Part shown: one piece after another, positions 1-64,000 of the stretch | How the letters are laid out: every line of letters begins with the position of its first letter | How positions within the stretch are numbered: the first letter of the stretch is position 1 | Source: Acidobacteriota bacterium | GTDB taxonomy: Bacteria > Acidobacteriota > UBA6911 > RPQK01 > JAJDTT01 | DNA: 64,000 bases | Assembly (NCBI GenBank): GCA_965209055.1 | Contig: OZ242374.1 | Location: 2,624,001 to 2,688,000 of the forward strand | Direction: 5' to 3' | Notes under the pieces: model-generated | The model's input: the letters and a program-made list of their open reading frames with translations, nothing else | Database searches by the model: none | What the model was told of the DNA's origin: nothing | Position numbers and translations under genes: made by a program

Positions 1-296
1 CCGGCGTCGTCGATCAGGAATATGGCCCGACCGTCCAGGCTCACCACGAAATCGTTGTTGTTCTCCACCACCATGAGCACCGGGAGGATCCGCTTCTTGG
101 CGAACTTGTCGGTGTCGAACAACTGGCGGGCCTTGTGCCGGGTGTCGCAGGGATAGGCGGCAATGATCAGATTCTGGGATTCCTGGTGGGCCGCGTACTT
201 GCTGGCTTCTTTCGTACGGATCTCCACGGAGTCGTAGCCCGGAATCAGGGCGCCCGCCAGAAGTTGGGCGGCCAGAAGAACGTAAATTCCCGTCAT
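1..296 (-). CDS. Hypothetical, probably secreted protein (runs off the window start)
   Basis: ATG at 296. Own translation MTGIYVLLAAQLLAGALIPGYDSVEIRTKEASKYAAHQ... is open to position 1 with a hydrophobic N-terminus. Confidence 0.6.
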   Translation of the reverse strand, partial: MTGIYVLLAAQLLAGALIPGYDSVEIRTKEASKYAAHQESQNLIIAAYPCDTRHKARQLFDTDKFAKKRILPVLMVVENNNDFVVSLDGRAIFLIDDA

Positions 297-360
297 TGCG
301 CTTCGATACTCATTGTAAGCCGTGAGCATCGCATTGTGCCGGGCAGCGGCATCTTCCCGG

Positions 361-918
361 TCAGACCTCCCCCGTTCGCGATGCCCGGTCCAGGATTCGG
401 TCCAGGCGCCGGAGGATCTCGCCTTGCAGAACCGAACGGTTCTTGCGAGTCAGTTTGACCAGTTGCACATCCTCCCGGTCCCGAATTCGCTTCAGAATGC
501 CGGCCCCGTGCAGCGAGATGGTGCCCAGGACCGGACAGGGCGAGTTCAGGAGATCGAGTATCGCCTCCCGCAAAGGCCGGGAGAGGAGTTCCATCTTGGC
601 GATCTCGTCCACCACCATGAGGTCCGGCCGCTTCCTTTTCCAGTCGAGATGAGGCAGGACCAGGTTTTCCAGCATCCCGGGGTGGACGCCGTAAGGTCCC
701 AGCCGGTGTCGGGAGGTCGTCTGGAAGTCCCGGTGCGCAAACACGCCTGAAGGCCCGCTCAGGGCCACCGCCCGGAATCCCGCGCGCCGGCCCCGGGTGC
801 GGATCTCCTCGGTGTAGAAGCCGCTCAGAGCCAGGTGTCCGAGGCGCTCGACAAGCTGTTTGACAAGAGTGGTCTTCCCGATTCCCGGATGTCCCGTGAG
901 CAGCAGGTTCGTGGTCAT
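361..918 (-). CDS. NTPase (THEP1/NTPase_1 family)
   Basis: MTTNLLLTGHPGIGKTT Walker A, GFYTEEIR, VVDEIAKME. ATG at 918 overlaps the stop of the upstream hydrolase. Confidence 0.85.
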   Translation of the reverse strand: MTTNLLLTGHPGIGKTTLVKQLVERLGHLALSGFYTEEIRTRGRRAGFRAVALSGPSGVFAHRDFQTTSRHRLGPYGVHPGMLENLVLPHLDWKRKRPDLMVVDEIAKMELLSRPLREAILDLLNSPCPVLGTISLHGAGILKRIRDREDVQLVKLTRKNRSVLQGEILRRLDRILDRASRTGEV

Positions 919-1937
919 TGCCCGCGCCCCAGGTGGCGATGCAGGTAACGGGTGATGTGCCATCCGTCCATGCAGATGAAGGGGAATCGGGCCGTCGTGT
1001 AGTGGCCGCAGGGGAGCTCGACCCGATCGAACGGGATTCCATGCTCCCGGTATCTCAGAAAGACCTGCTGCGAGAGTTCCGGGGTGAAGGTCAGATCGTA
1101 GCGGGCGGTGATCAGGAGATGGGGCCGCCGGGCCTCCCGGAGCCGGGGAATGAAGTACCAGGGACTGATGGGCGCCCAGCAGTGCTCCAGGTCGTCCCGG
1201 GTGATGTAGCCTTCCAGTCCCCACCGAACGTATCGCGTGGCCAGTCCCGTCCAGACGACCTGGGCGAAGGAGGAGGAGACGTGGTTGAACACGCCGGTCT
1301 CGATGAGTGGGTCATGGACGAAGGCCAGGAACGTGACGCAGGAGCCGATGCTGGTTCCCACGACCCCCACGTGTTCGTAGCCCTCGTCCCGGAGCCAGCG
1401 GGCGGCCTGCAGCACTTCCAGCACGGCTTGGCGCGTGGCCTGAAGGGTCCTGCCGATGTTGGGGCTGACCATGTGTTCGGCCCGGACTTCCCCCGGAGGC
1501 AGCCGGTCTTCGTGGTAGGGCAGGGACAGGCGCACGGCGGTGATGCCCAGGCGTGTCAAGAGCCGGCAAAGTCCCACGTGGCTGGTGGCGTCGGCGTTCC
1601 ACTGGGGGACTACGACGACGGCCCGGCGCCGGTCCGGACCCGGGAAGATCCGGGCATGGACCGTATTGTTCGCGGAATAGTCGCTCTCGACCGGGGTCTG
1701 AAACGTGAGTCGGTCGGCGGAGCGGCGGGGATTTTGCGGGGCCTTGCTCTCGTAGAAGCGATGGTCCGCCAATGCCGTCGTGGCGTACCGCTTCACCTGG
1801 GAGAGGGGATCGCCGCGGCCCGCCCGGCCGAGGCACTCCAAGCCCCAGTCGAAGGGCAGGATCCGGCGGCTCGTATCCCGCAGCGTCAGGGTCCGTTCCC
1901 GGCGCTCGATCCAGCGGCCATATCCCGCAATTCTCAT
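915..1937 (-). CDS. Alpha/beta hydrolase (current start codon lies in a MITE terminal repeat)
   Basis: GTSIG nucleophile elbow, YD and GH catalytic-type motifs. Confidence 0.8.
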   Translation of the reverse strand: MRIAGYGRWIERRERTLTLRDTSRRILPFDWGLECLGRAGRGDPLSQVKRYATTALADHRFYESKAPQNPRRSADRLTFQTPVESDYSANNTVHARIFPGPDRRRAVVVVPQWNADATSHVGLCRLLTRLGITAVRLSLPYHEDRLPPGEVRAEHMVSPNIGRTLQATRQAVLEVLQAARWLRDEGYEHVGVVGTSIGSCVTFLAFVHDPLIETGVFNHVSSSFAQVVWTGLATRYVRWGLEGYITRDDLEHCWAPISPWYFIPRLREARRPHLLITARYDLTFTPELSQQVFLRYREHGIPFDRVELPCGHYTTARFPFICMDGWHITRYLHRHLGRGQ

Positions 1938-2164
1938 CAGGGGGCGTGACGATCGCGCAGGATTTTCGCCCTCAGCGCGTGCTCGCGACCGAGAGCGTAG
2001 TGGTGACTACGTTTGAGGGAGCACGTGCGCGCTGAGGGCGAAAAGACCAGCGAACGCGCGCCCAGCGCAGGCGGTTCCGGAGAAGCCCTGGAAAAAATCT
2101 CATAAATGCCCAAAAAATACCTCTTTTTCATCATACGCATAGCGACCTGGTGAGAAATGCGGGA
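1923..2164. mobile_element. MITE, 242 bp, 19-bp imperfect TIRs, TA target duplication
   Basis: TA|TCCCGCAATTCTCATCAGG (1921-1941) vs CCTGGTGAGAAATGCGGGA|TA (2146-2166), 2 mismatches. Internal perfect 17-bp stem 1963-1979/2028-2044. Removing the element restores ATG AAC ACC TAT GGC CGC TGG. Confidence 0.85.
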
Positions 2165-2171
2165 TAGGTGT

Positions 2172-3266
2172 TCATTCGGACGGCCGATCGGTCGCGCGCT
2201 GTCCGAACTCGAGTTGGAAGAGCTCCAGGAACGACAGTCCCAGGGCCACCAATATGGGACCGAAGATGAGGCCCGGCAATCCCAGGTAGGAAACTCCTCC
2301 CATCAGGGAAAAGAAGACCAGCAGGCTGTGCATCTTCACTCTGCCCTCGATGAAGAAGGGCCGGACCACGTTGTCGAGAAGCCCGACCAGGAGGAAGAGG
2401 CCGATGAACACGAAGCCGCTGGCGCCCGAGACGGTGCCCAGGAGATAGATCGCCCAGGGAACCCAGACGATTGCCGTTCCCACGACGGGAACCAGGGAGA
2501 AGAAGGCCGTGAGCGTGCCCCAGAAAATGGCCTGGTCGATGCCCACGATCCAGAAGACCAGGCCTCCGGCGATCCCTTGGACCACCGCCGTGACCAGGCT
2601 CCCCACGACCGTAGCCGAGGCAACCTGGCGAAACGTGGACATGATCTGGCTCTGATACTCGTCCGAGAGGGGAGACAGATGCCTGAAATCCTGGGTCAGG
2701 CGGGCGCTGTCCCGGAAGAGGAAGAACATGGTGACCAGCATGATCAGGAAACTGGTGACGAAACTCAGCAGTCCGGTCACCAGTTCGGAGCTGTGTTCCA
2801 AGAGGAAGAGGCTGAGTTTCTCCAGAAGCGTGGCCAACCCCTCCCCCAGGTCGAGTTGACCCAGCCCGATCCGGTCCAGGTCGACGTACCGTTCAACGAA
2901 TTGCCGCAGTCGATCCGGGATCATGTCGTCGCTCAATTGCCAGGTGGCGCCCTCCCACTCCCTTTGGTCCAGAGCGGCCTGGAACTTGTTGTAGATCTCC
3001 TGCGCCTGGGTCGTCACCTGGGTCAGAATCAGGGCGAAAGGCAGCAGGATGAGAGCCGTCATCCCCAGGCAGGTGACCAGCGCCGCCAGTCCGTTGCGGC
3101 CCTTCAGCCTCCCGCGGATCCAGTCGAAGGCGGGATAGCACAGGCTCACCAGCACCGCGGCCAACGCCACCGGCAGCAGAAACGGCCGGAAGATCTGCAC
3201 CACGAAATAGAAGACGGGCAGGGAAAAGAGGAGCAGAACCAGTCGCGCGTAGCGTCCCCGATACAT
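2172..3266 (-). CDS. AI-2E family transporter (PerM/YdiK-like)
   Basis: Multi-TM protein with P.VGTAIVWVP, DNVVRP and GG...G.PGLIFGP motifs. Confidence 0.9.
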   Translation of the reverse strand: MYRGRYARLVLLLFSLPVFYFVVQIFRPFLLPVALAAVLVSLCYPAFDWIRGRLKGRNGLAALVTCLGMTALILLPFALILTQVTTQAQEIYNKFQAALDQREWEGATWQLSDDMIPDRLRQFVERYVDLDRIGLGQLDLGEGLATLLEKLSLFLLEHSSELVTGLLSFVTSFLIMLVTMFFLFRDSARLTQDFRHLSPLSDEYQSQIMSTFRQVASATVVGSLVTAVVQGIAGGLVFWIVGIDQAIFWGTLTAFFSLVPVVGTAIVWVPWAIYLLGTVSGASGFVFIGLFLLVGLLDNVVRPFFIEGRVKMHSLLVFFSLMGGVSYLGLPGLIFGPILVALGLSFLELFQLEFGQRATDRPSE

Positions 3267-3426
3267 CAGTCCGAATGATACACTGAAACCCGCTTCCGCA
3301 GTCCGCGGTGAGAGTCCCGCGAAATAGCGACAGCAGTGATCGCCAGGTCATGGCGGCGTCCCTTCGTTCGGCATGCGGCTTTGGTCCGGTAGTGTGACGG
3401 ATACGGCAACCAGCCAGGAAATCCCC

Positions 3427-4389
3427 ATGGATCCCTGTCCCATCTGTCGAGGTCTTGGCTGGGATCACTTCTGCTCCGTTCCGGACCGGCTCCGAAAGAT
3501 CACGGACCAGAGCTGGGAAATCTACCGTTGCCGCTCCTGCGGTTTTGGCCGGACCGAGCCCGCGCCGGGTGAGCAGGACCTCATGGCGTTCTACCCTCCC
3601 GGATACTGGGGAGACGTGGTCAGGACGGTGGAGCAGTTTCGGTCCGGACAACTCGTGTCGGCCCGTTCCTGGCGCCAGGAGGCCGAAAAGGTCCGCTTGC
3701 TGGAACGCTACTTGCGGGAAGGGTCCGTGCTGGATGTGGGTTGCGGGGACGGCAAGTTCCTCTGGGGTCTGGATTCCGGCCGCTGGCGGCGGACCGGGGT
3801 CGAACCCTCGCGGCGAGTGGTCCAACTGGTCCGCGGGCGGATTCCGGGCATCGATTTCGTAGTCGGGGACCTGTACTCGGCTCGTCTGCGGCCGGGTTCC
3901 TTCGACGCCATTACGTTCTGGCACGTGCTGGAGCACATTCCGGAGCCGAGGCGAGTGATGCGCCGGGTCCGGGATCTGCTGCGGCCCGGGGGCTGGCTCA
4001 TCGTCTCGCTGCCCAATCTGAGCAGCTTGCAGGCCCGAATTTTTCGCCGGCACTGGTATGCGTTCGATGACGTCCCCCGCCACCTGTTCCACTACTCTCC
4101 GCGCTCTCTGGCGCTGCTTCTGAAACAGGAGGGATTCGAGGTCAGGGATCAGCTCGGTTTTTCCAGGATCATCGGGTTTCACTGCCTGAAGCACAGCCTG
4201 GTCAACTGGTCGGAAAGCCTCTTCGGCTCCCGGGCGCCCTACTATTCGCTGAAGCCGATCCTGCCCCTGTGCGCTCTTCTGGAACGAGTGGTGCGGCGCT
4301 CCGGAATCATTACTCTGGTCGCCCGGACTCCTGGCCGTCCGCGGCCGGGGCCTGAAGTGAAACAGAGCCCACAACGGTTCGTACTTTAG
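3427..4389 (+). CDS. Class I SAM-dependent methyltransferase with N-terminal Zn-ribbon-like CxxC pairs
   Basis: CPIC...CRSCG, VLDVGCGDG, WHVLEH, LRPGGWL, DVPRHL. Confidence 0.85.
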   Translation: MDPCPICRGLGWDHFCSVPDRLRKITDQSWEIYRCRSCGFGRTEPAPGEQDLMAFYPPGYWGDVVRTVEQFRSGQLVSARSWRQEAEKVRLLERYLREGSVLDVGCGDGKFLWGLDSGRWRRTGVEPSRRVVQLVRGRIPGIDFVVGDLYSARLRPGSFDAITFWHVLEHIPEPRRVMRRVRDLLRPGGWLIVSLPNLSSLQARIFRRHWYAFDDVPRHLFHYSPRSLALLLKQEGFEVRDQLGFSRIIGFHCLKHSLVNWSESLFGSRAPYYSLKPILPLCALLERVVRRSGIITLVARTPGRPRPGPEVKQSPQRFVL

Positions 4390-4397
4390 GTTGGAGG

Positions 4398-4994
4398 ATG
4401 GAGAAGACCGATGCCGAGTTGGTCATCGCGAGCCTCGAGGGCGCGCCATATGCATTCGAGCAGATCGTCCAGCGCTACGAGCGGCTGGTCTTCAGCATCA
4501 TTTACCATCAATTGGGCCGGCGGCGGGAAGTGGAGGACGTGGCTCAGGAAGTCTTTCTCAAGGTCTTCAACTCCCTGGGCCGATTTGATCGGCGCCGCCC
4601 GTTGAAGGCCTGGATCGCCAAGATCACGGTCAACCAATGCCGGGACGTATTGAGAAAGCGACGGAGTTCCAGGGTGGAGGCGTTTTCCAACTTCACCGAG
4701 GAAGAGGAGAGGAGAATCCAGTCCCTTCACGACGTTTCCGCCGGCACCGCCGCCATGACGGAGGCGGAATCCAGAGCCTGCCTCAAGCTCCTGGACCAGC
4801 TCGTGCGCCGCTTGTCTCACAAGGACCGGACTGCATTCCTGCTCAGGGAGGTGGAGGGATTCGGATATGATGAGGTGTCCAAGGCCCTGGGAAGCAGCCA
4901 GGTGGCGGCTCGAATCCGAGTCAGCCGCACCCGCAAGCGGCTGCTTGCGGCGCTGTCTCAAGTCCTTTCCGGCGGAGAAACCTTGAAACCATGA
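4398..4994 (+). CDS. ECF RNA polymerase sigma factor
   Basis: Region 2 EDVAQEVFLKVF, AWIAKI, region 4 HTH; SD GGAGG upstream. Confidence 0.9.
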   Translation: MEKTDAELVIASLEGAPYAFEQIVQRYERLVFSIIYHQLGRRREVEDVAQEVFLKVFNSLGRFDRRRPLKAWIAKITVNQCRDVLRKRRSSRVEAFSNFTEEEERRIQSLHDVSAGTAAMTEAESRACLKLLDQLVRRLSHKDRTAFLLREVEGFGYDEVSKALGSSQVAARIRVSRTRKRLLAALSQVLSGGETLKP

Positions 4995-5413
4995 ATCGGA
5001 AGCACATTCGGTTTGAAGACCTGGAGCCGAACGGGGTCCTGGATGAGGAGCATTTGAAGTCATGCAGGCGGTGCCGCCGGGAATTGCGCGCCTACCGCCT
5101 GTTTCGATTTCACCTGGAGCATTTGCCCCAAATCGAACCTCCGGCCCATTTTGCCCGGACCGTGGCCCGGCTGGCCGAGGAAAGGCGGGTTGTGCCGTTC
5201 GCCCTGTTCCTGGAACGGGCCGCCCGGCAATTGGCCCCCGGTTTGATCACTCTGATGGGAGCCGTCACCATCCTGCTCTACCTGTTTTCACAGCCGGTTG
5301 ACGTGGGCTTGACGCCTATGGAGAGCCTGCCCGAGGAGGCCTCCCTGGAATACACCGTCGATTCCTTGAGGGCGTCGTCGGAAGGGGGTTGGATCATTGA
5401 CGAATCGAACTAA
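4991..5413 (+). CDS. Zinc-binding anti-sigma factor (ZAS) with one TM helix
   Basis: HLKSCRRC (HxxxCxxC), TM segment, ATGA overlap with sigma gene. Confidence 0.75.
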   Translation: MNRKHIRFEDLEPNGVLDEEHLKSCRRCRRELRAYRLFRFHLEHLPQIEPPAHFARTVARLAEERRVVPFALFLERAARQLAPGLITLMGAVTILLYLFSQPVDVGLTPMESLPEEASLEYTVDSLRASSEGGWIIDESN

Positions 5414-5837
5414 GGCCGTCTTCTGGATCATCTTCGTATTCCTCTCGGGCAGCTTCGTCGGTGGCGTCCTGACCCATGTTTTGGTCCGGCCGGCGCACTT
5501 CCATGCCGGAGGCGGCCCGGACCGGCGGCCGCCGGCGCGAGAGCCGGGACAGCCCCGCCGCAACGGGTCGCGGTTTCTCCAACGCCTGGATCAGGCTCTG
5601 GATCTGGACCCGGACCAGGAAGACGAGGTTCGCCGGATCGTGGAGACGACTCGGAAAAGGTTTCGGGGGGCGGCCGAAGAAGCCTCCCGGATGCACAGAG
5701 AGATTCGTAAACAGGCCCGGAATCAGATTCGCGTTCTCCTCAGGCCGGAGCAGGTGGAGAAATACGACGAGATGACCCGGCGGAAGGATCGAAGATTCCG
5801 CGAGGGAAGACGCCGCGGCTCTGGCGCCTGCCAATAG
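5397..5837 (+). CDS. Membrane-anchored periplasmic Spy/CpxP/ZraP-like protein
   Basis: N-terminal TM, LDLDPDQ and LRPEQ (LTxxQ-like) motifs, third gene of the ECF operon. Confidence 0.65.
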   Translation: MTNRTKAVFWIIFVFLSGSFVGGVLTHVLVRPAHFHAGGGPDRRPPAREPGQPRRNGSRFLQRLDQALDLDPDQEDEVRRIVETTRKRFRGAAEEASRMHREIRKQARNQIRVLLRPEQVEKYDEMTRRKDRRFREGRRRGSGACQ

Positions 5838-5882
5838 TTCGGTTCGCCTTTCGAGGCGGTCCCCGCATCTTCCTGTTATAGA

Positions 5883-6728
5883 ATGACAGCTCTTGCATAT
5901 CCGCGGCGAGAGCCGCCGCGGGGTTCGACCAACATTGTTTCCGGACGGGCGCCGGGCCTATTCGTGAGACGAACGGAGCCTCCGGTCACGCTGACACGAA
6001 CGGCTTCTCCCGGTTCTTCCTTCCTCGGCATGTGTTGCCTCGCACTGGTCCTGGCGGGCGGCATCGCCCAGCCGGTCCGGGGCCAGGCTGCAGCCGATTC
6101 CGATCCCAGGAAATGGGAGTTCTCGTTCCTGGCCGGGACCGGGTTCCTGTCCGACGGGACCTTTGGAGCGGCGGCCTCCGGGAATGTTTCCGCCTTGGTC
6201 AGGCTCGACTACGATGCCGGCTACTCGCTCGCATTCGGTGTGATCGAAAACCTGGCCGAGAACTTCGGCGCCGAGATGCGCTACGGCATCGGCAGCCTTC
6301 CGGTCGCGGCCGGCAGCCCGACGGAGGGATCCGCGGCGCCGAAGCAGGCCCATCATGTCCATGGGCTCGTCTACAGCCTGATCGTCTACCCTCAGGGCTG
6401 GCGGCGGGGCCGGTTCGTGCCGTATGCGTTGGCCGGACTCGGAGCGTCGCTGTTCCAGCCATCCGGCAATGCCGATGCGGCCTCCCAGGCCTTGGTCCTG
6501 AAGAACCGCTGGAAATTGGCGGGCGACATGGGCGGTGGCGTCAAACTCTACCTGGATCCGCCGTGGAGCCTCCGTTTCGAGGTTCGCAATCGGATCACGG
6601 GAGTCCCCGATTACGGTCTTCCCCGAGTGGAATCCCAGGGGGAGGGCGCCGGTGCAGTGCCGCCGGCAAGCGGCCGCCTGCACCATTGGCAGTTCCAGGC
6701 CGGGTTCACCTACAACTTCGCCCCCTGA
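5883..6728 (+). CDS. Outer-membrane beta-barrel protein (true start possibly ~6030)
   Basis: Signal-like segment, PYALAGLG strand, C-terminal WQFQAGFTYNF. Confidence 0.7.
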   Translation: MTALAYPRREPPRGSTNIVSGRAPGLFVRRTEPPVTLTRTASPGSSFLGMCCLALVLAGGIAQPVRGQAAADSDPRKWEFSFLAGTGFLSDGTFGAAASGNVSALVRLDYDAGYSLAFGVIENLAENFGAEMRYGIGSLPVAAGSPTEGSAAPKQAHHVHGLVYSLIVYPQGWRRGRFVPYALAGLGASLFQPSGNADAASQALVLKNRWKLAGDMGGGVKLYLDPPWSLRFEVRNRITGVPDYGLPRVESQGEGAGAVPPASGRLHHWQFQAGFTYNFAP

Positions 6729-6823
6729 GCGTCTTCCCGGAAGTTTCCAACCGCGAGTGAGGCCGGGAGACCGGCGGGAGGATCCCTGCACCGCGCCTCT
6801 CACTCCGTCCGGTCTCTCCGGCG

Positions 6824-7606
6824 TCAGTGGGTCATGGCGTAAACGATGTAGTTGATTCCCAATTGGAAGGCCAGATTGGCGTATTTCCGAGGGTATTCTT
6901 CCACTTCGGCCCACTCCCACGCATCTCCGAGATCCACGTTGTGGTTGATCATCACCATGAGGCGGCCCCGCTCATCCATGACGCCCATGTAACGCGCGTC
7001 GTAGCCGCCCTTCTCCCAGGTTTTCCCATAGAACAGGTACTGGATTCCCGGAATCTGAATCAACTCGTCGATGTTGTAGTAGCAATGGAAAACCGGGTGA
7101 GACAAAGGAAGGTCCACCGGCTCGTATTCCGGGAAGACCTTCTTGATCTGCTGGTAGAAGTTGTTCCACTCCCAGGGGCCGTGGAAGTCGTCGACCACGA
7201 GAAAACCGCCCCGCAGGAGGTATTCCCTCAGCTTCGACGCTTCCTGGTCGGAGAGGTGCATCCTCCCGACCTCCACGGCGTAGAGAAAAGGATAGTCGAA
7301 CACCTCCGAGTCCAGTATGGAGAGCGCCTTGTTGCCGGAAGAGACGAAGGTGAAGTCGCTCAATTTCTCCAGGCCGTACAGGAACTGGAGATCGGCTTTG
7401 GGATAGTCGGTCTGCCAACTCCAGTTCCACCCCCGGCGCGCCCAGCCGGGACCCGAGTAGACGAGGCGCAAAAAGGTGAACTCCGAGTCATGCCGGCCTT
7501 CCGCTTCGGGCTCATGGTGGTCGCCTGCGGCAGCCAGGACCAACCAGGTCGCCGGCACCGCCGCGATCAGCAGCCACATCTTTCCGAATGCCGGTCTCCT
7601 GAACAC
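6824..7606 (-). CDS. DUF4159 domain protein
   Basis: WQTDYPKAD, YPFLYAVEVG, GGFLVVDDFHG, DLGDAWE, GINYIVYAMTH. Confidence 0.85.
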   Translation of the reverse strand: MFRRPAFGKMWLLIAAVPATWLVLAAAGDHHEPEAEGRHDSEFTFLRLVYSGPGWARRGWNWSWQTDYPKADLQFLYGLEKLSDFTFVSSGNKALSILDSEVFDYPFLYAVEVGRMHLSDQEASKLREYLLRGGFLVVDDFHGPWEWNNFYQQIKKVFPEYEPVDLPLSHPVFHCYYNIDELIQIPGIQYLFYGKTWEKGGYDARYMGVMDERGRLMVMINHNVDLGDAWEWAEVEEYPRKYANLAFQLGINYIVYAMTH

Positions 7607-7878
7607 GGCTAACGGCCTCGTTGCGGATAAACGGGAGCGTTCATATGAGATGCCGATTCACTGTAAGGGACCCGGGCTTCCGAGACAACTCACAAGATGT
7701 GGGATGAGGCGGGGGAGGCGGCAATCTTTCTGCTCCGTCCATCCGGTGAGACCCTCCCCACGCGGTTCGTCTCCTCGTCTTCGTTCCCACCCTCGTGTAT
7801 ACTCTTTCTCCCGTTGCAATAGTCCACGGGTTGCCTTTTTCTCCTTTCATCTGAAGCGTACTTGGTCGAGGAAATCTG

Positions 7879-9189
7879 ATGCAGTGGATCACGCCGATCG
7901 GTCGTAGTGGACGAGGGAATGACGGGGTGACGGTGGTCTTTGCCAAGGGCAAGTTGGCGATTCTACTGCTTTCGGCGCTGGTGGTCGGCTACGGGCTGGT
8001 GGGCGGATCCATGGACCGGGTCGCGGCCAGAGATGCGTCATACGAGGAAATTGGCCTCTTCATGTCGGTCTTCAGGCGGGTCCGGGACGACTATGTCGAA
8101 GAACCTGTGATGAAGGACGCCCTGTTGGGAGCCCTCCACGGAATGGTCGAGGCGGTGGACCCCTACTCGAGCTTCGTTCCCCAGGCCAGTTACGAGCAAG
8201 TTCAGGCGCGGACCGAAGCCCAGGCCTCGCCCGGGATCTACATTTCCAAACGTTACGGGTACGCCTACGTAGTCGCGGTGGTGCGCGGCAGCCCGGCCGA
8301 GCGGGAAGGAGTGCGCACCGGTGATTGGATCGAGTCCATCGATGCCCGGAAAACGACGCAGATGAGCCGCTGGGAGGCGCAGTACATGCTCGAGGGAGCA
8401 CCCGGCACCGAGGTGAAGCTCAGGTTGATCCGGGCACGCCGGCCGCCCACCGAAATCCGGTTGGTGCGGGAGGCCCCCGTCCCCGAGAAGGTCAAGGCGG
8501 AGGTTGTGGAGACGGGGCTGGGCCAACTCCGGATTCCGAGCCTTCAAACCGGCAGTTCCGGCCAGGTGCGCAAGGGATTGCGGATGCTGCGGTCCGCCGA
8601 TGTGAAGGGACTCCTGCTGGACGTACGGGGTGTGGCCGAGGGGGAGGTGGCGGAGGCCGTCGAGATCGCGGGACTCCTGCTGCCCAAGGGGAGCAAGGTG
8701 CTCACCGTCAAGGATCGTCAGGGTCGTTCCGTGGTGCACGCCACGACCGCCGAGCCCTTGCTGGCCGGCGTTCCCGCGGTGGTATTGGCCGACGGGGGAA
8801 CCAGCGGGGCGGCGGAGATACTTGTGGCGGCGTTGAAGGACCACAAGGCGGCCACGGTGGTGGGTTCGAAGACCGATGGCAGGGGATCAGGACAAGAGCT
8901 TTTCCACCTCGGAGACGGATCGGTCCTGTATCTCGCGACCAAAATCTACTATCGGCCCAACGGCAATGCGATTCAGGAGAAAAAGCTCAAGGATTCGGGA
9001 ATTTCCCCCGATGTTCGAGCTCCGGACGAGGATTTCGTCTCCAGTTTTTACTTGGAGAACGTCTCGGACGACCCCGATGCGGAATTGGGAGTGGACTTTT
9101 ACAAGGGTCTGGAAGAAGCTGTCCGCGAAAGGCAGTTCCAACAGGGGCTCGACAGACTGCGACGCCGCTTGGCCGAGAAAGCTGCATGA
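7879..9189 (+). CDS. S41 (CtpA-like) PDZ peptidase homologue, probably catalytically altered (true start probably ~7930)
   Basis: DPYSSF, PDZ GSPAEREG, LLLDVR; TSGAAE and KTDGRG at the usual SASASE and TFGKG positions. Confidence 0.8.
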   Translation: MQWITPIGRSGRGNDGVTVVFAKGKLAILLLSALVVGYGLVGGSMDRVAARDASYEEIGLFMSVFRRVRDDYVEEPVMKDALLGALHGMVEAVDPYSSFVPQASYEQVQARTEAQASPGIYISKRYGYAYVVAVVRGSPAEREGVRTGDWIESIDARKTTQMSRWEAQYMLEGAPGTEVKLRLIRARRPPTEIRLVREAPVPEKVKAEVVETGLGQLRIPSLQTGSSGQVRKGLRMLRSADVKGLLLDVRGVAEGEVAEAVEIAGLLLPKGSKVLTVKDRQGRSVVHATTAEPLLAGVPAVVLADGGTSGAAEILVAALKDHKAATVVGSKTDGRGSGQELFHLGDGSVLYLATKIYYRPNGNAIQEKKLKDSGISPDVRAPDEDFVSSFYLENVSDDPDAELGVDFYKGLEEAVRERQFQQGLDRLRRRLAEKAA

Positions 9190-9242
9190 GGGTCGGGCTC
9201 GGAAGGATCATATGATCGATCGGCAAGAAAGGAGAACCGGGA

Positions 9243-9515
9243 ATGAACAAGGCTGAGTTGATCGGATCAGTCGCCGGGAAGGCGAAGCTCAGCAAGAGCG
9301 ATGCCCGAGCCGCGGTGGAGGCCGTAGTGTCCACGATCCATGCGGCCATGAAAAACGGCGATAAGGTGTCCCTCGTGGGGTTCGGCACCTTTTCGGCTCC
9401 CGTCCGCCCCGCCCGGTCAGGGCGAAACCCTCAGACCGGAGAAGCGATTCAGATTCCCGCCAGAAAGGTTCCCAAATTCACGCCCGGCAGGTCTTTGAGG
9501 GACTCGATTCAGTAG
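9243..9515 (+). CDS. hup: DNA-binding protein HU
   Basis: MNKAELI, GFGTF, GRNPQTGE, PKFTPG. Confidence 0.95.
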   Translation: MNKAELIGSVAGKAKLSKSDARAAVEAVVSTIHAAMKNGDKVSLVGFGTFSAPVRPARSGRNPQTGEAIQIPARKVPKFTPGRSLRDSIQ

Positions 9516-9610
9516 GGGGCGAGTCCGCCTTCGAGTCCAGGAAATTGTCGACGCGCCTTCGTGGATTGGTCCCGGTGAGATGCGGGATTCGTGTGTTATG
9601 ATCGCCTCGT

Positions 9611-9685
9611 AGGTGCGTAGCTCAGGGGGAGAGCACTTCCTTGACGCGGAAGGGGTCAGCGGTTCAAATCCGCTCGCACCTACCA
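9611..9685 (+). tRNA. tRNA-Val(GAC)
   Basis: Cloverleaf AGGTGCG/CGCACCT, anticodon arm CTTCC-TT-GAC-GC-GGAAG, GGTTCAAATCC, CCA end. Confidence 0.97.
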
Positions 9686-9729
9686 TTTTTTTATCTTGCG
9701 GTTGGCGTGGACTCCGGGGTTCTATCGAA

Positions 9730-11532
9730 ATGTCCGGACAGAGCATTATGAGGACCATCCATCGGGATGGGACCGTTCATGAGGTCTTCGATCCCGACGA
9801 AGCTCTGGAAACCCTGCGCCATTCGACGTCCCACCTGATGGCCCTGGCGGTCAGCCACCTCTTCCCGGAAGTGAGTCTGGGAATCGGTCCTCCCACCGGC
9901 GATGGCTTCTACTACGATTTCCAGATGCCGCACCGGCTGACGGAGGACGATCTGCCCCGAATCGAAGCCAAGATGGACGAGCTCAAGGCGGAGAATCTGG
10001 ATTTCGAGCCGTCCATTCTGGAGCTGTCCGAAGCGCTGGATTTCTTTCGCAGTCACGGCGAGGAGTTGAAGACCGAGTTGATCGAAGAGCGGAAGGACGA
10101 GGTGCTCTCTTCCTATCGCCTGGGAGACCTGGTGGATTTCTGCACCGGGCCGCACGTGCTCTCCACGGCTCAGCTCGGCTCGTTCCGGCTGCTTTCCGTT
10201 GCCGGTTCCTATTGGAGGGGCGACGAACACCGGGAACAGTTGCAAAGGATTTACGGAACGGCGTTTTTCTCGTCCCGGGAACTGGATGACTATCTGCAGC
10301 GGCTGGAGGAGGCCAGGAACCGCGACCATCGGAAACTGGGCCGGGAACTGGATCTCTTTTCGGTTCCGGAGGGCGTCGCTCCGGGTCTCATTTTCTGGCA
10401 TCCGAAGGGCGCCAAGGTTCGGGAAAAGATCGAAGAGTTCCTGCGCGAGGAGCACGAAGCGCGCGGTTACCAGTTCGTATACACGCCCCATATCGCCAAG
10501 TGCGACCTTTGGAAGACGTCCGGCCACTACGAGTTTTTCCGGGAGAACATGTACACGTTGCCCGTGGACGACGAAGAGTACGTGCTCAAGCCCATGAACT
10601 GTCCCGGCCATATCCTCATTTACAAGTCGAGGAAACGCAGTTACCGCGAACTGCCCATCCGTCTCGCCGAGTTCGGAACGGTCTATCGGTACGAGAAGTC
10701 GGGAACCCTCCATGGGATGCTTCGCGTGCGGGGATTCACCCAGGACGACGCGCATATTTTCTGCCGTCCGGACCAGGTTTTTTCGGAAGTGGTTGCCACC
10801 TTGGACCTTGCAGAGCATCTTCTCAGCACGTTCGGCTTTCAGGGCCATGAGATCATGTTGGCCACCTGGGACCCGGAACACACCGAGCACTACGCCGGAA
10901 AACGTGAAGATTGGGAGAGGGCCGAGTCGGTTCTGGTCCAGGCGTTGGAGGAAAAGGGTTGGCCGTACCGCCGCCAGCCAGGCGAGGCTGCTTTCTACGG
11001 TCCCAAGATCGACATCAGTCTGATCGATGCTCTGGGGCGAACCTGGCAGGTCACCACCTTGCAGTTCGATTTCAACCTGCCGGCCCGCTTCAACATTACC
11101 TATGCCGATTCCGAATCCCGCGAACAGCAGGTCATCATGTTGCATCGGGCTCTGCTGGGTTCCATGGAGCGGTTCATGGGGATTCTGGTCGAACACTTTG
11201 GAGGCGCGTTTCCGCCCTGGCTGTCGCCGGTGCAGGCATCGGTGGTCCCGGTGAGCGAACGGCACCATGAATACGCGGTCGAGGTCCGCGACCGGCTGCG
11301 GGGGACGGGCTTGCGTGTCGAGGCGGACTTGAGAAACGAGAAGTTGGGATACAAGATCAGGAGTGCCCAGATGAGCAAAGTGCCATACATGCTCGTCGTG
11401 GGCGATCGAGAGGTGCAGGGCCGTACCGTATCGGTGCGGGATCGCCGGCGGGGCAACCAGGGGGCATGCCCGTTGGACGATTTTTCCCGAATGCTTGGTC
11501 GACAGGTGGCGCAAAGAGCGCTGGACGTCTGA
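9730..11532 (+). CDS. thrS: Threonine--tRNA ligase (N-terminal TGS domain absent or very short)
   Basis: RHSTSH, DFCTGPH, KPMNCPGH, RVRGFTQDDAHIF, AAFYGPKID, HRALLGSMERF. Confidence 0.97.
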   Translation: MSGQSIMRTIHRDGTVHEVFDPDEALETLRHSTSHLMALAVSHLFPEVSLGIGPPTGDGFYYDFQMPHRLTEDDLPRIEAKMDELKAENLDFEPSILELSEALDFFRSHGEELKTELIEERKDEVLSSYRLGDLVDFCTGPHVLSTAQLGSFRLLSVAGSYWRGDEHREQLQRIYGTAFFSSRELDDYLQRLEEARNRDHRKLGRELDLFSVPEGVAPGLIFWHPKGAKVREKIEEFLREEHEARGYQFVYTPHIAKCDLWKTSGHYEFFRENMYTLPVDDEEYVLKPMNCPGHILIYKSRKRSYRELPIRLAEFGTVYRYEKSGTLHGMLRVRGFTQDDAHIFCRPDQVFSEVVATLDLAEHLLSTFGFQGHEIMLATWDPEHTEHYAGKREDWERAESVLVQALEEKGWPYRRQPGEAAFYGPKIDISLIDALGRTWQVTTLQFDFNLPARFNITYADSESREQQVIMLHRALLGSMERFMGILVEHFGGAFPPWLSPVQASVVPVSERHHEYAVEVRDRLRGTGLRVEADLRNEKLGYKIRSAQMSKVPYMLVVGDREVQGRTVSVRDRRRGNQGACPLDDFSRMLGRQVAQRALDV

Positions 11533-11607
11533 CCATGCTTTGAGGCATTGTCATCATTTGTCCCCGGTGAGTCGAAATTGATTCGAAGAAGAAGAGGAGC
11601 CGATTCT

Positions 11608-12120
11608 ATTCAGAGAGCACGAGTCAATCATCGGATAAGGGCCAGGGAAATTCGGGTCATCGACGAGAATGGGAGCCAGTTGGGCATCATGGCTCCGCCC
11701 GAGGCAAGGCGGCTGGCTCAGGAGAGGTCCCTCGACCTGGTCGAGGTCGCTCCCACCGCCAGGCCTCCGGTTTGTCGAATCATGGACTACGGGAAGTACC
11801 TGTACCAGCAACGCAAGAAGGCTCAGGAGGCGCGAAAGCACCAGAAAGTCATTCAGGTCAAGGAAGTCAAATTCCGGCCCAAGATCGACCAGCATGACTA
11901 TGAGTTCAAAAAGAAACACATTCTGCGTTTCTTGAAGGACGAAAACAGGGTCAAGGCCACCGTCATCTTCAGGGGTCGGGAGATCACCCACTCCGAGCTG
12001 GGTGAGGAGATCCTGAACCAGCTCCGTGGCGAGCTGACCGAGGTCGCGGACGTCGAGCGGCGGCCCCGGTTGGAAGGCCACACCATGACCATGATTCTGG
12101 TGCCCAGAAAACAGCCCTGA
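11608..12120 (+). CDS. infC: Translation initiation factor IF-3 (probable ATT start)
   Basis: [28 protein letters not shown]; GAGGAG at 11594-11599 precedes in-frame ATT at 11608. Confidence 0.93.
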
Positions 12121-12223
12121 ATTCACTCGGAATTCTGCTTCAGACCCGGTTCCTTCAACGGCCGGGCCCGGTATTCACCAAGCCGGGCATGAGCGATCCG
12201 GGTACACAGCGAGGAAAACGGCG

Positions 12224-12415
12224 ATGCGATTGAAGACCAAGCGCGCGGCAGCCAAGCGATTCAAGGTCACGGGGTCGGGCAAGATCAGCCGGCGGCACAG
12301 CCATCACAGCCACATCCTGACCAAGAAGAGTCGCAAGCGGAAGCGGAATTTGAAGGATTGGGCCGGCCTGTCCTCTGCGGACAAGAAGCGGGTCCGGAAG
12401 ATGCTGCATATTTAG
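12224..12415 (+). CDS. rpmI: 50S ribosomal protein L35
   Basis: [24 protein letters not shown]. Confidence 0.96.
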
Positions 12416-12452
12416 CGGCCGCGGGATTTTCGCGGGTGCTGGAGGTTCCATC

Positions 12453-12809
12453 ATGTCGAGGGTAAAGAGAGGGGTTAAGCGAAACCGGAGACGGAAGAAG
12501 ATCCTGCGCCTGGCCAAGGGTTACTGGGGCGCCAAGGGCAGGCTTCACCGCGCAGCCAAGGAACAGGTAAACCGTTCTCTGGCCTACTCCTATCGGGACC
12601 GGCGGCAGAAGAAGCGGAACTTCCGGAGGCTCTGGATCATCCGGGTCAACGCGGCCGCGCGGCAGCACAGCCTTTCCTACAGTCAGTTCATGTACGGTCT
12701 GAAGAAGGCCGGTTTGGAGTTGAGCCGTAAGATGTTGGCCGATCTGGCCGTCAGGGATCCACAGGCCTTCGGCAAGATCGCCGACATGGCTCGCAATGCC
12801 TTGCGTTAG
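12453..12809 (+). CDS. rplT: 50S ribosomal protein L20
   Basis: [29 protein letters not shown]. Confidence 0.97.
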
Positions 12810-12868
12810 GTAGCCGTTCGCCCCGGATTCTCAACCTTCCTCCAAGTTCCATTCCCGGGTCCGAGTCG

Positions 12869-13894
12869 ATGAAGCCGGTAGATCCGACTCACCTCTGGCA
12901 GAGCTTTCAGGCTGAACTGCAGGAGGTCTCGTCCAAGCCGGCTCTCACCCGGCTCCGCGACCGCTATCTCAGCCGTCAAAGGGGCCTGCTGACGCTCCAG
13001 TTGAGGGGTCTGGGACGACTCGCTCCCCAGGAACGGCCCCGGGCGGGCAAGAGCCTGAACCGGATCAAGGGCCGGATCGAATCGGCCCTGGCCGAGCGGG
13101 GGCGGGAGCTTGAGGCCGAGCAGCGCCGGTCCCAGCTCGAATCGGAACGCCTGGACATTACACTGCCGGGTTATCTTCCTCCTCAGGGCCGTTCTCATCC
13201 GCTGACACGGGTCCGGCGCGAGATGGAGGAGATCGCCGTGCGAATGGGATTCTCCGTCCTTTCGGGACCTGAACTGGAACTGGATCACTACAATTTCGAA
13301 GCGCTCAACATGCCCAAGGAGCATCCTGCCCGGGACACGCAGGATACGCTCTACATCACCGGGAACCTGCTGCTGAGGACCCATACGTCCCCCGTCCAGA
13401 TCCGGACCATGGAGCGCCAGCAGCCCCCCGTCCGCATCGTGGTTCCCGGACGCGTCTATCGCCGGGACACCGTGGACGCCACCCACAGCCCCATGTTTCA
13501 CCAGATGGAAGGCCTGGTCGTGGACGAGGGGATCACGTTCGGAGACCTGAAGGGAACTCTGGAGCTCTTCTTGCGGGAGCTCTTCTCCAGTGACCTGCGG
13601 GTGAGGTTCCGGCCCAGCTACTTCCCCTTCGTCGAGCCTGGAGCCGAGGTGGACATCGAGTGCATCTTCTGCTCGTCGCGAGGGTGCGGAGTCTGCAAGC
13701 GCACCGGATGGATCGAGATCATGGGCGCGGGCATGGTCCATCCCCGGGTGTTTTCCATGGTGGGATACGACGCCGAGCGCTACACGGGATTCGCTTGGGG
13801 AATGGGAATCGATCGGATCGCCATCCTCAAGTACCGCGTCAGCGACCTGCGGCTCTTTTTCGAAAATGACCTGAGATTTCTCCGGCAGTTCTGA
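12869..13894 (+). CDS. pheS: Phenylalanine--tRNA ligase alpha subunit
   Basis: HPARDTQDT, LRTHTSPVQ, FHQMEG, FPFVEP, GFAWGMGIDR. Confidence 0.97.
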   Translation: MKPVDPTHLWQSFQAELQEVSSKPALTRLRDRYLSRQRGLLTLQLRGLGRLAPQERPRAGKSLNRIKGRIESALAERGRELEAEQRRSQLESERLDITLPGYLPPQGRSHPLTRVRREMEEIAVRMGFSVLSGPELELDHYNFEALNMPKEHPARDTQDTLYITGNLLLRTHTSPVQIRTMERQQPPVRIVVPGRVYRRDTVDATHSPMFHQMEGLVVDEGITFGDLKGTLELFLRELFSSDLRVRFRPSYFPFVEPGAEVDIECIFCSSRGCGVCKRTGWIEIMGAGMVHPRVFSMVGYDAERYTGFAWGMGIDRIAILKYRVSDLRLFFENDLRFLRQF

Positions 13895-13929
13895 CCCGGC
13901 CGCGCCGTGTTGCGCCAGACAGTGACGTC

Positions 13930-15984
13930 ATGAAGATCGGATGGAATTGGCTGCAGGACTACCTGGACCTCCAGGGAATGGATTCGGATCGGCTCTCGGA
14001 AGCTCTGGGCATGCTGGGTTTCCCCGTGGAGTCGGTGGATGAGACCGGGGACGGCCGGGTCCTGGAGCTGGAAGTGACGACGAACCGGCCTGATTGCCTG
14101 AATCACCTGGGCATCGCCCGGGAGGTGTCGGCCAGATTCGGACTGGAGCTCAGAGTTCCCGACCTTTCGGAGCCTCCGGGGAGAGTCGTCGCGAATCCCG
14201 GAGCACGGGTCTCCATTGAGGCGCCGGACCTGTGCCCAAGGTATGCGGCCCGGGTCATGTCGGGCGTCAAGATCGGCCCCTCCCCCGATTGGCTCAAGAG
14301 ACGGATCGAGTCGGTGGGGCAAAGACCCATCAACAATGTCGTCGACGTCACCAACTTCGTCCTCTACGAGTTGGGCCAACCCCTGCACGGGTTCGACCTG
14401 GACCGATTGAGCGAGCGAAGGATCATCGTCCGCCGAGCGGCGGAAGGGGAGCGCCTGGCCACGTTGGACGGAGAGGACAGGCGCCTCGACCCGTCCATGC
14501 TGGTCATTGCCGACGCCACTCGAGCCGTGGCTCTCGCCGGCATCATGGGAGGGATGGAAACGGAGATTTCCGGCGCGACCACCGATCTTCTTCTGGAGAG
14601 CGCCTACTTCGAGCCGTTGTCCGTCCGCCGCACCGCCAAGCGGTTGGGAATGCGAACCGATGCCTCCTACCGTTTCGAGCGGGGCGCCGACCCGGATATG
14701 GCGACCAAGGCCTTGAACCGGGCCTGCCGCATGATCCGGCAAATCGCCGGCGGCTCCTGCCGGGGGCCGGTGATCGACGAGTTTCCCCGGCCCATTCCCG
14801 CCCGGGAGATCCGGCTTCGAAGCGGCCGTTTGACCCAGGTGCTGGGTGTCTCGGTGGATCCGGATTTCGTCGAAGAGGTGCTGGGCCGCCTGGGTTTCGA
14901 ACCGGAGCCGCAGGATGAGGGCTCCTGGAGGATTCGTGTGCCCAGCTTCCGGGCGGACGTGGCCCTCGAGGACGACCTGGTCGAGGAGGTCGCACGCGAA
15001 TATGGCTATGAGCGGCTTCCGACCACCTATCCCGCCGCCGCGGCGGTCGGAAAGTTCTCCGAGTCGGAAGGTCATAAGAGGCGGGTATCGTCCTCGCTGG
15101 AGTCCTGTGGATTCTATGAAGCAATGAACTACGCCTTCACCAATCCGGGCAGGGAGGAGATCTTTCTGGGCCGGCGGACGCCGCTGGTTCCCATTGCCAA
15201 CCCACTGTCCGAGGAACATACGCATCTGCGAAGCACGCTCCTTCCGGGACTGGCGGAATCGATTCGGCACAATCTGAATTTCGGCAACAGGAGCGTCCGT
15301 CTCTTCGAGACCGGGAAGGTCTTCTTTCGGAGAGGCGATGACCCCGAGCAAGCGCAGGAGGAGCCGTATCTGGGGCTGGCGGCAACCGGGTCGGCCCATG
15401 GTCCGTTCTGGAGCGGTGCTTCCGAGCCTTTCGGGTTTCATCACCTGAAGGGGGTTCTTCAAATGCTGTTCCGGAAATTCGGCTTCGAGGTCGAATACCG
15501 CGCGGCCGCCGGGCTCCCGTTTCTTCATCCCGGTATCTCCGCTGAGATCCTGCGGGAGGGACGCCGCCTCGGCGTCTTGGGAAGACTTCACCCCCGGCTC
15601 CATGCCCACTACAAGTTCTCTCAGGACGTGCTGGTGGCGGAGCTCCGGTTGGACGAGTTGTACGGCCGGAACCTCGAGGACCCGGCGTATCGGGTGTTGA
15701 CGCGGTTTCCGTCGGTGGAGCACGACTTTTCGTTTCTCGTTGACAAGAGTGTGAGTTTCGCTACACTGATAAACGCCATTCGGGGCTTGAGCATCCCGGA
15801 GCTTCGGGATATCAGGCTCATTGATCTCTATCGCGGCTCGAGTGTTCCCAAAGATAAGGTTGGCTTGACTCTGCGTCTGACCTTCGCCGATGCGGAGAGG
15901 ACGCTGACTCTGCCTGAGGTCAAGCACCTTAGTGAACGGGTTTTTTCCTTTATGCGCCGGGAATTGGGCGTGGAAGGGCGTTAG
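13930..15984 (+). CDS. pheT: Phenylalanine--tRNA ligase beta subunit (short form without OB-fold tRNA-binding domain)
   Basis: TTNRPDCL near the N-terminus, INNVVDVTN, RFERG, DLVEEVAR, FDX-ACB tail. Confidence 0.95.
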   Translation: MKIGWNWLQDYLDLQGMDSDRLSEALGMLGFPVESVDETGDGRVLELEVTTNRPDCLNHLGIAREVSARFGLELRVPDLSEPPGRVVANPGARVSIEAPDLCPRYAARVMSGVKIGPSPDWLKRRIESVGQRPINNVVDVTNFVLYELGQPLHGFDLDRLSERRIIVRRAAEGERLATLDGEDRRLDPSMLVIADATRAVALAGIMGGMETEISGATTDLLLESAYFEPLSVRRTAKRLGMRTDASYRFERGADPDMATKALNRACRMIRQIAGGSCRGPVIDEFPRPIPAREIRLRSGRLTQVLGVSVDPDFVEEVLGRLGFEPEPQDEGSWRIRVPSFRADVALEDDLVEEVAREYGYERLPTTYPAAAAVGKFSESEGHKRRVSSSLESCGFYEAMNYAFTNPGREEIFLGRRTPLVPIANPLSEEHTHLRSTLLPGLAESIRHNLNFGNRSVRLFETGKVFFRRGDDPEQAQEEPYLGLAATGSAHGPFWSGASEPFGFHHLKGVLQMLFRKFGFEVEYRAAAGLPFLHPGISAEILREGRRLGVLGRLHPRLHAHYKFSQDVLVAELRLDELYGRNLEDPAYRVLTRFPSVEHDFSFLVDKSVSFATLINAIRGLSIPELRDIRLIDLYRGSSVPKDKVGLTLRLTFADAERTLTLPEVKHLSERVFSFMRRELGVEGR

Positions 15985-16007
15985 CGGCGAGTTCTGGAGC
16001 CGGACAC

Positions 16008-16265
16008 GTGGATGTCGACCGGGCTTGGCGGGACCTGGAAGTCTCAACCGACGAGGTGGTGAGACTCCTGGTGCGCCTGCGGAATGAGAACGCTTCGCTC
16101 CTGGAGAAAATCGATCAGCTAAACCGAGAATTGGAGGAGCTGGGTAGAGACAACCAGATCAGGAATGGGGCGGTCGAGCGTCTGCGAAGCGACGTGAAAT
16201 CGCGAGTGGAAAGCATCATGGAAAAGGTGTCCACCTTGGAGCAGCATCACCCCTACGGGATGTAG
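16008..16265 (+). CDS. Coiled-coil ZapB-like cell division protein
   Basis: Heptad pattern LRNENASLLEKIDQL, position between pheT and zapA. Confidence 0.6.
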   Translation: MDVDRAWRDLEVSTDEVVRLLVRLRNENASLLEKIDQLNRELEELGRDNQIRNGAVERLRSDVKSRVESIMEKVSTLEQHHPYGM

Positions 16266-16284
16266 GAAAGACCAGGCAGCCGTC

Positions 16285-16587
16285 ATGGATCAGAGCGTCA
16301 GTGTCAAGATCTTTCACCGTACGTATCGTCTTCGGAGCCGAGGTGATGCCCAACACGTCCGGGACCTGGCGGACTACGTGGACCGCCACATGGTCCGGAT
16401 CTCCGACCGGACGCCGACGGTAGACACGCTCAGGGTCGCCATTTTGGCCGCGTTGAGCATTGCCGACGAGTGCCTTTCCGCCCAAAGGCGGCTAGAAAGA
16501 GTTGAAGCGACGGTCTGCCGCAAGAGCGGAGAATTGAACGAGCTCTTGAGGTCAGCGCTGAGTCCTGAGGGTTCCGAACGGACCTGA
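16285..16587 (+). CDS. zapA: Cell division protein ZapA
   Basis: VKIFHRTY, LADYVD, VAILAALSIADE. Confidence 0.9.
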   Translation: MDQSVSVKIFHRTYRLRSRGDAQHVRDLADYVDRHMVRISDRTPTVDTLRVAILAALSIADECLSAQRRLERVEATVCRKSGELNELLRSALSPEGSERT

Positions 16588-16604
16588 GTGGACAGGAATG
16601 TAAG

Positions 16605-16780
16605 CCCGGCCCCTGCGATGCGCGTGATGGTTTGTGAGATTTGAGTCAACACTTATGAATCGGGAGCCTGAGTCCGGACGTCATGAGTTTCTCCGGGATC
16701 GGTGAAACCTGAGGCCGACGGCAGGGCACCCACCTGTTTTCAACAGGTTCAATCTCACGTTCCACACGGCAGAGCGGGGG
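16605..16780 (+). ncRNA. ssrS: 6S RNA
   Basis: Canonical zapA-6S-rny position; long rod with GTGAGATT pairing to AATCTCAC and central GGGAGCC...GGCACCCACCTG. Ends approximate. Confidence 0.85.
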
Positions 16781-16850
16781 TGATCCATCGCGTGCGCATC
16801 GTCCCGTCCCGCATCGGTTGCTCACCCTGGCTCCAGCAGGAGCGCATGAC

Positions 16851-18419
16851 ATGGACCAGCTATCCGGAATCATTCTGGTTCTACTGGCCGTGGTCCCGGT
16901 GGCCGCGATCGGAGGGTGGTATCTCCTCAAGACTCGCGTGGTTGACCGGCGGCTGCGAGACGCGGAACGAAACGCCCGCAGGATCGAGGAGAATGCCGCC
17001 AGGGAAGGGGAACGGATCCGCAAGGAGAGTCTCCTCGAGGCCAAGGACCAGGTCTTCAAGTGGCGCACCGAGGCGGAGCGGGAGCTTCAGGAGCGCCGGC
17101 AGCAGCGCCAAGCGGTGGAACGCCGCCTGTCCCGGCGGGAAGAAGACCTGGAGCGGCGGGACCGGCAGTTGCGCCGTCGCAATCGGGATTTCGAACAGCG
17201 TGTCCGGAAGCACCAGGGGCGCGAGAGCCGGCTGGAAGAGCAGCGGAAGAGAGTTGGCGAACTGGAGCAGGAGTGCCTCGATCGGCTGGAAGCAGCCGCG
17301 GGCATGAGCATCGAGGAGGCCAAGCAATCTCTGCTCACGTCGGTGGAATCCGAGGCCATGAAAGAGGCCGTGGTCCTGGTCAAAAACGTGGAAGACGAGG
17401 CTCGCCGGAAGGCGGATCAAGAGGCGAGGAAGATCATCACCCAAGCCATCCAGCGTTGTGCGGCCGAACACGTGGTCGCCACTACCGTATCCGCCGTGGA
17501 CCTCCCCGCCGAGGACATGAAGGGCCGCATCATCGGAAGAGAGGGGCGGAACATACGAGCCTTGGAGCAGGCCACCGGGGTCGAGTTGATCGTCGACGAT
17601 ACGCCCGAGGCCGTTATCCTCTCGGCCTTCGATCCCTATCGCAGGGCGGTCGCCAAGATCGCCATCGAGCGGCTGATCCAGGACGGCCGTATCCACCCGG
17701 CCCGCATCGAGGAGGTGGTCGCCCAAGTCGAACGGGACATGGAAAAACACCTGCTCCACGAGGGGGAGCAGGTGGTCTTCGAGTTGGGAATCCACAACAT
17801 GGATCCGGAGTTGGTTCAGTTGCTGGGACGGCTCAAGTACCGGACCAGCTACGGACAGAACGTGCTCAACCACAGTCGCGAGGTGGCCTATCTTGCCGGC
17901 ATCATGGCCCGCGAGCTGGGAGCCGACGTCGAGGTCTGCAAGCGCGCCGGGCTGCTGCATGACGTTGGCAAGTCCATCGACCGGGACGTGGAACGAACTC
18001 ACCTGCAGCTTGGCGTGGAGGTCGCCAAGAAGTGCGGAGAGAGTCCCGAAGTGGTCCACGCCATTGAGGCCCATCATTTCGACGTCGAGTTCGGCACCCT
18101 GGAAGCCATGCTGGTGCAGGCTGCCGACGCCGTATCCGCGGCCCGGCCCGGAGCGCGCCGGGAGATGCTCGAGAACTACATCAAGCGGCTGGAAGACCTG
18201 GAGGCCATCGCCAATTCCTTCAAGGGCGTGTCCAAAGCCTATGCCCTGCAGGCCGGCAGGGAGGTCCGCATCATCGTCGAGAGCAGCGAAGTGTCCGATG
18301 AACAGACTTTCTGGCTCACCAAGGACATCGCTCGGCGGATCGAGGGTGAAGTCCAGTATCCGGGTCAGGTCAAGGTGACGGTCATCCGGGAGATGAGGGT
18401 GGTGGACTACGCCCGGTGA
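16851..18419 (+). CDS. rny: Ribonuclease Y
   Basis: N-terminal TM, coiled coil, KH MKGRIIGREGRNIR, HD GLLHDVGK, SAARPGARRE. Confidence 0.97.
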   Translation: MDQLSGIILVLLAVVPVAAIGGWYLLKTRVVDRRLRDAERNARRIEENAAREGERIRKESLLEAKDQVFKWRTEAERELQERRQQRQAVERRLSRREEDLERRDRQLRRRNRDFEQRVRKHQGRESRLEEQRKRVGELEQECLDRLEAAAGMSIEEAKQSLLTSVESEAMKEAVVLVKNVEDEARRKADQEARKIITQAIQRCAAEHVVATTVSAVDLPAEDMKGRIIGREGRNIRALEQATGVELIVDDTPEAVILSAFDPYRRAVAKIAIERLIQDGRIHPARIEEVVAQVERDMEKHLLHEGEQVVFELGIHNMDPELVQLLGRLKYRTSYGQNVLNHSREVAYLAGIMARELGADVEVCKRAGLLHDVGKSIDRDVERTHLQLGVEVAKKCGESPEVVHAIEAHHFDVEFGTLEAMLVQAADAVSAARPGARREMLENYIKRLEDLEAIANSFKGVSKAYALQAGREVRIIVESSEVSDEQTFWLTKDIARRIEGEVQYPGQVKVTVIREMRVVDYAR

Positions 18420-18467
18420 GTTCTTCTCCGTCCCCGGCATCGACTTTTCCGGAAAGCGAGTTTCCAC

Positions 18468-19268
18468 ATGAAGGTTCTTTTTGTGGGAGATATCGTGGGC
18501 AGGCGGGGCCGCAAGGTCGTTCGCCGCATGATCCCGGCTCTTCGCCGCAAGAACGACATCGACCTGATCATAGCCAACGTGGAGAACTCCGCCGGTGGAT
18601 TCGGCATCACTCCGCGCGTCGCTCGCGAGATCCTGGCCATGGGCGTGGACGTCATGACTTCGGGCAACCATATTTGGGACAAGAAGGAAGTCCTGCAGTG
18701 CATTGATGACGAACCCAGGTTGCTGCGTCCGCACAACTATCCTCCCGGAGTCCCGGGACGCGGGGCCTATCAGGGCGTCACGGACCAGGGCGTTCGGTAT
18801 GGGGTTCTGAACCTGCAGGGCCGGGTCTTCATGCCCAACATCGATTGTCCCTTCCGTTGCGCCGAGGAGCAGGTCTCTCGGCTCCGCAAGCGAACGCAGG
18901 TTCTGATCGTCGATTTTCACGCCGAGGCCACGTCTGAGAAGCTGGCCCTGGGATGGTCCTTGGACGGCAAGGTTTCGGCCGTCCTGGGGACTCACACCCA
19001 CGTTCCCACGGCGGACACGCGGCTGCTCCCGAAGGGAACGGCCTATGTCTCCGACGTGGGAATGACCGGCTGCTACGACTCGGTCATCGGGGTGAGCGTG
19101 CAGACGGCATTGCCGCGGTTTCTGACGGCGATGCCCACGCGTTTCGCGGGGGCGACCGGATTGGCCAGCCTGGCTTCGGTCCTGCTGGACATCGACGAGG
19201 CGACCGGATTGGCCCGGTCCATCGAGAGGATCGGTCCCGACCTGCCCACAGGTTGCTCCGGCGGCTAG
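18468..19268 (+). CDS. ymdB: TIGR00282/YmdB metallophosphoesterase
   Basis: GDIVG, NVENSAGG, GNHIWD, DFHAEATSEK, GTHTH, DVGMTG. Confidence 0.93.
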   Translation: MKVLFVGDIVGRRGRKVVRRMIPALRRKNDIDLIIANVENSAGGFGITPRVAREILAMGVDVMTSGNHIWDKKEVLQCIDDEPRLLRPHNYPPGVPGRGAYQGVTDQGVRYGVLNLQGRVFMPNIDCPFRCAEEQVSRLRKRTQVLIVDFHAEATSEKLALGWSLDGKVSAVLGTHTHVPTADTRLLPKGTAYVSDVGMTGCYDSVIGVSVQTALPRFLTAMPTRFAGATGLASLASVLLDIDEATGLARSIERIGPDLPTGCSGG

Positions 19269-19302
19269 GCGGAGAGGGATTCCGGCGGACGAGGACTTCG
19301 AA

Positions 19303-22122
19303 TCAAGCCCGTTCCAGGGCCTGTCTCAGAAATCGCCCGGTATAGGATCCGTCGGTGCGGGCGATGGTCTCGGGGGTTCCCTCCGCCACCAGGTGCCCGC
19401 CCTTGTCCCCTCCCTCGGGACCGAGGTCGATGACCCAGTCGGCGCTGCGGATCACGTCCATGTTGTGCTCGATAATCACGACGGTGGCCTGTTTCGAGAT
19501 CAACCGGTCCAGAGCTCGCAGGAGCTTCTGGATGTCGTCGAAGTGGAGTCCGGTGGTCGGCTCGTCCAGGATGAAGATCGAATCGGACCGGGTGGACTTG
19601 GCCAGGTAGGAAGCCAGCTTGATCCGTTGCGCCTCCCCTCCGGAGAGAGTGGTGGAGGGTTGGCCCAGTTTTACGTATCCGAGGCCCACGTCTTCCAGCA
19701 CCTTGAGCTTTTTTGAAAGGCGGGGAAACGGCCGGAAAAACTCCAGAGCCTCAGTCACGGTCAGGCCGAGCACTTCGGCGATGTTCTTGCCCCGGTAGCC
19801 GATTTCCAGAATCGTGGACTTGTATCGCGTCCCGCGGCAGTCTTCACAGGTCAGCTCCACGTCGGCCAGGAACTGCATGTTCACCGTTGAGAAGCCCACT
19901 CCGTCACAGGTCTCGCAACGGCCTCCCGGTATGTTGAAGGAGAAGTGGCCGGGACGGAGGTTCTGCCGCTGCGAAGCCCGCTGCGACGCGAAGATCTGGC
20001 GAATCTCGTCGAACGCTTTGAGATAGGTGACGGGGTTGGAGCGCGGCGATTTCCCGATGGGCGACTGGTCCACCAGGAGGATCTCCTCCACCAGTTCGGC
20101 GCCTTCGATGCGGTCGAACTTTCCCACCTCGCCCTTCCATTGAGACTTCTGTTTCTTGAGGCCGGCGTAGATCACGTCCCCCACCAGGGTCGATTTTCCG
20201 GACCCTGAGACTCCCGTGATGCAGACCATCAGTCCCAGGGGCAGGCGCACATCCAAATTTTTCAGATTGTGCTGGCGGGCTCCACGGACGGTCACGAACC
20301 GGTCGCCGCAGGAACGCCGGTAGAACGGTGTGGGGACCCGGCGCTCGCCGCGGAGGTACTGCGCCGTCAGGGAGTCGGCGGCGGTCCGCAGGGAGTCCAC
20401 GCCGCCGCTGTAGACCACGTGTCCGCCATGCTCCCCCGGCCCCGGGCCCAGGTCCACCACCTGATCCGCCGATTCGATCATTTCCCGTTCGTGCTCGACC
20501 ACCACGATGGTGTTGCCCAGATCCCGCAGATTTCTCAGGATGGAGATGAGGCGCCGCGTGTCTCTGGGATGGAGTCCCACGGAGGGTTCATCCAGCACGT
20601 AGAGGGTTCCGGTCAGGGACGAACCCAAGGCGGCGGCCAACTGGATCCGCTGCATTTCTCCTCCGCTCAGGGTGCTGGTGATGCGGTCCAGGGTCAGATA
20701 GTCGAGTCCCACCTTCATCAGAAAGTCGAGGCGTTGCCGGATCTCTCGGAGCAGGGAATCCGCCACTGCCCGCTGGCTCTCATTCAGGCGGAGCCGGCGA
20801 AAGAATTTCTGGATTTCCTGAATCGGCATGGAGGTGAGCCGGGAGATGCGGCGCCCTCCCAGTTGAACGTCCCTCGCCTCCTGGCAGAGGCGTTCTCCCG
20901 AACAGTCGGGGCACCGGGTGTATCCCCGGTATCGGCTGATCAGGATCCGGATGTGCATCTTGTACTTCTTCCGTTCCAGGTAGGCGAAAAACCCCTTGAC
21001 TCCGGGAAAGCCGTCGCTTCCGTCCCAGATCCGGCGCCGAACCGTCTCGGAGAGGTCCTGGTAGGGGACGTCCAACGGGATGCCCTCTCGAAGCGCGTAC
21101 TCCTGCAGCTTCCGGCCGAATCTTCGATAGCGCGGCTTGTTGAAGGGGTCTACGGGTCCCTCGGCCAGCGTCCTCGCCGGGTCCGGGATGATGAGGTCCG
21201 GATCCAGGGTGATGGTGCTCCCGAAGCCATGGCAGGTTGGACAGGCCCCATAGGGATTGTTGAAGGAGAAGAGCCGGGGTTCCGGAACCCGGTAGGAGAT
21301 CCGGCAGTACTGGCACTCCAACCGTTGGGTGAACTCCAGTTCCCGGTCGGCGCTCCGGCCGTCATTGGAAAGGATCGAGATCCGGGCAGCCCCTCCACCC
21401 TGGTGAAAACAGGTCTCCAGGGAATCGCGCAATCGCTGGCGCGCAGTGTCCCGGACCACAACTCGATCGACCAGGACCCGGGCGTTCGAAAGATCTGTGG
21501 CCAGCAGTCCGTCCTGGACCTGGACCACCCGGAGGCGTCCCGCGTCTTCCAGCACGAGGCGATGAAACCCCTGCTTCATCAGGGGGCCGGCCAGTTCCGT
21601 CAAGGGCGCGCCCGGTTCCGGCTGCAGGATCGACCCGGACAAGGAAAAACAGAGAAACAGCCGGGTCCCTTCCGGTAGCCGAAGCAACTGGAGGACCACC
21701 TGTTCCACGGTGTCGCGTTTCACCTGGCGGCCGCATCCGCGGCAGACCAGAGTGCCGATCCGGGCATAGACGAGACGCAGATGGTCGTAGATCTCGGTGA
21801 CGGTTCCCACCGTCGATCTGGGGTTTCGGGAGACCGTCTTCTGCCGTATGGCGATGGCGGGACTGAGCCCGTCGATCTTCCGGACCAAGGGTTTGCGGAT
21901 CCGTTCCAGGAACTGGCGGGCGTACGCCGACAGAGACTCCACGTAGCGGCGCTGGCCCTCGGCATACAAGGTGTCGAATGCCAGCGAAGACTTGCCCGAT
22001 CCGCTGACTCCGGTAATCACCGTGAGCCGGTTGATGGGGATCCGAAGATCGATGTTCTTCAGATTGTTCTGGCGCGCACCCGCAATTCGGATCCAGGCGC
22101 CGTCGTGGTCTTCGCCATTCAT
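19303..22122 (-). CDS. uvrA: Excinuclease ABC subunit A
   Basis: Two GVSGSGKS Walker A motifs, LYAEGQRRY, LSGGE signatures, Zn-finger CxxC. Confidence 0.96.
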   Translation of the reverse strand: MNGEDHDGAWIRIAGARQNNLKNIDLRIPINRLTVITGVSGSGKSSLAFDTLYAEGQRRYVESLSAYARQFLERIRKPLVRKIDGLSPAIAIRQKTVSRNPRSTVGTVTEIYDHLRLVYARIGTLVCRGCGRQVKRDTVEQVVLQLLRLPEGTRLFLCFSLSGSILQPEPGAPLTELAGPLMKQGFHRLVLEDAGRLRVVQVQDGLLATDLSNARVLVDRVVVRDTARQRLRDSLETCFHQGGGAARISILSNDGRSADRELEFTQRLECQYCRISYRVPEPRLFSFNNPYGACPTCHGFGSTITLDPDLIIPDPARTLAEGPVDPFNKPRYRRFGRKLQEYALREGIPLDVPYQDLSETVRRRIWDGSDGFPGVKGFFAYLERKKYKMHIRILISRYRGYTRCPDCSGERLCQEARDVQLGGRRISRLTSMPIQEIQKFFRRLRLNESQRAVADSLLREIRQRLDFLMKVGLDYLTLDRITSTLSGGEMQRIQLAAALGSSLTGTLYVLDEPSVGLHPRDTRRLISILRNLRDLGNTIVVVEHEREMIESADQVVDLGPGPGEHGGHVVYSGGVDSLRTAADSLTAQYLRGERRVPTPFYRRSCGDRFVTVRGARQHNLKNLDVRLPLGLMVCITGVSGSGKSTLVGDVIYAGLKKQKSQWKGEVGKFDRIEGAELVEEILLVDQSPIGKSPRSNPVTYLKAFDEIRQIFASQRASQRQNLRPGHFSFNIPGGRCETCDGVGFSTVNMQFLADVELTCEDCRGTRYKSTILEIGYRGKNIAEVLGLTVTEALEFFRPFPRLSKKLKVLEDVGLGYVKLGQPSTTLSGGEAQRIKLASYLAKSTRSDSIFILDEPTTGLHFDDIQKLLRALDRLISKQATVVIIEHNMDVIRSADWVIDLGPEGGDKGGHLVAEGTPETIARTDGSYTGRFLRQALERA

Positions 22123-22226
22123 TGAAACACGCCAGTCTATCATCGAATGGGAACAGGATTTGCGACTTGAAGATTCTGGTCCGCAAATTGAAATTCGGCC
22201 CCTTCGGCCCATGATATAGTGACCTC

Positions 22227-23195
22227 ATGAGAATCACTTCGGTCTTTCCGGGGGCGGCTCTTCCGGCGGGAATCGTCCGGATCGAGCTCGATTCTTCGGA
22301 CAACGTTCCGGCCCGTTCCGTTGACGTGGGCGGAGCGGATGCCTCCATCATGGGCGCTTCGCCCCGGGCGCTGACCGTCCGCATCCCCGAAACCGCCGGA
22401 CATGGGATCGCGGTTCACAATCACGCCGTGGCCCGGGCGGAGCTGAACGTGGGCCGCGCCATCGCCTCGGATCTGCAGCCGGTTTCCAATCCGGTGGTGG
22501 ACACTTTCGGGAACGTTTACGTGACCTACAGCGGGACTCGCGGGGAGAAGGTTCCATTCAGCGTTTTCGTCGTCTACACCGACGGCAGCAAGCACCCCTT
22601 TCTGGCGGACATCGTCAATCCGACCGGTCTGGCCATCGGTCCCGACGACTACCTCTACATCAGCAGCCGGCATACCGGGTCCATCTATCGATCGACGTTC
22701 GACCGCCAGGTGGAAAAATTTGCCGAGGGGTTGGGGTTGGCGTCCGGGCTGGTCTTTTCCCCCGCCGGCGACCTCTATGTGGGTGACCGGAGTGGATTCA
22801 TCTACAGGATCTCGCCGAATCGGGAAACCTCGGTGGTGTGTGAGTTGGAGCCGAGCGTCTCCGCCTACCACCTGGCGTGGGGTCCCGACGACCGGCTCTA
22901 CGTCACCGGTCCGACTCTGGCCACACAGGACTGTGTGTACCGGGTCTCGACCGAGGGAGATGTGGAGGTCTTCTTCAAGGGCGTGGGGAGACCCCAGGGT
23001 CTGGCGTTCGACGCCGCCGGCACCCTTCATATCGCCGCTTCGTACCGGGGCAGAAGGGGCCTCTTCTCGGTGGACCGGGAGGAAGCCCGCCTGGTCGTTT
23101 CCGGTCCCATGCTGGTGGGTCTCGCATACAGTGGCGACGGACGACTGCTCTACCTGGTGGACGGATCGCACCTGTACCAGATCGAGCTGAGTTGA
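22227..23195 (+). CDS. Beta-propeller (SMP-30/gluconolactonase/NHL-like) protein
   Basis: Repeated P.GLAF..D.LY blades (NPTGLAIGPDDYLY, RPQGLAFDAAG). Confidence 0.75.
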   Translation: MRITSVFPGAALPAGIVRIELDSSDNVPARSVDVGGADASIMGASPRALTVRIPETAGHGIAVHNHAVARAELNVGRAIASDLQPVSNPVVDTFGNVYVTYSGTRGEKVPFSVFVVYTDGSKHPFLADIVNPTGLAIGPDDYLYISSRHTGSIYRSTFDRQVEKFAEGLGLASGLVFSPAGDLYVGDRSGFIYRISPNRETSVVCELEPSVSAYHLAWGPDDRLYVTGPTLATQDCVYRVSTEGDVEVFFKGVGRPQGLAFDAAGTLHIAASYRGRRGLFSVDREEARLVVSGPMLVGLAYSGDGRLLYLVDGSHLYQIELS

Positions 23196-24364
23196 GCCGG
23201 TCCCGTCCCTCTCTACAGAACTCTTTCCGGGTCGAGCGGAAGGACCCCTGCAGCCACGCCCGGTGCGGTGTGTTGGAGACCGCTCACGGCGCGGTCGAGA
23301 CCCCGGTGTTCATGCCGGTGGGAACCGCGGCCACGGTCAAGGCCATGTCCCCGGATGTCCTGGAGGAGCTTGGGGCCGGGATCATCCTCGCCAATGCGTA
23401 TCATCTTTACCTGCGTCCCGGCGAGGCCGTGGTCGGGAAGATGGCGGGTTTGCACCGCTACATGTCGTGGAATCGCGGCATTCTGACCGACAGCGGCGGG
23501 TACCAGGTCTTCAGCCACCGGAGGCTCAGGACCATTCGGGAGGATGGCGTCGAGTTCCGCTCCCACCTGGACGGAAGCCCCCATTTTCTGAGTCCGGAGG
23601 ATGTGGTCCGGATCCAGGAGACTCTGGGTTCCGACATCGCCATGGTCCTGGACGAGTGCACGCCCTATCCCGTGGACCGGGAGCGGGCGCGGAGTTCCAT
23701 GGACCGTTCGATGCGCTGGGCGCGCCGTTCGAAAGACAGGCACCGGGACCGCGGGCAGATGCTCTTCGGCATCGTGCAGGGAGGCATGTATCCCGACCTT
23801 CGCCGGGAGAGTCTCGAGCGGCTCGCGGAGATGGACTTTCAGGGGCTGGCGCTGGGAGGGTTCAGCGTCGGCGAACCGAAACCGCTCATGTATGACCTGG
23901 TCCAGGAGCTGGGCCCGCGCATGCCGGCGATCCTGCCGCGCTACCTGATGGGCGTGGGAACCCCTCTGGATCTTCTTTTTTGCGTCCGGCAGGGAATCGA
24001 CATGTTCGATTGCGTGCTGCCGACGCGGAACGCCCGCAACGGCACACTCTTCACCTCCCGGGGACGGCTCAACATCAGGAACGCGGCCTACCGGACCCAG
24101 GAGGAGGCGTTGGACCCCGATTGCGCGTGCCGGGTCTGCCGGCGTTTCAGCCGAGCCTACCTGAGGCATCTGCACGTCGCCGGAGAGATCCTTTCCCTAG
24201 TCTTGAACACCTACCACAACCTCTACTTTTACCTTGACTTGATGCGCAAAATCCGCCAGAGTATCGCGTCCGGAACGCTCCTGGAATTGGAGAATCACTA
24301 CCGGGTTCAGTACCGTGCGGCAAAGCGCGGGGATGGACCCTCTGAGGCAGACAAACAATCATGA
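23192..24364 (+). CDS. tgt: Queuine tRNA-ribosyltransferase
   Basis: TPVFMPVGT, TDSGGYQ, GIVQGG, RYLMGVG, DCVLPTR, CxCxxC; TTG start inferred from TTGA overlap. Confidence 0.96.
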   Translation: MSRSRPSLQNSFRVERKDPCSHARCGVLETAHGAVETPVFMPVGTAATVKAMSPDVLEELGAGIILANAYHLYLRPGEAVVGKMAGLHRYMSWNRGILTDSGGYQVFSHRRLRTIREDGVEFRSHLDGSPHFLSPEDVVRIQETLGSDIAMVLDECTPYPVDRERARSSMDRSMRWARRSKDRHRDRGQMLFGIVQGGMYPDLRRESLERLAEMDFQGLALGGFSVGEPKPLMYDLVQELGPRMPAILPRYLMGVGTPLDLLFCVRQGIDMFDCVLPTRNARNGTLFTSRGRLNIRNAAYRTQEEALDPDCACRVCRRFSRAYLRHLHVAGEILSLVLNTYHNLYFYLDLMRKIRQSIASGTLLELENHYRVQYRAAKRGDGPSEADKQS

Positions 24365-24657
24365 CGGAGTCACTCTTCCTGGCCCAGCAATCCGGTTCGT
24401 CCTTGACCGGATTCCTCCCGATCCTGCTGCTGGTGGCGATCTTCTACTTCATGCTCTATCGGCCGATGCGAAAGCGGCAGAAGAATCATGAGGAGATGAT
24501 CTCGTCGCTCAAGACCGGCAGCAAGGTGATCACGAGCGGCGGCGTTCATGGAACCGTCGTGGCCGTCAAGGACAATACGGTCATGTTGAAAGTGGCCGAT
24601 CAGGTCAAGATCGAGGTGACCAAGAGCGCCATATCCTCGCGGCAGGTCACCGACTAG
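24361..24657 (+). CDS. yajC: Preprotein translocase subunit YajC
   Basis: FYFMLYRP, VITSGGVHG. Confidence 0.95.
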   Translation: MTESLFLAQQSGSSLTGFLPILLLVAIFYFMLYRPMRKRQKNHEEMISSLKTGSKVITSGGVHGTVVAVKDNTVMLKVADQVKIEVTKSAISSRQVTD

Positions 24658-24692
24658 TCCGTTTGACCCCGCGGTTTTCAAGCTGAAGCAAG

Positions 24693-26279
24693 ATGAAGAG
24701 GAAACTTCAGTACAGATTGCTCTTCGCCCTGGCCGTCTTCGCGGTCAGCGTCTATTTCTTCTACCCCCCCTCCGAGAAGGTCAAGCTGGGCCTGGACCTC
24801 AAGGGCGGAATACACCTCGTGCTTCAGGTCATCATCGACGACGCTCTCAAGGCGGAGGCGCATCTCCTGAGAGATCGCCTGGCGCGGGCGCTCGAGGATG
24901 AGGAAGCCGCGTTCCAGGAAATCCGGGTCAATCCACAACTGGAGATCGAGATCCTCGGTGTGCCCGAGGAATCGGCCGATGCCGTCGAGGATCAACTGGA
25001 CGGGTATTCGGGGGGCTACAGCTACCGGACCCGGTACAATCAGGGCCGGCAGGACTTCACCCTCGGGATCAGTTCGGCATATCGCAAGGAGTTGGCGAAC
25101 CTGACGGTCCGTCAGGCCCGGGAGACGATCCAAAACCGGGTGGACCAGTACGGCGTCGCCGAGCCCACCATCACCGTTTACGGAAGCGGCGAGGTCCAGG
25201 ATCAGATCATCGTCGAATTGCCCGGAGTCGAAGATCCCGACCGGGTGATCAAACTCATCCGGAGCACGGCGAGGCTGGAACTGAAGCTGGTGCATCCGGC
25301 CCGGGGCGGCCCCTACGGGACTCGACAGGGGGCGGAAGACGCTTTCGACGGCTCGGTCCCGGACGAGTACGAGATTCTGCCCTATCGGAACCCCTCCGAA
25401 ATCGGGAGCCAGACGCAGTACATGGTGGTCCGCAGGGCCGCGACCATCAGCGGCCAGCACATGAAGAACGCCCGGCGAACCCAGGACAGCTTCACGGGGC
25501 GCTGGAACGTCACCTTTTTTCTGAACTCGGAGGGGCGACAGTTGTTTGCGCCCGCCACCGAGCAGAACGTGGGCAATCCGCTGGCCATCGTTCTGGACGG
25601 CGAGATCCGGACCTTTCCCAATATCAGTGAGAAGATCGACACGGAATCGGCCCAGATCACCGGGAACTATACGCCCGAAGAGGCGGAGGATCTGGCGTTG
25701 GTGCTTCGGTCGGGAGCTCTCCCTGCCTCCATCCGGATCATCGAGAACCAGATCATCGGACCCTCTCTGGGGATGGACTCGATTCGGAGCGGCCTGTCGG
25801 CGTCCGCACTGGGACTGCTCCTGGTGATCGTCACGGTCCTGTTCATCTATCGCTTTTCCGGCGTCAACGCCGTGGTCTGCCTGGTATTGAACCTGGTGAT
25901 CCTGGTGGGGGTCCTGGCCTACTTCAGGGCGACGCTGACTCTGCCGGGAATTGCCGGGGTCATCCTCACCATCGGCATGGCCATCGACGCCAACATTCTC
26001 ATTTTCGAGCGGATCAAGGAGGAGCTGCGCCTGGGGAAGACGGTCCGGTCGGGGGTCGAAGCGGCGTTCGGACGCGTCTTCATCACCATTTTGGACACCA
26101 ATATCACGACCTTGATCGGAGCCCTCTTCCTGTTCCAGTTCGGTACCGGACCCATCCGTGGATTCGCGGTGACCCTTTCGGTGGGACTGGTGGCAAACAT
26201 CTTCACCGCGACCTTCGTCTCCCGCACCCTGTTCGGGCTGATTCTCCAGGGTAAACCGCGAGAGTCGCTGTCGATCTGA
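24693..26279 (+). CDS. secD: Protein translocase subunit SecD
   Basis: LGLDLKGG, GVAEP, LRSGALP, IGMAIDANILIFERIKEE. Confidence 0.97.
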   Translation: MKRKLQYRLLFALAVFAVSVYFFYPPSEKVKLGLDLKGGIHLVLQVIIDDALKAEAHLLRDRLARALEDEEAAFQEIRVNPQLEIEILGVPEESADAVEDQLDGYSGGYSYRTRYNQGRQDFTLGISSAYRKELANLTVRQARETIQNRVDQYGVAEPTITVYGSGEVQDQIIVELPGVEDPDRVIKLIRSTARLELKLVHPARGGPYGTRQGAEDAFDGSVPDEYEILPYRNPSEIGSQTQYMVVRRAATISGQHMKNARRTQDSFTGRWNVTFFLNSEGRQLFAPATEQNVGNPLAIVLDGEIRTFPNISEKIDTESAQITGNYTPEEAEDLALVLRSGALPASIRIIENQIIGPSLGMDSIRSGLSASALGLLLVIVTVLFIYRFSGVNAVVCLVLNLVILVGVLAYFRATLTLPGIAGVILTIGMAIDANILIFERIKEELRLGKTVRSGVEAAFGRVFITILDTNITTLIGALFLFQFGTGPIRGFAVTLSVGLVANIFTATFVSRTLFGLILQGKPRESLSI

Positions 26280-26286
26280 GGGATCC

Positions 26287-27462
26287 ATGGACATCGTCAA
26301 AGAGCCCAAGATCGACTGGCTGCGCAAGAGGTGGCTCTTTCTGGGCATGTCGCTGCTTCTGATCCTGGCCGGATTGGCTTCCATCGTCACGAAGGGCGGG
26401 CTCAAGATGGGCGTCGATTTCGTCGGCGGCACGCTGGTCTACGCCCGCTTCAAGGAGGAGCCCTCACTGGATCGGATCCGGGGAGCTCTGGCGGAGGGCG
26501 GGCTCCGGGCCGAGGGAGTGACCCGGTTCGACGATCTTACCAAGAACGAAGTCCAGATCCGCCTCGCCCGCATCGAAAGTGAAGAGACCGCCGACCTGAT
26601 CCTGGAAAGCGACAACATCGCTCAAGCCCTGCGCCAGGAATACGACTCGGATTCGCAAGGGAAGCTCCGGGTGGACCTCAACAACGTCCCCCGGTCGGAA
26701 CTCTCCACGCGGCTCCAGGAATGGAACCCCGAAGGGTTGCAGGAGGATTCTTCGGCAACGGGCCTTTCCGCCCACTACCAGGAGGTGGCTTCCAGGATCG
26801 TCGATCTCAGGACCAGCGTCGGACTGTTCGGAGACTACTCGGAATTGTCCGAGGCGGGTCTGGGACCGGATACGATCAAGGCGATCGAGGAGAATTCCTA
26901 TCTCGGCAACTTCGTGGTGCTGAGCGTGGAAAGCGTGGGTCCCAAGGTCGGGCAGGAGATGCAGGAGAGGGCCTGGAACGCCGTCTTCTTCTCGCTGCTG
27001 GGCATTCTGGCCTACATCACGATCCGGTTCAAATTCGTGCATGGCCTCGCGGCCATCGCGGCGTTGTTTCACGACGTGCTGATTACCGTGGGCGCCCTGT
27101 CGCTGACGGATCGGGAATTGACATTGACGGTCGTGGCGGCGTTGCTGACCCTGGTCGGCTATTCCATCAACGACACCATCGTCGTATTCGACCGGCTGCG
27201 GGAGAACGAGGTTCGAATGAGGCGATCGAGTTTCTACGATCGCATCAATGCCAGCATCAATCAGATCCTGAACCGTACCATCATGACCTCCGGATCGACG
27301 TTCGTGGCTCTGCTGGCCCTCTTCCTTTTGGGAGGACCGGTGCTCAACAGCTTCTCCTTCGCCCTGGTCATAGGTATAATCGTCGGGACATACTCGTCCA
27401 TCGGCGTCGCCAGCCCCATCGTTTCGGGCTGGCACAAGTTCAGGGAGTCCCGGCGCAATTGA
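26287..27462 (+). CDS. secF: Protein translocase subunit SecF
   Basis: GVDFVGG, VGPKVG, GYSINDTIVVFDR, GTYSSI. Confidence 0.97.
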   Translation: MDIVKEPKIDWLRKRWLFLGMSLLLILAGLASIVTKGGLKMGVDFVGGTLVYARFKEEPSLDRIRGALAEGGLRAEGVTRFDDLTKNEVQIRLARIESEETADLILESDNIAQALRQEYDSDSQGKLRVDLNNVPRSELSTRLQEWNPEGLQEDSSATGLSAHYQEVASRIVDLRTSVGLFGDYSELSEAGLGPDTIKAIEENSYLGNFVVLSVESVGPKVGQEMQERAWNAVFFSLLGILAYITIRFKFVHGLAAIAALFHDVLITVGALSLTDRELTLTVVAALLTLVGYSINDTIVVFDRLRENEVRMRRSSFYDRINASINQILNRTIMTSGSTFVALLALFLLGGPVLNSFSFALVIGIIVGTYSSIGVASPIVSGWHKFRESRRN

Positions 27463-27488
27463 GAAAGCGTTTGGGTCGGGTTAGACTC

Positions 27489-27517
27489 TTGACTCGCCAA
27501 AAGGCGGGTAGTAGTAT
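27489..27517 (+). promoter_or_regulatory. Putative sigma70 promoter of the tonB-exbBD operon
   Basis: TTGACT (27489-27494), 17-bp spacer, TAGTAT (27512-27517). Confidence 0.6.
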
Positions 27518-27582
27518 CTCCGGCGTGTTTTCCGGGGGGAGCTTACCTTAAGATCTTCGGGGCATAGAGAGGGCGGCTGACC

Positions 27583-28344
27583 ATGTTTGATCAACTCATT
27601 GAATCTTCGACGACACGGGAGAGCCGAGGCAAAAGCCTCGTGTTCATGTCCCTGATGATCCATCTGGTCATCGTGGCAATCCTGATCGTGATTCCTCTGA
27701 TCTACTATCAGGGGCTCCCGGAGCAGGAACTCCTGACCATGTTGGCCCCGCCGCCACCGCCACCGCCGCCGCCGCCGCCACCGCCGCCGCCACCGGCGCC
27801 CATCAAGAGACAGCGAGTCCAGGTGGTCAAGTTGGATCCATCCCAGTTCGTTGCTCCGACCGAGGTTCCCAAGGAGATTCCCGTACCCATGGATGACATC
27901 CCCGAGGTGTCCTCTCTGAGCGGTATCACCGGAGGGATCCCGGGCGGTGTTCCGGGAGGCATCCCGGGTGGGATTCCGGGCGGCATGATCGGCGGAGTGA
28001 TCGGTGCGCTTCCTTCAGAGGCGCCGCCACCGCCGCCACCGCCCAAGAAGAAGAAGGATCCGATCCGCGTAGGCGGCAACGTCCAGGCTTCAAGGCTGGT
28101 CCATCGGGTGGAGCCGGAGTATCCCGAGTTGGCCAAACGGGCGCGGGTTTCCGGCATGGTCATTCTGCAGGTCATCGTCAGCGAGGGTGGCTCGGTCCAG
28201 GAAGTCAAGATCGTCCGGGGACATCCCTTGTTGAACGATGCCGCCACTCGTGCAGTGAGACAGTGGCGTTATTCGCCGTACCTGCTCAATGGCGAGCCAA
28301 TTCCGGTCATCGCCACCGTCACGGTGAACTTCGTCCTCAGGTGA
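27583..28344 (+). CDS. tonB: Energy transducer TonB
   Basis: TM with SxxxH, poly-Pro linker, GGxPGG repeats, C-terminal YPELA...AVRQWRY. Confidence 0.9.
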   Translation: MFDQLIESSTTRESRGKSLVFMSLMIHLVIVAILIVIPLIYYQGLPEQELLTMLAPPPPPPPPPPPPPPPPAPIKRQRVQVVKLDPSQFVAPTEVPKEIPVPMDDIPEVSSLSGITGGIPGGVPGGIPGGIPGGMIGGVIGALPSEAPPPPPPPKKKKDPIRVGGNVQASRLVHRVEPEYPELAKRARVSGMVILQVIVSEGGSVQEVKIVRGHPLLNDAATRAVRQWRYSPYLLNGEPIPVIATVTVNFVLR

Positions 28345-28412
28345 GGGCGTTTTCTTGAGATCGCTTCGGCGCGAAATCGCAAGTTATTCAGGTCATTGGG
28401 GAGGATAGAAGG

Positions 28413-29090
28413 ATGGAAGTAGGATTTGTCGAGCTTTGGGGCCATATGGGATTCCTGGCCAAGGCGGTCGTTGTCGTTCTGGGGATACAGTCCGTGTGGT
28501 CCATCGCCGTTATGGCCGAACGGTATCTCTTGTATCGGGCGGCCCGGAAACAGTCGCAAGAGTTTGCTCCGGCAGTCGCCGAGAGTCTTGCGAACGGAAA
28601 TATCCAGGAAGCCATCGAACTGTCCGAGGAAAAGAAGAAGAGCCACCTGGCCAAGGTGGTCGCCGCCGGCTTGAACGAGTTCCAGGCGCATCAGGGCTCC
28701 ACGGCTACCATTTCAGGTCAGACCATCGACGCGTCTCGCCGGGCGCTGCAGCGCGCGACGGCGGTCGGAGTCGAAGAGTTCAAACGCGGCTTGGGCGGTC
28801 TCGCCACCATCGGCGCCACCGCGCCGTTCGTCGGACTGTTCGGAACGACGGTCGGCATCATCAATGCCTTCGCCGGCATGAGCCAAGCCGAAGACACGGG
28901 TCTGGCCGCGGTGGCCGGCGGCATCTCCGAAGCCTTGGTGGCGACGGCCATCGGTCTCTTCGTGGCGGTGCCCGCAGTCTGGATGTACAACTACTTCACG
29001 GGGAAGGTCGAATCGTTCGTGGTGGAGATGGACAACTCCTCCTCCGAGCTCATCGACTACTTCCTGAAGAGGAATTCCGATGGCAGTTAG
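28413..29090 (+). CDS. exbB: MotA/TolQ/ExbB proton channel
   Basis: LATIGATAPFVGLFGTT, GISEALVATAIGL. Confidence 0.9.
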   Translation: MEVGFVELWGHMGFLAKAVVVVLGIQSVWSIAVMAERYLLYRAARKQSQEFAPAVAESLANGNIQEAIELSEEKKKSHLAKVVAAGLNEFQAHQGSTATISGQTIDASRRALQRATAVGVEEFKRGLGGLATIGATAPFVGLFGTTVGIINAFAGMSQAEDTGLAAVAGGISEALVATAIGLFVAVPAVWMYNYFTGKVESFVVEMDNSSSELIDYFLKRNSDGS

Positions 29091-29514
29091 CGGAATGGGT
29101 CAGAGCGGCGTCAGCGCCGACATCAACGTGACTCCCATGGCCGACATCATGTTGGTCCTCCTGATCATCTTCATGATCACGACCCCGCTGCTGCAGGAGG
29201 GCGTCTTCGTCAACAAGGCGAAGGCCAAGAATGCGCAGGAAGCGGAAGGCGTGGAAGCGGAAGAGGCCACCACGGTGACGGTCACTCGTGATGAACTCAT
29301 CTATATGAACAAGAGGCCGGTTCCGGATGAGAATCTGATCGAGCAGTTGACGGAGCGGGCCGAGCTGGCCGGCGACAGGCCGCTGTTCATCAAGAGCGAC
29401 GTGGCCACGTCCTATGGGCGGGTTGTGCAAGTGATCAACAGCGCCCGGGATTCCGGTTTCCAGAAGATCGGCCTGTTGGTGGACCGGGAAAAGCAGCAGG
29501 AAAGGATATTCTGA
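29080..29514 (+). CDS. exbD: ExbD/TolR family protein (copy 1)
   Basis: INVTPMADIMLVLLIIFM. Confidence 0.9.
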   Translation: MAVSGMGQSGVSADINVTPMADIMLVLLIIFMITTPLLQEGVFVNKAKAKNAQEAEGVEAEEATTVTVTRDELIYMNKRPVPDENLIEQLTERAELAGDRPLFIKSDVATSYGRVVQVINSARDSGFQKIGLLVDREKQQERIF

Positions 29515-29517
29515 GCC

Positions 29518-29928
29518 ATGGCGATGCAAACCGGTGGCAGGGGGGCGATGGGCGACATCAACGTCACGCCGTATATTGACATCCTCCTGGTGCTCCTCAT
29601 CATCTTCATGGTGATTCAGCCCACCACCCAGTACGATCTGGAGGCCAGGGTTCCTGAGAAGGCGCCCGAAGACATCCCGGAAGACGTCATCGTCAAATCG
29701 GACGCCATTGTCGTCTCAATCGATTCCCAGGGACTGCTGCGCATCAACCAGGATCCGGTGACTCTGGACCAGTTGCCCAATCGATTGTTCGACATCTACA
29801 GCGCGCGTGCCAACAAGAACATGTTCATCCAGGGGGACCCGGATCTTTCCTTCGGAGATGTGGTTCGCATCATCGACATTGCAAAAGGGTCCGGAGTCGG
29901 AGATATCGGCCTGATGACGCCGGAGTGA
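29518..29928 (+). CDS. exbD: ExbD/TolR family protein (copy 2)
   Basis: INVTPYIDILLVLLIIFM. Confidence 0.9.
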   Translation: MAMQTGGRGAMGDINVTPYIDILLVLLIIFMVIQPTTQYDLEARVPEKAPEDIPEDVIVKSDAIVVSIDSQGLLRINQDPVTLDQLPNRLFDIYSARANKNMFIQGDPDLSFGDVVRIIDIAKGSGVGDIGLMTPE

Positions 29929-29997
29929 TCGCGCTCCCTCCGGAGCCGGCATCAGGCGGACTCCACGAAACCTGAAAGAGGCAAGGGCAGGTTTGAG

Positions 29998-30801
29998 ATG
30001 AGTCAGATGAGTAGATTCGGATGTGCATTTTTGGCTTTGGGCCTGGCTGCGAGTTCGCTGGGCTGCAACCTTTTCACGCTCCTGGACAAACTCAGCGCCC
30101 GGGACGAACTCAACAAGGGTGTGAAAGCCTATTCCGGTCAAAAATTCGAAGAGGCGGTGACGCACCTCCAGAATGCTGTTGACCTGGACCCGGAGTTGAT
30201 CGACGCCGAGTTGTATCTGGCCACGACCTACCGGGTGCAGTACCAGCCCGGCGGTCAGAGCATGGACAATCTGCAGATGGCCCAGAAGGCCATCCAGATC
30301 TTCGAGAGAGTGCTGGCGAAAGATCCGGGCAATGAGAGTTCCATCGCGAACATTTCCGGTATCTACAACAGCATGGGCGACTACGACATGGCCAAGGAGT
30401 GGTACCGGAAGCAGATGGAAGTCAATCCAAGCAATCCGGAGCCGCTTTACGGAATCGGCACCATCGACTGGCAGCTTTCCTACGACCGGACCGGAATGAC
30501 CGGCGAAAACGTGGAGAATCTGACCGACGAGGAAAAGGCCGAAGTCAACGCCACCGTCGATGAGGGCGTGGAGGCCCTGAGGAAGGCCCTGGAAATCAAC
30601 CCGCAGTACACGGATGCCATGCAGTATCTGAACCTTCTCTACCGGGAGAAGGGCAAGTTGGCTTCTGACGAAGAAGAGAAAAACAACTGGGAGCTGGAAG
30701 CCGACAAGCTGGCCCTGGAGTCTCTCGAGATGAAGAGAATGCAGGAAGAAGAGGCCGAGCGGGCCAAGCGCACATTTACCGGCGCCACCGAGGCCGAATA
30801 A
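29998..30801 (+). CDS. TPR-repeat lipoprotein
   Basis: Lipobox SLGC, multiple TPR helices. Confidence 0.8.
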   Translation: MSQMSRFGCAFLALGLAASSLGCNLFTLLDKLSARDELNKGVKAYSGQKFEEAVTHLQNAVDLDPELIDAELYLATTYRVQYQPGGQSMDNLQMAQKAIQIFERVLAKDPGNESSIANISGIYNSMGDYDMAKEWYRKQMEVNPSNPEPLYGIGTIDWQLSYDRTGMTGENVENLTDEEKAEVNATVDEGVEALRKALEINPQYTDAMQYLNLLYREKGKLASDEEEKNNWELEADKLALESLEMKRMQEEEAERAKRTFTGATEAE

Positions 30802-31136
30802 GGGATCCTGCTCAAAGAACTGCTTTCCGGAGATTCCCCGACCGCGATTTCTGCAACGACCGCTGTTCGTGTGCCTGCCGGCGCTGTTTCTTCTTGGCGG
30901 GCGGCGGTCATATTCGCCGCACGTAATCTTCGCTGGCGGCGCGCGGCGCCGGCTGAACCCTCCTTGAACCGGTCCCAACCGGCATCCTCGCCTCAGCCGA
31001 TCACCTCCGGTGCCGGAGATGCCTCTGCGCAGCTTCCTCCTCCGTTCCACATCCGTGCTTGCCGGAACCCGGTTACGCCGCTTTCGTGGGTCTGTATACG
31101 GCGTGCCAAGGTGTTAGAATACCGGGCACAGGCGCC

Positions 31137-33302
31137 ATGATCCGTTACGAGGACTTGGAGGAGAAGGTCCTCAACCACTATCCCAGCGCAGACCTGGAGA
31201 GTCTTCGGAAGGCGTACGTCTTCTCTGCCCGGGAGCACAAGGACCAGGTCCGCCAGTCCGGGGAACCCTATCTTTCCCATCCCCTCGAGGTGGCCAACAT
31301 CCTGGCCGAGATGCGCCTCGATGAAGCCTGTGTCAGCGTCGGCCTGCTCCATGACGTCGTCGAGGACACTCTCACCCCCATCGAGATGATCCATGACTAT
31401 TTCGGCGAAGAGATCAGTCATCTGGTGGACGGCGTCACCAAAATCAGCCGGATTCAATTTTCTTCGCGGGAACAGCGTCAGGCCGAGAACTTCCGGAAAC
31501 TGCTTCTGGCCATGGTGGATGACGTCCGAGTCATCCTGGTCAAGCTGGCCGACCGGCTCCACAACATGCGGACGCTGCAGTATCTGGCTCCGAACAAGCG
31601 GCGCGACATCGCCCAGGAAACGCTCGACATCTACGCTCCGATCGCCCACCGTCTCGGCATGGCCAAGATCCGGGAAGAGTTGGAGGATCTGGCGTTCGCC
31701 AACCTGGACCAGTCCGCCTATCAGGACCTGACCGCCCAGATCGAGCAGAAGAAGATCGACAGCCGGGAGTTCATTCGAGACCTTTCGGCCCGGTTGGTGA
31801 AACAACTGGCGGAGCAGGGCATCAAGGCTCGGATCGAGAGTCGAACCAAGCGCATCTACAGCACCTATCAGAAGATGATGCGCCAGAAGATTCCCCTGGA
31901 TCAGGTCTACGACTTCATCGCCATTCGGGTCCTCGTGGATACGGTCCGCGATTGTTACTCCGTCCTGGGCCTGGTCAACAACCTCTGGCGTCCGGTGCCG
32001 AACCGCATCAAGGACTTCATCGCCATGCCCAGGGGCAACATGTACCAGTCTCTTCATACCAGCGTCGTGGGGTCCAACGGGCAGCCGTTCGAAGTCCAGA
32101 TCCGGACCTACGAAATGCATCACATAGCGGAAGAGGGAATCGCCGCTCATTGGAAATACAAGGAGGGCAGGCTTAACAACGACGACGAAGACAAACGCTT
32201 TACCTGGTTGCGCCAGCTATTGGAGACCTACCGGGAAGGCGACGATCCCAACCAGTTCCTGAGCAACCTCAAGATCGACCTCTACCCGGAAGAGGTCTAC
32301 ATCTTCACCCCCAAGGGGGAGGTGGTGACTCTTCCCCGCAGGGCGACGCCGGTGGACTTCGCCTACTACATTCACACCGAGGTGGGAAATCGATGCGTCG
32401 GGGCCAAAGTGAGCGGACGCATCGTTCCCCTGAAGTACGAGCTCAGGAACGGAGAGATGGTGGAGATCTCGACCTCGGGAGAGGGGCGCCCCAGCCGGGA
32501 CTGGCTCACCTTCGTCAGGACCTCCCGCGCCCGTAACGCGATCCGGCGATGGCTGAATCAGAGGCAGAAGGAGGAGGCGCTGGAGCTGGGCCGCAAGCTG
32601 TTGGAGAAGGAATCCCGGAGGCTCGGGCTCAGCCTCAAGAATCTTACGTCCCGTTTGGAGAGAGTGATCGAGGAATTCAAGGCTCCGGACGTCGAGAACC
32701 TTCTGATCAGTGTCGGGTACGGCAAGATTCGTGCCCGCCAGGTCGTCCGCCGGCTCGAGCCGGAAAAGGTTCCTCGGCAGAAGCCGGCCGGCGGCATTCC
32801 GTTTGGGGGCATCACCCAAAGATCGCCGTCATCCGATTCCGATTCGACCATCCGGGTCAAGGGACACGATGACCTGCTGGTTTTCCGGGCTCGATGCTGC
32901 AATCCCATCCAGGGGGAGCCGATTGTGGGTTACATCACGCTGGGGCGGGGTATTTCGGTGCATTCCCGGAATTGTCCCAACGTGGAGAACCTGCTCCTCA
33001 ATCCGGAACGGACGCTCGACGTCCAATGGAGTGACGGCGCCGGAGAGACCCGCTATCCCGTTCGTATTTCCATCTCCACCGAGGATCGTCCGGGGGTGCT
33101 GGCCGACATCACGTCCGCCGTGTCCGAATTGAAGACCAACATCGTCGACGCCCAGGCTCGCACCGTGGAAAGTCAGTTCGGTGAGATCGAGATCACCGTG
33201 GAAGTGCGAGACATGGGCCACTTGAACAAGATACTCCACTTTCTCAAGGGCATCTCCGGCGTGCACGCGGTTGACCGCACCCGGAGTGGGTCCGGGAATT
33301 AG
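31137..33302 (+). CDS. rel: Bifunctional (p)ppGpp synthetase/hydrolase Rel
   Basis: HDVVED, KLADRLHNMRT, YQSLHT, EVQIRT, TGS DFAYYIHT, CCNP, ACT domain. Confidence 0.97.
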   Translation: MIRYEDLEEKVLNHYPSADLESLRKAYVFSAREHKDQVRQSGEPYLSHPLEVANILAEMRLDEACVSVGLLHDVVEDTLTPIEMIHDYFGEEISHLVDGVTKISRIQFSSREQRQAENFRKLLLAMVDDVRVILVKLADRLHNMRTLQYLAPNKRRDIAQETLDIYAPIAHRLGMAKIREELEDLAFANLDQSAYQDLTAQIEQKKIDSREFIRDLSARLVKQLAEQGIKARIESRTKRIYSTYQKMMRQKIPLDQVYDFIAIRVLVDTVRDCYSVLGLVNNLWRPVPNRIKDFIAMPRGNMYQSLHTSVVGSNGQPFEVQIRTYEMHHIAEEGIAAHWKYKEGRLNNDDEDKRFTWLRQLLETYREGDDPNQFLSNLKIDLYPEEVYIFTPKGEVVTLPRRATPVDFAYYIHTEVGNRCVGAKVSGRIVPLKYELRNGEMVEISTSGEGRPSRDWLTFVRTSRARNAIRRWLNQRQKEEALELGRKLLEKESRRLGLSLKNLTSRLERVIEEFKAPDVENLLISVGYGKIRARQVVRRLEPEKVPRQKPAGGIPFGGITQRSPSSDSDSTIRVKGHDDLLVFRARCCNPIQGEPIVGYITLGRGISVHSRNCPNVENLLLNPERTLDVQWSDGAGETRYPVRISISTEDRPGVLADITSAVSELKTNIVDAQARTVESQFGEIEITVEVRDMGHLNKILHFLKGISGVHAVDRTRSGSGN

Positions 33303-33327
33303 AACTCCGGATGCCTGGGGGATCGCG

Positions 33328-33525
33328 TCAGCGGATGGCGGGCTTCAGAACAAGGCCGTTTTTCAGGCACTTGGCGCAGACGTAGACTCGGCGGGTGGTC
33401 CCGTTGATATTGGCGCGGACCCGCTGCAGATTGAGGCTCCACTTGCGACGGGACCGATTGTGGGCATGGGAAACCTTATTCCCGAATTGAGGCTTTTTAT
33501 CGCAGAACTGACAAACTTTCGCCAT
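33328..33525 (-). CDS. rpmB: 50S ribosomal protein L28
   Basis: MAKVCQFC, GNKVSHAHN, VCAKCLK. Confidence 0.95.
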   Translation of the reverse strand: MAKVCQFCDKKPQFGNKVSHAHNRSRRKWSLNLQRVRANINGTTRRVYVCAKCLKNGLVLKPAIR

Positions 33526-33755
33526 CGCTGAATCCGCTCGCGAGGAAGAGTTTTACCACTCTGGTCCGAAAGGTGTCAAGCCGCTCATCCGGTCGAAGAA
33601 CCGTCACCAGCTACCGGTAGAATGGCCCGATCCAGGTCAGTCGGTTCGGCGACTCTCCCACTCCGGAGCCAGGTGGCGCCATCCGCCGGTCTTCGTGTCA
33701 CGGTGATTTGCTCGTGGATCCGTTGTGGAGTTCGTTGTAAGGGTTGGAGTCCGAG

Positions 33756-34616
33756 ATGAAGATCGCTGTCATCGGGGCGGGGACCATGGGACGTGGAATT
33801 GCGCATGTCTGTGCGGGCCACGGCCACCAGGTCGCCCTCCAGGATGTCGATTCGGAGACCCTCGGAAACTCCATGGAATGGATCCGGCGTGGTCTGGAGA
33901 AGTCGCTGGAACGGGACTCCGGGGAAATGGGACCCGTCGCGGCGGTGCTGGATCGGATTCGGCCGACGACCGGTTGGGAGAGTACGGCCGGATCGGAGAT
34001 GGTCATCGAGGCCGTCGTGGAGAAATTCGAGCTGAAGCGGGAGGTCTTTCGCAAGCTGGGCGATCTGTGCGATTCCGGAGCCATTCTGGCCAGCAACACC
34101 TCTTCCATCCCCATTACGCGTCTGGCGGCCGTGACGAAACGTCCGGAGCGCGTCATCGGCATGCATTTCATGAATCCGGTCCCCAGGATGAAGCTGGTGG
34201 AAGTGATCCGGGGACTGCAGACGGACCAGGAGACGGTGGATTCTACCGTCGCTCTGGCCAAGCAACTGGGCAAGGTCCCGGTGGAGGTCCGGGACTTCCC
34301 CGGGTTCGTGACCAATCGGATTCTCATGCCCATGATCAATGAGGCGGTCACGGCATTGATGGAAGGGGTGGCCGAGGCGGAAGGCATCGATCGGATCATG
34401 CATTTGGGCATGAATCATCCCATGGGACCCTTGCGGCTGGCCGACCTCATCGGTCTGGACGTCTGCCTGCACGTCATGGAGGTCCTGTTCGATGGTTTCA
34501 AGGATCCCAAGTATCGACCTTGCCCGCTCTTGAGACAGATGGTGGACGCCGGATGGTTGGGCCGAAAGACCGGACGGGGTTTCTATACATACCCGGGTCT
34601 TGGTGAAAGACCCTGA
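33756..34616 (+). CDS. 3-hydroxybutyryl-CoA dehydrogenase
   Basis: [40 protein letters not shown]. Confidence 0.93.
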
Positions 34617-34675
34617 AAGGAAGGGTGATGAAAGGAAGAGTGATGAAGGGAAAGAGGATGGACGGTCGAGTGATG
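34614..34675 (+). repeat. Degenerate 15-bp tandem repeat (4 units) at the recA start
   Basis: TGAAAGGAAGGGTGA/TGAAAGGAAGAGTGA/TGAAGGGAAAGAGGA/TGGACGGTCGAGTGA, with in-frame ATGs at 34628, 34643, 34658, 34673. Confidence 0.6.
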
Positions 34676-35698
34676 GACCAGAAACAGAGGCAAAGGGCGA
34701 TCGACATGGCGTTGACCCAGATCGAACGGCAGTTCGGGAAGGGTTCGATCATGAAGCTGGGGGACCGGTCCAGGATGGACATCCCGGTGATCTCTTCCGG
34801 GTCCATATCCCTGGACTCGGCGCTGGGAATCGGCGGCTTTCCCCGAGGGCGGGTGATCGAGATCTACGGACCCGAGTCCAGCGGCAAGACCACCATCGCT
34901 CTTCACGTGATCGCAGAGGCCCAGAAGGCAGGCGGGACGGCGGCATTCATCGACGCGGAACATGCCATGGATCCCAGGTACGCCTCGAATCTGGGCGTGA
35001 AGGTGGACGACCTCCTGGTCTCCCAGCCCGACTTTGGAGAACAGGCCCTGGAAATTGCCGAGGTCCTGGTGAGAAGCGGGGCTCTGGACGTGGTCGTAGT
35101 CGATTCGGTCGCGGCGCTGGTGCCCCGGGCGGAGTTGGAGGGTGAAATGGGCGATCCTCACATGGGCTTGCAGGCCAGGCTCATGTCCCAGGCGCTCCGG
35201 AAGCTCACCGCCATCGTCTCCAAGTCCCGGACCAGCCTGGTTTTCATCAATCAGGTGCGACAGAAAATCGGCGTCATGTTCGGCAACCCCGAGACCACCA
35301 CGGGGGGGCGGGCCCTCAAGTTCTACTCCTCGATCCGCCTGGAAATCCGCCGGATCGCGGCCATCAAGGAAGGGGATCAGAACGTCGGGAACCGGACCCG
35401 GGCCAAAGTCGTGAAGAACAAGTTGGCGCCCCCGTTCCGGCAAGCCGAGTTCGACATCGCCTTCGGTTTGGGAATCTCCAAGGAAGGGGAGCTTCTGGAC
35501 CTCGCCGTGGCCCAGGGGGTCGCCCAGAAGAGCGGCGCCTGGTTCTCCTACGGACGGGAACGTCTCGGCCAGGGCCGCGAGAACGCCAAGCGGTATCTCA
35601 GAGACAACCAGGAGGCGTTTCGCGAAATCGAGCACAAGGTCAAGATCAAGCTGGGCATCATCAAACCCCTGAAAAAGGTGGAATCCGCCGGAAAATAG
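34673..35698 (+). CDS. recA: Recombinase RecA
   Basis: [41 protein letters not shown]. Confidence 0.98.
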
Positions 35699-35834
35699 GA
35701 GCGGAGACTTTCCTGTCCCCTCCCTCTTCATCCGGGACGGTGGACATTCTCCGCTCCCTGTTCATCAACGCCCACCCCAGACCGAAACCCTTGGCGGCTG
35801 AAGGCGGCGGCTGCTAAGATCGTTCGGTCCCGGT

Positions 35835-35909
35835 TCGGGGGTCGTCCAATTGGTAGGACAGCGGCCTTTGGAGCCGCCGATCCAGGTTCGAGTCCTGGCC
35901 CCCGAGCCA
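35835..35909 (+). tRNA. tRNA-Gln(TTG)
   Basis: TCGGGGG/CCCCCGA acceptor, GCGGC-CT-TTG-GA-GCCGC anticodon arm, GGTTCGAGTCC, CCA. Confidence 0.96.
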
Positions 35910-35972
35910 TGTCTTCTTCTTGCAGATCAGGCAACGCTTCCGTTACCCGCGGCGGTTCAGACTGAGGACCGG

Positions 35973-36341
35973 TCAGATGCACGCCGCGCAGCGACCAAAG
36001 AGAATCAGCTCGTGGCCGTCGACCTCGAAACCCTCCGGTGCCAGCTCCTCGACTTTGTCCGGACACCTGTCGACGTCGAACACCAGATCGCAAACTCGGC
36101 AGAGGAAGTGGTGGTGATGCGGACGCTCGGCCAGTTCATACCGGAGCCCGGCGCCCGGAAGCTCCACTTCCGACAACCACCCCTCGCCCGTGAGGATCTT
36201 CACGTACCGGTAGACGGTGGCCAGCCCGAGTGACGGCATCATCTGTTGGCCGTGCTTGAGGACCTCTCCGGCCGTGAGGGGGCGCCCGGCATTCATGAAA
36301 ACCCGGCGGATTACTCGGCGCTGTCGGGTGTCTCGTTGCAT
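35973..36341 (-). CDS. Fur-family metal-responsive repressor
   Basis: TRQR, GLATVYR, HHHHFLCRVC, GRCAAC. Confidence 0.92.
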   Translation of the reverse strand: MQRDTRQRRVIRRVFMNAGRPLTAGEVLKHGQQMMPSLGLATVYRYVKILTGEGWLSEVELPGAGLRYELAERPHHHHFLCRVCDLVFDVDRCPDKVEELAPEGFEVDGHELILFGRCAACI

Positions 36342-36428
36342 CGAGGTTGGCGTTATCGATGGAATCGTTTCGTGACAAACGATATCGACAGGGGGCGAGC
36401 GACCCACCGCTGACGATCGTCGTCACTC

Positions 36429-36851
36429 TCAGCGATCTGCTTGCTCCTCGTCGGCGCATACTGCGCACGCGTCCGCCTGGCAGACACGGGCACTCTGCAA
36501 CAGGGCGGCTGCCAGGATCAGACTGCCGGAAGCCGACGTGACGGTTTCCGGCAGCGGCTCGAGCCAACCGGCGAGGGAGGCTGCCCAGAGTGCTGCCCCT
36601 CCAAGGAAGGTGAGGACCACGGCAGCGTTCCGGCAAGCCGAGCCCAGCGCGAGCATGACCCCGCCGAGAAAGACCGTCCCGAACCACACGGCTCGTTCGA
36701 CACCTTCGGAGAGCGCAAGTGCGGGTGCCGCCGCGACCAGGAACGGCGTGAGTGCGCAGTGCAGGCCACACCAAGCCGCAGCACACGCCGTGAGTCGCGA
36801 GCCGGTCGCCAGATGCGTGTTCGACGGGACTGTTACGAGACTGTTCCTCAT
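36429..36851 (-). CDS. MerC-domain membrane protein
   Basis: AAWCGLHCALTP, four TM helices, C-terminal CxxC. Confidence 0.75.
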   Translation of the reverse strand: MRNSLVTVPSNTHLATGSRLTACAAAWCGLHCALTPFLVAAAPALALSEGVERAVWFGTVFLGGVMLALGSACRNAAVVLTFLGGAALWAASLAGWLEPLPETVTSASGSLILAAALLQSARVCQADACAVCADEEQADR

Positions 36852-36905
36852 GGTTTCGAGTCGGAGTTAGCGGCGGAAAAGCAACATGTGAATGCCTGAG
36901 CCGTA

Positions 36906-36923
36906 ATGATAATTCATTCTCAT
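36906..36923. promoter_or_regulatory. Fur/Zur-box-like palindrome
   Basis: ATGATAAT-TC-ATTCTCAT, AT-rich dyad ~55 bp upstream of the merC-like start. Confidence 0.55.
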
Positions 36924-37071
36924 CTATTTGTCACGAGTGCGGACCGCGGCGCCTCAGGTCCGCTGCGCGTGATTCCAGCACGGCACGAGTTGAGGACGAG
37001 GCTCATGGGTTCAACAAGCTTGAGTTGATCGAAGATGCCTGATTGATGGCTATGAGGCGCTATGGCTGGGT

Positions 37072-38841
37072 TTAACCGTGGTGGCCCTTGAGCGAGATCT
37101 CTCCGACGAAGCCTCTGACGCCCCGTTTCAGCAGCGAATACGTGTAGAGGCCCGCCAGCAGGATCAGGCAAAGAAGTTCCAGGTTGGCGGGAGCGCCGGC
37201 TGCGGGACCCTCCAGCGCCGTGGCCGGGATCTCGGGCAGGATCGCGTTGGTCAGATATCCCATCGCCACCGCAAGCAGGATGATGGTGACACTGAAACAG
37301 AGGGCGATCCTGCGGCCGTGGAGTTGTGCCAGGACACCGAAGGTGGTCACGTTTGTGGCGGGTCCGGTCAGGAGAAAAGCCAGCGCCGCGCCTGGGGAGA
37401 CTCCCTTGAAAAGGAGGACCGCGACGAACGGGGTGGCGCTGGAGGCGCAGACGTAAGTGGGAAGCCCGAGTATGGCGAACGCCGGGATCTCCAACGCCGC
37501 GGGCAATCGCTGGAGCCAGCTCGTCGGCAGGAACGCCTCCACCACAGCCGCCAAAACCAGGCCGAAGACGATCCAGGGTGCGGTGTGATCGACGGCATCC
37601 CCGAATCCGTTCGAGAGGCCCTGCCGAATTTTCTGACCCAGGGGTAGCGAAGCCGGGCTTCCACAATATTCCTCCGACTCGGTTTGGCTGCCAAGACGCG
37701 GCACCAGGCGTCCCACGATCCATCCCACGAGCAGGGCCACCAAGGCAGCGGCGGCGACGCGAACGATGGTCATTTTTCCCCCCAAGAGGGGGATGGAGAG
37801 AAGGACCGCATCGAGTCCCAACTCCGGTGTCGAGATGAGAAATGCCATGGCCGCCGTAGCGGGAGCACCGCTCCGGACCAGGGTCCGATACAGGGGGACC
37901 ACACCACAGGAGCAGATCGGGAAGGGCAGGCCGACGGCCATTCCCCGCATCGCCTGGTTCCACTGCCGGCCGCGGCGCATCCAGGCGATGGAGGATCGGG
38001 TCAGGAAGGAGCTCATGAATCCCGCAACCAGGTAGGCGATCAGCAGTGCGGGAGCTCCCTTCAGAGCCAGTTGGAAGAAGGTCGAGACGATTCGCTCCCC
38101 GGCGGCCGCGTGAGGCATATGCTCGATCTGAAACAGGGCCGTCAGCAGAACCACTCCCAGCAACGAGCCCGCGCCCGAGACCCATCTCTGCATCCCGGAT
38201 CCGGCAGGGACGAGGTCACCGATCCTGGACCGTGTCAGTTGCAGGGTCGCATGGAGCAGGAATCCCGCCGTGAGCGCCTGGAACCAATCCGCGCTCTGTC
38301 CGTACGGGTCGGCGAGGACTCCAGGTCCCCAAAAGAAGCCCAAGCCGGTGCCGAGCAGGATGGGCGCCAAAGCGCCAGCCGCTACCCAGGAGCCGTACCG
38401 CGGCCGCAACAGCCACCAGACAGTGAGACCCACTGGGAAAAGGGGCGAGACGACAACCGAAGGGAGAAGATTCCAGCCGGATTCGCCACCGTAGTCGTGT
38501 GCGCTGATGACGCCACCGTCCATCGCCGAGTGCAAACAGAGGCCCAGCAAGCCGAGAGCCAAGGCCGTCAGGTGAGCGCGAACCGTCCTCTCAGGATAGA
38601 ACCGCTTGGCCAGGCCGGGAGCCAATATCCCTGCCAGAAAGAAGAAAACGGCCTCCCAGTGGCCTCGGATGAGGATCGGCAGCAGGATGCTCAGGAACAA
38701 CACACCGGGCATGGTTACGAAGATGAACCCATCCAGGAGGATCTGCATCCTCCCGTGGGCTCGCGCCAAATGGCAGATGAACGGTCCCAGGCAGAGACTC
38801 AGCAAGCTGGCCAGCAGCAGTTGACTCTCGCCGGTGCTCAA
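37072..38841 (-). CDS. ArsP_1/DUF318 permease with an extra N-terminal multi-TM domain
   Basis: PICSCGVVP, AFLISTPELG, YVCASSATP, FLLTGPATN; N-terminal LHSAMDG and LLH. Confidence 0.8.
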   Translation of the reverse strand: MSTGESQLLLASLLSLCLGPFICHLARAHGRMQILLDGFIFVTMPGVLFLSILLPILIRGHWEAVFFFLAGILAPGLAKRFYPERTVRAHLTALALGLLGLCLHSAMDGGVISAHDYGGESGWNLLPSVVVSPLFPVGLTVWWLLRPRYGSWVAAGALAPILLGTGLGFFWGPGVLADPYGQSADWFQALTAGFLLHATLQLTRSRIGDLVPAGSGMQRWVSGAGSLLGVVLLTALFQIEHMPHAAAGERIVSTFFQLALKGAPALLIAYLVAGFMSSFLTRSSIAWMRRGRQWNQAMRGMAVGLPFPICSCGVVPLYRTLVRSGAPATAAMAFLISTPELGLDAVLLSIPLLGGKMTIVRVAAAALVALLVGWIVGRLVPRLGSQTESEEYCGSPASLPLGQKIRQGLSNGFGDAVDHTAPWIVFGLVLAAVVEAFLPTSWLQRLPAALEIPAFAILGLPTYVCASSATPFVAVLLFKGVSPGAALAFLLTGPATNVTTFGVLAQLHGRRIALCFSVTIILLAVAMGYLTNAILPEIPATALEGPAAGAPANLELLCLILLAGLYTYSLLKRGVRGFVGEISLKGHHG

Positions 38842-39075
38842 AATTCCCGTCCAGTTCGTGGAAACGACCGATGTTTACCTATCGTCCTGTTGTCAGGAAT
38901 GTGGATTATATCTGGTTGGAGACGGGATACCCACTGGTCCGGGACCAATCTCAGGGTTCCTGCGGCAGGATCGGTAGAGCAGGAATCGAAACTCAATCCA
39001 GAAACCGGAACGTTTCTCGAACCGGAAGAATTAATCGCCCAAAGCTGGTAGTTTCCATCCAGGAGAGCGAAAACG

Positions 39076-40203
39076 ATGCGGCCGCCGTCTCTGTTTCCCA
39101 CCACTGTCGTCGGCAGCCTTCCCCGGCCCCAATGGGTCATGGACCTCTTCGCCCAGGAGATTTCGGGACAGGTCGTTCCGGAGACCTTCCAGTCCCGCCT
39201 CGACAGTGCGGTCCTCTACGCCATCCAGCTCCAGGAAATGGCCGGGGTCGACATCATCAGCGATGGCGAATACCGGCGCGAGAGCTACGTCAAGATCTTC
39301 GCGCAAAGCGTGGGGGGATTCGAGAGGGACCTGCTGGACGGCTCGGCGATTCTGGATGACGGCCAGTTCTACGACAGCCGGGCCCGCCGGGTGGTGACGC
39401 CCTCCCAGGCCGAGTCTCCGCTTCGCTATCCGGCGGTGGTCCGCCCTGTCGAGGCCGGCCGTCCGGTGGTCCTGGACGAAGCCAGGTTCCTGCTGAACCA
39501 CACCTCGCTGCCGGTCAAGGTGACCCTGCCCTCGCCCTACATTCTGGCCCGGCGCCTCTGGCATCCCGATTATTCCCGCGACGCCTATCCGACCCGGCAG
39601 GATTTTCTGAATGACATCATCCCGGTTCTGCGCCGGGAAGTGCGTGAGCTGGAGGCCCTGGGGGTCTATTTCATCCAGTTGGACGATCCGTGGCTCTCGC
39701 TCTTCGTGGACGAAGGCTACCGGAGCCATTTCGAAGCCGTGGAGCGGGAGATCCAAACCAGCATCGACTGCATCAACCAGGTCGTTTCGGACACCCGGCA
39801 GGCCAAGACCGGAGTCCACTTCTGCCGGGCCCATTACAATCGCAGTACCGGGTTCAGAGGAGACTATTCCTATCTCCTCCCCTACCTGAAGGACCTTCGA
39901 GTCGACCAGTTGGTCATGGAATTCGCTCTGCCCAACGCCGGATCTCTGGAGGTTCTGGAGGCGTTTCCGGAACATCTGGAATTGGGACTGGGTTGCGTCG
40001 ACGTCCGGGCCGAGGAAATTCCCCCGCCCGCCCGGATCGTGGAGATGGTGCGCCAGGCGGTCCGCTACGTGGGGCGCGAGAGGATCACTCTGAATCCCGA
40101 TTGCGGCTTCGCTCCCTCCAACACCAACCCGATTCCCGTGGACGAAGCGTACCGCAAGCTCAAGGCCATGGCCGAGGCGGCCCGCCGGCTGAGAGAGGAG
40201 TAA
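39076..40203 (+). CDS. Cobalamin-independent methionine synthase II family (single barrel)
   Basis: TVVGSLPRP, SDGEYRR, IQLDDP, HFC, PDCGF. Confidence 0.85.
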   Translation: MRPPSLFPTTVVGSLPRPQWVMDLFAQEISGQVVPETFQSRLDSAVLYAIQLQEMAGVDIISDGEYRRESYVKIFAQSVGGFERDLLDGSAILDDGQFYDSRARRVVTPSQAESPLRYPAVVRPVEAGRPVVLDEARFLLNHTSLPVKVTLPSPYILARRLWHPDYSRDAYPTRQDFLNDIIPVLRREVRELEALGVYFIQLDDPWLSLFVDEGYRSHFEAVEREIQTSIDCINQVVSDTRQAKTGVHFCRAHYNRSTGFRGDYSYLLPYLKDLRVDQLVMEFALPNAGSLEVLEAFPEHLELGLGCVDVRAEEIPPPARIVEMVRQAVRYVGRERITLNPDCGFAPSNTNPIPVDEAYRKLKAMAEAARRLREE

Positions 40204-40240
40204 TGGAGTTGCCACGGGGTGAAGAGGAGGCCTGTAGCAG

Positions 40241-41569
40241 GTGATGGAGAAACAACCCCTTCAAACCGGGTCCGGCGCCGGTCGTGGACATCCGGATCGA
40301 AGCGTCGTCATCCACAGTCACCTCCTGGCGGACGGCGTTTCCGGCAGCTCCCGGAGGGGCCGGGCGCTGCTGTTGCGTGAGGGCCGCATCCAAGCCGTAG
40401 GCGCCAGGGAAGAAATCCTGAAGTCGGCGCCACCGGAGACGTCCGTCATCGACCTGGGACGCGCGTGCCTGGCTCCCGGGCTGATCGACAGCCACACGCA
40501 TCTGAGCCTGGCGGGCGACGGCCGCCACTATGCGGATATGTTCTCCGACTCCGACGAGATGATGGTGCTCACAGGCGCCATGAACATGAAAAAGCACCTG
40601 GACGCGGGAATCACCACCATCCGGGAGCACGGCGCCCGAAACCGGGTCGGATTCACTCTCAAGTCGGGACTCGCGCGCGGCTATATCCCGGGTCCCAGGA
40701 TGCTGGTCAGCGGGCGCCCCATCACCTGCACCGGCGGTCATTTCCATATGTGCAACGAGGTGGCCGACGGAGAGGCGGAGATCCGCAGGTCGGTCCGCCG
40801 GTTGGTCCACGAGGGCGCGGACTACATCAAGATCATGGCCTCCGGCGGCGGGACGGTGGGAACCATTCCGGGAGTGGCCACCTATACCGTCGAGGAACTC
40901 CACGCCGCCGCCCACGAGGCCCACCATTTCCATCGGCTGACGGCGGCCCACTGCCGGGCCAAGGAGTCCATGCGCCGGGCCGTGGAGGCGGGCATCGACC
41001 TGATGGAGCACGCCGAGTTCCTGGACCCGGACGACAGAATGCGGTTCGATCCCAAGATCGCCGAGATGATGGCGGAATCGGGCATCTGGATCAGCCCGAC
41101 CCTGCAGACCTGGTGCAATTACCCCCGGGTTCTGGAGCTGAGGCGGAAGCGGGATTCGGGTGCGGCCGCGCCCGGGGAGGAGAGCGAACTGGATCGTCTC
41201 GAGGAGCGAATGGAGCGGCGCCTGGAGGTCATGCGCCGCATGCTGGACTACTGTCTGCGCGAGCGCATCGTTCCCGGGACCGATTCGGGAGTCTTCAACA
41301 TCGCCTTCGGACACCTGGACTACGATCTGCAGATTCTCCACAAGGTCGGATTCACCCCTTCCGAGTGCCTGGCTTCCGCCACTCGAATCTCGGCCGAGGC
41401 CATCGGGCTTCAGGACGAGATCGGCACCATCGAACCGGGAAAACGGGCCGACCTGGTGGCCCTGGATGGTGACCCCAATCAGGACGCGACCGCATTCAGC
41501 CGGGTCGTGGCCGTCTTCCAGGCCGGAAGGCGGGTCTGGATCGGAGGGAAGGACGCTTCCTCTGCATGA
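40241..41569 (+). CDS. Metal-dependent amidohydrolase (Xaa-Pro dipeptidase-like group)
   Basis: PGLIDSHTH, IKIMASGG, AAH, MEH, GTD, GKRADLV. Confidence 0.85.
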   Translation: MMEKQPLQTGSGAGRGHPDRSVVIHSHLLADGVSGSSRRGRALLLREGRIQAVGAREEILKSAPPETSVIDLGRACLAPGLIDSHTHLSLAGDGRHYADMFSDSDEMMVLTGAMNMKKHLDAGITTIREHGARNRVGFTLKSGLARGYIPGPRMLVSGRPITCTGGHFHMCNEVADGEAEIRRSVRRLVHEGADYIKIMASGGGTVGTIPGVATYTVEELHAAAHEAHHFHRLTAAHCRAKESMRRAVEAGIDLMEHAEFLDPDDRMRFDPKIAEMMAESGIWISPTLQTWCNYPRVLELRRKRDSGAAAPGEESELDRLEERMERRLEVMRRMLDYCLRERIVPGTDSGVFNIAFGHLDYDLQILHKVGFTPSECLASATRISAEAIGLQDEIGTIEPGKRADLVALDGDPNQDATAFSRVVAVFQAGRRVWIGGKDASSA

Positions 41570-41895
41570 CGGCCCGAAAAGCATCCGGCGCCTGGCAGGG
41601 GGTCTACGCGCTGGTCCGGAGGATTCCGGAGGGCAAGGTCATGAACTACGGGCAGATCGCCCGCCTGCAGGAGCAGCCCCTGTCGGCGCGCGCCGTTGGC
41701 TGGGCCATGCACTCCTGCCCTCCCGGCATCCCCTGGCATCGGGTAGTCAGCGCCACGGGCGAGTGCTCCACCGATCGGCTCGATTCCCATCCTCAGGGAC
41801 TCCAAAGGGCTTTGCTGGAAGCCGAGGGTGTCCGCTTCGGGTCCTCGGGCCGGGTGGATATGAAACGTTGCCGGTGGAACCCGGAAGAGGGATGA
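41566..41895 (+). CDS. Alkyltransferase-like protein (ATL/YbaZ)
   Basis: IPEGKVMNYGQIA, ARAVG, PWHRV (Trp at the MGMT Cys position). Confidence 0.88.
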   Translation: MTARKASGAWQGVYALVRRIPEGKVMNYGQIARLQEQPLSARAVGWAMHSCPPGIPWHRVVSATGECSTDRLDSHPQGLQRALLEAEGVRFGSSGRVDMKRCRWNPEEG

Positions 41896-41927
41896 ATTTG
41901 ACCTGTGCCATGGATTCCCGTGTTGGC

Positions 41928-43049
41928 TCAGACCCGGACCCGTGCCCAGTGGACGCTGAGGCGGCGTTCGTTCTCGCCGGCGTAGTAGGCGAGCAGAAGC
42001 AGATCGTCTTCCAACAGGACCGCTGCAGGGTGCCCGAAGGTCCACTTCACCATGTCGTCCCAGAACCCGCTCAGATCCTCCCGATCGCCCATACCCCGCT
42101 CTTTGGGCCCTCCTGAGGCGTAGACGATCATCTCCTCCGACAGATCCCAGGTCCTGCCCCCATCCCGCGACAGCACCAACCGCAGGCTGGCCGGAGGGTG
42201 GCGGTGAACGTAGAAGAGCCCCAGCCGGCCGTCGGGCAACGGCACCGGGACGGCGATCTGCCCCCGGATCCCCGAGGAGAAAGGGGGCTCCCAAGTCAGA
42301 GTCTCCGGGTCTCCCCACGACAAGTGGATCTCCAGGTCCCTCCGTGAGAGGCGGTCGTAGGTCCAGAAGGCGGCCACCGGACTTCCCGTCCGCGGGCAGA
42401 CGGCCTGGCGCTGGTCGTAGAAGAAGAGGCGGTCCGACGGATCTCTGGCCACGTCGATGACCTGATTGAAGATCCCCTCCTCCTCCGCCAGCAGGGCATG
42501 AGCCGAGTGGAGGCTCGGCCCTCCCGGCACTTCCGGTTCCTGCCGTTCGAACGGCACCACCCAACCGCGGCCCGGAACCCGGATCGGGCTTCCGCCAAGC
42601 ACCGGAAAGTTCCACGGCGACGTGTCGAGGACCTCGTATCCGGACCAGGTCGCGCCTCCATCCGTGGAGCGCGCCCGGATGATGCGGCACGGCGCCACGT
42701 GATCTCCCTCGCTGTCGTACAAGGGCCGCACGCCCGACCGGTGAAGCCAGGTGAGAAATGCCAGCAGGGTGCCGTCGGATAGAGGAATGATCTCCGCCGA
42801 CCGCACCTCTCCCGGGACGCCCGTAAAACCGGGACGAAAGCTGTCGGAGACGATCTGCCAATGTCGGCCTCCGTCGGCACTGGAGGCGATCAGGCAGTTG
42901 CCGTCCGCCGACTCCTTGTCGCTTCCGCGGCGGAAGGTGGCCAGCACTCGTCCGGTCGGCAGCCGGCAGAGGGAGGTGAAGCAATGGGACCTCTTGCCTC
43001 CCACCAAATTCTCGGCATCGACGATGGTGCCCCTCTCCACGATTTCCAT
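41928..43049 (-). CDS. Sialidase/BNR-repeat protein
   Basis: Asp boxes SADGGRHW, STDGGATW, SRDGGRTW; start MEIVERG at 43049. Confidence 0.8.
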   Translation of the reverse strand: MEIVERGTIVDAENLVGGKRSHCFTSLCRLPTGRVLATFRRGSDKESADGNCLIASSADGGRHWQIVSDSFRPGFTGVPGEVRSAEIIPLSDGTLLAFLTWLHRSGVRPLYDSEGDHVAPCRIIRARSTDGGATWSGYEVLDTSPWNFPVLGGSPIRVPGRGWVVPFERQEPEVPGGPSLHSAHALLAEEEGIFNQVIDVARDPSDRLFFYDQRQAVCPRTGSPVAAFWTYDRLSRRDLEIHLSWGDPETLTWEPPFSSGIRGQIAVPVPLPDGRLGLFYVHRHPPASLRLVLSRDGGRTWDLSEEMIVYASGGPKERGMGDREDLSGFWDDMVKWTFGHPAAVLLEDDLLLLAYYAGENERRLSVHWARVRV

Positions 43050-43066
43050 GGCGGTCTCCGTGCTCC

Positions 43067-44260
43067 CTACCCGGCGACGCGGTAGATTCGCGCCGCATTC
43101 CCTCCCAGGACCAGACTGCGGTCCTCGTCGGTCATGAACTCGGTGTGGTGGCGGATGGTGTCGATGCACTGCTTGTAGGTGCAGGCTCGCCCCGCCCAGG
43201 GCATGTCGGCTCCCCAGACCATCACCCGGGCCCCGAAGCGCTCGTAGATTCTCCGGATCATCTCCTTGTGCCGCGGGTAGGGGAATTCCGAATCTCTCGC
43301 TCCCCAGACCGCCTCGTTCTCCCAGGCCAGGACGTAGCCGAACTCCAGGTGGAAGTTGCCCAGCTTGAAGAGCTCGAAGAACTCGGTCGGGTTGTCCACG
43401 TGGTTGGGGTCGGAGGGCGGCAGCACGTTGCTGCCCTGGTGAGCGTTCACCACCTGCAGTTCCGGGAACCGGCGACAGACGTTTTCGATCTCTCCGATCT
43501 CCCGGAGGTAGTCCGCCTTGGAGTTGAAGCCGGTGTCCAGAAAGACCGGGATCTTCAAGCGGACGCAGGCCTTCCAGAGGGCGTCGGCGCGGGAGTCGTC
43601 CCGGGGCTGCCCCTTGGGCATGTGGGAGCAGAGTCCACGATATCCGAGCTCTTCGACGGCTCGTTTCAGGGTTTCCAACTCGCCCGCCAAATGCCGGTCG
43701 TCCTTGGTCAGGTCGTAGTCGATGTCGGTGGTACCGATGAAACGGTCGGGCCAGCGGCGAATGCAATCGGCGTAGTAGACTTCCCGACCCCACACCTTGG
43801 CCATGTATCCGGTCTGGATCACTCCCATGTCCACGCCCACGATGTCCATGTGGGCCAACATCTGCTCGGGCTCATGGATGGGGTCGGTCATGGTCTGGGG
43901 CCCGCGGCGGATCCAGCAGTCCTCACCATGTTTCCGCCATCTCCAGATGCCGTATTTTCCCTGTGTGAACCCGACCTCCTCGTCCGGTTCCGGGATGTAC
44001 TTGGGATCGGTGTGGCTGGCGACGAACCTCCCCCAGAGGCTCCGGACGGCGCCCTGCATGATGCGACTGTGTGTATTCGGGTCGTCGTATCCCAGGGCTC
44101 CGGTCTGGTCGGGAAAGACGTGCAGGTGATGGTCGATGACCAGGGAGCGCCTGGGGGTTTCGGGGGAGCAACCCGAGGCCGTCCAGCTTCCGGCGAGACC
44201 GGGGACCGCCAGAGCGGCCGATCCGGTCAGAAAACGGCGTCGATCCAGGTCCTGATTCAT
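43067..44260 (-). CDS. Tat-exported amidohydrolase_2 family protein
   Basis: DRRRFL twin-arginine signal, IDHHLH, WGADMP, LGGNAARIY. Confidence 0.8.
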   Translation of the reverse strand: MNQDLDRRRFLTGSAALAVPGLAGSWTASGCSPETPRRSLVIDHHLHVFPDQTGALGYDDPNTHSRIMQGAVRSLWGRFVASHTDPKYIPEPDEEVGFTQGKYGIWRWRKHGEDCWIRRGPQTMTDPIHEPEQMLAHMDIVGVDMGVIQTGYMAKVWGREVYYADCIRRWPDRFIGTTDIDYDLTKDDRHLAGELETLKRAVEELGYRGLCSHMPKGQPRDDSRADALWKACVRLKIPVFLDTGFNSKADYLREIGEIENVCRRFPELQVVNAHQGSNVLPPSDPNHVDNPTEFFELFKLGNFHLEFGYVLAWENEAVWGARDSEFPYPRHKEMIRRIYERFGARVMVWGADMPWAGRACTYKQCIDTIRHHTEFMTDEDRSLVLGGNAARIYRVAG

Positions 44261-44387
44261 GGCAGCGGTTCCTCTTGGTTCTTCAGTTTCAGATATCTTG
44301 TGCCCTCGCGGAACGTGACCTATCATGATGGACGGTCGGCCGCAAGCGAGCGTGCCGGGACTCCGAGACGCCAACGGGAGGGAATCC

Positions 44388-45491
44388 ATGGACGCCATCG
44401 ACTACGGCATTTTCATCATGCCCTTTCACCCCGCGGACAAGCCTCGGGCGCAATGCCATGAAGAAGATTTGGAGCTGATCGTTCGGGCCGAGGACCTCGG
44501 GTTCAGCGAGTTCTGGATCGGTGAGCATCACACCATGAAATACGAGAACATCGTGATGCCCGAGATCTTCATCGCCCGGGCCTTGGGGGAGACCAGCCGG
44601 ATTCGGCTGGGCCCGGCTCCGGTCTGTCTCAACCAGCACCATCCGGCCCACGTGGCCTGCCGGCTGGCATTTCTGGATGACCTTTCCAAGGGGCGGCTCA
44701 ATCTCTGCTTCGGCCCGGGCAGCGTGCCGGCGGATCAGATATTGTACGGCGCGGAGCCCAAGAACGCCGCGAAGATGGCGGCCGAAGCCACCGACATCAT
44801 CTTGAAGCTCTGGGAATCGGATCCTCCGTATGAGTACGACGGGGAATTCTGGTCCATCCGCCTCGACGATCACGTCGACGAGGAGACGGGAGTCGGCTTC
44901 ATTCCCAAGCCGTTCCAGCGGCCTCATCCCCCCATCGCGGCGCCGGGCACGAGCCGCAATTCGGGGACCATGAAGGCAGCGGGAAAAAGAGGATTTCAGC
45001 CCTTCGGACATTGCCTGGTGACGTCCAACGTACTGCGGGATTTATGGGAGACCTACGAAGAAGCCGCTCTGGAGGCAGGGCGCACGCCGGACCGGAAGGA
45101 CTTCAAGATCGCGCGATCCATCTTCCTGGCCGACAGCACCAAGGAGGCGCGCGCGCGCGCCCGGACCAATTCGGTAGCCGCCAACTACGAATACATCGGC
45201 GGACTCCTGGACAAGGGACCGGGACGCGCGATGTACAAGCGGGACCTCGACATGAGCGACGCCGATTGCAATCTGGATTTTCTCATGACCGAGCAGATTA
45301 TCGCCGGAGACGTGGACGAAGTGCTGCGCCGCCTGTTGCTCATGGTGGAGGAGACCGGTTCCTTCGGCACCCTGATCCTCATGTGCTACGACTGGGACGA
45401 CAAGGCAAGTTGGCTCCGCAACCTGGAGCTTTTCGCCAAGGAGCTCATGCCTCGGTTGAACCGGGCGGTCGGCGCGCCAGCAGTTGCCTGA
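44388..45491 (+). CDS. Luciferase-like (LLM) flavin-dependent monooxygenase
   Basis: FIMPFHP, WIGEHH, HHPAHVA, PFQRPHPP. Confidence 0.88.
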   Translation: MDAIDYGIFIMPFHPADKPRAQCHEEDLELIVRAEDLGFSEFWIGEHHTMKYENIVMPEIFIARALGETSRIRLGPAPVCLNQHHPAHVACRLAFLDDLSKGRLNLCFGPGSVPADQILYGAEPKNAAKMAAEATDIILKLWESDPPYEYDGEFWSIRLDDHVDEETGVGFIPKPFQRPHPPIAAPGTSRNSGTMKAAGKRGFQPFGHCLVTSNVLRDLWETYEEAALEAGRTPDRKDFKIARSIFLADSTKEARARARTNSVAANYEYIGGLLDKGPGRAMYKRDLDMSDADCNLDFLMTEQIIAGDVDEVLRRLLLMVEETGSFGTLILMCYDWDDKASWLRNLELFAKELMPRLNRAVGAPAVA

Positions 45492-45536
45492 GCGCCTGAA
45501 TGAGCCCGCCGGGCCTGATCCAAAACCCCTGAAACA

Positions 45537-46715
45537 ATGAAGCTGAATCAGGACGTCATCGATCGTGTGAACCGGGCCGTCCGCCCGGACCGGCTGACGG
45601 AATTGGCTGTCGACCTCATCCGGATCCCCAGCCCTACCCAGCACGCCGCCGCGGTAGCGGACCGTTTGGCGGAGGTTCTGGCGGCCGAAGGTTTCGAAGT
45701 CGGCCGGCCGGAGGCCGCATGGCCCCGGTCCCCGGCCGTGGTCACCCGGTACGAATCGGGGGTTGCGGGACGAACCCTCCAGTTCAACGGCCACCTGGAT
45801 ACGGTGCATCTTCCCTTCGTTCCTCCCCGCATCGAGGACGGAATCCTCTACGGGAGCGGGGCCTCCGACATGAAAGCCGGCGTAGCCGCCATGTGCGAGG
45901 CTCTGCTGGCGGTTCGGGATTCGCACGTCTTGGAGGCCGGAGGAATCCTGCTCACGGCTCACGACCTGCACGAGGCTCCATGGGGCCGGGGCCAGCAGTT
46001 GACGGCGCTGATCGATGAGGGGTATGTGGGAGACGCCGCGCTGTTGCCGGAATACCTCTCCAATATTCTCCCGGTCGTGGGCCGGGGCATGGCCAACGTC
46101 GAGGTGACCCTCAGCCGGGAGGGAACCCCGGTGCATGAGGTTCTGGGGGGCTTGGGGCAGCCTCGGGTCATCGTCGCCGGCGCGGACCTGGTGAACCGGC
46201 TCGAGACCCTCGACCGGAGCTTGACCGGCAGGACGCATCCCCTGGCCGGGCGGGAGAGCGTCTTCGTCGGCAAGGTCGCGGGGGGAGAGATCTACAACCA
46301 GTCGCCCACCGAGTTTCGGCTCGCCGGCACCTGCAGGTGGTTGCCGGGGACGGCCGTTGACCAGGTTCGAAAACGGTTTCTGGAGGCCGTCGACGGGATG
46401 GAGACACCGTCCGGAATCCAGGTTGATGCCCGGTTTCACTACCGGCGGGACGCCTTCGAGATGGACCTGGAGCATCCCCTGGTCGGCGCGTTCGAGGATT
46501 CCTGCCGGGCAGTCATGGGCCGAACATTGCCGCATGGCGCCAAGCCCTTCATCGACGACGGCAATACCCTGGGGGAGCTGGCCGGTATCGAGACCATCAC
46601 CCACGGTCCGCGGGCCACGGGGGCTCACACGACGGGGGAGCAGGTTCCGGTGGATGACCTGATCCGGGTGGCCAAAGTCTACGCCTGCGCCGCGGTTGCG
46701 TTCTGCGCCGGGTAG
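45537..46715 (+). CDS. M20 family metallo-amidohydrolase (ArgE/DapE-like)
   Basis: NGHLDTV, GASDMKAG, LHE, GAHT..E. Confidence 0.85.
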   Translation: MKLNQDVIDRVNRAVRPDRLTELAVDLIRIPSPTQHAAAVADRLAEVLAAEGFEVGRPEAAWPRSPAVVTRYESGVAGRTLQFNGHLDTVHLPFVPPRIEDGILYGSGASDMKAGVAAMCEALLAVRDSHVLEAGGILLTAHDLHEAPWGRGQQLTALIDEGYVGDAALLPEYLSNILPVVGRGMANVEVTLSREGTPVHEVLGGLGQPRVIVAGADLVNRLETLDRSLTGRTHPLAGRESVFVGKVAGGEIYNQSPTEFRLAGTCRWLPGTAVDQVRKRFLEAVDGMETPSGIQVDARFHYRRDAFEMDLEHPLVGAFEDSCRAVMGRTLPHGAKPFIDDGNTLGELAGIETITHGPRATGAHTTGEQVPVDDLIRVAKVYACAAVAFCAG

Positions 46716-46748
46716 GAGCGGCGGTTTTCTAACCGCCGTATTCGAAAT

Positions 46749-46787
46749 GAGGAACGGGCGACGGGAAGTCGCCCCTCCTTTTTCTTT
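46749..46787 (+). terminator. Putative intrinsic terminator
   Basis: GGGCGAC-GGGAA-GTCGCCC hairpin followed by a T-rich tract. Confidence 0.55.
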
Positions 46788-46805
46788 GATAGAAGAGAGG
46801 CAAGT

Positions 46806-48236
46806 GTGAAAGACAAAGAATCGTACGCATCGCGGGGGTCACAGGAGCCGGAAGTGGCGGCCCGGACCGAATCCATTCCTCCAGAAAGGACGGGAGAGGA
46901 GCAGTTCCTGCGGCAAATCCTGGTGCGGGCTCAGATGAGCGAGTTTGCCGAGGATCCTTTCATCATGTCCCGGGCCAACGGTGTCCATTACTGGGACGTT
47001 CACGGCAAGCGGTATCTGGACGGGATCTCGGGAATCTACGTGGTATCCGTGGGACACTCCAATCCGCGGGTCACGGACGCGATACGCCGCCAGATGGAGG
47101 TGTTGCATTTCTCCCCCACCATGCACGGCAGCAACACTCTCGCCGTCGAGCTGGCCAATCGCCTGGTGGCCGTCGCTCCGGGAGACCTGGAAGCGGTGAA
47201 GTTTTTGAGCGGAGGATCGGAGGCGACCGAAGCGGCCATCACCATGGCTCGCCAGTACCATCGTCTGTCCGGAAACCCGGGCAAGTACAAGATCATCTCC
47301 CGCTACCAATCCTGGCATGGCTCGACTATGGGGTCACTTTCCGCATCGGGACTGACCAGCCGGCGGACCATGAGAGAACCATTGGCCCCGGGGTTCATCC
47401 ACGTCTTTCCCCCCACCTGTTACCGCTGTCCCTTCGGCATGGAGTACCGTGATTGTGGAACTCTATGCGCCAAATTGGTCGGCGACGTGATCGAGAATGA
47501 AGGTCCTGAGACCGTCGCTGCCGTCATCGTGGAGCCCATCGGCCACACCGGGGGCATTATTGAACCGACTGAGGACTACCTGCCCCTGTTGCGGGAAATC
47601 TGCGACCGTCACAACGTCCTTCTCATCTTCGACGAGATCATCACGGGGATGGGTCGAACCGGTCAGATGTTCGCCGCAGATACCTTCGGCGTAGTCCCCG
47701 ATCTCTTATGTGTGGGGAAGGGACTGTCTGGCGGCTACTCTCCATTGTCGGCGCTGCTCTGCCGCCGGCACATCGCCGATACTTTCTGGGGAGACCCGGC
47801 CACAAATCCCGGCTTCGTTGCCGGTCATACGTTCGAGGGGAACCCCATTTCATGCGTGGCCGGATTGGCGACTCTGGCGGAGATCGTAGACCGGGACCTC
47901 TGTGCCAATGCCCGGGAAGTGGGGGACCATCTCCGGCGCGGATTGGAGGGGCTCCGGCGACACGGCATCATCGGCGACATCCGGGGGCGAGGACTCTTCC
48001 TGGGGATTGAGTTCGTCCGGAATCCGGCAACCAAGGAACCCTTCTCCGACCGGATTTCCATCGGGAAGCGTATCGGCAAGAGAGCCCTGGAACATGGTTT
48101 GCTGACCCGGTTCGATCCCAACTGGATCGCACTGGGGCCGCCGCTCATTCTGACTTCCGCGGAGGCCGACCAGATCGTGGCGATCCTGGATCGAAGTATT
48201 GGAGAAATCCTCGACGAGTTGGAGGAGACACAGTGA
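46806..48236 (+). CDS. Class III PLP aminotransferase
   Basis: SGGSEATE, WHGST, FDEIITGMGRTG, GKGLSGG, GHTF. Confidence 0.9.
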   Translation: MKDKESYASRGSQEPEVAARTESIPPERTGEEQFLRQILVRAQMSEFAEDPFIMSRANGVHYWDVHGKRYLDGISGIYVVSVGHSNPRVTDAIRRQMEVLHFSPTMHGSNTLAVELANRLVAVAPGDLEAVKFLSGGSEATEAAITMARQYHRLSGNPGKYKIISRYQSWHGSTMGSLSASGLTSRRTMREPLAPGFIHVFPPTCYRCPFGMEYRDCGTLCAKLVGDVIENEGPETVAAVIVEPIGHTGGIIEPTEDYLPLLREICDRHNVLLIFDEIITGMGRTGQMFAADTFGVVPDLLCVGKGLSGGYSPLSALLCRRHIADTFWGDPATNPGFVAGHTFEGNPISCVAGLATLAEIVDRDLCANAREVGDHLRRGLEGLRRHGIIGDIRGRGLFLGIEFVRNPATKEPFSDRISIGKRIGKRALEHGLLTRFDPNWIALGPPLILTSAEADQIVAILDRSIGEILDELEETQ

Positions 48237-49408
48237 CGGACGGAGCCAAAAGCTACGATCTGCTCCTGAAGGGCGGGACCGTGATCGACCCGGCCAATGG
48301 CCGGCGAGGCCTCTTGGACGTGGCGGTGAAGGAGGGGCGGGTGGCGGCCGTGGCCCGCGACCTTCCGGTCCACGGTTCGGCCGAGGTGCTGGACGCGTCC
48401 GGCCTCCTGGTCGTGCCTGGCCTCATCGACCTGCACACGCACGTCTACGAAGGCGTCTCCTTCCTGGGGATCGAGGCGGACGAACTCTGTCCCCGCACCG
48501 GGGTCACCACCGTCGTCGATACCGGGTCCGCCGGCTGGATCAACTACAAGGGTCTGGAACGGTATGTGATTGAGCCCTCCGAGACTCGGATCTTCGGTTA
48601 CGTGAACCTCTCCGGTGTGGGTCTCCCCTCGCGCCGGGGGGAACTGGTTCACCATGACTATCTGGACGCCGGCGAGTGCGCCGAGTGCGTCCTTCGCCAT
48701 CCCGAGACGGCCCTGGGCGTCAAGGTCCGTCTCTACGAGGGAGTGGCCGGAACCATGGACCTCCGGGACGTCCTCAAGGCTTCCCTGGACGCGGCGAAGG
48801 AATGCGGCAAGCCGCTCATGATTCACATCAGCGGGTCGGACGTGACGTTGGAGGACCTGCTTCCGCCCCTTCGAACCGGCGACGTGGTGACCCACTGTTG
48901 CCACGGGATCGGGGCCGCGTCGATCCTGGACGGGGAGGGGCGAATCCTCCCCGTGGTCCGGGACGCCCGGGAGCGCGGGATCCTGTTCGACGTGGGCCAC
49001 GGCGTGGGCAGCTTCGCCTTCCGCATCGCCCGCCGGGCGGTGGCCGAGGGGTTCCTGCCGGACACTATCAGCACCGACATCCACACCCTGTGCATCAACT
49101 ACCCCGTCTACGACCTCCCCACCACCCTGTCCAAGTTTCTGGGCCTGGGCCTCTCACTGGAGGAGGTGATCGAACGGGCCACCATCGAACCGGCCCGGAT
49201 CATCGGCATCGACTCCCATCTGGGACACCTGAGCGTGGGCGCCACTGCCGACATCGCGGTGCTGGAGTTGGAGGAGGGCCGGTTCTCCTTCTTCGACGTG
49301 GAGCACGAGAAGATGGTCGGGCCGGAGAGGCTGGTCTGCAGGGCCACCATCAAGGACGGAAAGGTCTGGTGGCGCGCCGGTGAGGACGATCAGACGGCAG
49401 AAGGGTGA
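48233..49408 (+). CDS. Dihydroorotase-like amidohydrolase/deacetylase
   Basis: PGLIDLHTH, VDTGSAG, GVKVR, DVGHG.GSF, ISTDIH. Confidence 0.85.
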   Translation: MTDGAKSYDLLLKGGTVIDPANGRRGLLDVAVKEGRVAAVARDLPVHGSAEVLDASGLLVVPGLIDLHTHVYEGVSFLGIEADELCPRTGVTTVVDTGSAGWINYKGLERYVIEPSETRIFGYVNLSGVGLPSRRGELVHHDYLDAGECAECVLRHPETALGVKVRLYEGVAGTMDLRDVLKASLDAAKECGKPLMIHISGSDVTLEDLLPPLRTGDVVTHCCHGIGAASILDGEGRILPVVRDARERGILFDVGHGVGSFAFRIARRAVAEGFLPDTISTDIHTLCINYPVYDLPTTLSKFLGLGLSLEEVIERATIEPARIIGIDSHLGHLSVGATADIAVLELEEGRFSFFDVEHEKMVGPERLVCRATIKDGKVWWRAGEDDQTAEG

Positions 49409-49417
49409 CCTCCCGCT

Positions 49418-50341
49418 TCAAAGAACCCCCAACCCATTGAGATGATCCCGTAGTCTCTCCATCTCCCGGTCGGTCAGGGAATAGTGGGGTTTGCGCCTCC
49501 ACCGGCCGGCGATGCCGTAGATCTCCAGCATGCCGTGCAGTCCCGCGTCGAACCCGCCCTGCAGTTTCGCCAGATAGTCGAACAGCGGCATGTCGCACGT
49601 CTCGATCACCTCTCTGGCCTGAGCCAGGTTCCCCTCCTGAATGGCGGACCAGTAGCGGCGGGCGATCCGGGGACGGAAGCCGATGTAGGTCGACATGTAT
49701 CCGTCGCAGCCGTAAGGGTGCAGATCCAGATGATTCTGCTTGTGGCCGCCGGAGAACACGGCCCAATGCTCGTGCACCAGCAGGCACATGCGCCGTGCGA
49801 ACTGCCCGAGGAAGTCATTCTTGATGGCCACGATCCCCGCGACTCTCTCCACCAGGACCTTCAGGGTCTCGAGCCCGAAGTCGCTCCCCCGGGGGATAAA
49901 GAGATTGGTCACCAACATCACCGGGATCTCCCGGGCCACGGCGCCGTAGTGTTCCACCAGGGTCCGGGTGGTGCAGGAACCGGCCCAGTCGGGCGGGAGC
50001 ACCATCAGGACGTCGGCGCCCACCCCGCGGACATGGCGGGCGAATTCCACCGCACGGCTCGTGGAGTGACGGCGGTCCGCGGCGACCACCAGCGCGCGTC
50101 CGGCGGTCTGCTCGACGGTAACGCGCGTGACCTCAGCGATCTCGGAGTCGCTCAGGATGTGGAAGTGACTGTCCCCTGCCGTCAGGAGCGCGGTGCCGGC
50201 CCCGTTTTGGATATTGCGCTCGATGTGGTTCCTGAGACCGTTGTAATCCACACCGCCATCCCTGTTGAAGGGAGTGCGGATTGATCCGAAAGGCCCCGTC
50301 AGCGCCGCCCGGATCTCCTGCCGAATCAGCTTTGGCTTCAT
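49418..50341 (-). CDS. DapA/DHDPS-superfamily aldolase-like protein
   Basis: TPFNRDGGVD, GADVLMVLPP, Schiff-base-like AIKND. Confidence 0.8.
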   Translation of the reverse strand: MKPKLIRQEIRAALTGPFGSIRTPFNRDGGVDYNGLRNHIERNIQNGAGTALLTAGDSHFHILSDSEIAEVTRVTVEQTAGRALVVAADRRHSTSRAVEFARHVRGVGADVLMVLPPDWAGSCTTRTLVEHYGAVAREIPVMLVTNLFIPRGSDFGLETLKVLVERVAGIVAIKNDFLGQFARRMCLLVHEHWAVFSGGHKQNHLDLHPYGCDGYMSTYIGFRPRIARRYWSAIQEGNLAQAREVIETCDMPLFDYLAKLQGGFDAGLHGMLEIYGIAGRWRRKPHYSLTDREMERLRDHLNGLGVL

Positions 50342-50449
50342 TACAGCGTCTCCTATTCTGAGGCCGGGTCAGTAGCCGGCGTGCTTGTGGACCAGTCCTT
50401 CCAGCCGTTCTGCCCGGCGAAATCGTCTCAGATTCCCAAAGATCAGGTC

Positions 50450-50590
50450 CAGCCCACTTGGCGCAGACAGCCGAAAGAAAAGGGACAGCCCACTTGGCGG
50501 AAAGCAGCCGAAAGAAAAGGGACAGCCCACTTGGCGAACGCACTCGCGGAACGGAACGGATACGGAACGGAAAAGGGACAGTCTCTATTT
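50450..50590 (+). repeat. Tandem repeats upstream of RAYT (37-bp period)
   Basis: CAGCCGAAAGAAAAGGGACAGCCCACTTGGCG at 50468-50499 and 50505-50536, partial copy 50450-50463, AAAAGGGACAG again at 50571. Confidence 0.9.
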
Positions 50591-50685
50591 CGGTTCGTCC
50601 TTCCCGGTTCTGGATCGTTGTTGTCATCAGGGGCGCGAATCGCCTCCACTGGGAGTCCGATCCCGAAACCCGGAGGACCACGACC

Positions 50686-51645
50686 ATGGCCCGAACTGCC
50701 CGACACAAGAGCTCAGAAGCCGCCTTCTATCACGTCACCAATCGAGTCGTCGGCCGGCCCGGCTGGTTCCCCTTCAGGAATCGCCAGTCCCGTCTCAAAC
50801 TCCTGCACATGATGTTGTTCTACGTGAACGCCTACCGCTGTCGCCTGGCTGCCTACCAGATCATGGACAATCACTTCCACCTCGTCGTCCATTTCGAGAA
50901 GTTCCGCTCCCTGTCCGGTAAGGAGCTGGAGGACCATGCCGGGCAGTTCTATGGACACCGGGCGGAAGAGGTCACTGGCGATTGGACCGACACCCAATGG
51001 AAGTCCTTCAATCGGCGGCTGTTCGACCTGTCGAGACTGATGGCCGACCTGGACGGACATTACGCACGGTGGTTCAACGACACGCATGAGCGGCGAGGTC
51101 ATCTCTGGGGCGATCGTTTCAAGAGTTCCGAACTGCTCGATGAACAGGCCGTCCAGGACGTCATACTCTACGTGGAGCTCAATCCGGTCCGAGCCGGACT
51201 GGTCCAGCGGCCCGGGCAGTGGAAGTGGGGCTCGGCCTGCTGGCGGCTCAACGGCCAGGATCAATATCTGATTCCACTGGGCGAGCTGTTTCCTGAGGAT
51301 CCCGGAGAGGAATTGTACAGCAGTTACCGGGCGCGGCTGTACCATCGAGGCGCGGTTCCCACCCGGGAGAACCAGGCCGCCATCCCCGACTGGATCCTCC
51401 ATCAGGAGGAGCGACGGGGATTCGCCCGCCCCGGCGGATTTCGTCGGCGTCTGCGTTTTCTGACTGACGGGCTGGCCGTGGGGCCGGCGGCGAAGGTGGC
51501 GCAACTGCTGGAGACCTATCGGCGGCAAGGTCGATATCGACGCCGCCGAAACCCCATCCCCCAACTGGGCGGAGCGCTGTATTCCCTGCGGATACATCCA
51601 CACAGATTCCAACGATATCCCAAGACGTCCCGGATTATCTATTAA
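50686..51645 (+). CDS. REP-associated tyrosine transposase (RAYT, Y1 HUH) with native 3' end displaced
   Basis: YHVTNR, MDNHFHL (HUH), GHLWGDRFKS, YVELNPVRAG, WKWGS. Codons after 51591 come from the inserted element. Confidence 0.88.
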   Translation: MARTARHKSSEAAFYHVTNRVVGRPGWFPFRNRQSRLKLLHMMLFYVNAYRCRLAAYQIMDNHFHLVVHFEKFRSLSGKELEDHAGQFYGHRAEEVTGDWTDTQWKSFNRRLFDLSRLMADLDGHYARWFNDTHERRGHLWGDRFKSSELLDEQAVQDVILYVELNPVRAGLVQRPGQWKWGSACWRLNGQDQYLIPLGELFPEDPGEELYSSYRARLYHRGAVPTRENQAAIPDWILHQEERRGFARPGGFRRRLRFLTDGLAVGPAAKVAQLLETYRRQGRYRRRRNPIPQLGGALYSLRIHPHRFQRYPKTSRIIY

Positions 51646-51706
51646 GTGGTGTAATTACTGCGAGTTAGATCTAATCTGGACCCGTTTCTCTTGCCCGAGA
51701 CGTCCC

Positions 51707-51735
51707 TTGATATCCAGCTCCATCCGCTATATTAT
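51707..51735 (+). promoter_or_regulatory. Putative sigma70 promoter of the integrase (likely leaderless mRNA)
   Basis: TTGATA-17 bp-TATTAT, ATG at 51742 follows 6 nt after the -10 box, no SD. Confidence 0.6.
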
Positions 51736-51741
51736 GTGGTA

Positions 51742-52977
51742 ATGAGTGAAGTAAAGAATACGACCGCTCCAGCCCGGAAAACTAAGCCGAAGGGTCGCCA
51801 TCCTCACAAGGCGCTCTCCGCCGCATTCGTGCGCTCGGCCCCGCCGGGCAGACACTGCGACGGCAATGGCCTCTACCTCTTCGTCCAGCCGAGCGGAGCC
51901 CGGAGCTGGGTCCAACGCCTCGTCATCCGGGGCCGCCGCCGCGACTTCGGACTCGGCAGCGTGGCACTGGTCTCGCTCGCCGAGGCCCGCGAGAAGGCGC
52001 GGGCCAACCGCAAGCTGGCCCGCGAGGGGGGAGATCCGCTGGCCGAAAGACGCCGCGCCTGGAACATGCCGACCTTTGCCGAAGCCGTCAAGCGGGTAGT
52101 GGAGCAGAAGCGGTCCGGCTGGCGCAATCCGAGGGTGGCTCAGGACTGGATGGTGAGCCTGGGGCGCTACGCCTTTCCTCACATCGGGAGGCTGCCGGTC
52201 TCGGAGGTGACGAGTGCCGACGTGATCGGGATTCTGGCTCCGATCTGGCACGAGAAGCCGCCCACCGCCCGGAAGCTGCGCCAGCGCATCCGCGCGGTCC
52301 TGGAGTGGGCCGTGGCGATGGAATTCAGGATCGACAACCCCTGCGACCGCGTCGGGTCGGTTCTCGGAACACAGGACGCCGTGGTGCGGCACATGCGGGC
52401 CTTGCCGCATCGGGAGGTGGCCTCGGCGCTCCGGAAGGTGCGGGCCTCGGACGCGGCGCCCGTGTCCATGCTGGCCTTCGAGTTCCTGGTGCTCACGGCG
52501 GCGAGGTGGGGCGAGGTGCGGTGGGCCGAGTGGTCGGAGATCGATCCGGCGCAAAGGACGTGGACGGTTCCGGCGACGCGCATGAAGTCCAAACGCGAGC
52601 ACCGGGTGCCGCTGTGTGGCCGGGCGAAGGAAATTCTGGCCGAAACACGGACGCTGGAGAATGGAACCGCCCGGCTGGTCTTCACCCGAAGGGGCGGAAA
52701 GCCGCTCGCCGAGGGGGCGCTGCGCCATCTGCTCCGCCGGAACGGGATCCCGGCCGTGCCGCACGGGTTCCGGTCGTCGTTCCGGGACTGGGCCGCCGAG
52801 GAGACGGACCATCCACGCGAGGTGGTCGAGGCGGCGCTGGCGCATGTGGTGAAGAACAAGGTCGAGGCGGCGTACCGGCGCACGGACCTGTTCGAGCGGC
52901 GGCGTGTGCTCATGGAGGACTGGGCGGGCTATCTGGCCGGCGGGAGTCGGCAACTGGTGTCCGGTCGGCGGCGTTGA
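51742..52977 (+). CDS. Tyrosine integrase with arm-type DNA-binding domain (P4/DUF4102-like)
   Basis: DGNGLYL, GLGS..VSLAEAR; catalytic R (TAAR), K (MKSK), HGFR, LAH, AAY all intact. Confidence 0.93.
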   Translation: MSEVKNTTAPARKTKPKGRHPHKALSAAFVRSAPPGRHCDGNGLYLFVQPSGARSWVQRLVIRGRRRDFGLGSVALVSLAEAREKARANRKLAREGGDPLAERRRAWNMPTFAEAVKRVVEQKRSGWRNPRVAQDWMVSLGRYAFPHIGRLPVSEVTSADVIGILAPIWHEKPPTARKLRQRIRAVLEWAVAMEFRIDNPCDRVGSVLGTQDAVVRHMRALPHREVASALRKVRASDAAPVSMLAFEFLVLTAARWGEVRWAEWSEIDPAQRTWTVPATRMKSKREHRVPLCGRAKEILAETRTLENGTARLVFTRRGGKPLAEGALRHLLRRNGIPAVPHGFRSSFRDWAAEETDHPREVVEAALAHVVKNKVEAAYRRTDLFERRRVLMEDWAGYLAGGSRQLVSGRRR

Positions 52978-53033
52978 GCCGCCGTGGTGGTCCTCCCGGC
53001 CGGCTTCGGGATCTGGCGTTCGAGTTGGCTTCC

Positions 53034-53344
53034 GGGAGGTCGGTTTTGACCGCTGAAAAGTGGCGTGTCGTGGCCGTACGGGAGTGTGAACGGGACATGC
53101 GGGGTGGATTCACAAAAAGCGGTCCCGGCGATTCACAACTCCGCTTCCCCCGATCTTTTTTCCTTTCAGTCAGTTGCGGCCACATTCCCGGCTTCGCCGC
53201 GCCCGCACGGGGAAATCGGAGGTGGATGGGAGCGACCCCCCCTTTTTCCTGCCCGGTGCGGGCGCGGGGGTGTGGCGCCATTCACATTTGCGCCACACCC
53301 CCTGGGGGGGTCGCTCCCATCCAATTGATCCCTGACGGGAAGGT
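53034..53344. repeat. Structured non-coding unit 1 (hexamer TTCACA)
   Basis: 20-bp perfect stem 53223-53242/53304-53323, inner 13-bp stem 53266-53278/53290-53302; homologous to units 2 and 3. Confidence 0.85.
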
Positions 53345-53579
53345 GGAAGAACCGCCCTATGAAGTAGAGAAACGTGGCCCTCGTTCCGGGTGGAGCGGCG
53401 GCAGTGATCTGGCGCACCGGATAGGATCCCTTTCCCGGACTTGGAGACGTTCCCGTGTCGGATCGGATCGCGGTTCACGAGCCGATGCTGCATGCGGTGA
53501 TCCAGGCGGGGGACGATTTGGCTCCAAGCGTCGCCGTCCCTGCCCACTGATTCCTTTCGGTGTCCTGGATCCTTGCGCC

Positions 53580-53865
53580 ACGCGGTGGCGAGTCCACAGA
53601 AATGCGGCTGCGCCAGCGACTCCACCAGAATGATATCGCGGCCGTGCGGCACGGGTTCCGGTCGTCGTTCCGGGACCAGGCGGAGGAGGAGACGGACCAT
53701 CCGCGCGAGGTCGTCGAGGCGGCGCTGGCGCAGGTGGCGAAAAACAAAGTCGAGGCGGCGAATCGGCGGACGGACCTGTTCGAGCGCCGGCGTCGGCTCA
53801 TGGAGGACTGGGCGAGCTATCTGGCTGGCGGGAGTCGGCAACCGGCGTCCGTCCGGCTCCGTTGA
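53580..53865 (+). pseudogene. Duplicated integrase C-terminal fragment with catalytic His->Gln and Tyr->Asn
   Basis: HGFRSSFRD...LAQV...EAANRRTDLF vs LAHV...EAAYRRTDLF; similarity continues ~90 bp past the stop. Confidence 0.85.
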
Positions 53866-53921
53866 TCCGCCGTGGTCGTCCTCCCGGCAGGTTTCGTAAT
53901 CTGGGGTTCGAGCCGGATTCC

Positions 53922-54229
53922 GGGAGGTCGATCTTGACCGCTGAAAAGTGGGGTTCCGTGCCGATCGGGGAGTGCACATGAGACAACGGAGGGCATGTGC
54001 ACCATGAGGGCTCTTCGCCGTGCACGGCGACTTTCCTCTAACTTGCTGTCCCCGTTCGGGTTACGGCTCGCCTCGCGGCTCGGCGGTGCCGCTCGGGGAA
54101 AGCGGAGGTGGACGGGAGCGACCCCCCTTTTTTGCCTCCCGGATCGGCAAAGCGGGGCAGGTTGATGCGCACTCTCCGTGCCATCGCCTCGGGGGGTCGC
54201 TCCCGTCCCAATGATCCCTGCCGGGAAGG
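53922..54229. repeat. Structured non-coding unit 2 (hexamer TGTGCA)
   Basis: 18-bp perfect stem 54110-54127/54191-54208, diverged interior. Confidence 0.8.
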
Positions 54230-54545
54230 CGTCTGGATCGCCTGAGCGCGTGGCGCTGCGGCACGGAACGGCGCGGTGGGCAAGCCGCCGCGTGCCAGTG
54301 CTCGTACAAGCGTCTGTGGACGGCCCCATGGCTGGACGGAGTGATCTGGCGGATTGAACAGGCAATCTTCTTCCAGAAATGCGGAGTGTGCTGAAAGGGA
54401 CGCGGGCCGATTCGACGGCTATGGCAGCGTCAGGGCCTCGCTGAGACCGGCCATCGAGTGGCGACCAGGGGCGGAAGATCGCGACGCCGGCGTGGAGATC
54501 GACGACGACGTTCGCGACGCTCTCGTGGCGGGCGACACGCTTGCC

Positions 54546-54853
54546 GGGGAGCTCATTTTGACGGGTACAGAGCGCCCCACCGTGTCGATCCGGGAGTGTA
54601 AGGGAGACAAAGGGGGCAACTTACATCATGGGAGTCTGCAAACTTACACACGCGATTTCCCCGATCTCTTTGTCGCTCATGCTGTTACGGCCATGTTTTC
54701 GGCTCCGCCGTGCCCGCACGGGGAAAGCGGAGGTGGAAGGGAGCGACCCCCCCCTTTTTCCTGCCCGGTGCGGGCGCGGGGGTGTGGCGCAATTTACATC
54801 TGCGCCACACCCCCTGGGGGGGTCGCTCCCTTCCAAAATATCCCTGCGGGAAG
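54546..54853. repeat. Structured non-coding unit 3 (hexamer CTTACA)
   Basis: 20-bp stem 54734-54753/54816-54835, inner 14-bp stem 54778-54791/54801-54814. Confidence 0.85.
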
Positions 54854-55637
54854 CCCCCGGAGAAGAATCCGGAAGACCTGTTAGAACTCTGCCAGGCGTC
54901 CGTTCCCCACACGTGGTGCGTGATCCAGGCATGACCACAGGCGAAACGTGCCAATGGGATCCGCAGGTGCAGGTGGATTTGCGGCGTCCTCTTGGACGAG
55001 GAGGTGGACCGAACCCCGGAAGGTCTGAACTTGGAACGGCAGGTGGAGGTCGGCGTCGGGGTCCGCTCCAGGCCCAGCCCCCGGTCCAGGGCCTGGCCGA
55101 CGAGGCGGTCGGCGCGGGTGGTGGTGGTCCGGCCGTCGAAAGCCAGCTCGACGCCGTGGCGGCGTGCGACGAGGCGGCGGCCGAAGCGCAGGGCGCGGTT
55201 TCTCCGGCCAGCCGGAACAGAGGACGGACCGGGGGAACCTATCCCCCCAGACCCCCCAGTGGCGCCAGAACCCCGGGCGGCTCACCTTGCCGCCAGTGAA
55301 CCTGGCGCTCCTGTTCGTCGCGCGTCCCATGAGAATGGGACCCTCGCGCGGTCTCCTCGGGCTTCCAGCCCGGAGTGAGACGTCGGCCCGTTTCGGAAGT
55401 CCTGGCCCAACGGACCCGTCCGGATCCGAATGTCCGCCCCCAATTCCCGGAGCGCGCAGGCTCTTGAAACCTGGGAGTCGAGGCGAGAAACTCGTCCCTG
55501 GAGTCCACGGACCTCCAATAGGGTCGAATGGAATCCCGTTTAGAAGGTGGGTTGCAATGAGGTAAACCGCTCGGGAGAATAGATCCTAACTATATTAATA
55601 TCAGATACTTACGAGAATTCTTCCGTAGACCCTGCGG

Positions 55638-55667
55638 GAGCAGCGCTCGAACGCCGTCGTCGCGTAA
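55638..55667 (+). pseudogene. Displaced native 3' end of the RAYT gene (EQRSNAVVA*)
   Basis: In frame with the RAYT across the CCCTGCGG repeat, ends with TAA at 55665-55667. Confidence 0.65.
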
Positions 55668-56039
55668 ACTCGACTGACCGTTGGCCGTCGACCGTCCCGC
55701 GGTGGCGTCGCACTCCCAGGATCACTGGATGCACTCAATAGCTCTATCCCCGGAACGAGGTTCTCGAGTCTGATCCCTTCCGGATCCTCCCCTTCCGGAT
55801 GGTGCGTCGCGAGTCGGAGGTGCCCGAGGATCCATCGGCGCTGGACGACCGGTCCCAAGAGTGGGCCAACTGTCCGAAACCGGACACTTTGTCCCGGAAT
55901 CGGACACTTCGTTGCGGCCTGAAGCAGGATCGGTGCGTGATCGGGTAGTGATCGAGACGCGAGATCATCCTTGACGTCAGGAATCTGACCCAGAACGGCC
56001 TCCTCGCAGCTTCCGTGTGGCTTTCCGCGCAACTCGAGC

Positions 56040-56117
56040 AAATTCCGCAAATTCCGAACTGTCCCTTCCCCCAAATTCCGAACTGTCCCTTCCCCCAATT
56101 CCGAACCGTCCCTTTCC
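56040..56117 (-). repeat. Tandem 24-bp repeats downstream of RAYT, inverted relative to the upstream array
   Basis: AAATTCCGAACTGTCCCTTCCCCC at 56049-56072 and 56073-56096, degenerate copy 56097-56117; CTGTCCCTT is the reverse complement of AAGGGACAG. Confidence 0.9.
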
Positions 56118-56211
56118 GTCCGCTGCCGTCCTCATTGACGGGAGTCCGGATCGAACCGAAAGGGCCCGTCAGTGCCGAACGAACGGATCTCCTCCCGGGG
56201 CAAGGTTCGCG

Positions 56212-57750
56212 TCATTGTGCAATTCTCCTGTCCCGAAATTCCTTGGCTCCGACCCACGGGGCGCCGACGCGCCGGAAGAAGGTCACTCGCCGCCGGATCT
56301 CCTCTTGCGAAGGACGATCCAGATGGCTGACCAGAACCCCCACAAGGCAGATTCCCGGCATCAGGTAGACGTAGATCCAACGGGCCCAGACGGGGAAGGG
56401 AACAACCGGGTCGGCCAGAACGTTGGCGTAGATCGCGACGGCCAGGCCCAACGTCCAACCCAGTGCGAGGCAGACGCTCGCGGCCCGCCGGCTCGCCTTC
56501 CACCAGAGAAATCCGAAGACGCAAGGGAAGAACATGGCCGCGAAGAGGGTGTTCCCGAAGAGATTGATGACCACCAGCAACTTGCCCAGAAGCGTCGTGC
56601 ACAACAGGAGGGTGATCAGGCCCAGGAGCAGCGTGACCTTGCGGCCCACCCTCAACTGGTCCGCATCGGAGGCGTCTGGCCGGAGCCACCCTTTGTAGAA
56701 GTCCTGCACCACCATGGCCGAAGTGGTGTTCCAGATGCTGGACATGGTGGTCTGGCAGACGGCGAAGAGCATGGCCAGCATCAGTCCGCGGATCCCGGGG
56801 CCCAGGAAAAGGTTCATGGCCCCGCCCACGGCCTGATCCGGATCCTGCAGGCTGGAATGGTGGCTGTGATAGATGAGCGTGGCCACCTGTCCGCAGGCAT
56901 AGAGGAGAGTGGTGGCCAGGGTGGCGATGGCCACAGCGGCGAAGGCGGTCTTCTCGCTGCGGGCGGCGAACATCCGCTGCCCGTACCAGGGCGCCAGCGG
57001 GTAACAGAGGAGGATGACCACGTTCAGGGTGACGATGAAATGGAGGGGTAGAATGGGGTCGGGATCCACGGCCTGGTAGGAATGGAACAGCGGTTCCGGC
57101 GCGGCGAACTGCAGGGCGCTGATGGCCAGTAGCGGCAGTACGACGACCGTGACCACCAGCGACGCCGTGTCGGTGAAGGCCACCGCAATCAGGCCGCCGG
57201 CCCAGGTGAAGATGAGGACAACGGTGCTGATCACCAGGGCGGTCCAGACCAGGGTCCGGTCCGCCGTGATCCAACCCGGGACCAGAGCGCCCGAGGGTGC
57301 GAGTCCCAGCGCCGAGGAGAACGTCTTGCTGGTGGCGATGAGGTAGCCCGAGGAGAAGAGGGTCAGGATCAGGGTGGTGACCAGGCTGACGGCTCGACGC
57401 AGTCCCAAGGAGTACCGGGCCTCGAACATCTCGGCGATGCTCACCGCCTGGAGCCTCTGCCAGCGGCGCGCCACCAGCAGGCCGTAGCTGCCGAGTCCGG
57501 TGATGAAGATCAGGCAGAGCCAGGCGGCCCGGGGCCCGGCCGTGTAGCTGATGCTCCCGAACCAGATCATGGTGGAGGGATTGAACTCGGTCATCACCAG
57601 CGTGCCCACCAGGGCGAACATCCCCAGTTGCCTGCCGGCGACGGTGTAGTCCAGGGAGGTGCGGACGCGGCGCGACACCCAGAGTCCGTAACCCAGGGCG
57701 CCCAGGGCGTAGAGCGCCACGATGCCGAGGTCGACCCAGTTCCCGCTCAT
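56212..57750 (-). CDS. Sodium:solute symporter (SSS) family protein
   Basis: DYTVAGR, AGGLIAVAFTD, QRMFAARS, many TM helices. Confidence 0.88.
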   Translation of the reverse strand: MSGNWVDLGIVALYALGALGYGLWVSRRVRTSLDYTVAGRQLGMFALVGTLVMTEFNPSTMIWFGSISYTAGPRAAWLCLIFITGLGSYGLLVARRWQRLQAVSIAEMFEARYSLGLRRAVSLVTTLILTLFSSGYLIATSKTFSSALGLAPSGALVPGWITADRTLVWTALVISTVVLIFTWAGGLIAVAFTDTASLVVTVVVLPLLAISALQFAAPEPLFHSYQAVDPDPILPLHFIVTLNVVILLCYPLAPWYGQRMFAARSEKTAFAAVAIATLATTLLYACGQVATLIYHSHHSSLQDPDQAVGGAMNLFLGPGIRGLMLAMLFAVCQTTMSSIWNTTSAMVVQDFYKGWLRPDASDADQLRVGRKVTLLLGLITLLLCTTLLGKLLVVINLFGNTLFAAMFFPCVFGFLWWKASRRAASVCLALGWTLGLAVAIYANVLADPVVPFPVWARWIYVYLMPGICLVGVLVSHLDRPSQEEIRRRVTFFRRVGAPWVGAKEFRDRRIAQ

Positions 57751-57756
57751 GACGGG

Positions 57757-58776
57757 CTAGTCTTCCTGAGCCCAGTCGAACACGGCGGCGATGAGATCCT
57801 TGGAGTGCTCCCGGGCCAGTTCGTACGCTTCCTTCATGCGTTCGGGCGGGAAGCGGTGGGTGATCAGGGAATCGAATCGCATGTCCCTGTTGGCCAGGAG
57901 GGTCATGATGTACTGGAGATTCCTCCGAATGTTGAAGCGGAGGTCCGAGGCCGGCGCATCGGTTGAAGGAGCAGAGCCGGAGCCCAGGAGCGTGAGCTGC
58001 TTGGCGTAGAACCACCTGGGGTCCAGCGGATTGAAGTCGGGAGGTTCGTCGAACCTTCCGGGAAAGCCCAGGATGCTGATCCGGCCGCCGGTGCGGGCGA
58101 TGTCCACCGAGAGCCGGTATGCCGGCCAGGGATTCGCGGTGAGGATGACCAAGTCCGTCCCCTCCTCGCCGAAGACACGGGCGAGACAGTCGCCGAGCCC
58201 CGGGTCCCGGTACTCGACGGCGGCATGGGCGCCCATCTTCAGGGCGGCCGCCGACCGTTTGGGCGAATTGGAGATGGCCACTACCTTGGCCCCCATGGCC
58301 CGGGCGAGTCCCACGGTGCACAGTCCGATGATACCCAGGCCCACCACAGCGACGTTTTCTCCCGTCTCGTACTTCGCCTGCCGGATTCCGGCCAGGCCCA
58401 GATGGGTGAGATAGGCCAGCGACGCCTCGTCGGCGGGGACCCCGTCCGGAATCGGAGTCAGCACCTCGTCATCGCTGGCGATGAAGGCGGACTGGTGGTA
58501 GTGGCGCGAGAAGATTCTCTGGCCCGGACGGAATTGGGTGACTGCCGATCCCACCTTGCGAACGACTCCGACGTTGGAGTAACCCACTTGGCGCGGGTAG
58601 TCGGGCGCGTCGGGAACATAGTTGGAGTCGCCCAGGTAGTTGCCCAGATCGGTGCCCGTGGAGAGGGCCGAAACCAGAGTCTCCACGTAGAGTTGGTTCG
58701 GCTCGAGAGCGTCGCTGTCGAGGTCCCGCTCCTCTACTCGAAGGTCCCTGGCGCCGTACAGAATGGCCGCTTTCAT
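57757..58776 (-). CDS. MDR (zinc-binding ADH-like) oxidoreductase
   Basis: MKAAILYG, STGTD, GYSNVG, GLGIIG, LITHRF. Confidence 0.85.
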   Translation of the reverse strand: MKAAILYGARDLRVEERDLDSDALEPNQLYVETLVSALSTGTDLGNYLGDSNYVPDAPDYPRQVGYSNVGVVRKVGSAVTQFRPGQRIFSRHYHQSAFIASDDEVLTPIPDGVPADEASLAYLTHLGLAGIRQAKYETGENVAVVGLGIIGLCTVGLARAMGAKVVAISNSPKRSAAALKMGAHAAVEYRDPGLGDCLARVFGEEGTDLVILTANPWPAYRLSVDIARTGGRISILGFPGRFDEPPDFNPLDPRWFYAKQLTLLGSGSAPSTDAPASDLRFNIRRNLQYIMTLLANRDMRFDSLITHRFPPERMKEAYELAREHSKDLIAAVFDWAQED

Positions 58777-59001
58777 GCTGCTGTCTCCCTGTGGTTATGA
58801 CTTGATCGGTGATGGTGCCGGTTCGAACAAACTCATACGAGTCCCGAATCCAACAAGGGCGCAGGATATAGCAACCTGGGGGGTGGAACAACCATGCGAG
58901 GCCGCCGGGCGGGACCGTTTCAAGGGGCCCGAGAGCCGTTGTCATGGCGCCGGCAATCGTAGGGAGGCGACGGATATTGCGGCAGGATTCCAGGTTTGGT
59001 C

Positions 59002-59982
59002 CTACTCGTCCAAGTAGTAGCCGGAACCGATCAGGATCGGCAGCCCGTAGCTGACCACGCGCTTGACGAAGACCACCTTCCGCTGCTGGGATCCGGTGGC
59101 AGGATTGCGGGTCCGGAAATAGAGGAAGGATTCACCGAAAGCATCGGCAACGCTCAAGAAATCCCGGTCCGGAATCGAGGTCAACTCCGAACCGCTTCCC
59201 CCCGGTGTCCAAGCGCCCCGGTGGTATGGTTCACCGCTGAAGAGGGTATTCCCGTTCTGGTCCAGCCCGAAAACGTAGATCGAGTCGTGCCTCCAACGCG
59301 GATCGGCCGACAGCGGGACGGAGGCGAAGTACCCCATTGATTCGAGCTGCATGGCCGCACAACGGACGAATTCCCGCAACTTTTCGTCCGAAGGATCGAT
59401 GGTGAGGCCCATGGCGTTCACCTCTTCCCGTTGGCAGGTGCCGGGGAGATCGCGTTGGTAGATCCCGGCTCCGATCGTCGAGGGCACGCCATTCCAATCG
59501 ATCGCCTTGATGTAGGTGGCTTTCGGCTCATCGTTGCCGGAAACCGGATTCAAGTAGGAATAGTAGATCCAGCCTTCGCCGAATTCACTGGCCACACGAT
59601 ACGATTCCCGGAAGAGATTATTGCCGAAGGCATCGATCAACCGGCCCCAATGAGACGGGTCCCCTTCGATCGATGGATCCGGCGGGAAGACAAACGATCG
59701 AACCGCGTCGCTCACGGGAGTGAGTTCCGTAACCCCGATGTAGACTGGACCTGAGCGCCAGCGTTCGTCATTGTGGAAGGCCTCGTAGGCTTCTTCAAAG
59801 CCTCTGTCCCGGACCAGCTCGTAGGCGCACTGGACGAATGCCTCCACGTCATTCGGGGTTCGGACTGCGCTTGCGGCGATGGAGTGATCCGCACAAGATG
59901 GAGTATCGGCAGTTCCAAAACCCTGTGTGGAGACCAACAGGCTGGTGAGAATAAGGAAACAGGTCCGCCAATGGAAAGCCAT
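59002..59982 (-). CDS. Secreted tandem Cache-domain protein
   Basis: Signal peptide and two repeats (WR..P/SIY; GWIYY..NP..G..EPK..YIK; IGAGIY/IGSGYY). Confidence 0.7.
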   Translation of the reverse strand: MAFHWRTCFLILTSLLVSTQGFGTADTPSCADHSIAASAVRTPNDVEAFVQCAYELVRDRGFEEAYEAFHNDERWRSGPVYIGVTELTPVSDAVRSFVFPPDPSIEGDPSHWGRLIDAFGNNLFRESYRVASEFGEGWIYYSYLNPVSGNDEPKATYIKAIDWNGVPSTIGAGIYQRDLPGTCQREEVNAMGLTIDPSDEKLREFVRCAAMQLESMGYFASVPLSADPRWRHDSIYVFGLDQNGNTLFSGEPYHRGAWTPGGSGSELTSIPDRDFLSVADAFGESFLYFRTRNPATGSQQRKVVFVKRVVSYGLPILIGSGYYLDE

Positions 59983-60129
59983 CAGGACATTGTCCCGAGC
60001 CCGGGACGAAGCCGGGTCGCCCGCCGGTGCGACGGGGCGTTGAGAAATCGTCGATTCACAATGAAACGACCCGTTCGAGGCAAAAACACTATACACTTGT
60101 CGCCTAGGCCTTCCCACTGCGCACCGCCC

Positions 60130-60918
60130 ATGACCATTCGCATTCTGCAATTGAGCGATCCTCACCTCCTGTCCGACCCGGACTCACAGCATCGGGATGT
60201 CCCCACCTGGCGATCCTTTCGCCAGGTCCTTCGCCATCTGGATGGCGAGGCCTCCGGCTTTGACTGGGTGATCCTGACCGGGGATCTGGCGCACGATGAG
60301 CAGCGGGAAACCTACCGGCTCCTGAGGCGAACGTTGGAGGAACGAAGCACGCCTTGGCGGATGATCCCCGGGAATCACGACTGCCGGGCGTTCATGCGGG
60401 AGGTGTTCCCCGAAATGGCCGGTTCTGCCGGGGACTCCTTCGGCTTCTGCCTGGACCTGCCGGGCTGGAAGCTTGTGGGGCTGGATTCCCGGCTGCCCGG
60501 TTCCGTCTCCGGACGGGTGGGCCGCCGCCAGTTGGATTGGTTGAGGAAGGAACTGGAGGCGGACTCCGGAGTTCCTGCGATCCTTTTCATCCATCACCCT
60601 CCGGTTCCGGTCGGGTGCCCCTGGTTGGACCGGATCGGCTTGGAGGATGCCGGGCAACTCCGCTCGGTCGTGGGGGCGGCGCCTCAGGTTCAACTGGTCC
60701 TTTGCGGGCATGTCCACCACGAGTTCCGGGGTCGATTGGGTGAGGTGGAGGTTCTGTCCGCCCCCTCCACGGCTTTCCAATTCCTGCCCCAGGGAGAGAT
60801 CCCGGTCTTCGATCCTGCTCCCCCCGGCGCCCGGATCCTGGAACTGGACGGGTCGCGGTGGAGGACCCGTGTCGTCCGCGTTCCCGAATTGATCTGGGTG
60901 CCGAATCCCGACGTCTGA
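60130..60918 (+). CDS. 3',5'-cyclic-nucleotide phosphodiesterase (CpdA/Icc-like)
   Basis: LSDPH, TGDLAHD, PGNHD, HHPP, CGHVH, PST.FQF. Confidence 0.88.
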   Translation: MTIRILQLSDPHLLSDPDSQHRDVPTWRSFRQVLRHLDGEASGFDWVILTGDLAHDEQRETYRLLRRTLEERSTPWRMIPGNHDCRAFMREVFPEMAGSAGDSFGFCLDLPGWKLVGLDSRLPGSVSGRVGRRQLDWLRKELEADSGVPAILFIHHPPVPVGCPWLDRIGLEDAGQLRSVVGAAPQVQLVLCGHVHHEFRGRLGEVEVLSAPSTAFQFLPQGEIPVFDPAPPGARILELDGSRWRTRVVRVPELIWVPNPDV

Positions 60919-60942
60919 CCGGAGCCGCGCTTCAAGTCCGGG

Positions 60943-63900
60943 TCAGAATCCCGAGCCCCGCTCCAGAAACAGGAACAGGTCCACCAGGTTCTGCGTGGTC
61001 ATGGCCTCCAGCAGGTCTTCGGGCATGATGGAGATCCGGGAAGTTCGCCGATCGGTAACGAGGTCCTTGGGAATCTCGATTCTCTCTCCGGTGGCGTCGA
61101 TGAGGGTCAACATCTCTTCTGTCTCATCCGCCAGCATTCCGGTCAACGGCTCGCGTCCCTTGGCCTCGACAATGAGCGCCGTGTACTGGTCGGAGATGAC
61201 CTTGGAGGGAAACATGATGGCCTCCAGGATCTCGGAACGGCGAAAGCGCTTGACCGCCGTCGACAGATCGGGTCCGCCGCCCCGGCCCTCGCTGCCGAAC
61301 ACGTGGCAATTGGAACACTTGGCCCGGTGGAATACGGCCCGCCCCCGTTCCGCGCTCCCCCTCTCGTAGGCCCCGGGATCGAATTCCAGGTAGAGGCTCA
61401 ATTCCTCGAAACTCATCTGGGTGAGCCGCGATCGCTCCGGTGGAGGCTCTCCGCTGATGAGCTCCAGAACCCGTTCCGCCCGCTTCCGCGCCAGCTCGGC
61501 CTCCCGCGCCTCGGCCTGGTCCCGCTCCTCCGCCGGAAGCAGGTCCAGAACGTCTTCCCAGAGGCGGGTGATGTAGCCGTGCATGCTGGCCGCACCCGGC
61601 ATCTGCCATCCCCGGTCGAACCACTCGACCAGGGTGTTCCGCTGAGCCCGGTTCCAACCGTGCTTGATGGATCGAAGAGCGTAAACGGTATGGATCTGGT
61701 CCGGCTGGGACTTTTCCGGCTTCAGATCCCGAAGCAGCGCCTCAATGGCGCCCGGCGTCTGCAGGTGCCCCAGGAGAGTTTCCAACTCCCGATTCACCAG
61801 AGAGCTTTCTGTGGGATACAGGTCCAGCAACCGGGAGCCGAGTTGGGAGGCGAATTTCTTGCGTCCCGGTGTTGCCGGCGCCGGGTCGCGCAGCAAGGCC
61901 AGCTGGCAGATTCGCAGGTAGGCCAGTCGGACCTCCTCGGTCATGGGTTCGCGGCTGTATTCCAGGATTTTTTCCTGAATGGCGTTCCAGTCCGGACCCG
62001 GGATTCCAACCCGGATCAAGGCCAGAAGGCCCTCCAGTGCCCCGTGAGGCCGCTCCCGTACGGTGTCGGCCAGAACCCGGGAGGTCCAGAGGAGTGGATC
62101 CATCCGCTCCAGTGTCAGCCTCGCGGCGTGGCGGACGAACCGGCCGGAATGATCCATGAGGCGGACCAGGCTCCGAGCCAGCGCTTCAGGATCCGGAAGA
62201 GGAGAGTCGGCGTTCAATCCGGCCCGCAGGAGGGATTCCGCGGCCCGCCTCGCCACCAGGGGGTCGGAGTCGCCCAAACGCTCATGCAGGCTGGGTGAGA
62301 CCGATTTCAGGGGGTGGGTCCCCAGCAGGAGGACCGCGGCCGCGCGGACCTCCCGATCCTCATCCCTGGAGAGCTGGTCCAGCAGCTCCGGGACGGGCGC
62401 CGGTCCCATGGTCTGAAGCAACTCCAGGGCGCGGACTCGCTGTTCGGAAGGAGAGGCCCGGTCGCGAGCGACTCGGATCAGGTCGCCTTCCCAACGGGTC
62501 CCCAATTCGGACTTGACCCGGGTCAGCGCCAGCTGTCCCCAAGCGGACCGGTGCATGGGCTGGGTCAGGGCCCTGCGGGCGCCGGAGCCGGTGCCGACGG
62601 AGGATGCGGGTGCCGCGTCGCCATGGAGGACCCTGTAGAGCCCGCCGCTGGTGGATCGGCCGCCCGCCGAGAAATAGAGGAGGCCGTCGGGGCTGACGTC
62701 CAGGTCGGTCACATTCAACGGTTCCCCTGTGACGAAGTCCTCGCCGGAGGCGACATACGTCGCCCCGGTCTGCTCCGGAAAGCTGACCCGGATGCGCCCC
62801 CGGGACCAGTCCCCCAGAAAGAGGGCTCCGTGATATTTCGGGGGGTAGGTCCGGTGCTGGTAGAAGGCGATTCCCACGGGTGAGCCGCGTCCCAGACCTT
62901 CGACGGCAGGGAGGGAATCGGGGTAGTAGTCCGGGAACTTGCTGGATCCCGTTCGCCAGCCGTAGTCTCCTCCGGGAACCGCGTGAAGGACCCGGATGGG
63001 ACGGTACCAGGGAAGCCCGAAGTCCCACTCCATGTCCGAATCGAAGGTAAAGATCTCTCCCTGTGGATTCAGAGCGAAGTCGAAGGCGTTCCGGAAACCG
63101 GCGCTGTACTGAGTGACCCGATTGCCGGCGAGATCCAGCCGGTGGATGGTTCCGGCGGGCACCCGGATCGAGTTGGCGTGTCCCCGGGGATCCACGTAGC
63201 GCTCCAGAAGATGGTCCTCCCGGAGCCCCCGGGAGGGAGAGCCCGGGTCGACGGTCGCGTCGGGGTAGGCGTAGTTGCCGTAGAGCAGGTACAGGTCGCC
63301 GTCCATGCCGGTCAGGATGGCGTGCGGCCCGTGCTCTCCGATCCGGCCGCGGCTGCCGGCGATCAGGGTGGTGGAATCGGCCTGGTCGTCGCCATCGTCG
63401 TCGACCAGCCGGTAGAGGCCCGGTCCGTCGGGCCCGTTGGCCTGCACCAGCAGGTCTCCGGCGCCCAGGTAGTGCATCCCGTGCGCTTTTTGCACCCGGT
63501 TCGAGAAGTCCCGGACCCGTTCGAACCGGCCGTCGCCGTCCTCATCCAGCAGGATGTGAATTCCACCGTGCTCACGGGCCACGACCGGCCTGCCCAAGTG
63601 GTCGAAGGCCATATTGACCAGTGAGCCCAGCAATTCGTCGGTGGCCACCTGCTCCACCTGGAAGCCGGCGGCAACCCGGAATCGTTCCTTGTTGCGCCGT
63701 ATCTGGCCGGTCGTCCTGGCCGCCTTGATCCGGATGTCCTTGTACAGGACCCGCATAGGCTGCCCGGTGTGGAGTTGGAGGGCGATGATCCCCGACCTCG
63801 ATCCCTTGGGATCGGTCAGGTCGCAAACCTGGTGGCCGTTGAGGATGAACCGGATCCGGCGTCCCTCGGCGATGATCTCGTACCGGTTCCATCCCGTCAG

Positions 63901-64000
63901 GTCGGCGCGTGAATTGATCGCCGCCTTCTCTTCGGGACTCAGCTTCTTCCAGTAGTCCATGATGCCGCGCTTGCCCTCTTCGTAGAGCATGCCGAAGTAT
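60943..64000 (-). CDS. PVC-type membrane-bound dehydrogenase-like protein (DUF1080, propeller, HEAT repeats, heme CxxCH); 5' end outside window
   Basis: GIIALQLH (DUF1080), GFRNAFD, DSDMEWD, GRGSP, CSNCH, GPDLS, SIMPE. Confidence 0.85.
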   Translation of the reverse strand, partial: YFGMLYEEGKRGIMDYWKKLSPEEKAAINSRADLTGWNRYEIIAEGRRIRFILNGHQVCDLTDPKGSRSGIIALQLHTGQPMRVLYKDIRIKAARTTGQIRRNKERFRVAAGFQVEQVATDELLGSLVNMAFDHLGRPVVAREHGGIHILLDEDGDGRFERVRDFSNRVQKAHGMHYLGAGDLLVQANGPDGPGLYRLVDDDGDDQADSTTLIAGSRGRIGEHGPHAILTGMDGDLYLLYGNYAYPDATVDPGSPSRGLREDHLLERYVDPRGHANSIRVPAGTIHRLDLAGNRVTQYSAGFRNAFDFALNPQGEIFTFDSDMEWDFGLPWYRPIRVLHAVPGGDYGWRTGSSKFPDYYPDSLPAVEGLGRGSPVGIAFYQHRTYPPKYHGALFLGDWSRGRIRVSFPEQTGATYVASGEDFVTGEPLNVTDLDVSPDGLLYFSAGGRSTSGGLYRVLHGDAAPASSVGTGSGARRALTQPMHRSAWGQLALTRVKSELGTRWEGDLIRVARDRASPSEQRVRALELLQTMGPAPVPELLDQLSRDEDREVRAAAVLLLGTHPLKSVSPSLHERLGDSDPLVARRAAESLLRAGLNADSPLPDPEALARSLVRLMDHSGRFVRHAARLTLERMDPLLWTSRVLADTVRERPHGALEGLLALIRVGIPGPDWNAIQEKILEYSREPMTEEVRLAYLRICQLALLRDPAPATPGRKKFASQLGSRLLDLYPTESSLVNRELETLLGHLQTPGAIEALLRDLKPEKSQPDQIHTVYALRSIKHGWNRAQRNTLVEWFDRGWQMPGAASMHGYITRLWEDVLDLLPAEERDQAEAREAELARKRAERVLELISGEPPPERSRLTQMSFEELSLYLEFDPGAYERGSAERGRAVFHRAKCSNCHVFGSEGRGGGPDLSTAVKRFRRSEILEAIMFPSKVISDQYTALIVEAKGREPLTGMLADETEEMLTLIDATGERIEIPKDLVTDRRTSRISIMPEDLLEAMTTQNLVDLFLFLERGSGF

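Follow-up and report, generated by a model that had tools for sequence, protein, structure and literature searches.

Dispersed repeat-and-hairpin units beside genes for the winged-helix protein F1C: candidate origin-like sites of small mobile elements in Acidobacteriota

Three similar units follow one another on the forward strand of a 64,000-nucleotide stretch of an Acidobacteriota genome (contig OZ242374.1; this whole stretch is referred to as the window), and each of them carries a short word of its own, written once inverted and twice direct and echoed in the loop of a hairpin. The question that the locus raises is which protein reads such a word, and what is done at the site once the word has been read. 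The original prediction held that the units are specificity variants of one site, each served by a different trans-acting protein. Direct reading of the sequence placed all of the hexamer copies where that prediction had put them, and in 3/3 window units the first hexamer starts 39 bp past a TTGAC and the two direct copies stand 23 bp from each other, as had been claimed. The units can be aligned over ~300 bp with a mean column identity of 77%, and their features are as follows.

53046..53343, + strand: unit 1, class A (TTCACA), with TTGAC at 53046 and the inverted copy TGTGAA at 53085-53090
53109-53114 and 53132-53137, + strand: unit 1, direct copies TTCACA and TTCACA
53224-53242 pairing with 53304-53322, + strand: unit 1, outer stem
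53251-53263, + strand: unit 1, side hairpin
53266-53278 pairing with 53290-53302, + strand: unit 1, inner stem
53279-53289, + strand: unit 1, apex, containing TTCACA at 53281
53329-53340, + strand: unit 1, tail hairpin TCCC/GGGA
53934..54229, + strand: unit 2, class C (TGTGCA), with TTGAC at 53934 and the inverted copy TGCACA at 53973-53978
53996-54001 and 54019-54024, + strand: unit 2, direct copies TGTGCA and CGTGCA
54110-54127 pairing with 54191-54208, + strand: unit 2, outer stem, with the apex motif TGCGCA at 54166
54558..54853, + strand: unit 3, class B (CTTACA), with TTGAC at 54558 and the inverted copy TGTAAG at 54597-54602
54620-54625 and 54643-54648, + strand: unit 3, direct copies CTTACA and CTTACA
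54735-54754 pairing with 54816-54834, + strand: unit 3, outer stem, with the apex motif TTTACA at 54793

The variable repeats are located 90-190 bp upstream of a conserved hairpin and tail. This constant part consists of an 18-20 bp outer stem (GGGAGCGACCCC.../...GGGGTCGCTCCC), a three-way junction and the tail ATCCCTNCGGGAAGG. A reading of TTGAC as a -35 box was rejected, the letters lying within the last codons of what remains of an upstream gene. That gene encodes a protein that we call F1C, and pieces of it and of integrase genes surround the units.

51691..52977, + strand: gene for a P4-like tyrosine integrase of 428 aa, directly upstream of unit 1
52984..53049, + strand: remnant of the C-terminal codons of F1C before unit 1 (translation ...PAGFGIWRSSWLPGGRF*), which includes the TTGAC anchor
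53560..53865, + strand: 3' fragment of a second integrase gene, 101 codons with coding-like GC3, preceding unit 2
53872..53937, + strand: C-terminal F1C remnant before unit 2 (translation ...PAGFVIWGSSRIPGGRS*)
55024..55206, - strand: internal piece (about residues 72-132) of an F1C-like gene, inverted and lying downstream of unit 3

The remnants were assigned by comparison with the consensus C-terminus of F1C, ...IDGFATWRSxRLxG, and the flanking genes were picked by a GC3-based filter, since spurious high-GC open reading frames swamped plain clustering. The complete integrase matches Arm-DNA-bind_3, Phage_int_M and Phage_integrase in Pfam and an integrase domain in NCBIfam; the fragment before unit 2 clusters with the integrase family F0, and homology to integrase 3' ends begins 312 nt upstream of that unit. 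The inverted fragment corresponds to the tblastn place 2679024-2679206 (- strand) of the genome, with 61% identity to F1C of class D. No intact reader gene for any of the three units was found within the window. Units 1-3 are orphans that have kept of F1C only a C-terminal remnant, its last codons, and the window would be a decayed tandem array of relics, in the order integrase, unit 1, integrase fragment, unit 2 and unit 3.

The window units are worn copies of a dispersed module of roughly 290 bases that is present about 70 times in this genome. Searching the 6.1-Mb genome with nhmmer gave 77 matches, 60 of them above 180 bits, and matches were obtained in 8/8 genomes of the genus and in 3 genomes outside it. 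Pooling of copies from this genome, the genus and other phyla gave 159 distinct units from at least four phyla. In 69 of them an exact 6-mer occurs once inverted and twice direct, and 65 of these keep the 23 bp distance between the direct copies; the spacing seen in the window is thereby conserved in the larger set. The motif falls into at least eight classes (A to H) with a word of 6-10 bp, class A being the commonest in this genome. Within these classes the three upstream copies and the apex change together, and of 37 units from other phyla that could be classified, 35 are concordant.

A concerted change of the motif within each unit had been proposed from the three window copies, together with a comparison of upstream hexamers and loops in homologous units. 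We ran this comparison on matches of at least 45 bits, leaving out six partial or interrupted copies (c482345m, c3162087m, c6030696m, c6066094p, c4508730p and c1608688m). The sharing of words of at least six letters between repeats and apex exceeded all 300 permutations: it was 0.53 for h3 and the loop (permuted mean 0.28, maximum 0.36), 0.67 for h2 and the loop (0.29 and 0.40) and 0.62 for the reverse-complemented h1 and the loop (0.29 and 0.40), contrasts that are not to be read as probabilities because related copies are not independent. The apex echo has exceptions: discordance was seen in 4 of the 59 strong copies of this genome and, by our reading of the table, in about 16 of 43 genus-level relatives, and many class B modules in the genus bear a class A apex. 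The concerted change thus stands as a tendency far above that of permuted pairs, but not as a rule, upstream modules and hairpins having been shuffled into chimeras in many relatives.

Repeats at such copy number could also be selfish and without function, of a REP-, REPIN- or MITE-like kind, spread by a transposase and sharing their motifs through the descent of subfamilies. Many copies are indeed 5'-truncated or solitary, and a gene resembling RAYT (REP-associated tyrosine transposase) lies at 50458-51645, 1.4 kb upstream in the window, with a score of 56 bits against a cut-off of 80. We regard this origin as highly improbable. The motif recurs at four places, one of them reverse-complemented, in at least eight classes, for which descent alone is insufficient; the adjacency of F1C and unit described below is conserved across phyla; and the RAYT-like gene does not recur in the flanks of other units. 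Unit DNA had no match in plasmid records, and the search for a filled and an empty site at two 3.3-kb loci across the genus gave no clean pair, the DNA of the species being too divergent. A description of the unit or of F1C was not found in the literature searched, which covered papers without their supplementary files and is no proof of absence.

Comparison of the hairpin among copies indicates that it is under selection. In the alignment 83% of cells pair, a share that drops to 38-48% if the partner is slid. Both sides have changed in 10 of 16 pairs of the inner stem, and the column pair 167-268 of the outer stem is CG in 66 units, UA in 5 and AU in 4. The sequence of the outer stem is itself conserved across phyla. 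Such compensatory changes, found in many stems, would be expected of a structured non-coding RNA of ~270 nt, in which the inverted hexamer pairs with a direct copy or with the apical loop, by alternative pairings or as a pseudoknot, and which regulates the element through targets such as the expression of integrase or F1C, or its copy number. The predicted fold of the + strand is strong (z = -5.5), the inverted copy and the apex are complementary over 8-10 nt in several classes (e.g., GTGAAAAC/GTTTTCAC and GTGCGCAAAC/GTTTGCGCAC), and in most classes the inverted copy pairs, in the minimum-energy fold, with the distal one of the direct copies, the middle copy then standing in an apical loop.

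We nevertheless consider an RNA of this kind decidedly unlikely, because the fold predicted for the minus strand is just as strong (z = -5.8) and the link to a DNA-binding protein with class-specific helix residues is tight and more simply explained by DNA sites. The numbers of G-U pairs within helices are equal by strand, 105 vs 108 in the 3' domain and 144 vs 125 in the 5' domain, so that no one transcribed strand is favoured, although the count is crude in that each strand was re-folded separately. Neither a sigma-70-like promoter nor an intrinsic terminator was found in the units, and no Rfam match was obtained: with Rfam 15, only tRNAs and 6S RNA passed the gathering score in the window, and at E<=10 only chance-level hairpin matches were added. 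A 'tRNA-Val' called by ARAGORN in two units was rejected, the folds being poor and the stems unlike those of true tRNA-Val genes; the apex words TTCACA and CTTACA resemble Val anticodon loops. In the contigs of a metatranscriptome, 90-95% relatives occur at low depth, and another run of unspecified kind contains the locus; two raw RNA-seq runs gave zero reads from the stretch, and are hence uninformative on transcription.

A candidate for the protein partner is encoded before the units. In this genome, 34 of 42 places found by tblastn with F1C lie on the strand of a unit and end at most 121 nt before it; five full-length F1C genes adjoin units (3 of class D, 1 of B and 1 of C, none of class A), and most unit copies are orphans. 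Relatives of F1C were found in genome contigs 572 times, and among the best 80 of these, taken from other phyla, a unit-like match is present at 68 loci, with the start of the unit nearly always 20-50 nt past the end of the F1C match. These loci come from metagenome-assembled genomes of Longimicrobiales/Palauibacter, Acidobacteriota, Thermoanaerobaculia, Vicinamibacteraceae, Terriglobia and Gammaproteobacteria.

F1C, a protein of ~310 aa, begins with a winged helix-turn-helix and ends in a conserved alpha/beta domain; at E<=1e-5 its homologues number more than 3,500. Some forms stand alone, and others follow, within a fusion protein, a module of an ArdC-like ssDNA-binding domain (ArdC-N) and a zincin. 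One homologue bears VirB8, and these associations are of the kind seen with conjugation. Its AlphaFold2 model (pLDDT 85.9) has helices at residues 19-31, 37-44 and 48-60 and a two-strand wing at 64-69 and 72-77, its best Foldseek matches are winged-helix regulators of the ArsR/MarR type, and profile matches to SlyA, TrmB and AbiEi are weak. F1C is accordingly predicted by its model to bind DNA through the winged-helix N-terminus. Of 59 F1C sequences, 57-59 retain each of the residues R104, R105, D110, Y111, E124, E126, K127 and H192, which suggests a core of catalytic appearance. No Pfam or NCBIfam family, including any Rep family, matched F1C. For PF13814 (Replic_Relax), presumably the Pfam family of the MOBC relaxases and of the PD-(D/E)XK group, there was no hit at E<=1 among 33 F1C homologues and none in the genome at E<=10. 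Alignment of F1C by hhalign with seven Replic_Relax proteins from Acidobacteriota genomes gave a probability of 4.4% (E 0.009), against 0.2% for an integrase control. With the C-terminal domain modelled alone (a mediocre model, pLDDT 68), Foldseek returned nothing at E<=0.001 and stray nuclease rows at E 0.6-1.1. The F1C protein had no match in 72,556 plasmid records; plasmid relatives were found only for the ArdC-like N-terminal half of the fused protein, at about 35% identity.

The class of the unit was compared with the helices of F1C at 56 of the 68 loci, those with near-full-length matches on the + strand, which also represented the other phyla in the comparison of repeats with loops. Residues that discriminate between classes are concentrated at what the model predicts to be the recognition helix, where the signatures read AHPEQVRR (A), THHERARR (E), IDRWQALRF (C) and IHRHTARRF (F). 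Of the columns that fully separate the sister clades E and A, 5 of 7 are within residues 36-60; for F and C the figure is 4 of 10. Residues 259-299 at the C-terminus, which are physically linked to the unit, discriminate the classes about as well as the helix, and the covariation may partly be descent, given that clades of F1C and classes of unit are inherited together. At two loci, L114 and L153, the unit is the same mixed form, with the inverted copy and apex of class E and the direct copies of class A, and yet the F1C helices differ in type. The proposal that hexamer type would follow an adjacent helix-turn-helix gene is supported by winged-helix residues that vary with the motif class, and F1C, by this and by its adjacency to the units, is the candidate for the reader that each specificity variant was thought to have.

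A winged-helix protein beside repeats may also be a transcription factor, and one inverted copy together with direct repeats is a common layout of operators. F1C would then control, through the repeats, a downstream Zn-ribbon open reading frame and an XerC-like integrase, with the large hairpin as a terminator, attenuator or RNA-stability element between two operons. A conserved small open reading frame (MG.MS.PDIH..RLEALRKQAVERLR.RR.YRCP.CG...) does begin 26-36 nt past the unit at about 10 places, an XerC-like integrase lies 500-750 nt downstream in 8 copies, and the N-terminal domain resembles repressors in structure. We judge this arrangement unlikely, as the sequence 3' of the units falls into at least eight unrelated classes, which leaves no constant regulated gene, and as no promoter and no terminator was found in the units. 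Moreover, the invariant R, D, Y, E, K and H residues of the 200-aa C-terminal domain appear enzymatic, and the conservation of the outer-stem sequence across phyla exceeds what a terminator needs.

Integrase genes adjoin some of the units, and the original prediction had drawn the analogy with the core dyads of tyrosine recombinases. In an attP-like site of this sort, the hexamers would be arm-type sites and the hairpin the core for the adjacent P4-like integrase. Seven copies lie 52 nt past the stop codon of such an integrase with an arm-DNA-binding domain, the inner hairpin resembles an inverted repeat of 13-15 bp whose arms enclose a spacer of 7 nt, and the 3' boundary of the unit is sharp. 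The analogy fails, however, on covariation: integrases whose N-terminal, arm-binding domains are 93% identical adjoin units of class A, units of class C and odd units. The att cores are also elsewhere, since a 4.2-kb element starts at the T-arm of tRNA-Ile or tmRNA, and a 2.75-kb element is bounded by a direct repeat of GGGACTGTTAGTCCC with the unit internal to it. Lastly, the integrase context is a derived one, because the C-terminal remnant of F1C is still present in it. An attachment site is already largely refuted and can be given only a very small probability.

Because the unit comes after the F1C gene in several phyla, and because the helix and the repeats change together, the unit is most likely the docking and processing site of F1C. 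We put at roughly 0.55 the probability that it is a cis-acting, origin-like site (oriT or ori) of this mobile-element protein. The recognition helix of F1C would read the variable part, in which the inverted and the two direct copies with their 23 bp phasing and the copy at the apex would form the binding site and set specificity, and the constant part would be the common substrate of the conserved C-terminal domain. With a variable part for binding and a constant part for processing, the whole would work like an origin with separate loci. The C-terminal domain would most likely nick or otherwise process the DNA and thereby start transfer or replication of the excised element, and the origin-like sites would travel on small integrase-borne elements.

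A more far-reaching version, which we hold as possible though doubtful, is that F1C and the unit are a previously undescribed pair of initiator and origin, with a new family of DNA-processing enzymes, spread independent of a type IV secretion system (T4SS) and a word that can be swapped. Here a winged-helix specificity domain would be joined to a catalytic domain with the invariant pattern R-R...D-Y...E-x-E-K...H, and the sequence would show no kinship with HUH, MOBC, MOBH or MOBT relaxases or with known Reps. Its elements, with no recognisable T4SS, would have spread over Acidobacteriota, Gemmatimonadota and Gammaproteobacteria of sponge-type communities. Specificity would lie in a swappable word of 6-10 bp present four times per site, once at the apex of the processed hairpin, with which the complementary copy could pair in single-stranded DNA.

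The linkage gives a large 'hypothetical' family, with more than 3,500 members and no Pfam domain, a DNA partner that can be read from sequence, and it provides a natural set of at least eight pairs of protein helix and DNA word with which a recognition code of winged helices becomes testable. The action of the second domain on the invariant hairpin becomes testable as well, as does the movement of small integrative elements lacking relaxase and T4SS between phyla of uncultured, partly sponge-associated bacteria. The unit may in addition serve as a practical marker for such elements and their relics in genomes.

Among known systems, the oriTs of pAD1 and pAM373 contain short repeats peculiar to the plasmid as well as a large inverted repeat. 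MOBC proteins (TraX of pAD1, MobC of CloDF13) have an N-terminal winged helix-turn-helix followed by a non-HUH catalytic domain, and bind short direct repeats tens of bp from the processing site (PMC12857230, PMC6499999); TraX, with its winged helix-turn-helix, binds direct repeats 70-120 bp from nic (PMC12857230). In its logic, the unit appears closest to this pairing of TraX and oriT, F1C likewise having an N-terminal winged helix-turn-helix and, if hairpin and tail are where processing takes place, its repeats standing apart from that site, a likeness that falls short of demonstrated membership of the MOBC family. Unlike the MOBC relaxases, F1C is not a detectable Replic_Relax member; in place of five repeats, the unit has an inverted copy, two direct copies at 23 bp and an apex copy; F1C elements are chromosomal, integrase-borne and multicopy; and neither VirB4 (PF03135) nor a VirD4-type coupling protein (T4CP, PF02534) was found in this 98%-complete genome.

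Iteron-type plasmid origins are served by winged-helix Rep initiators such as RepA of pPS10, RepE of F and pi of R6K. They share with the unit a winged-helix gene beside its own site, direct repeats about two helical turns apart together with an inverted copy, and specificity classes, whereas F1C matches no Rep family and nothing there corresponds to the long conserved hairpin and tail. Rolling-circle origins (those of geminiviruses and the dso of pMV158 or pT181 type) have lineage-specific iterons and matching specificity determinants in Rep. As at the units, short lineage-specific repeats that include an inverted copy stand beside an invariant hairpin, and the repeats covary with a few initiator residues while the processing hairpin stays constant; the units differ in the absence of an HUH protein and in carrying the variable motif in the hairpin apex as well. 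In oriTs of the pWBG749 family, the element that is mobilised depends on subtype-specific accessory repeats, which stand beside conserved hairpins. This accessory-repeat analogy appears to be the nearest of the three that the original prediction had offered, with the difference that the reader there is a small accessory protein, while the candidate here is the 310-aa winged-helix F1C with its large second domain.

Three ~300-bp units in the window had been noted to carry a hexamer of their own, inverted once, repeated directly twice and echoed in the loop of a hairpin. On re-reading of the sequence all of the noted coordinates were correct, with TTGAC at 53046, 53934 and 54558. In units 1, 2 and 3 the inverted hexamer begins 39 bp past TTGAC, the direct copies lie 23 bp apart, and the apex of the large hairpin carries an identical or one-off hexamer. 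Mean column identity among the three units is 77% in an alignment over ~300 bp. The units belong to a decayed tandem array together with remnants of F1C, a ~310-aa winged-helix protein encoded just 5' of units.

Features of the window
51691-54853: in order, integrase, F1C remnant, unit 1 (class A), integrase 3' fragment, F1C remnant, unit 2 (class C), unit 3 (class B)
55024-55206, inverted: internal F1C fragment, 3' of unit 3
50458-51645 (+): 395-aa protein with a REP-associated tyrosine transposase-like region, just 5' of the integrase
9611-9685: tRNA-Val(GAC), ordinary
16607-16784: 6S RNA, ordinary
35835-35909: tRNA-Gln(TTG), ordinary

No intact F1C gene was found in the 64-kb window. The 395-aa protein scored 56 bits in NCBIfam against a cut-off of 80 and matched Pfam Y1_Tnp weakly, and its gene does not recur near other units.

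The observation is confirmed and extends beyond the window, the units forming a dispersed family rather than a local triplet. The array itself, whole or in parts, recurs at five further genomic sites. A profile built from the three window units gave 77 matches in the genome, a single contig of 6.08 Mb, with scores above 180 bits for 60 matches, and blastn of the units against the same genome gave 66 merged places. Units were also matched in 8/8 genomes of the genus and in three genomes of other genera (12/41 with the own genome). By motif, the 60 strong copies of the own genome form three classes, with discordance within a unit in 4/59.

Motif classes in the own genome (inverted copy / direct copies / apex)
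Class A: TGTGAA / TTCACA / [TC]TCACA / TTCACA; ~32 copies
Class B: TGTAAG / CTTACA / CTTACA / [CT]TTACA; ~17 copies
Class C: TGCACA / TGTGCA / CGTGCA / G[CGT]GCAC; 8 copies

A fourth class, D, comprises about a dozen weaker matches in which GTGTTCCAC is present three times, one of them in the inner hairpin. Units from other phyla add GTTTTCAC, ATGTGCAC, TTGCGCAC, ATGTACA, TGTACC and TTCCAA, and 35/37 of those that could be classified carry one word reverse-complemented at the first position, direct at the next two and again at the apex. The 23-bp spacing is kept in 65/69 units with an exact triple. When association between repeats and loop was checked over 159 distinct units, which are related copies and not independent, the extent to which any two of the four positions share words of at least six letters was reached by 0/300 permutations. 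The claim that the motif changes in concert within a unit stands as a tendency but not as a law, since shuffled units are common in the genus and also occur in other phyla. In many units the repeats are of class B and the apex of class A, and in the 'long forms' of the genus a class A module is separated by 130 bp from a class B module, which is followed by a hairpin whose apex is of class A. Among single loci, L114 and L153 have a class E inverted copy and apex with class A direct copies, and L093 has E-type inverted and distal copies with a class A middle copy and apex. These mixed units indicate that the modules recombine.

The 5' domain of the unit holds three motif copies and is followed by a less GC-rich middle segment. 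The 3' domain comprises a side hairpin and two stems, the outer of 18-20 bp and the inner of 13-15 bp with an apex of 7-11 nt; its tail, ATCCCTNCGGGAAGG, contains a 4-bp hairpin. Across 82 distinct units of the genus and its neighbours, 83% of cells pair under the structure of one member, compared to 38-48% with the partner slid. In the outer stem 95-98% of cells are paired and one position alternates (CG 66, UA 5, AU 4), and both-sided changes occur at 10/16 inner-stem pairs. Both strands fold with equal strength and have the same frequency of G-U pairs, so no single transcribed strand is marked out. The constant parts are near letter-for-letter in units from other phyla (GGGAGCGACCCC..., ...GGGGTCGCTCCC and ATCCCTNCGGGAAGG). 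Homology always stops sharply at ...GGGAAGG(C/T), 3' of which lie at least eight unrelated sequence classes, and on the 5' side it runs on for variable lengths.

Two types of gene lie 5' of units. One, as in the window, is a P4-like integrase whose stop is 52 nt 5' of the unit; the other is F1, in which an ArdC-N domain and a zincin-like peptidase are joined to a C-terminal part of 340 aa without family (F1C). F1C also occurs on its own, in genes of 307 and 310 codons. In the own genome 34/42 F1C tblastn places, most of them fragments, end within 121 nt 5' of a same-strand unit. The DNA that separates unit 1 from the integrase stop (52977) reads ...PAGFGIWRSSWLPGGRF*, the F1C C-terminus (consensus ...GFATWRSxRLxG), and a like remnant precedes unit 2. 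Because these codons persist, the integrase context is derived, and the TTGAC anchor lies within the terminal codons of a gene since lost, not in a promoter. The search for sigma-70-like sites in units gave none. Only five full-length F1C genes adjoin units in the whole genome (3 D, 1 B, 1 C; none class A), so that most units here are relics or else rely on trans-acting proteins. A full-length F1C-like orphan (L091, genome 1263620-1264558, +) is 44% identical to class D and has no unit within 100 kb.

The integrase could itself have read the motifs, and tyrosine-recombinase core sites had been offered as an analogy for the unit. Integrase N-terminal arm-binding domains that are 93% identical adjoin class A, class C and odd units, and the true element ends lie elsewhere; both readings were rejected on these grounds. 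A 2.75-kb element (L034, L035, L036 and other copies) contains an F1C fragment, a unit, a small Zn-ribbon ORF and a XerC-like integrase, and is bounded by direct repeats GGGACTGTTAGTCCC that mimic a tRNA anticodon arm, so that the unit is internal. A tRNA-Asn-like gene is present at its right end as a 5' half, and in two copies the 5-nt spacer is inverted (TAACA). Three copies exist of a 4.2-kb element carrying an integrase, an opposite-strand tRNA-Leu, F1 and unit D; the insertion sites are the 3' ends of tRNA-Ile and tmRNA and one non-tRNA site, and the element starts inside the T-arm of tRNA-Ile or tmRNA. Three of the six tRNA-Leu(UAA) genes in the genome are near-identical and lie inside these elements (477237, 1991443, 2524782; L039).

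F1C is widespread: 3,533 of 7,008 candidates were homologues at E<=1e-5, nearly all of them 305-314 aa long with neither a name nor a Pfam domain, and one is fused to VirB8. A contig search confirmed 572 relatives, and the best 80 loci of the 572, analyzed further, carry MAG labels of Longimicrobiales, Candidatus Palauibacter, Gemmatimonadota, Acidobacteriota, Thermoanaerobaculia, Vicinamibacteraceae, Terriglobia and Gammaproteobacteria. The unit profile matches 68 of these 80, nearly all on the same strand and starting 20-50 nt past the F1C match. Judged from these sequences, F1C and the unit are one module across phyla.

An AlphaFold2 model of F1C (33 homologues as input; pLDDT 85.9, pTM 0.76) predicts a winged helix-turn-helix (helices 19-31, 37-44, 48-60; wing strands 64-69, 72-77) followed by an alpha/beta domain. 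The best Foldseek rows were ArsR/MarR-type regulators, and profile searches gave weak SlyA, TrmB and AbiEi matches. In 59 F1C-unit pairs, the segment N-terminal to and within helix 48-60 is class-specific.

F1C signatures and fully discriminating columns (residues 36-60 are 8% of F1C length)
Class A: AHPEQVRR
Class E: THHERARR
Class C: IDRWQALRF or IDRFKALRF
Class F: IHRHTARRF
E vs A (sister clades): 7 columns; 5 in residues 36-60, 0 beyond residue 250
F vs C: 10 columns; 4 in residues 36-60, 1 beyond residue 250
C vs A: 22 columns; 8 in residues 36-60, 11 beyond residue 250

Association of the C-terminal tail is expected from linkage alone, because the tail physically adjoins the unit. A reader protein would be expected to show just such a cluster at the predicted recognition helix. 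The original inference of specificity variants read by different proteins is supported in substance, with F1C as the concrete candidate. Residues R104, R105, D110, Y111, E124, E126, K127 and H192 are conserved in 57-59/59 sequences, suggesting that F1C is an enzyme. No Pfam or NCBIfam family was found for F1C, nor PF13814 (Replic_Relax) in the own genome. Hhalign against seven Replic_Relax proteins gave a probability of 4.4% (control 0.2%), Foldseek on a weaker C-terminal model returned only stray nuclease rows (E 0.6-1.1), and F1C-unit, tested for membership, did not fall into a known relaxase or Rep family.

In the proposed mechanism, the F1C-unit system would work like a bind-plus-process origin. 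The winged helix would bind the variable words, and the conserved domain would act on a common substrate made of the invariant stem, junction and tail; the sharp 3' homology boundary would fit a putative site of DNA cutting and rejoining just past the tail. The layout parallels that of the MOBC relaxase TraX, a winged-HTH protein that binds direct repeats lying 70-120 bp from nic (PMC12857230). Iteron origins, and rolling-circle origins with lineage-specific iterons, are looser parallels. The process started by F1C would be transfer or replication. Conjugative-type company (the ArdC-like fusion and one VirB8 fusion) supports transfer, against which count the lack of any VirB4 or VirD4-type protein in the own genome and of F1C in 72,556 plasmid records, and both processes are therefore kept.

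F1C-unit modules occur in multiple copies in many MAGs from different phyla (L092-L171), some of these MAGs bear sponge-symbiont names, and a sponge metatranscriptome contains 90-95% relatives, which suggests cross-phylum spread within one community type. Some 26-36 nt 3' of ~10 units lies a small conserved ORF (e.g. L034: MG.MS.PDIH..RLEALRKQAVERLR.RR.YRCP.CG...), a Zn ribbon by appearance, of at most 131 codons and often decayed. It is fused with a transposase-like C-terminus in one copy and may be an excision or regulatory factor. At genome ~817,900 a run of >25 G lies just 5' of the integrase gene (copy c816434m), and sister copies have shorter runs there. In several genomes and phyla the unit tail is split at one identical point (...CCTGCGG^ACTGTTTCTATAAAGTCCGTAAACC...) by another element, which looks like an insertion sequence targeting the small tail hairpin.

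Tail-interrupted units
Own genome: c1583246p, c1608688m, c3152672m, c3165148m, c3374694p, c4508730p
Loci: L047, L066, L077, L042, L099, L100

ARAGORN calls of 'tRNA-Val' (anticodons TAC, CAC) at genome 3841235-3841319 and 5203736-5203820 are unit hairpins, false positives that would contaminate the tRNA annotation of such genomes.
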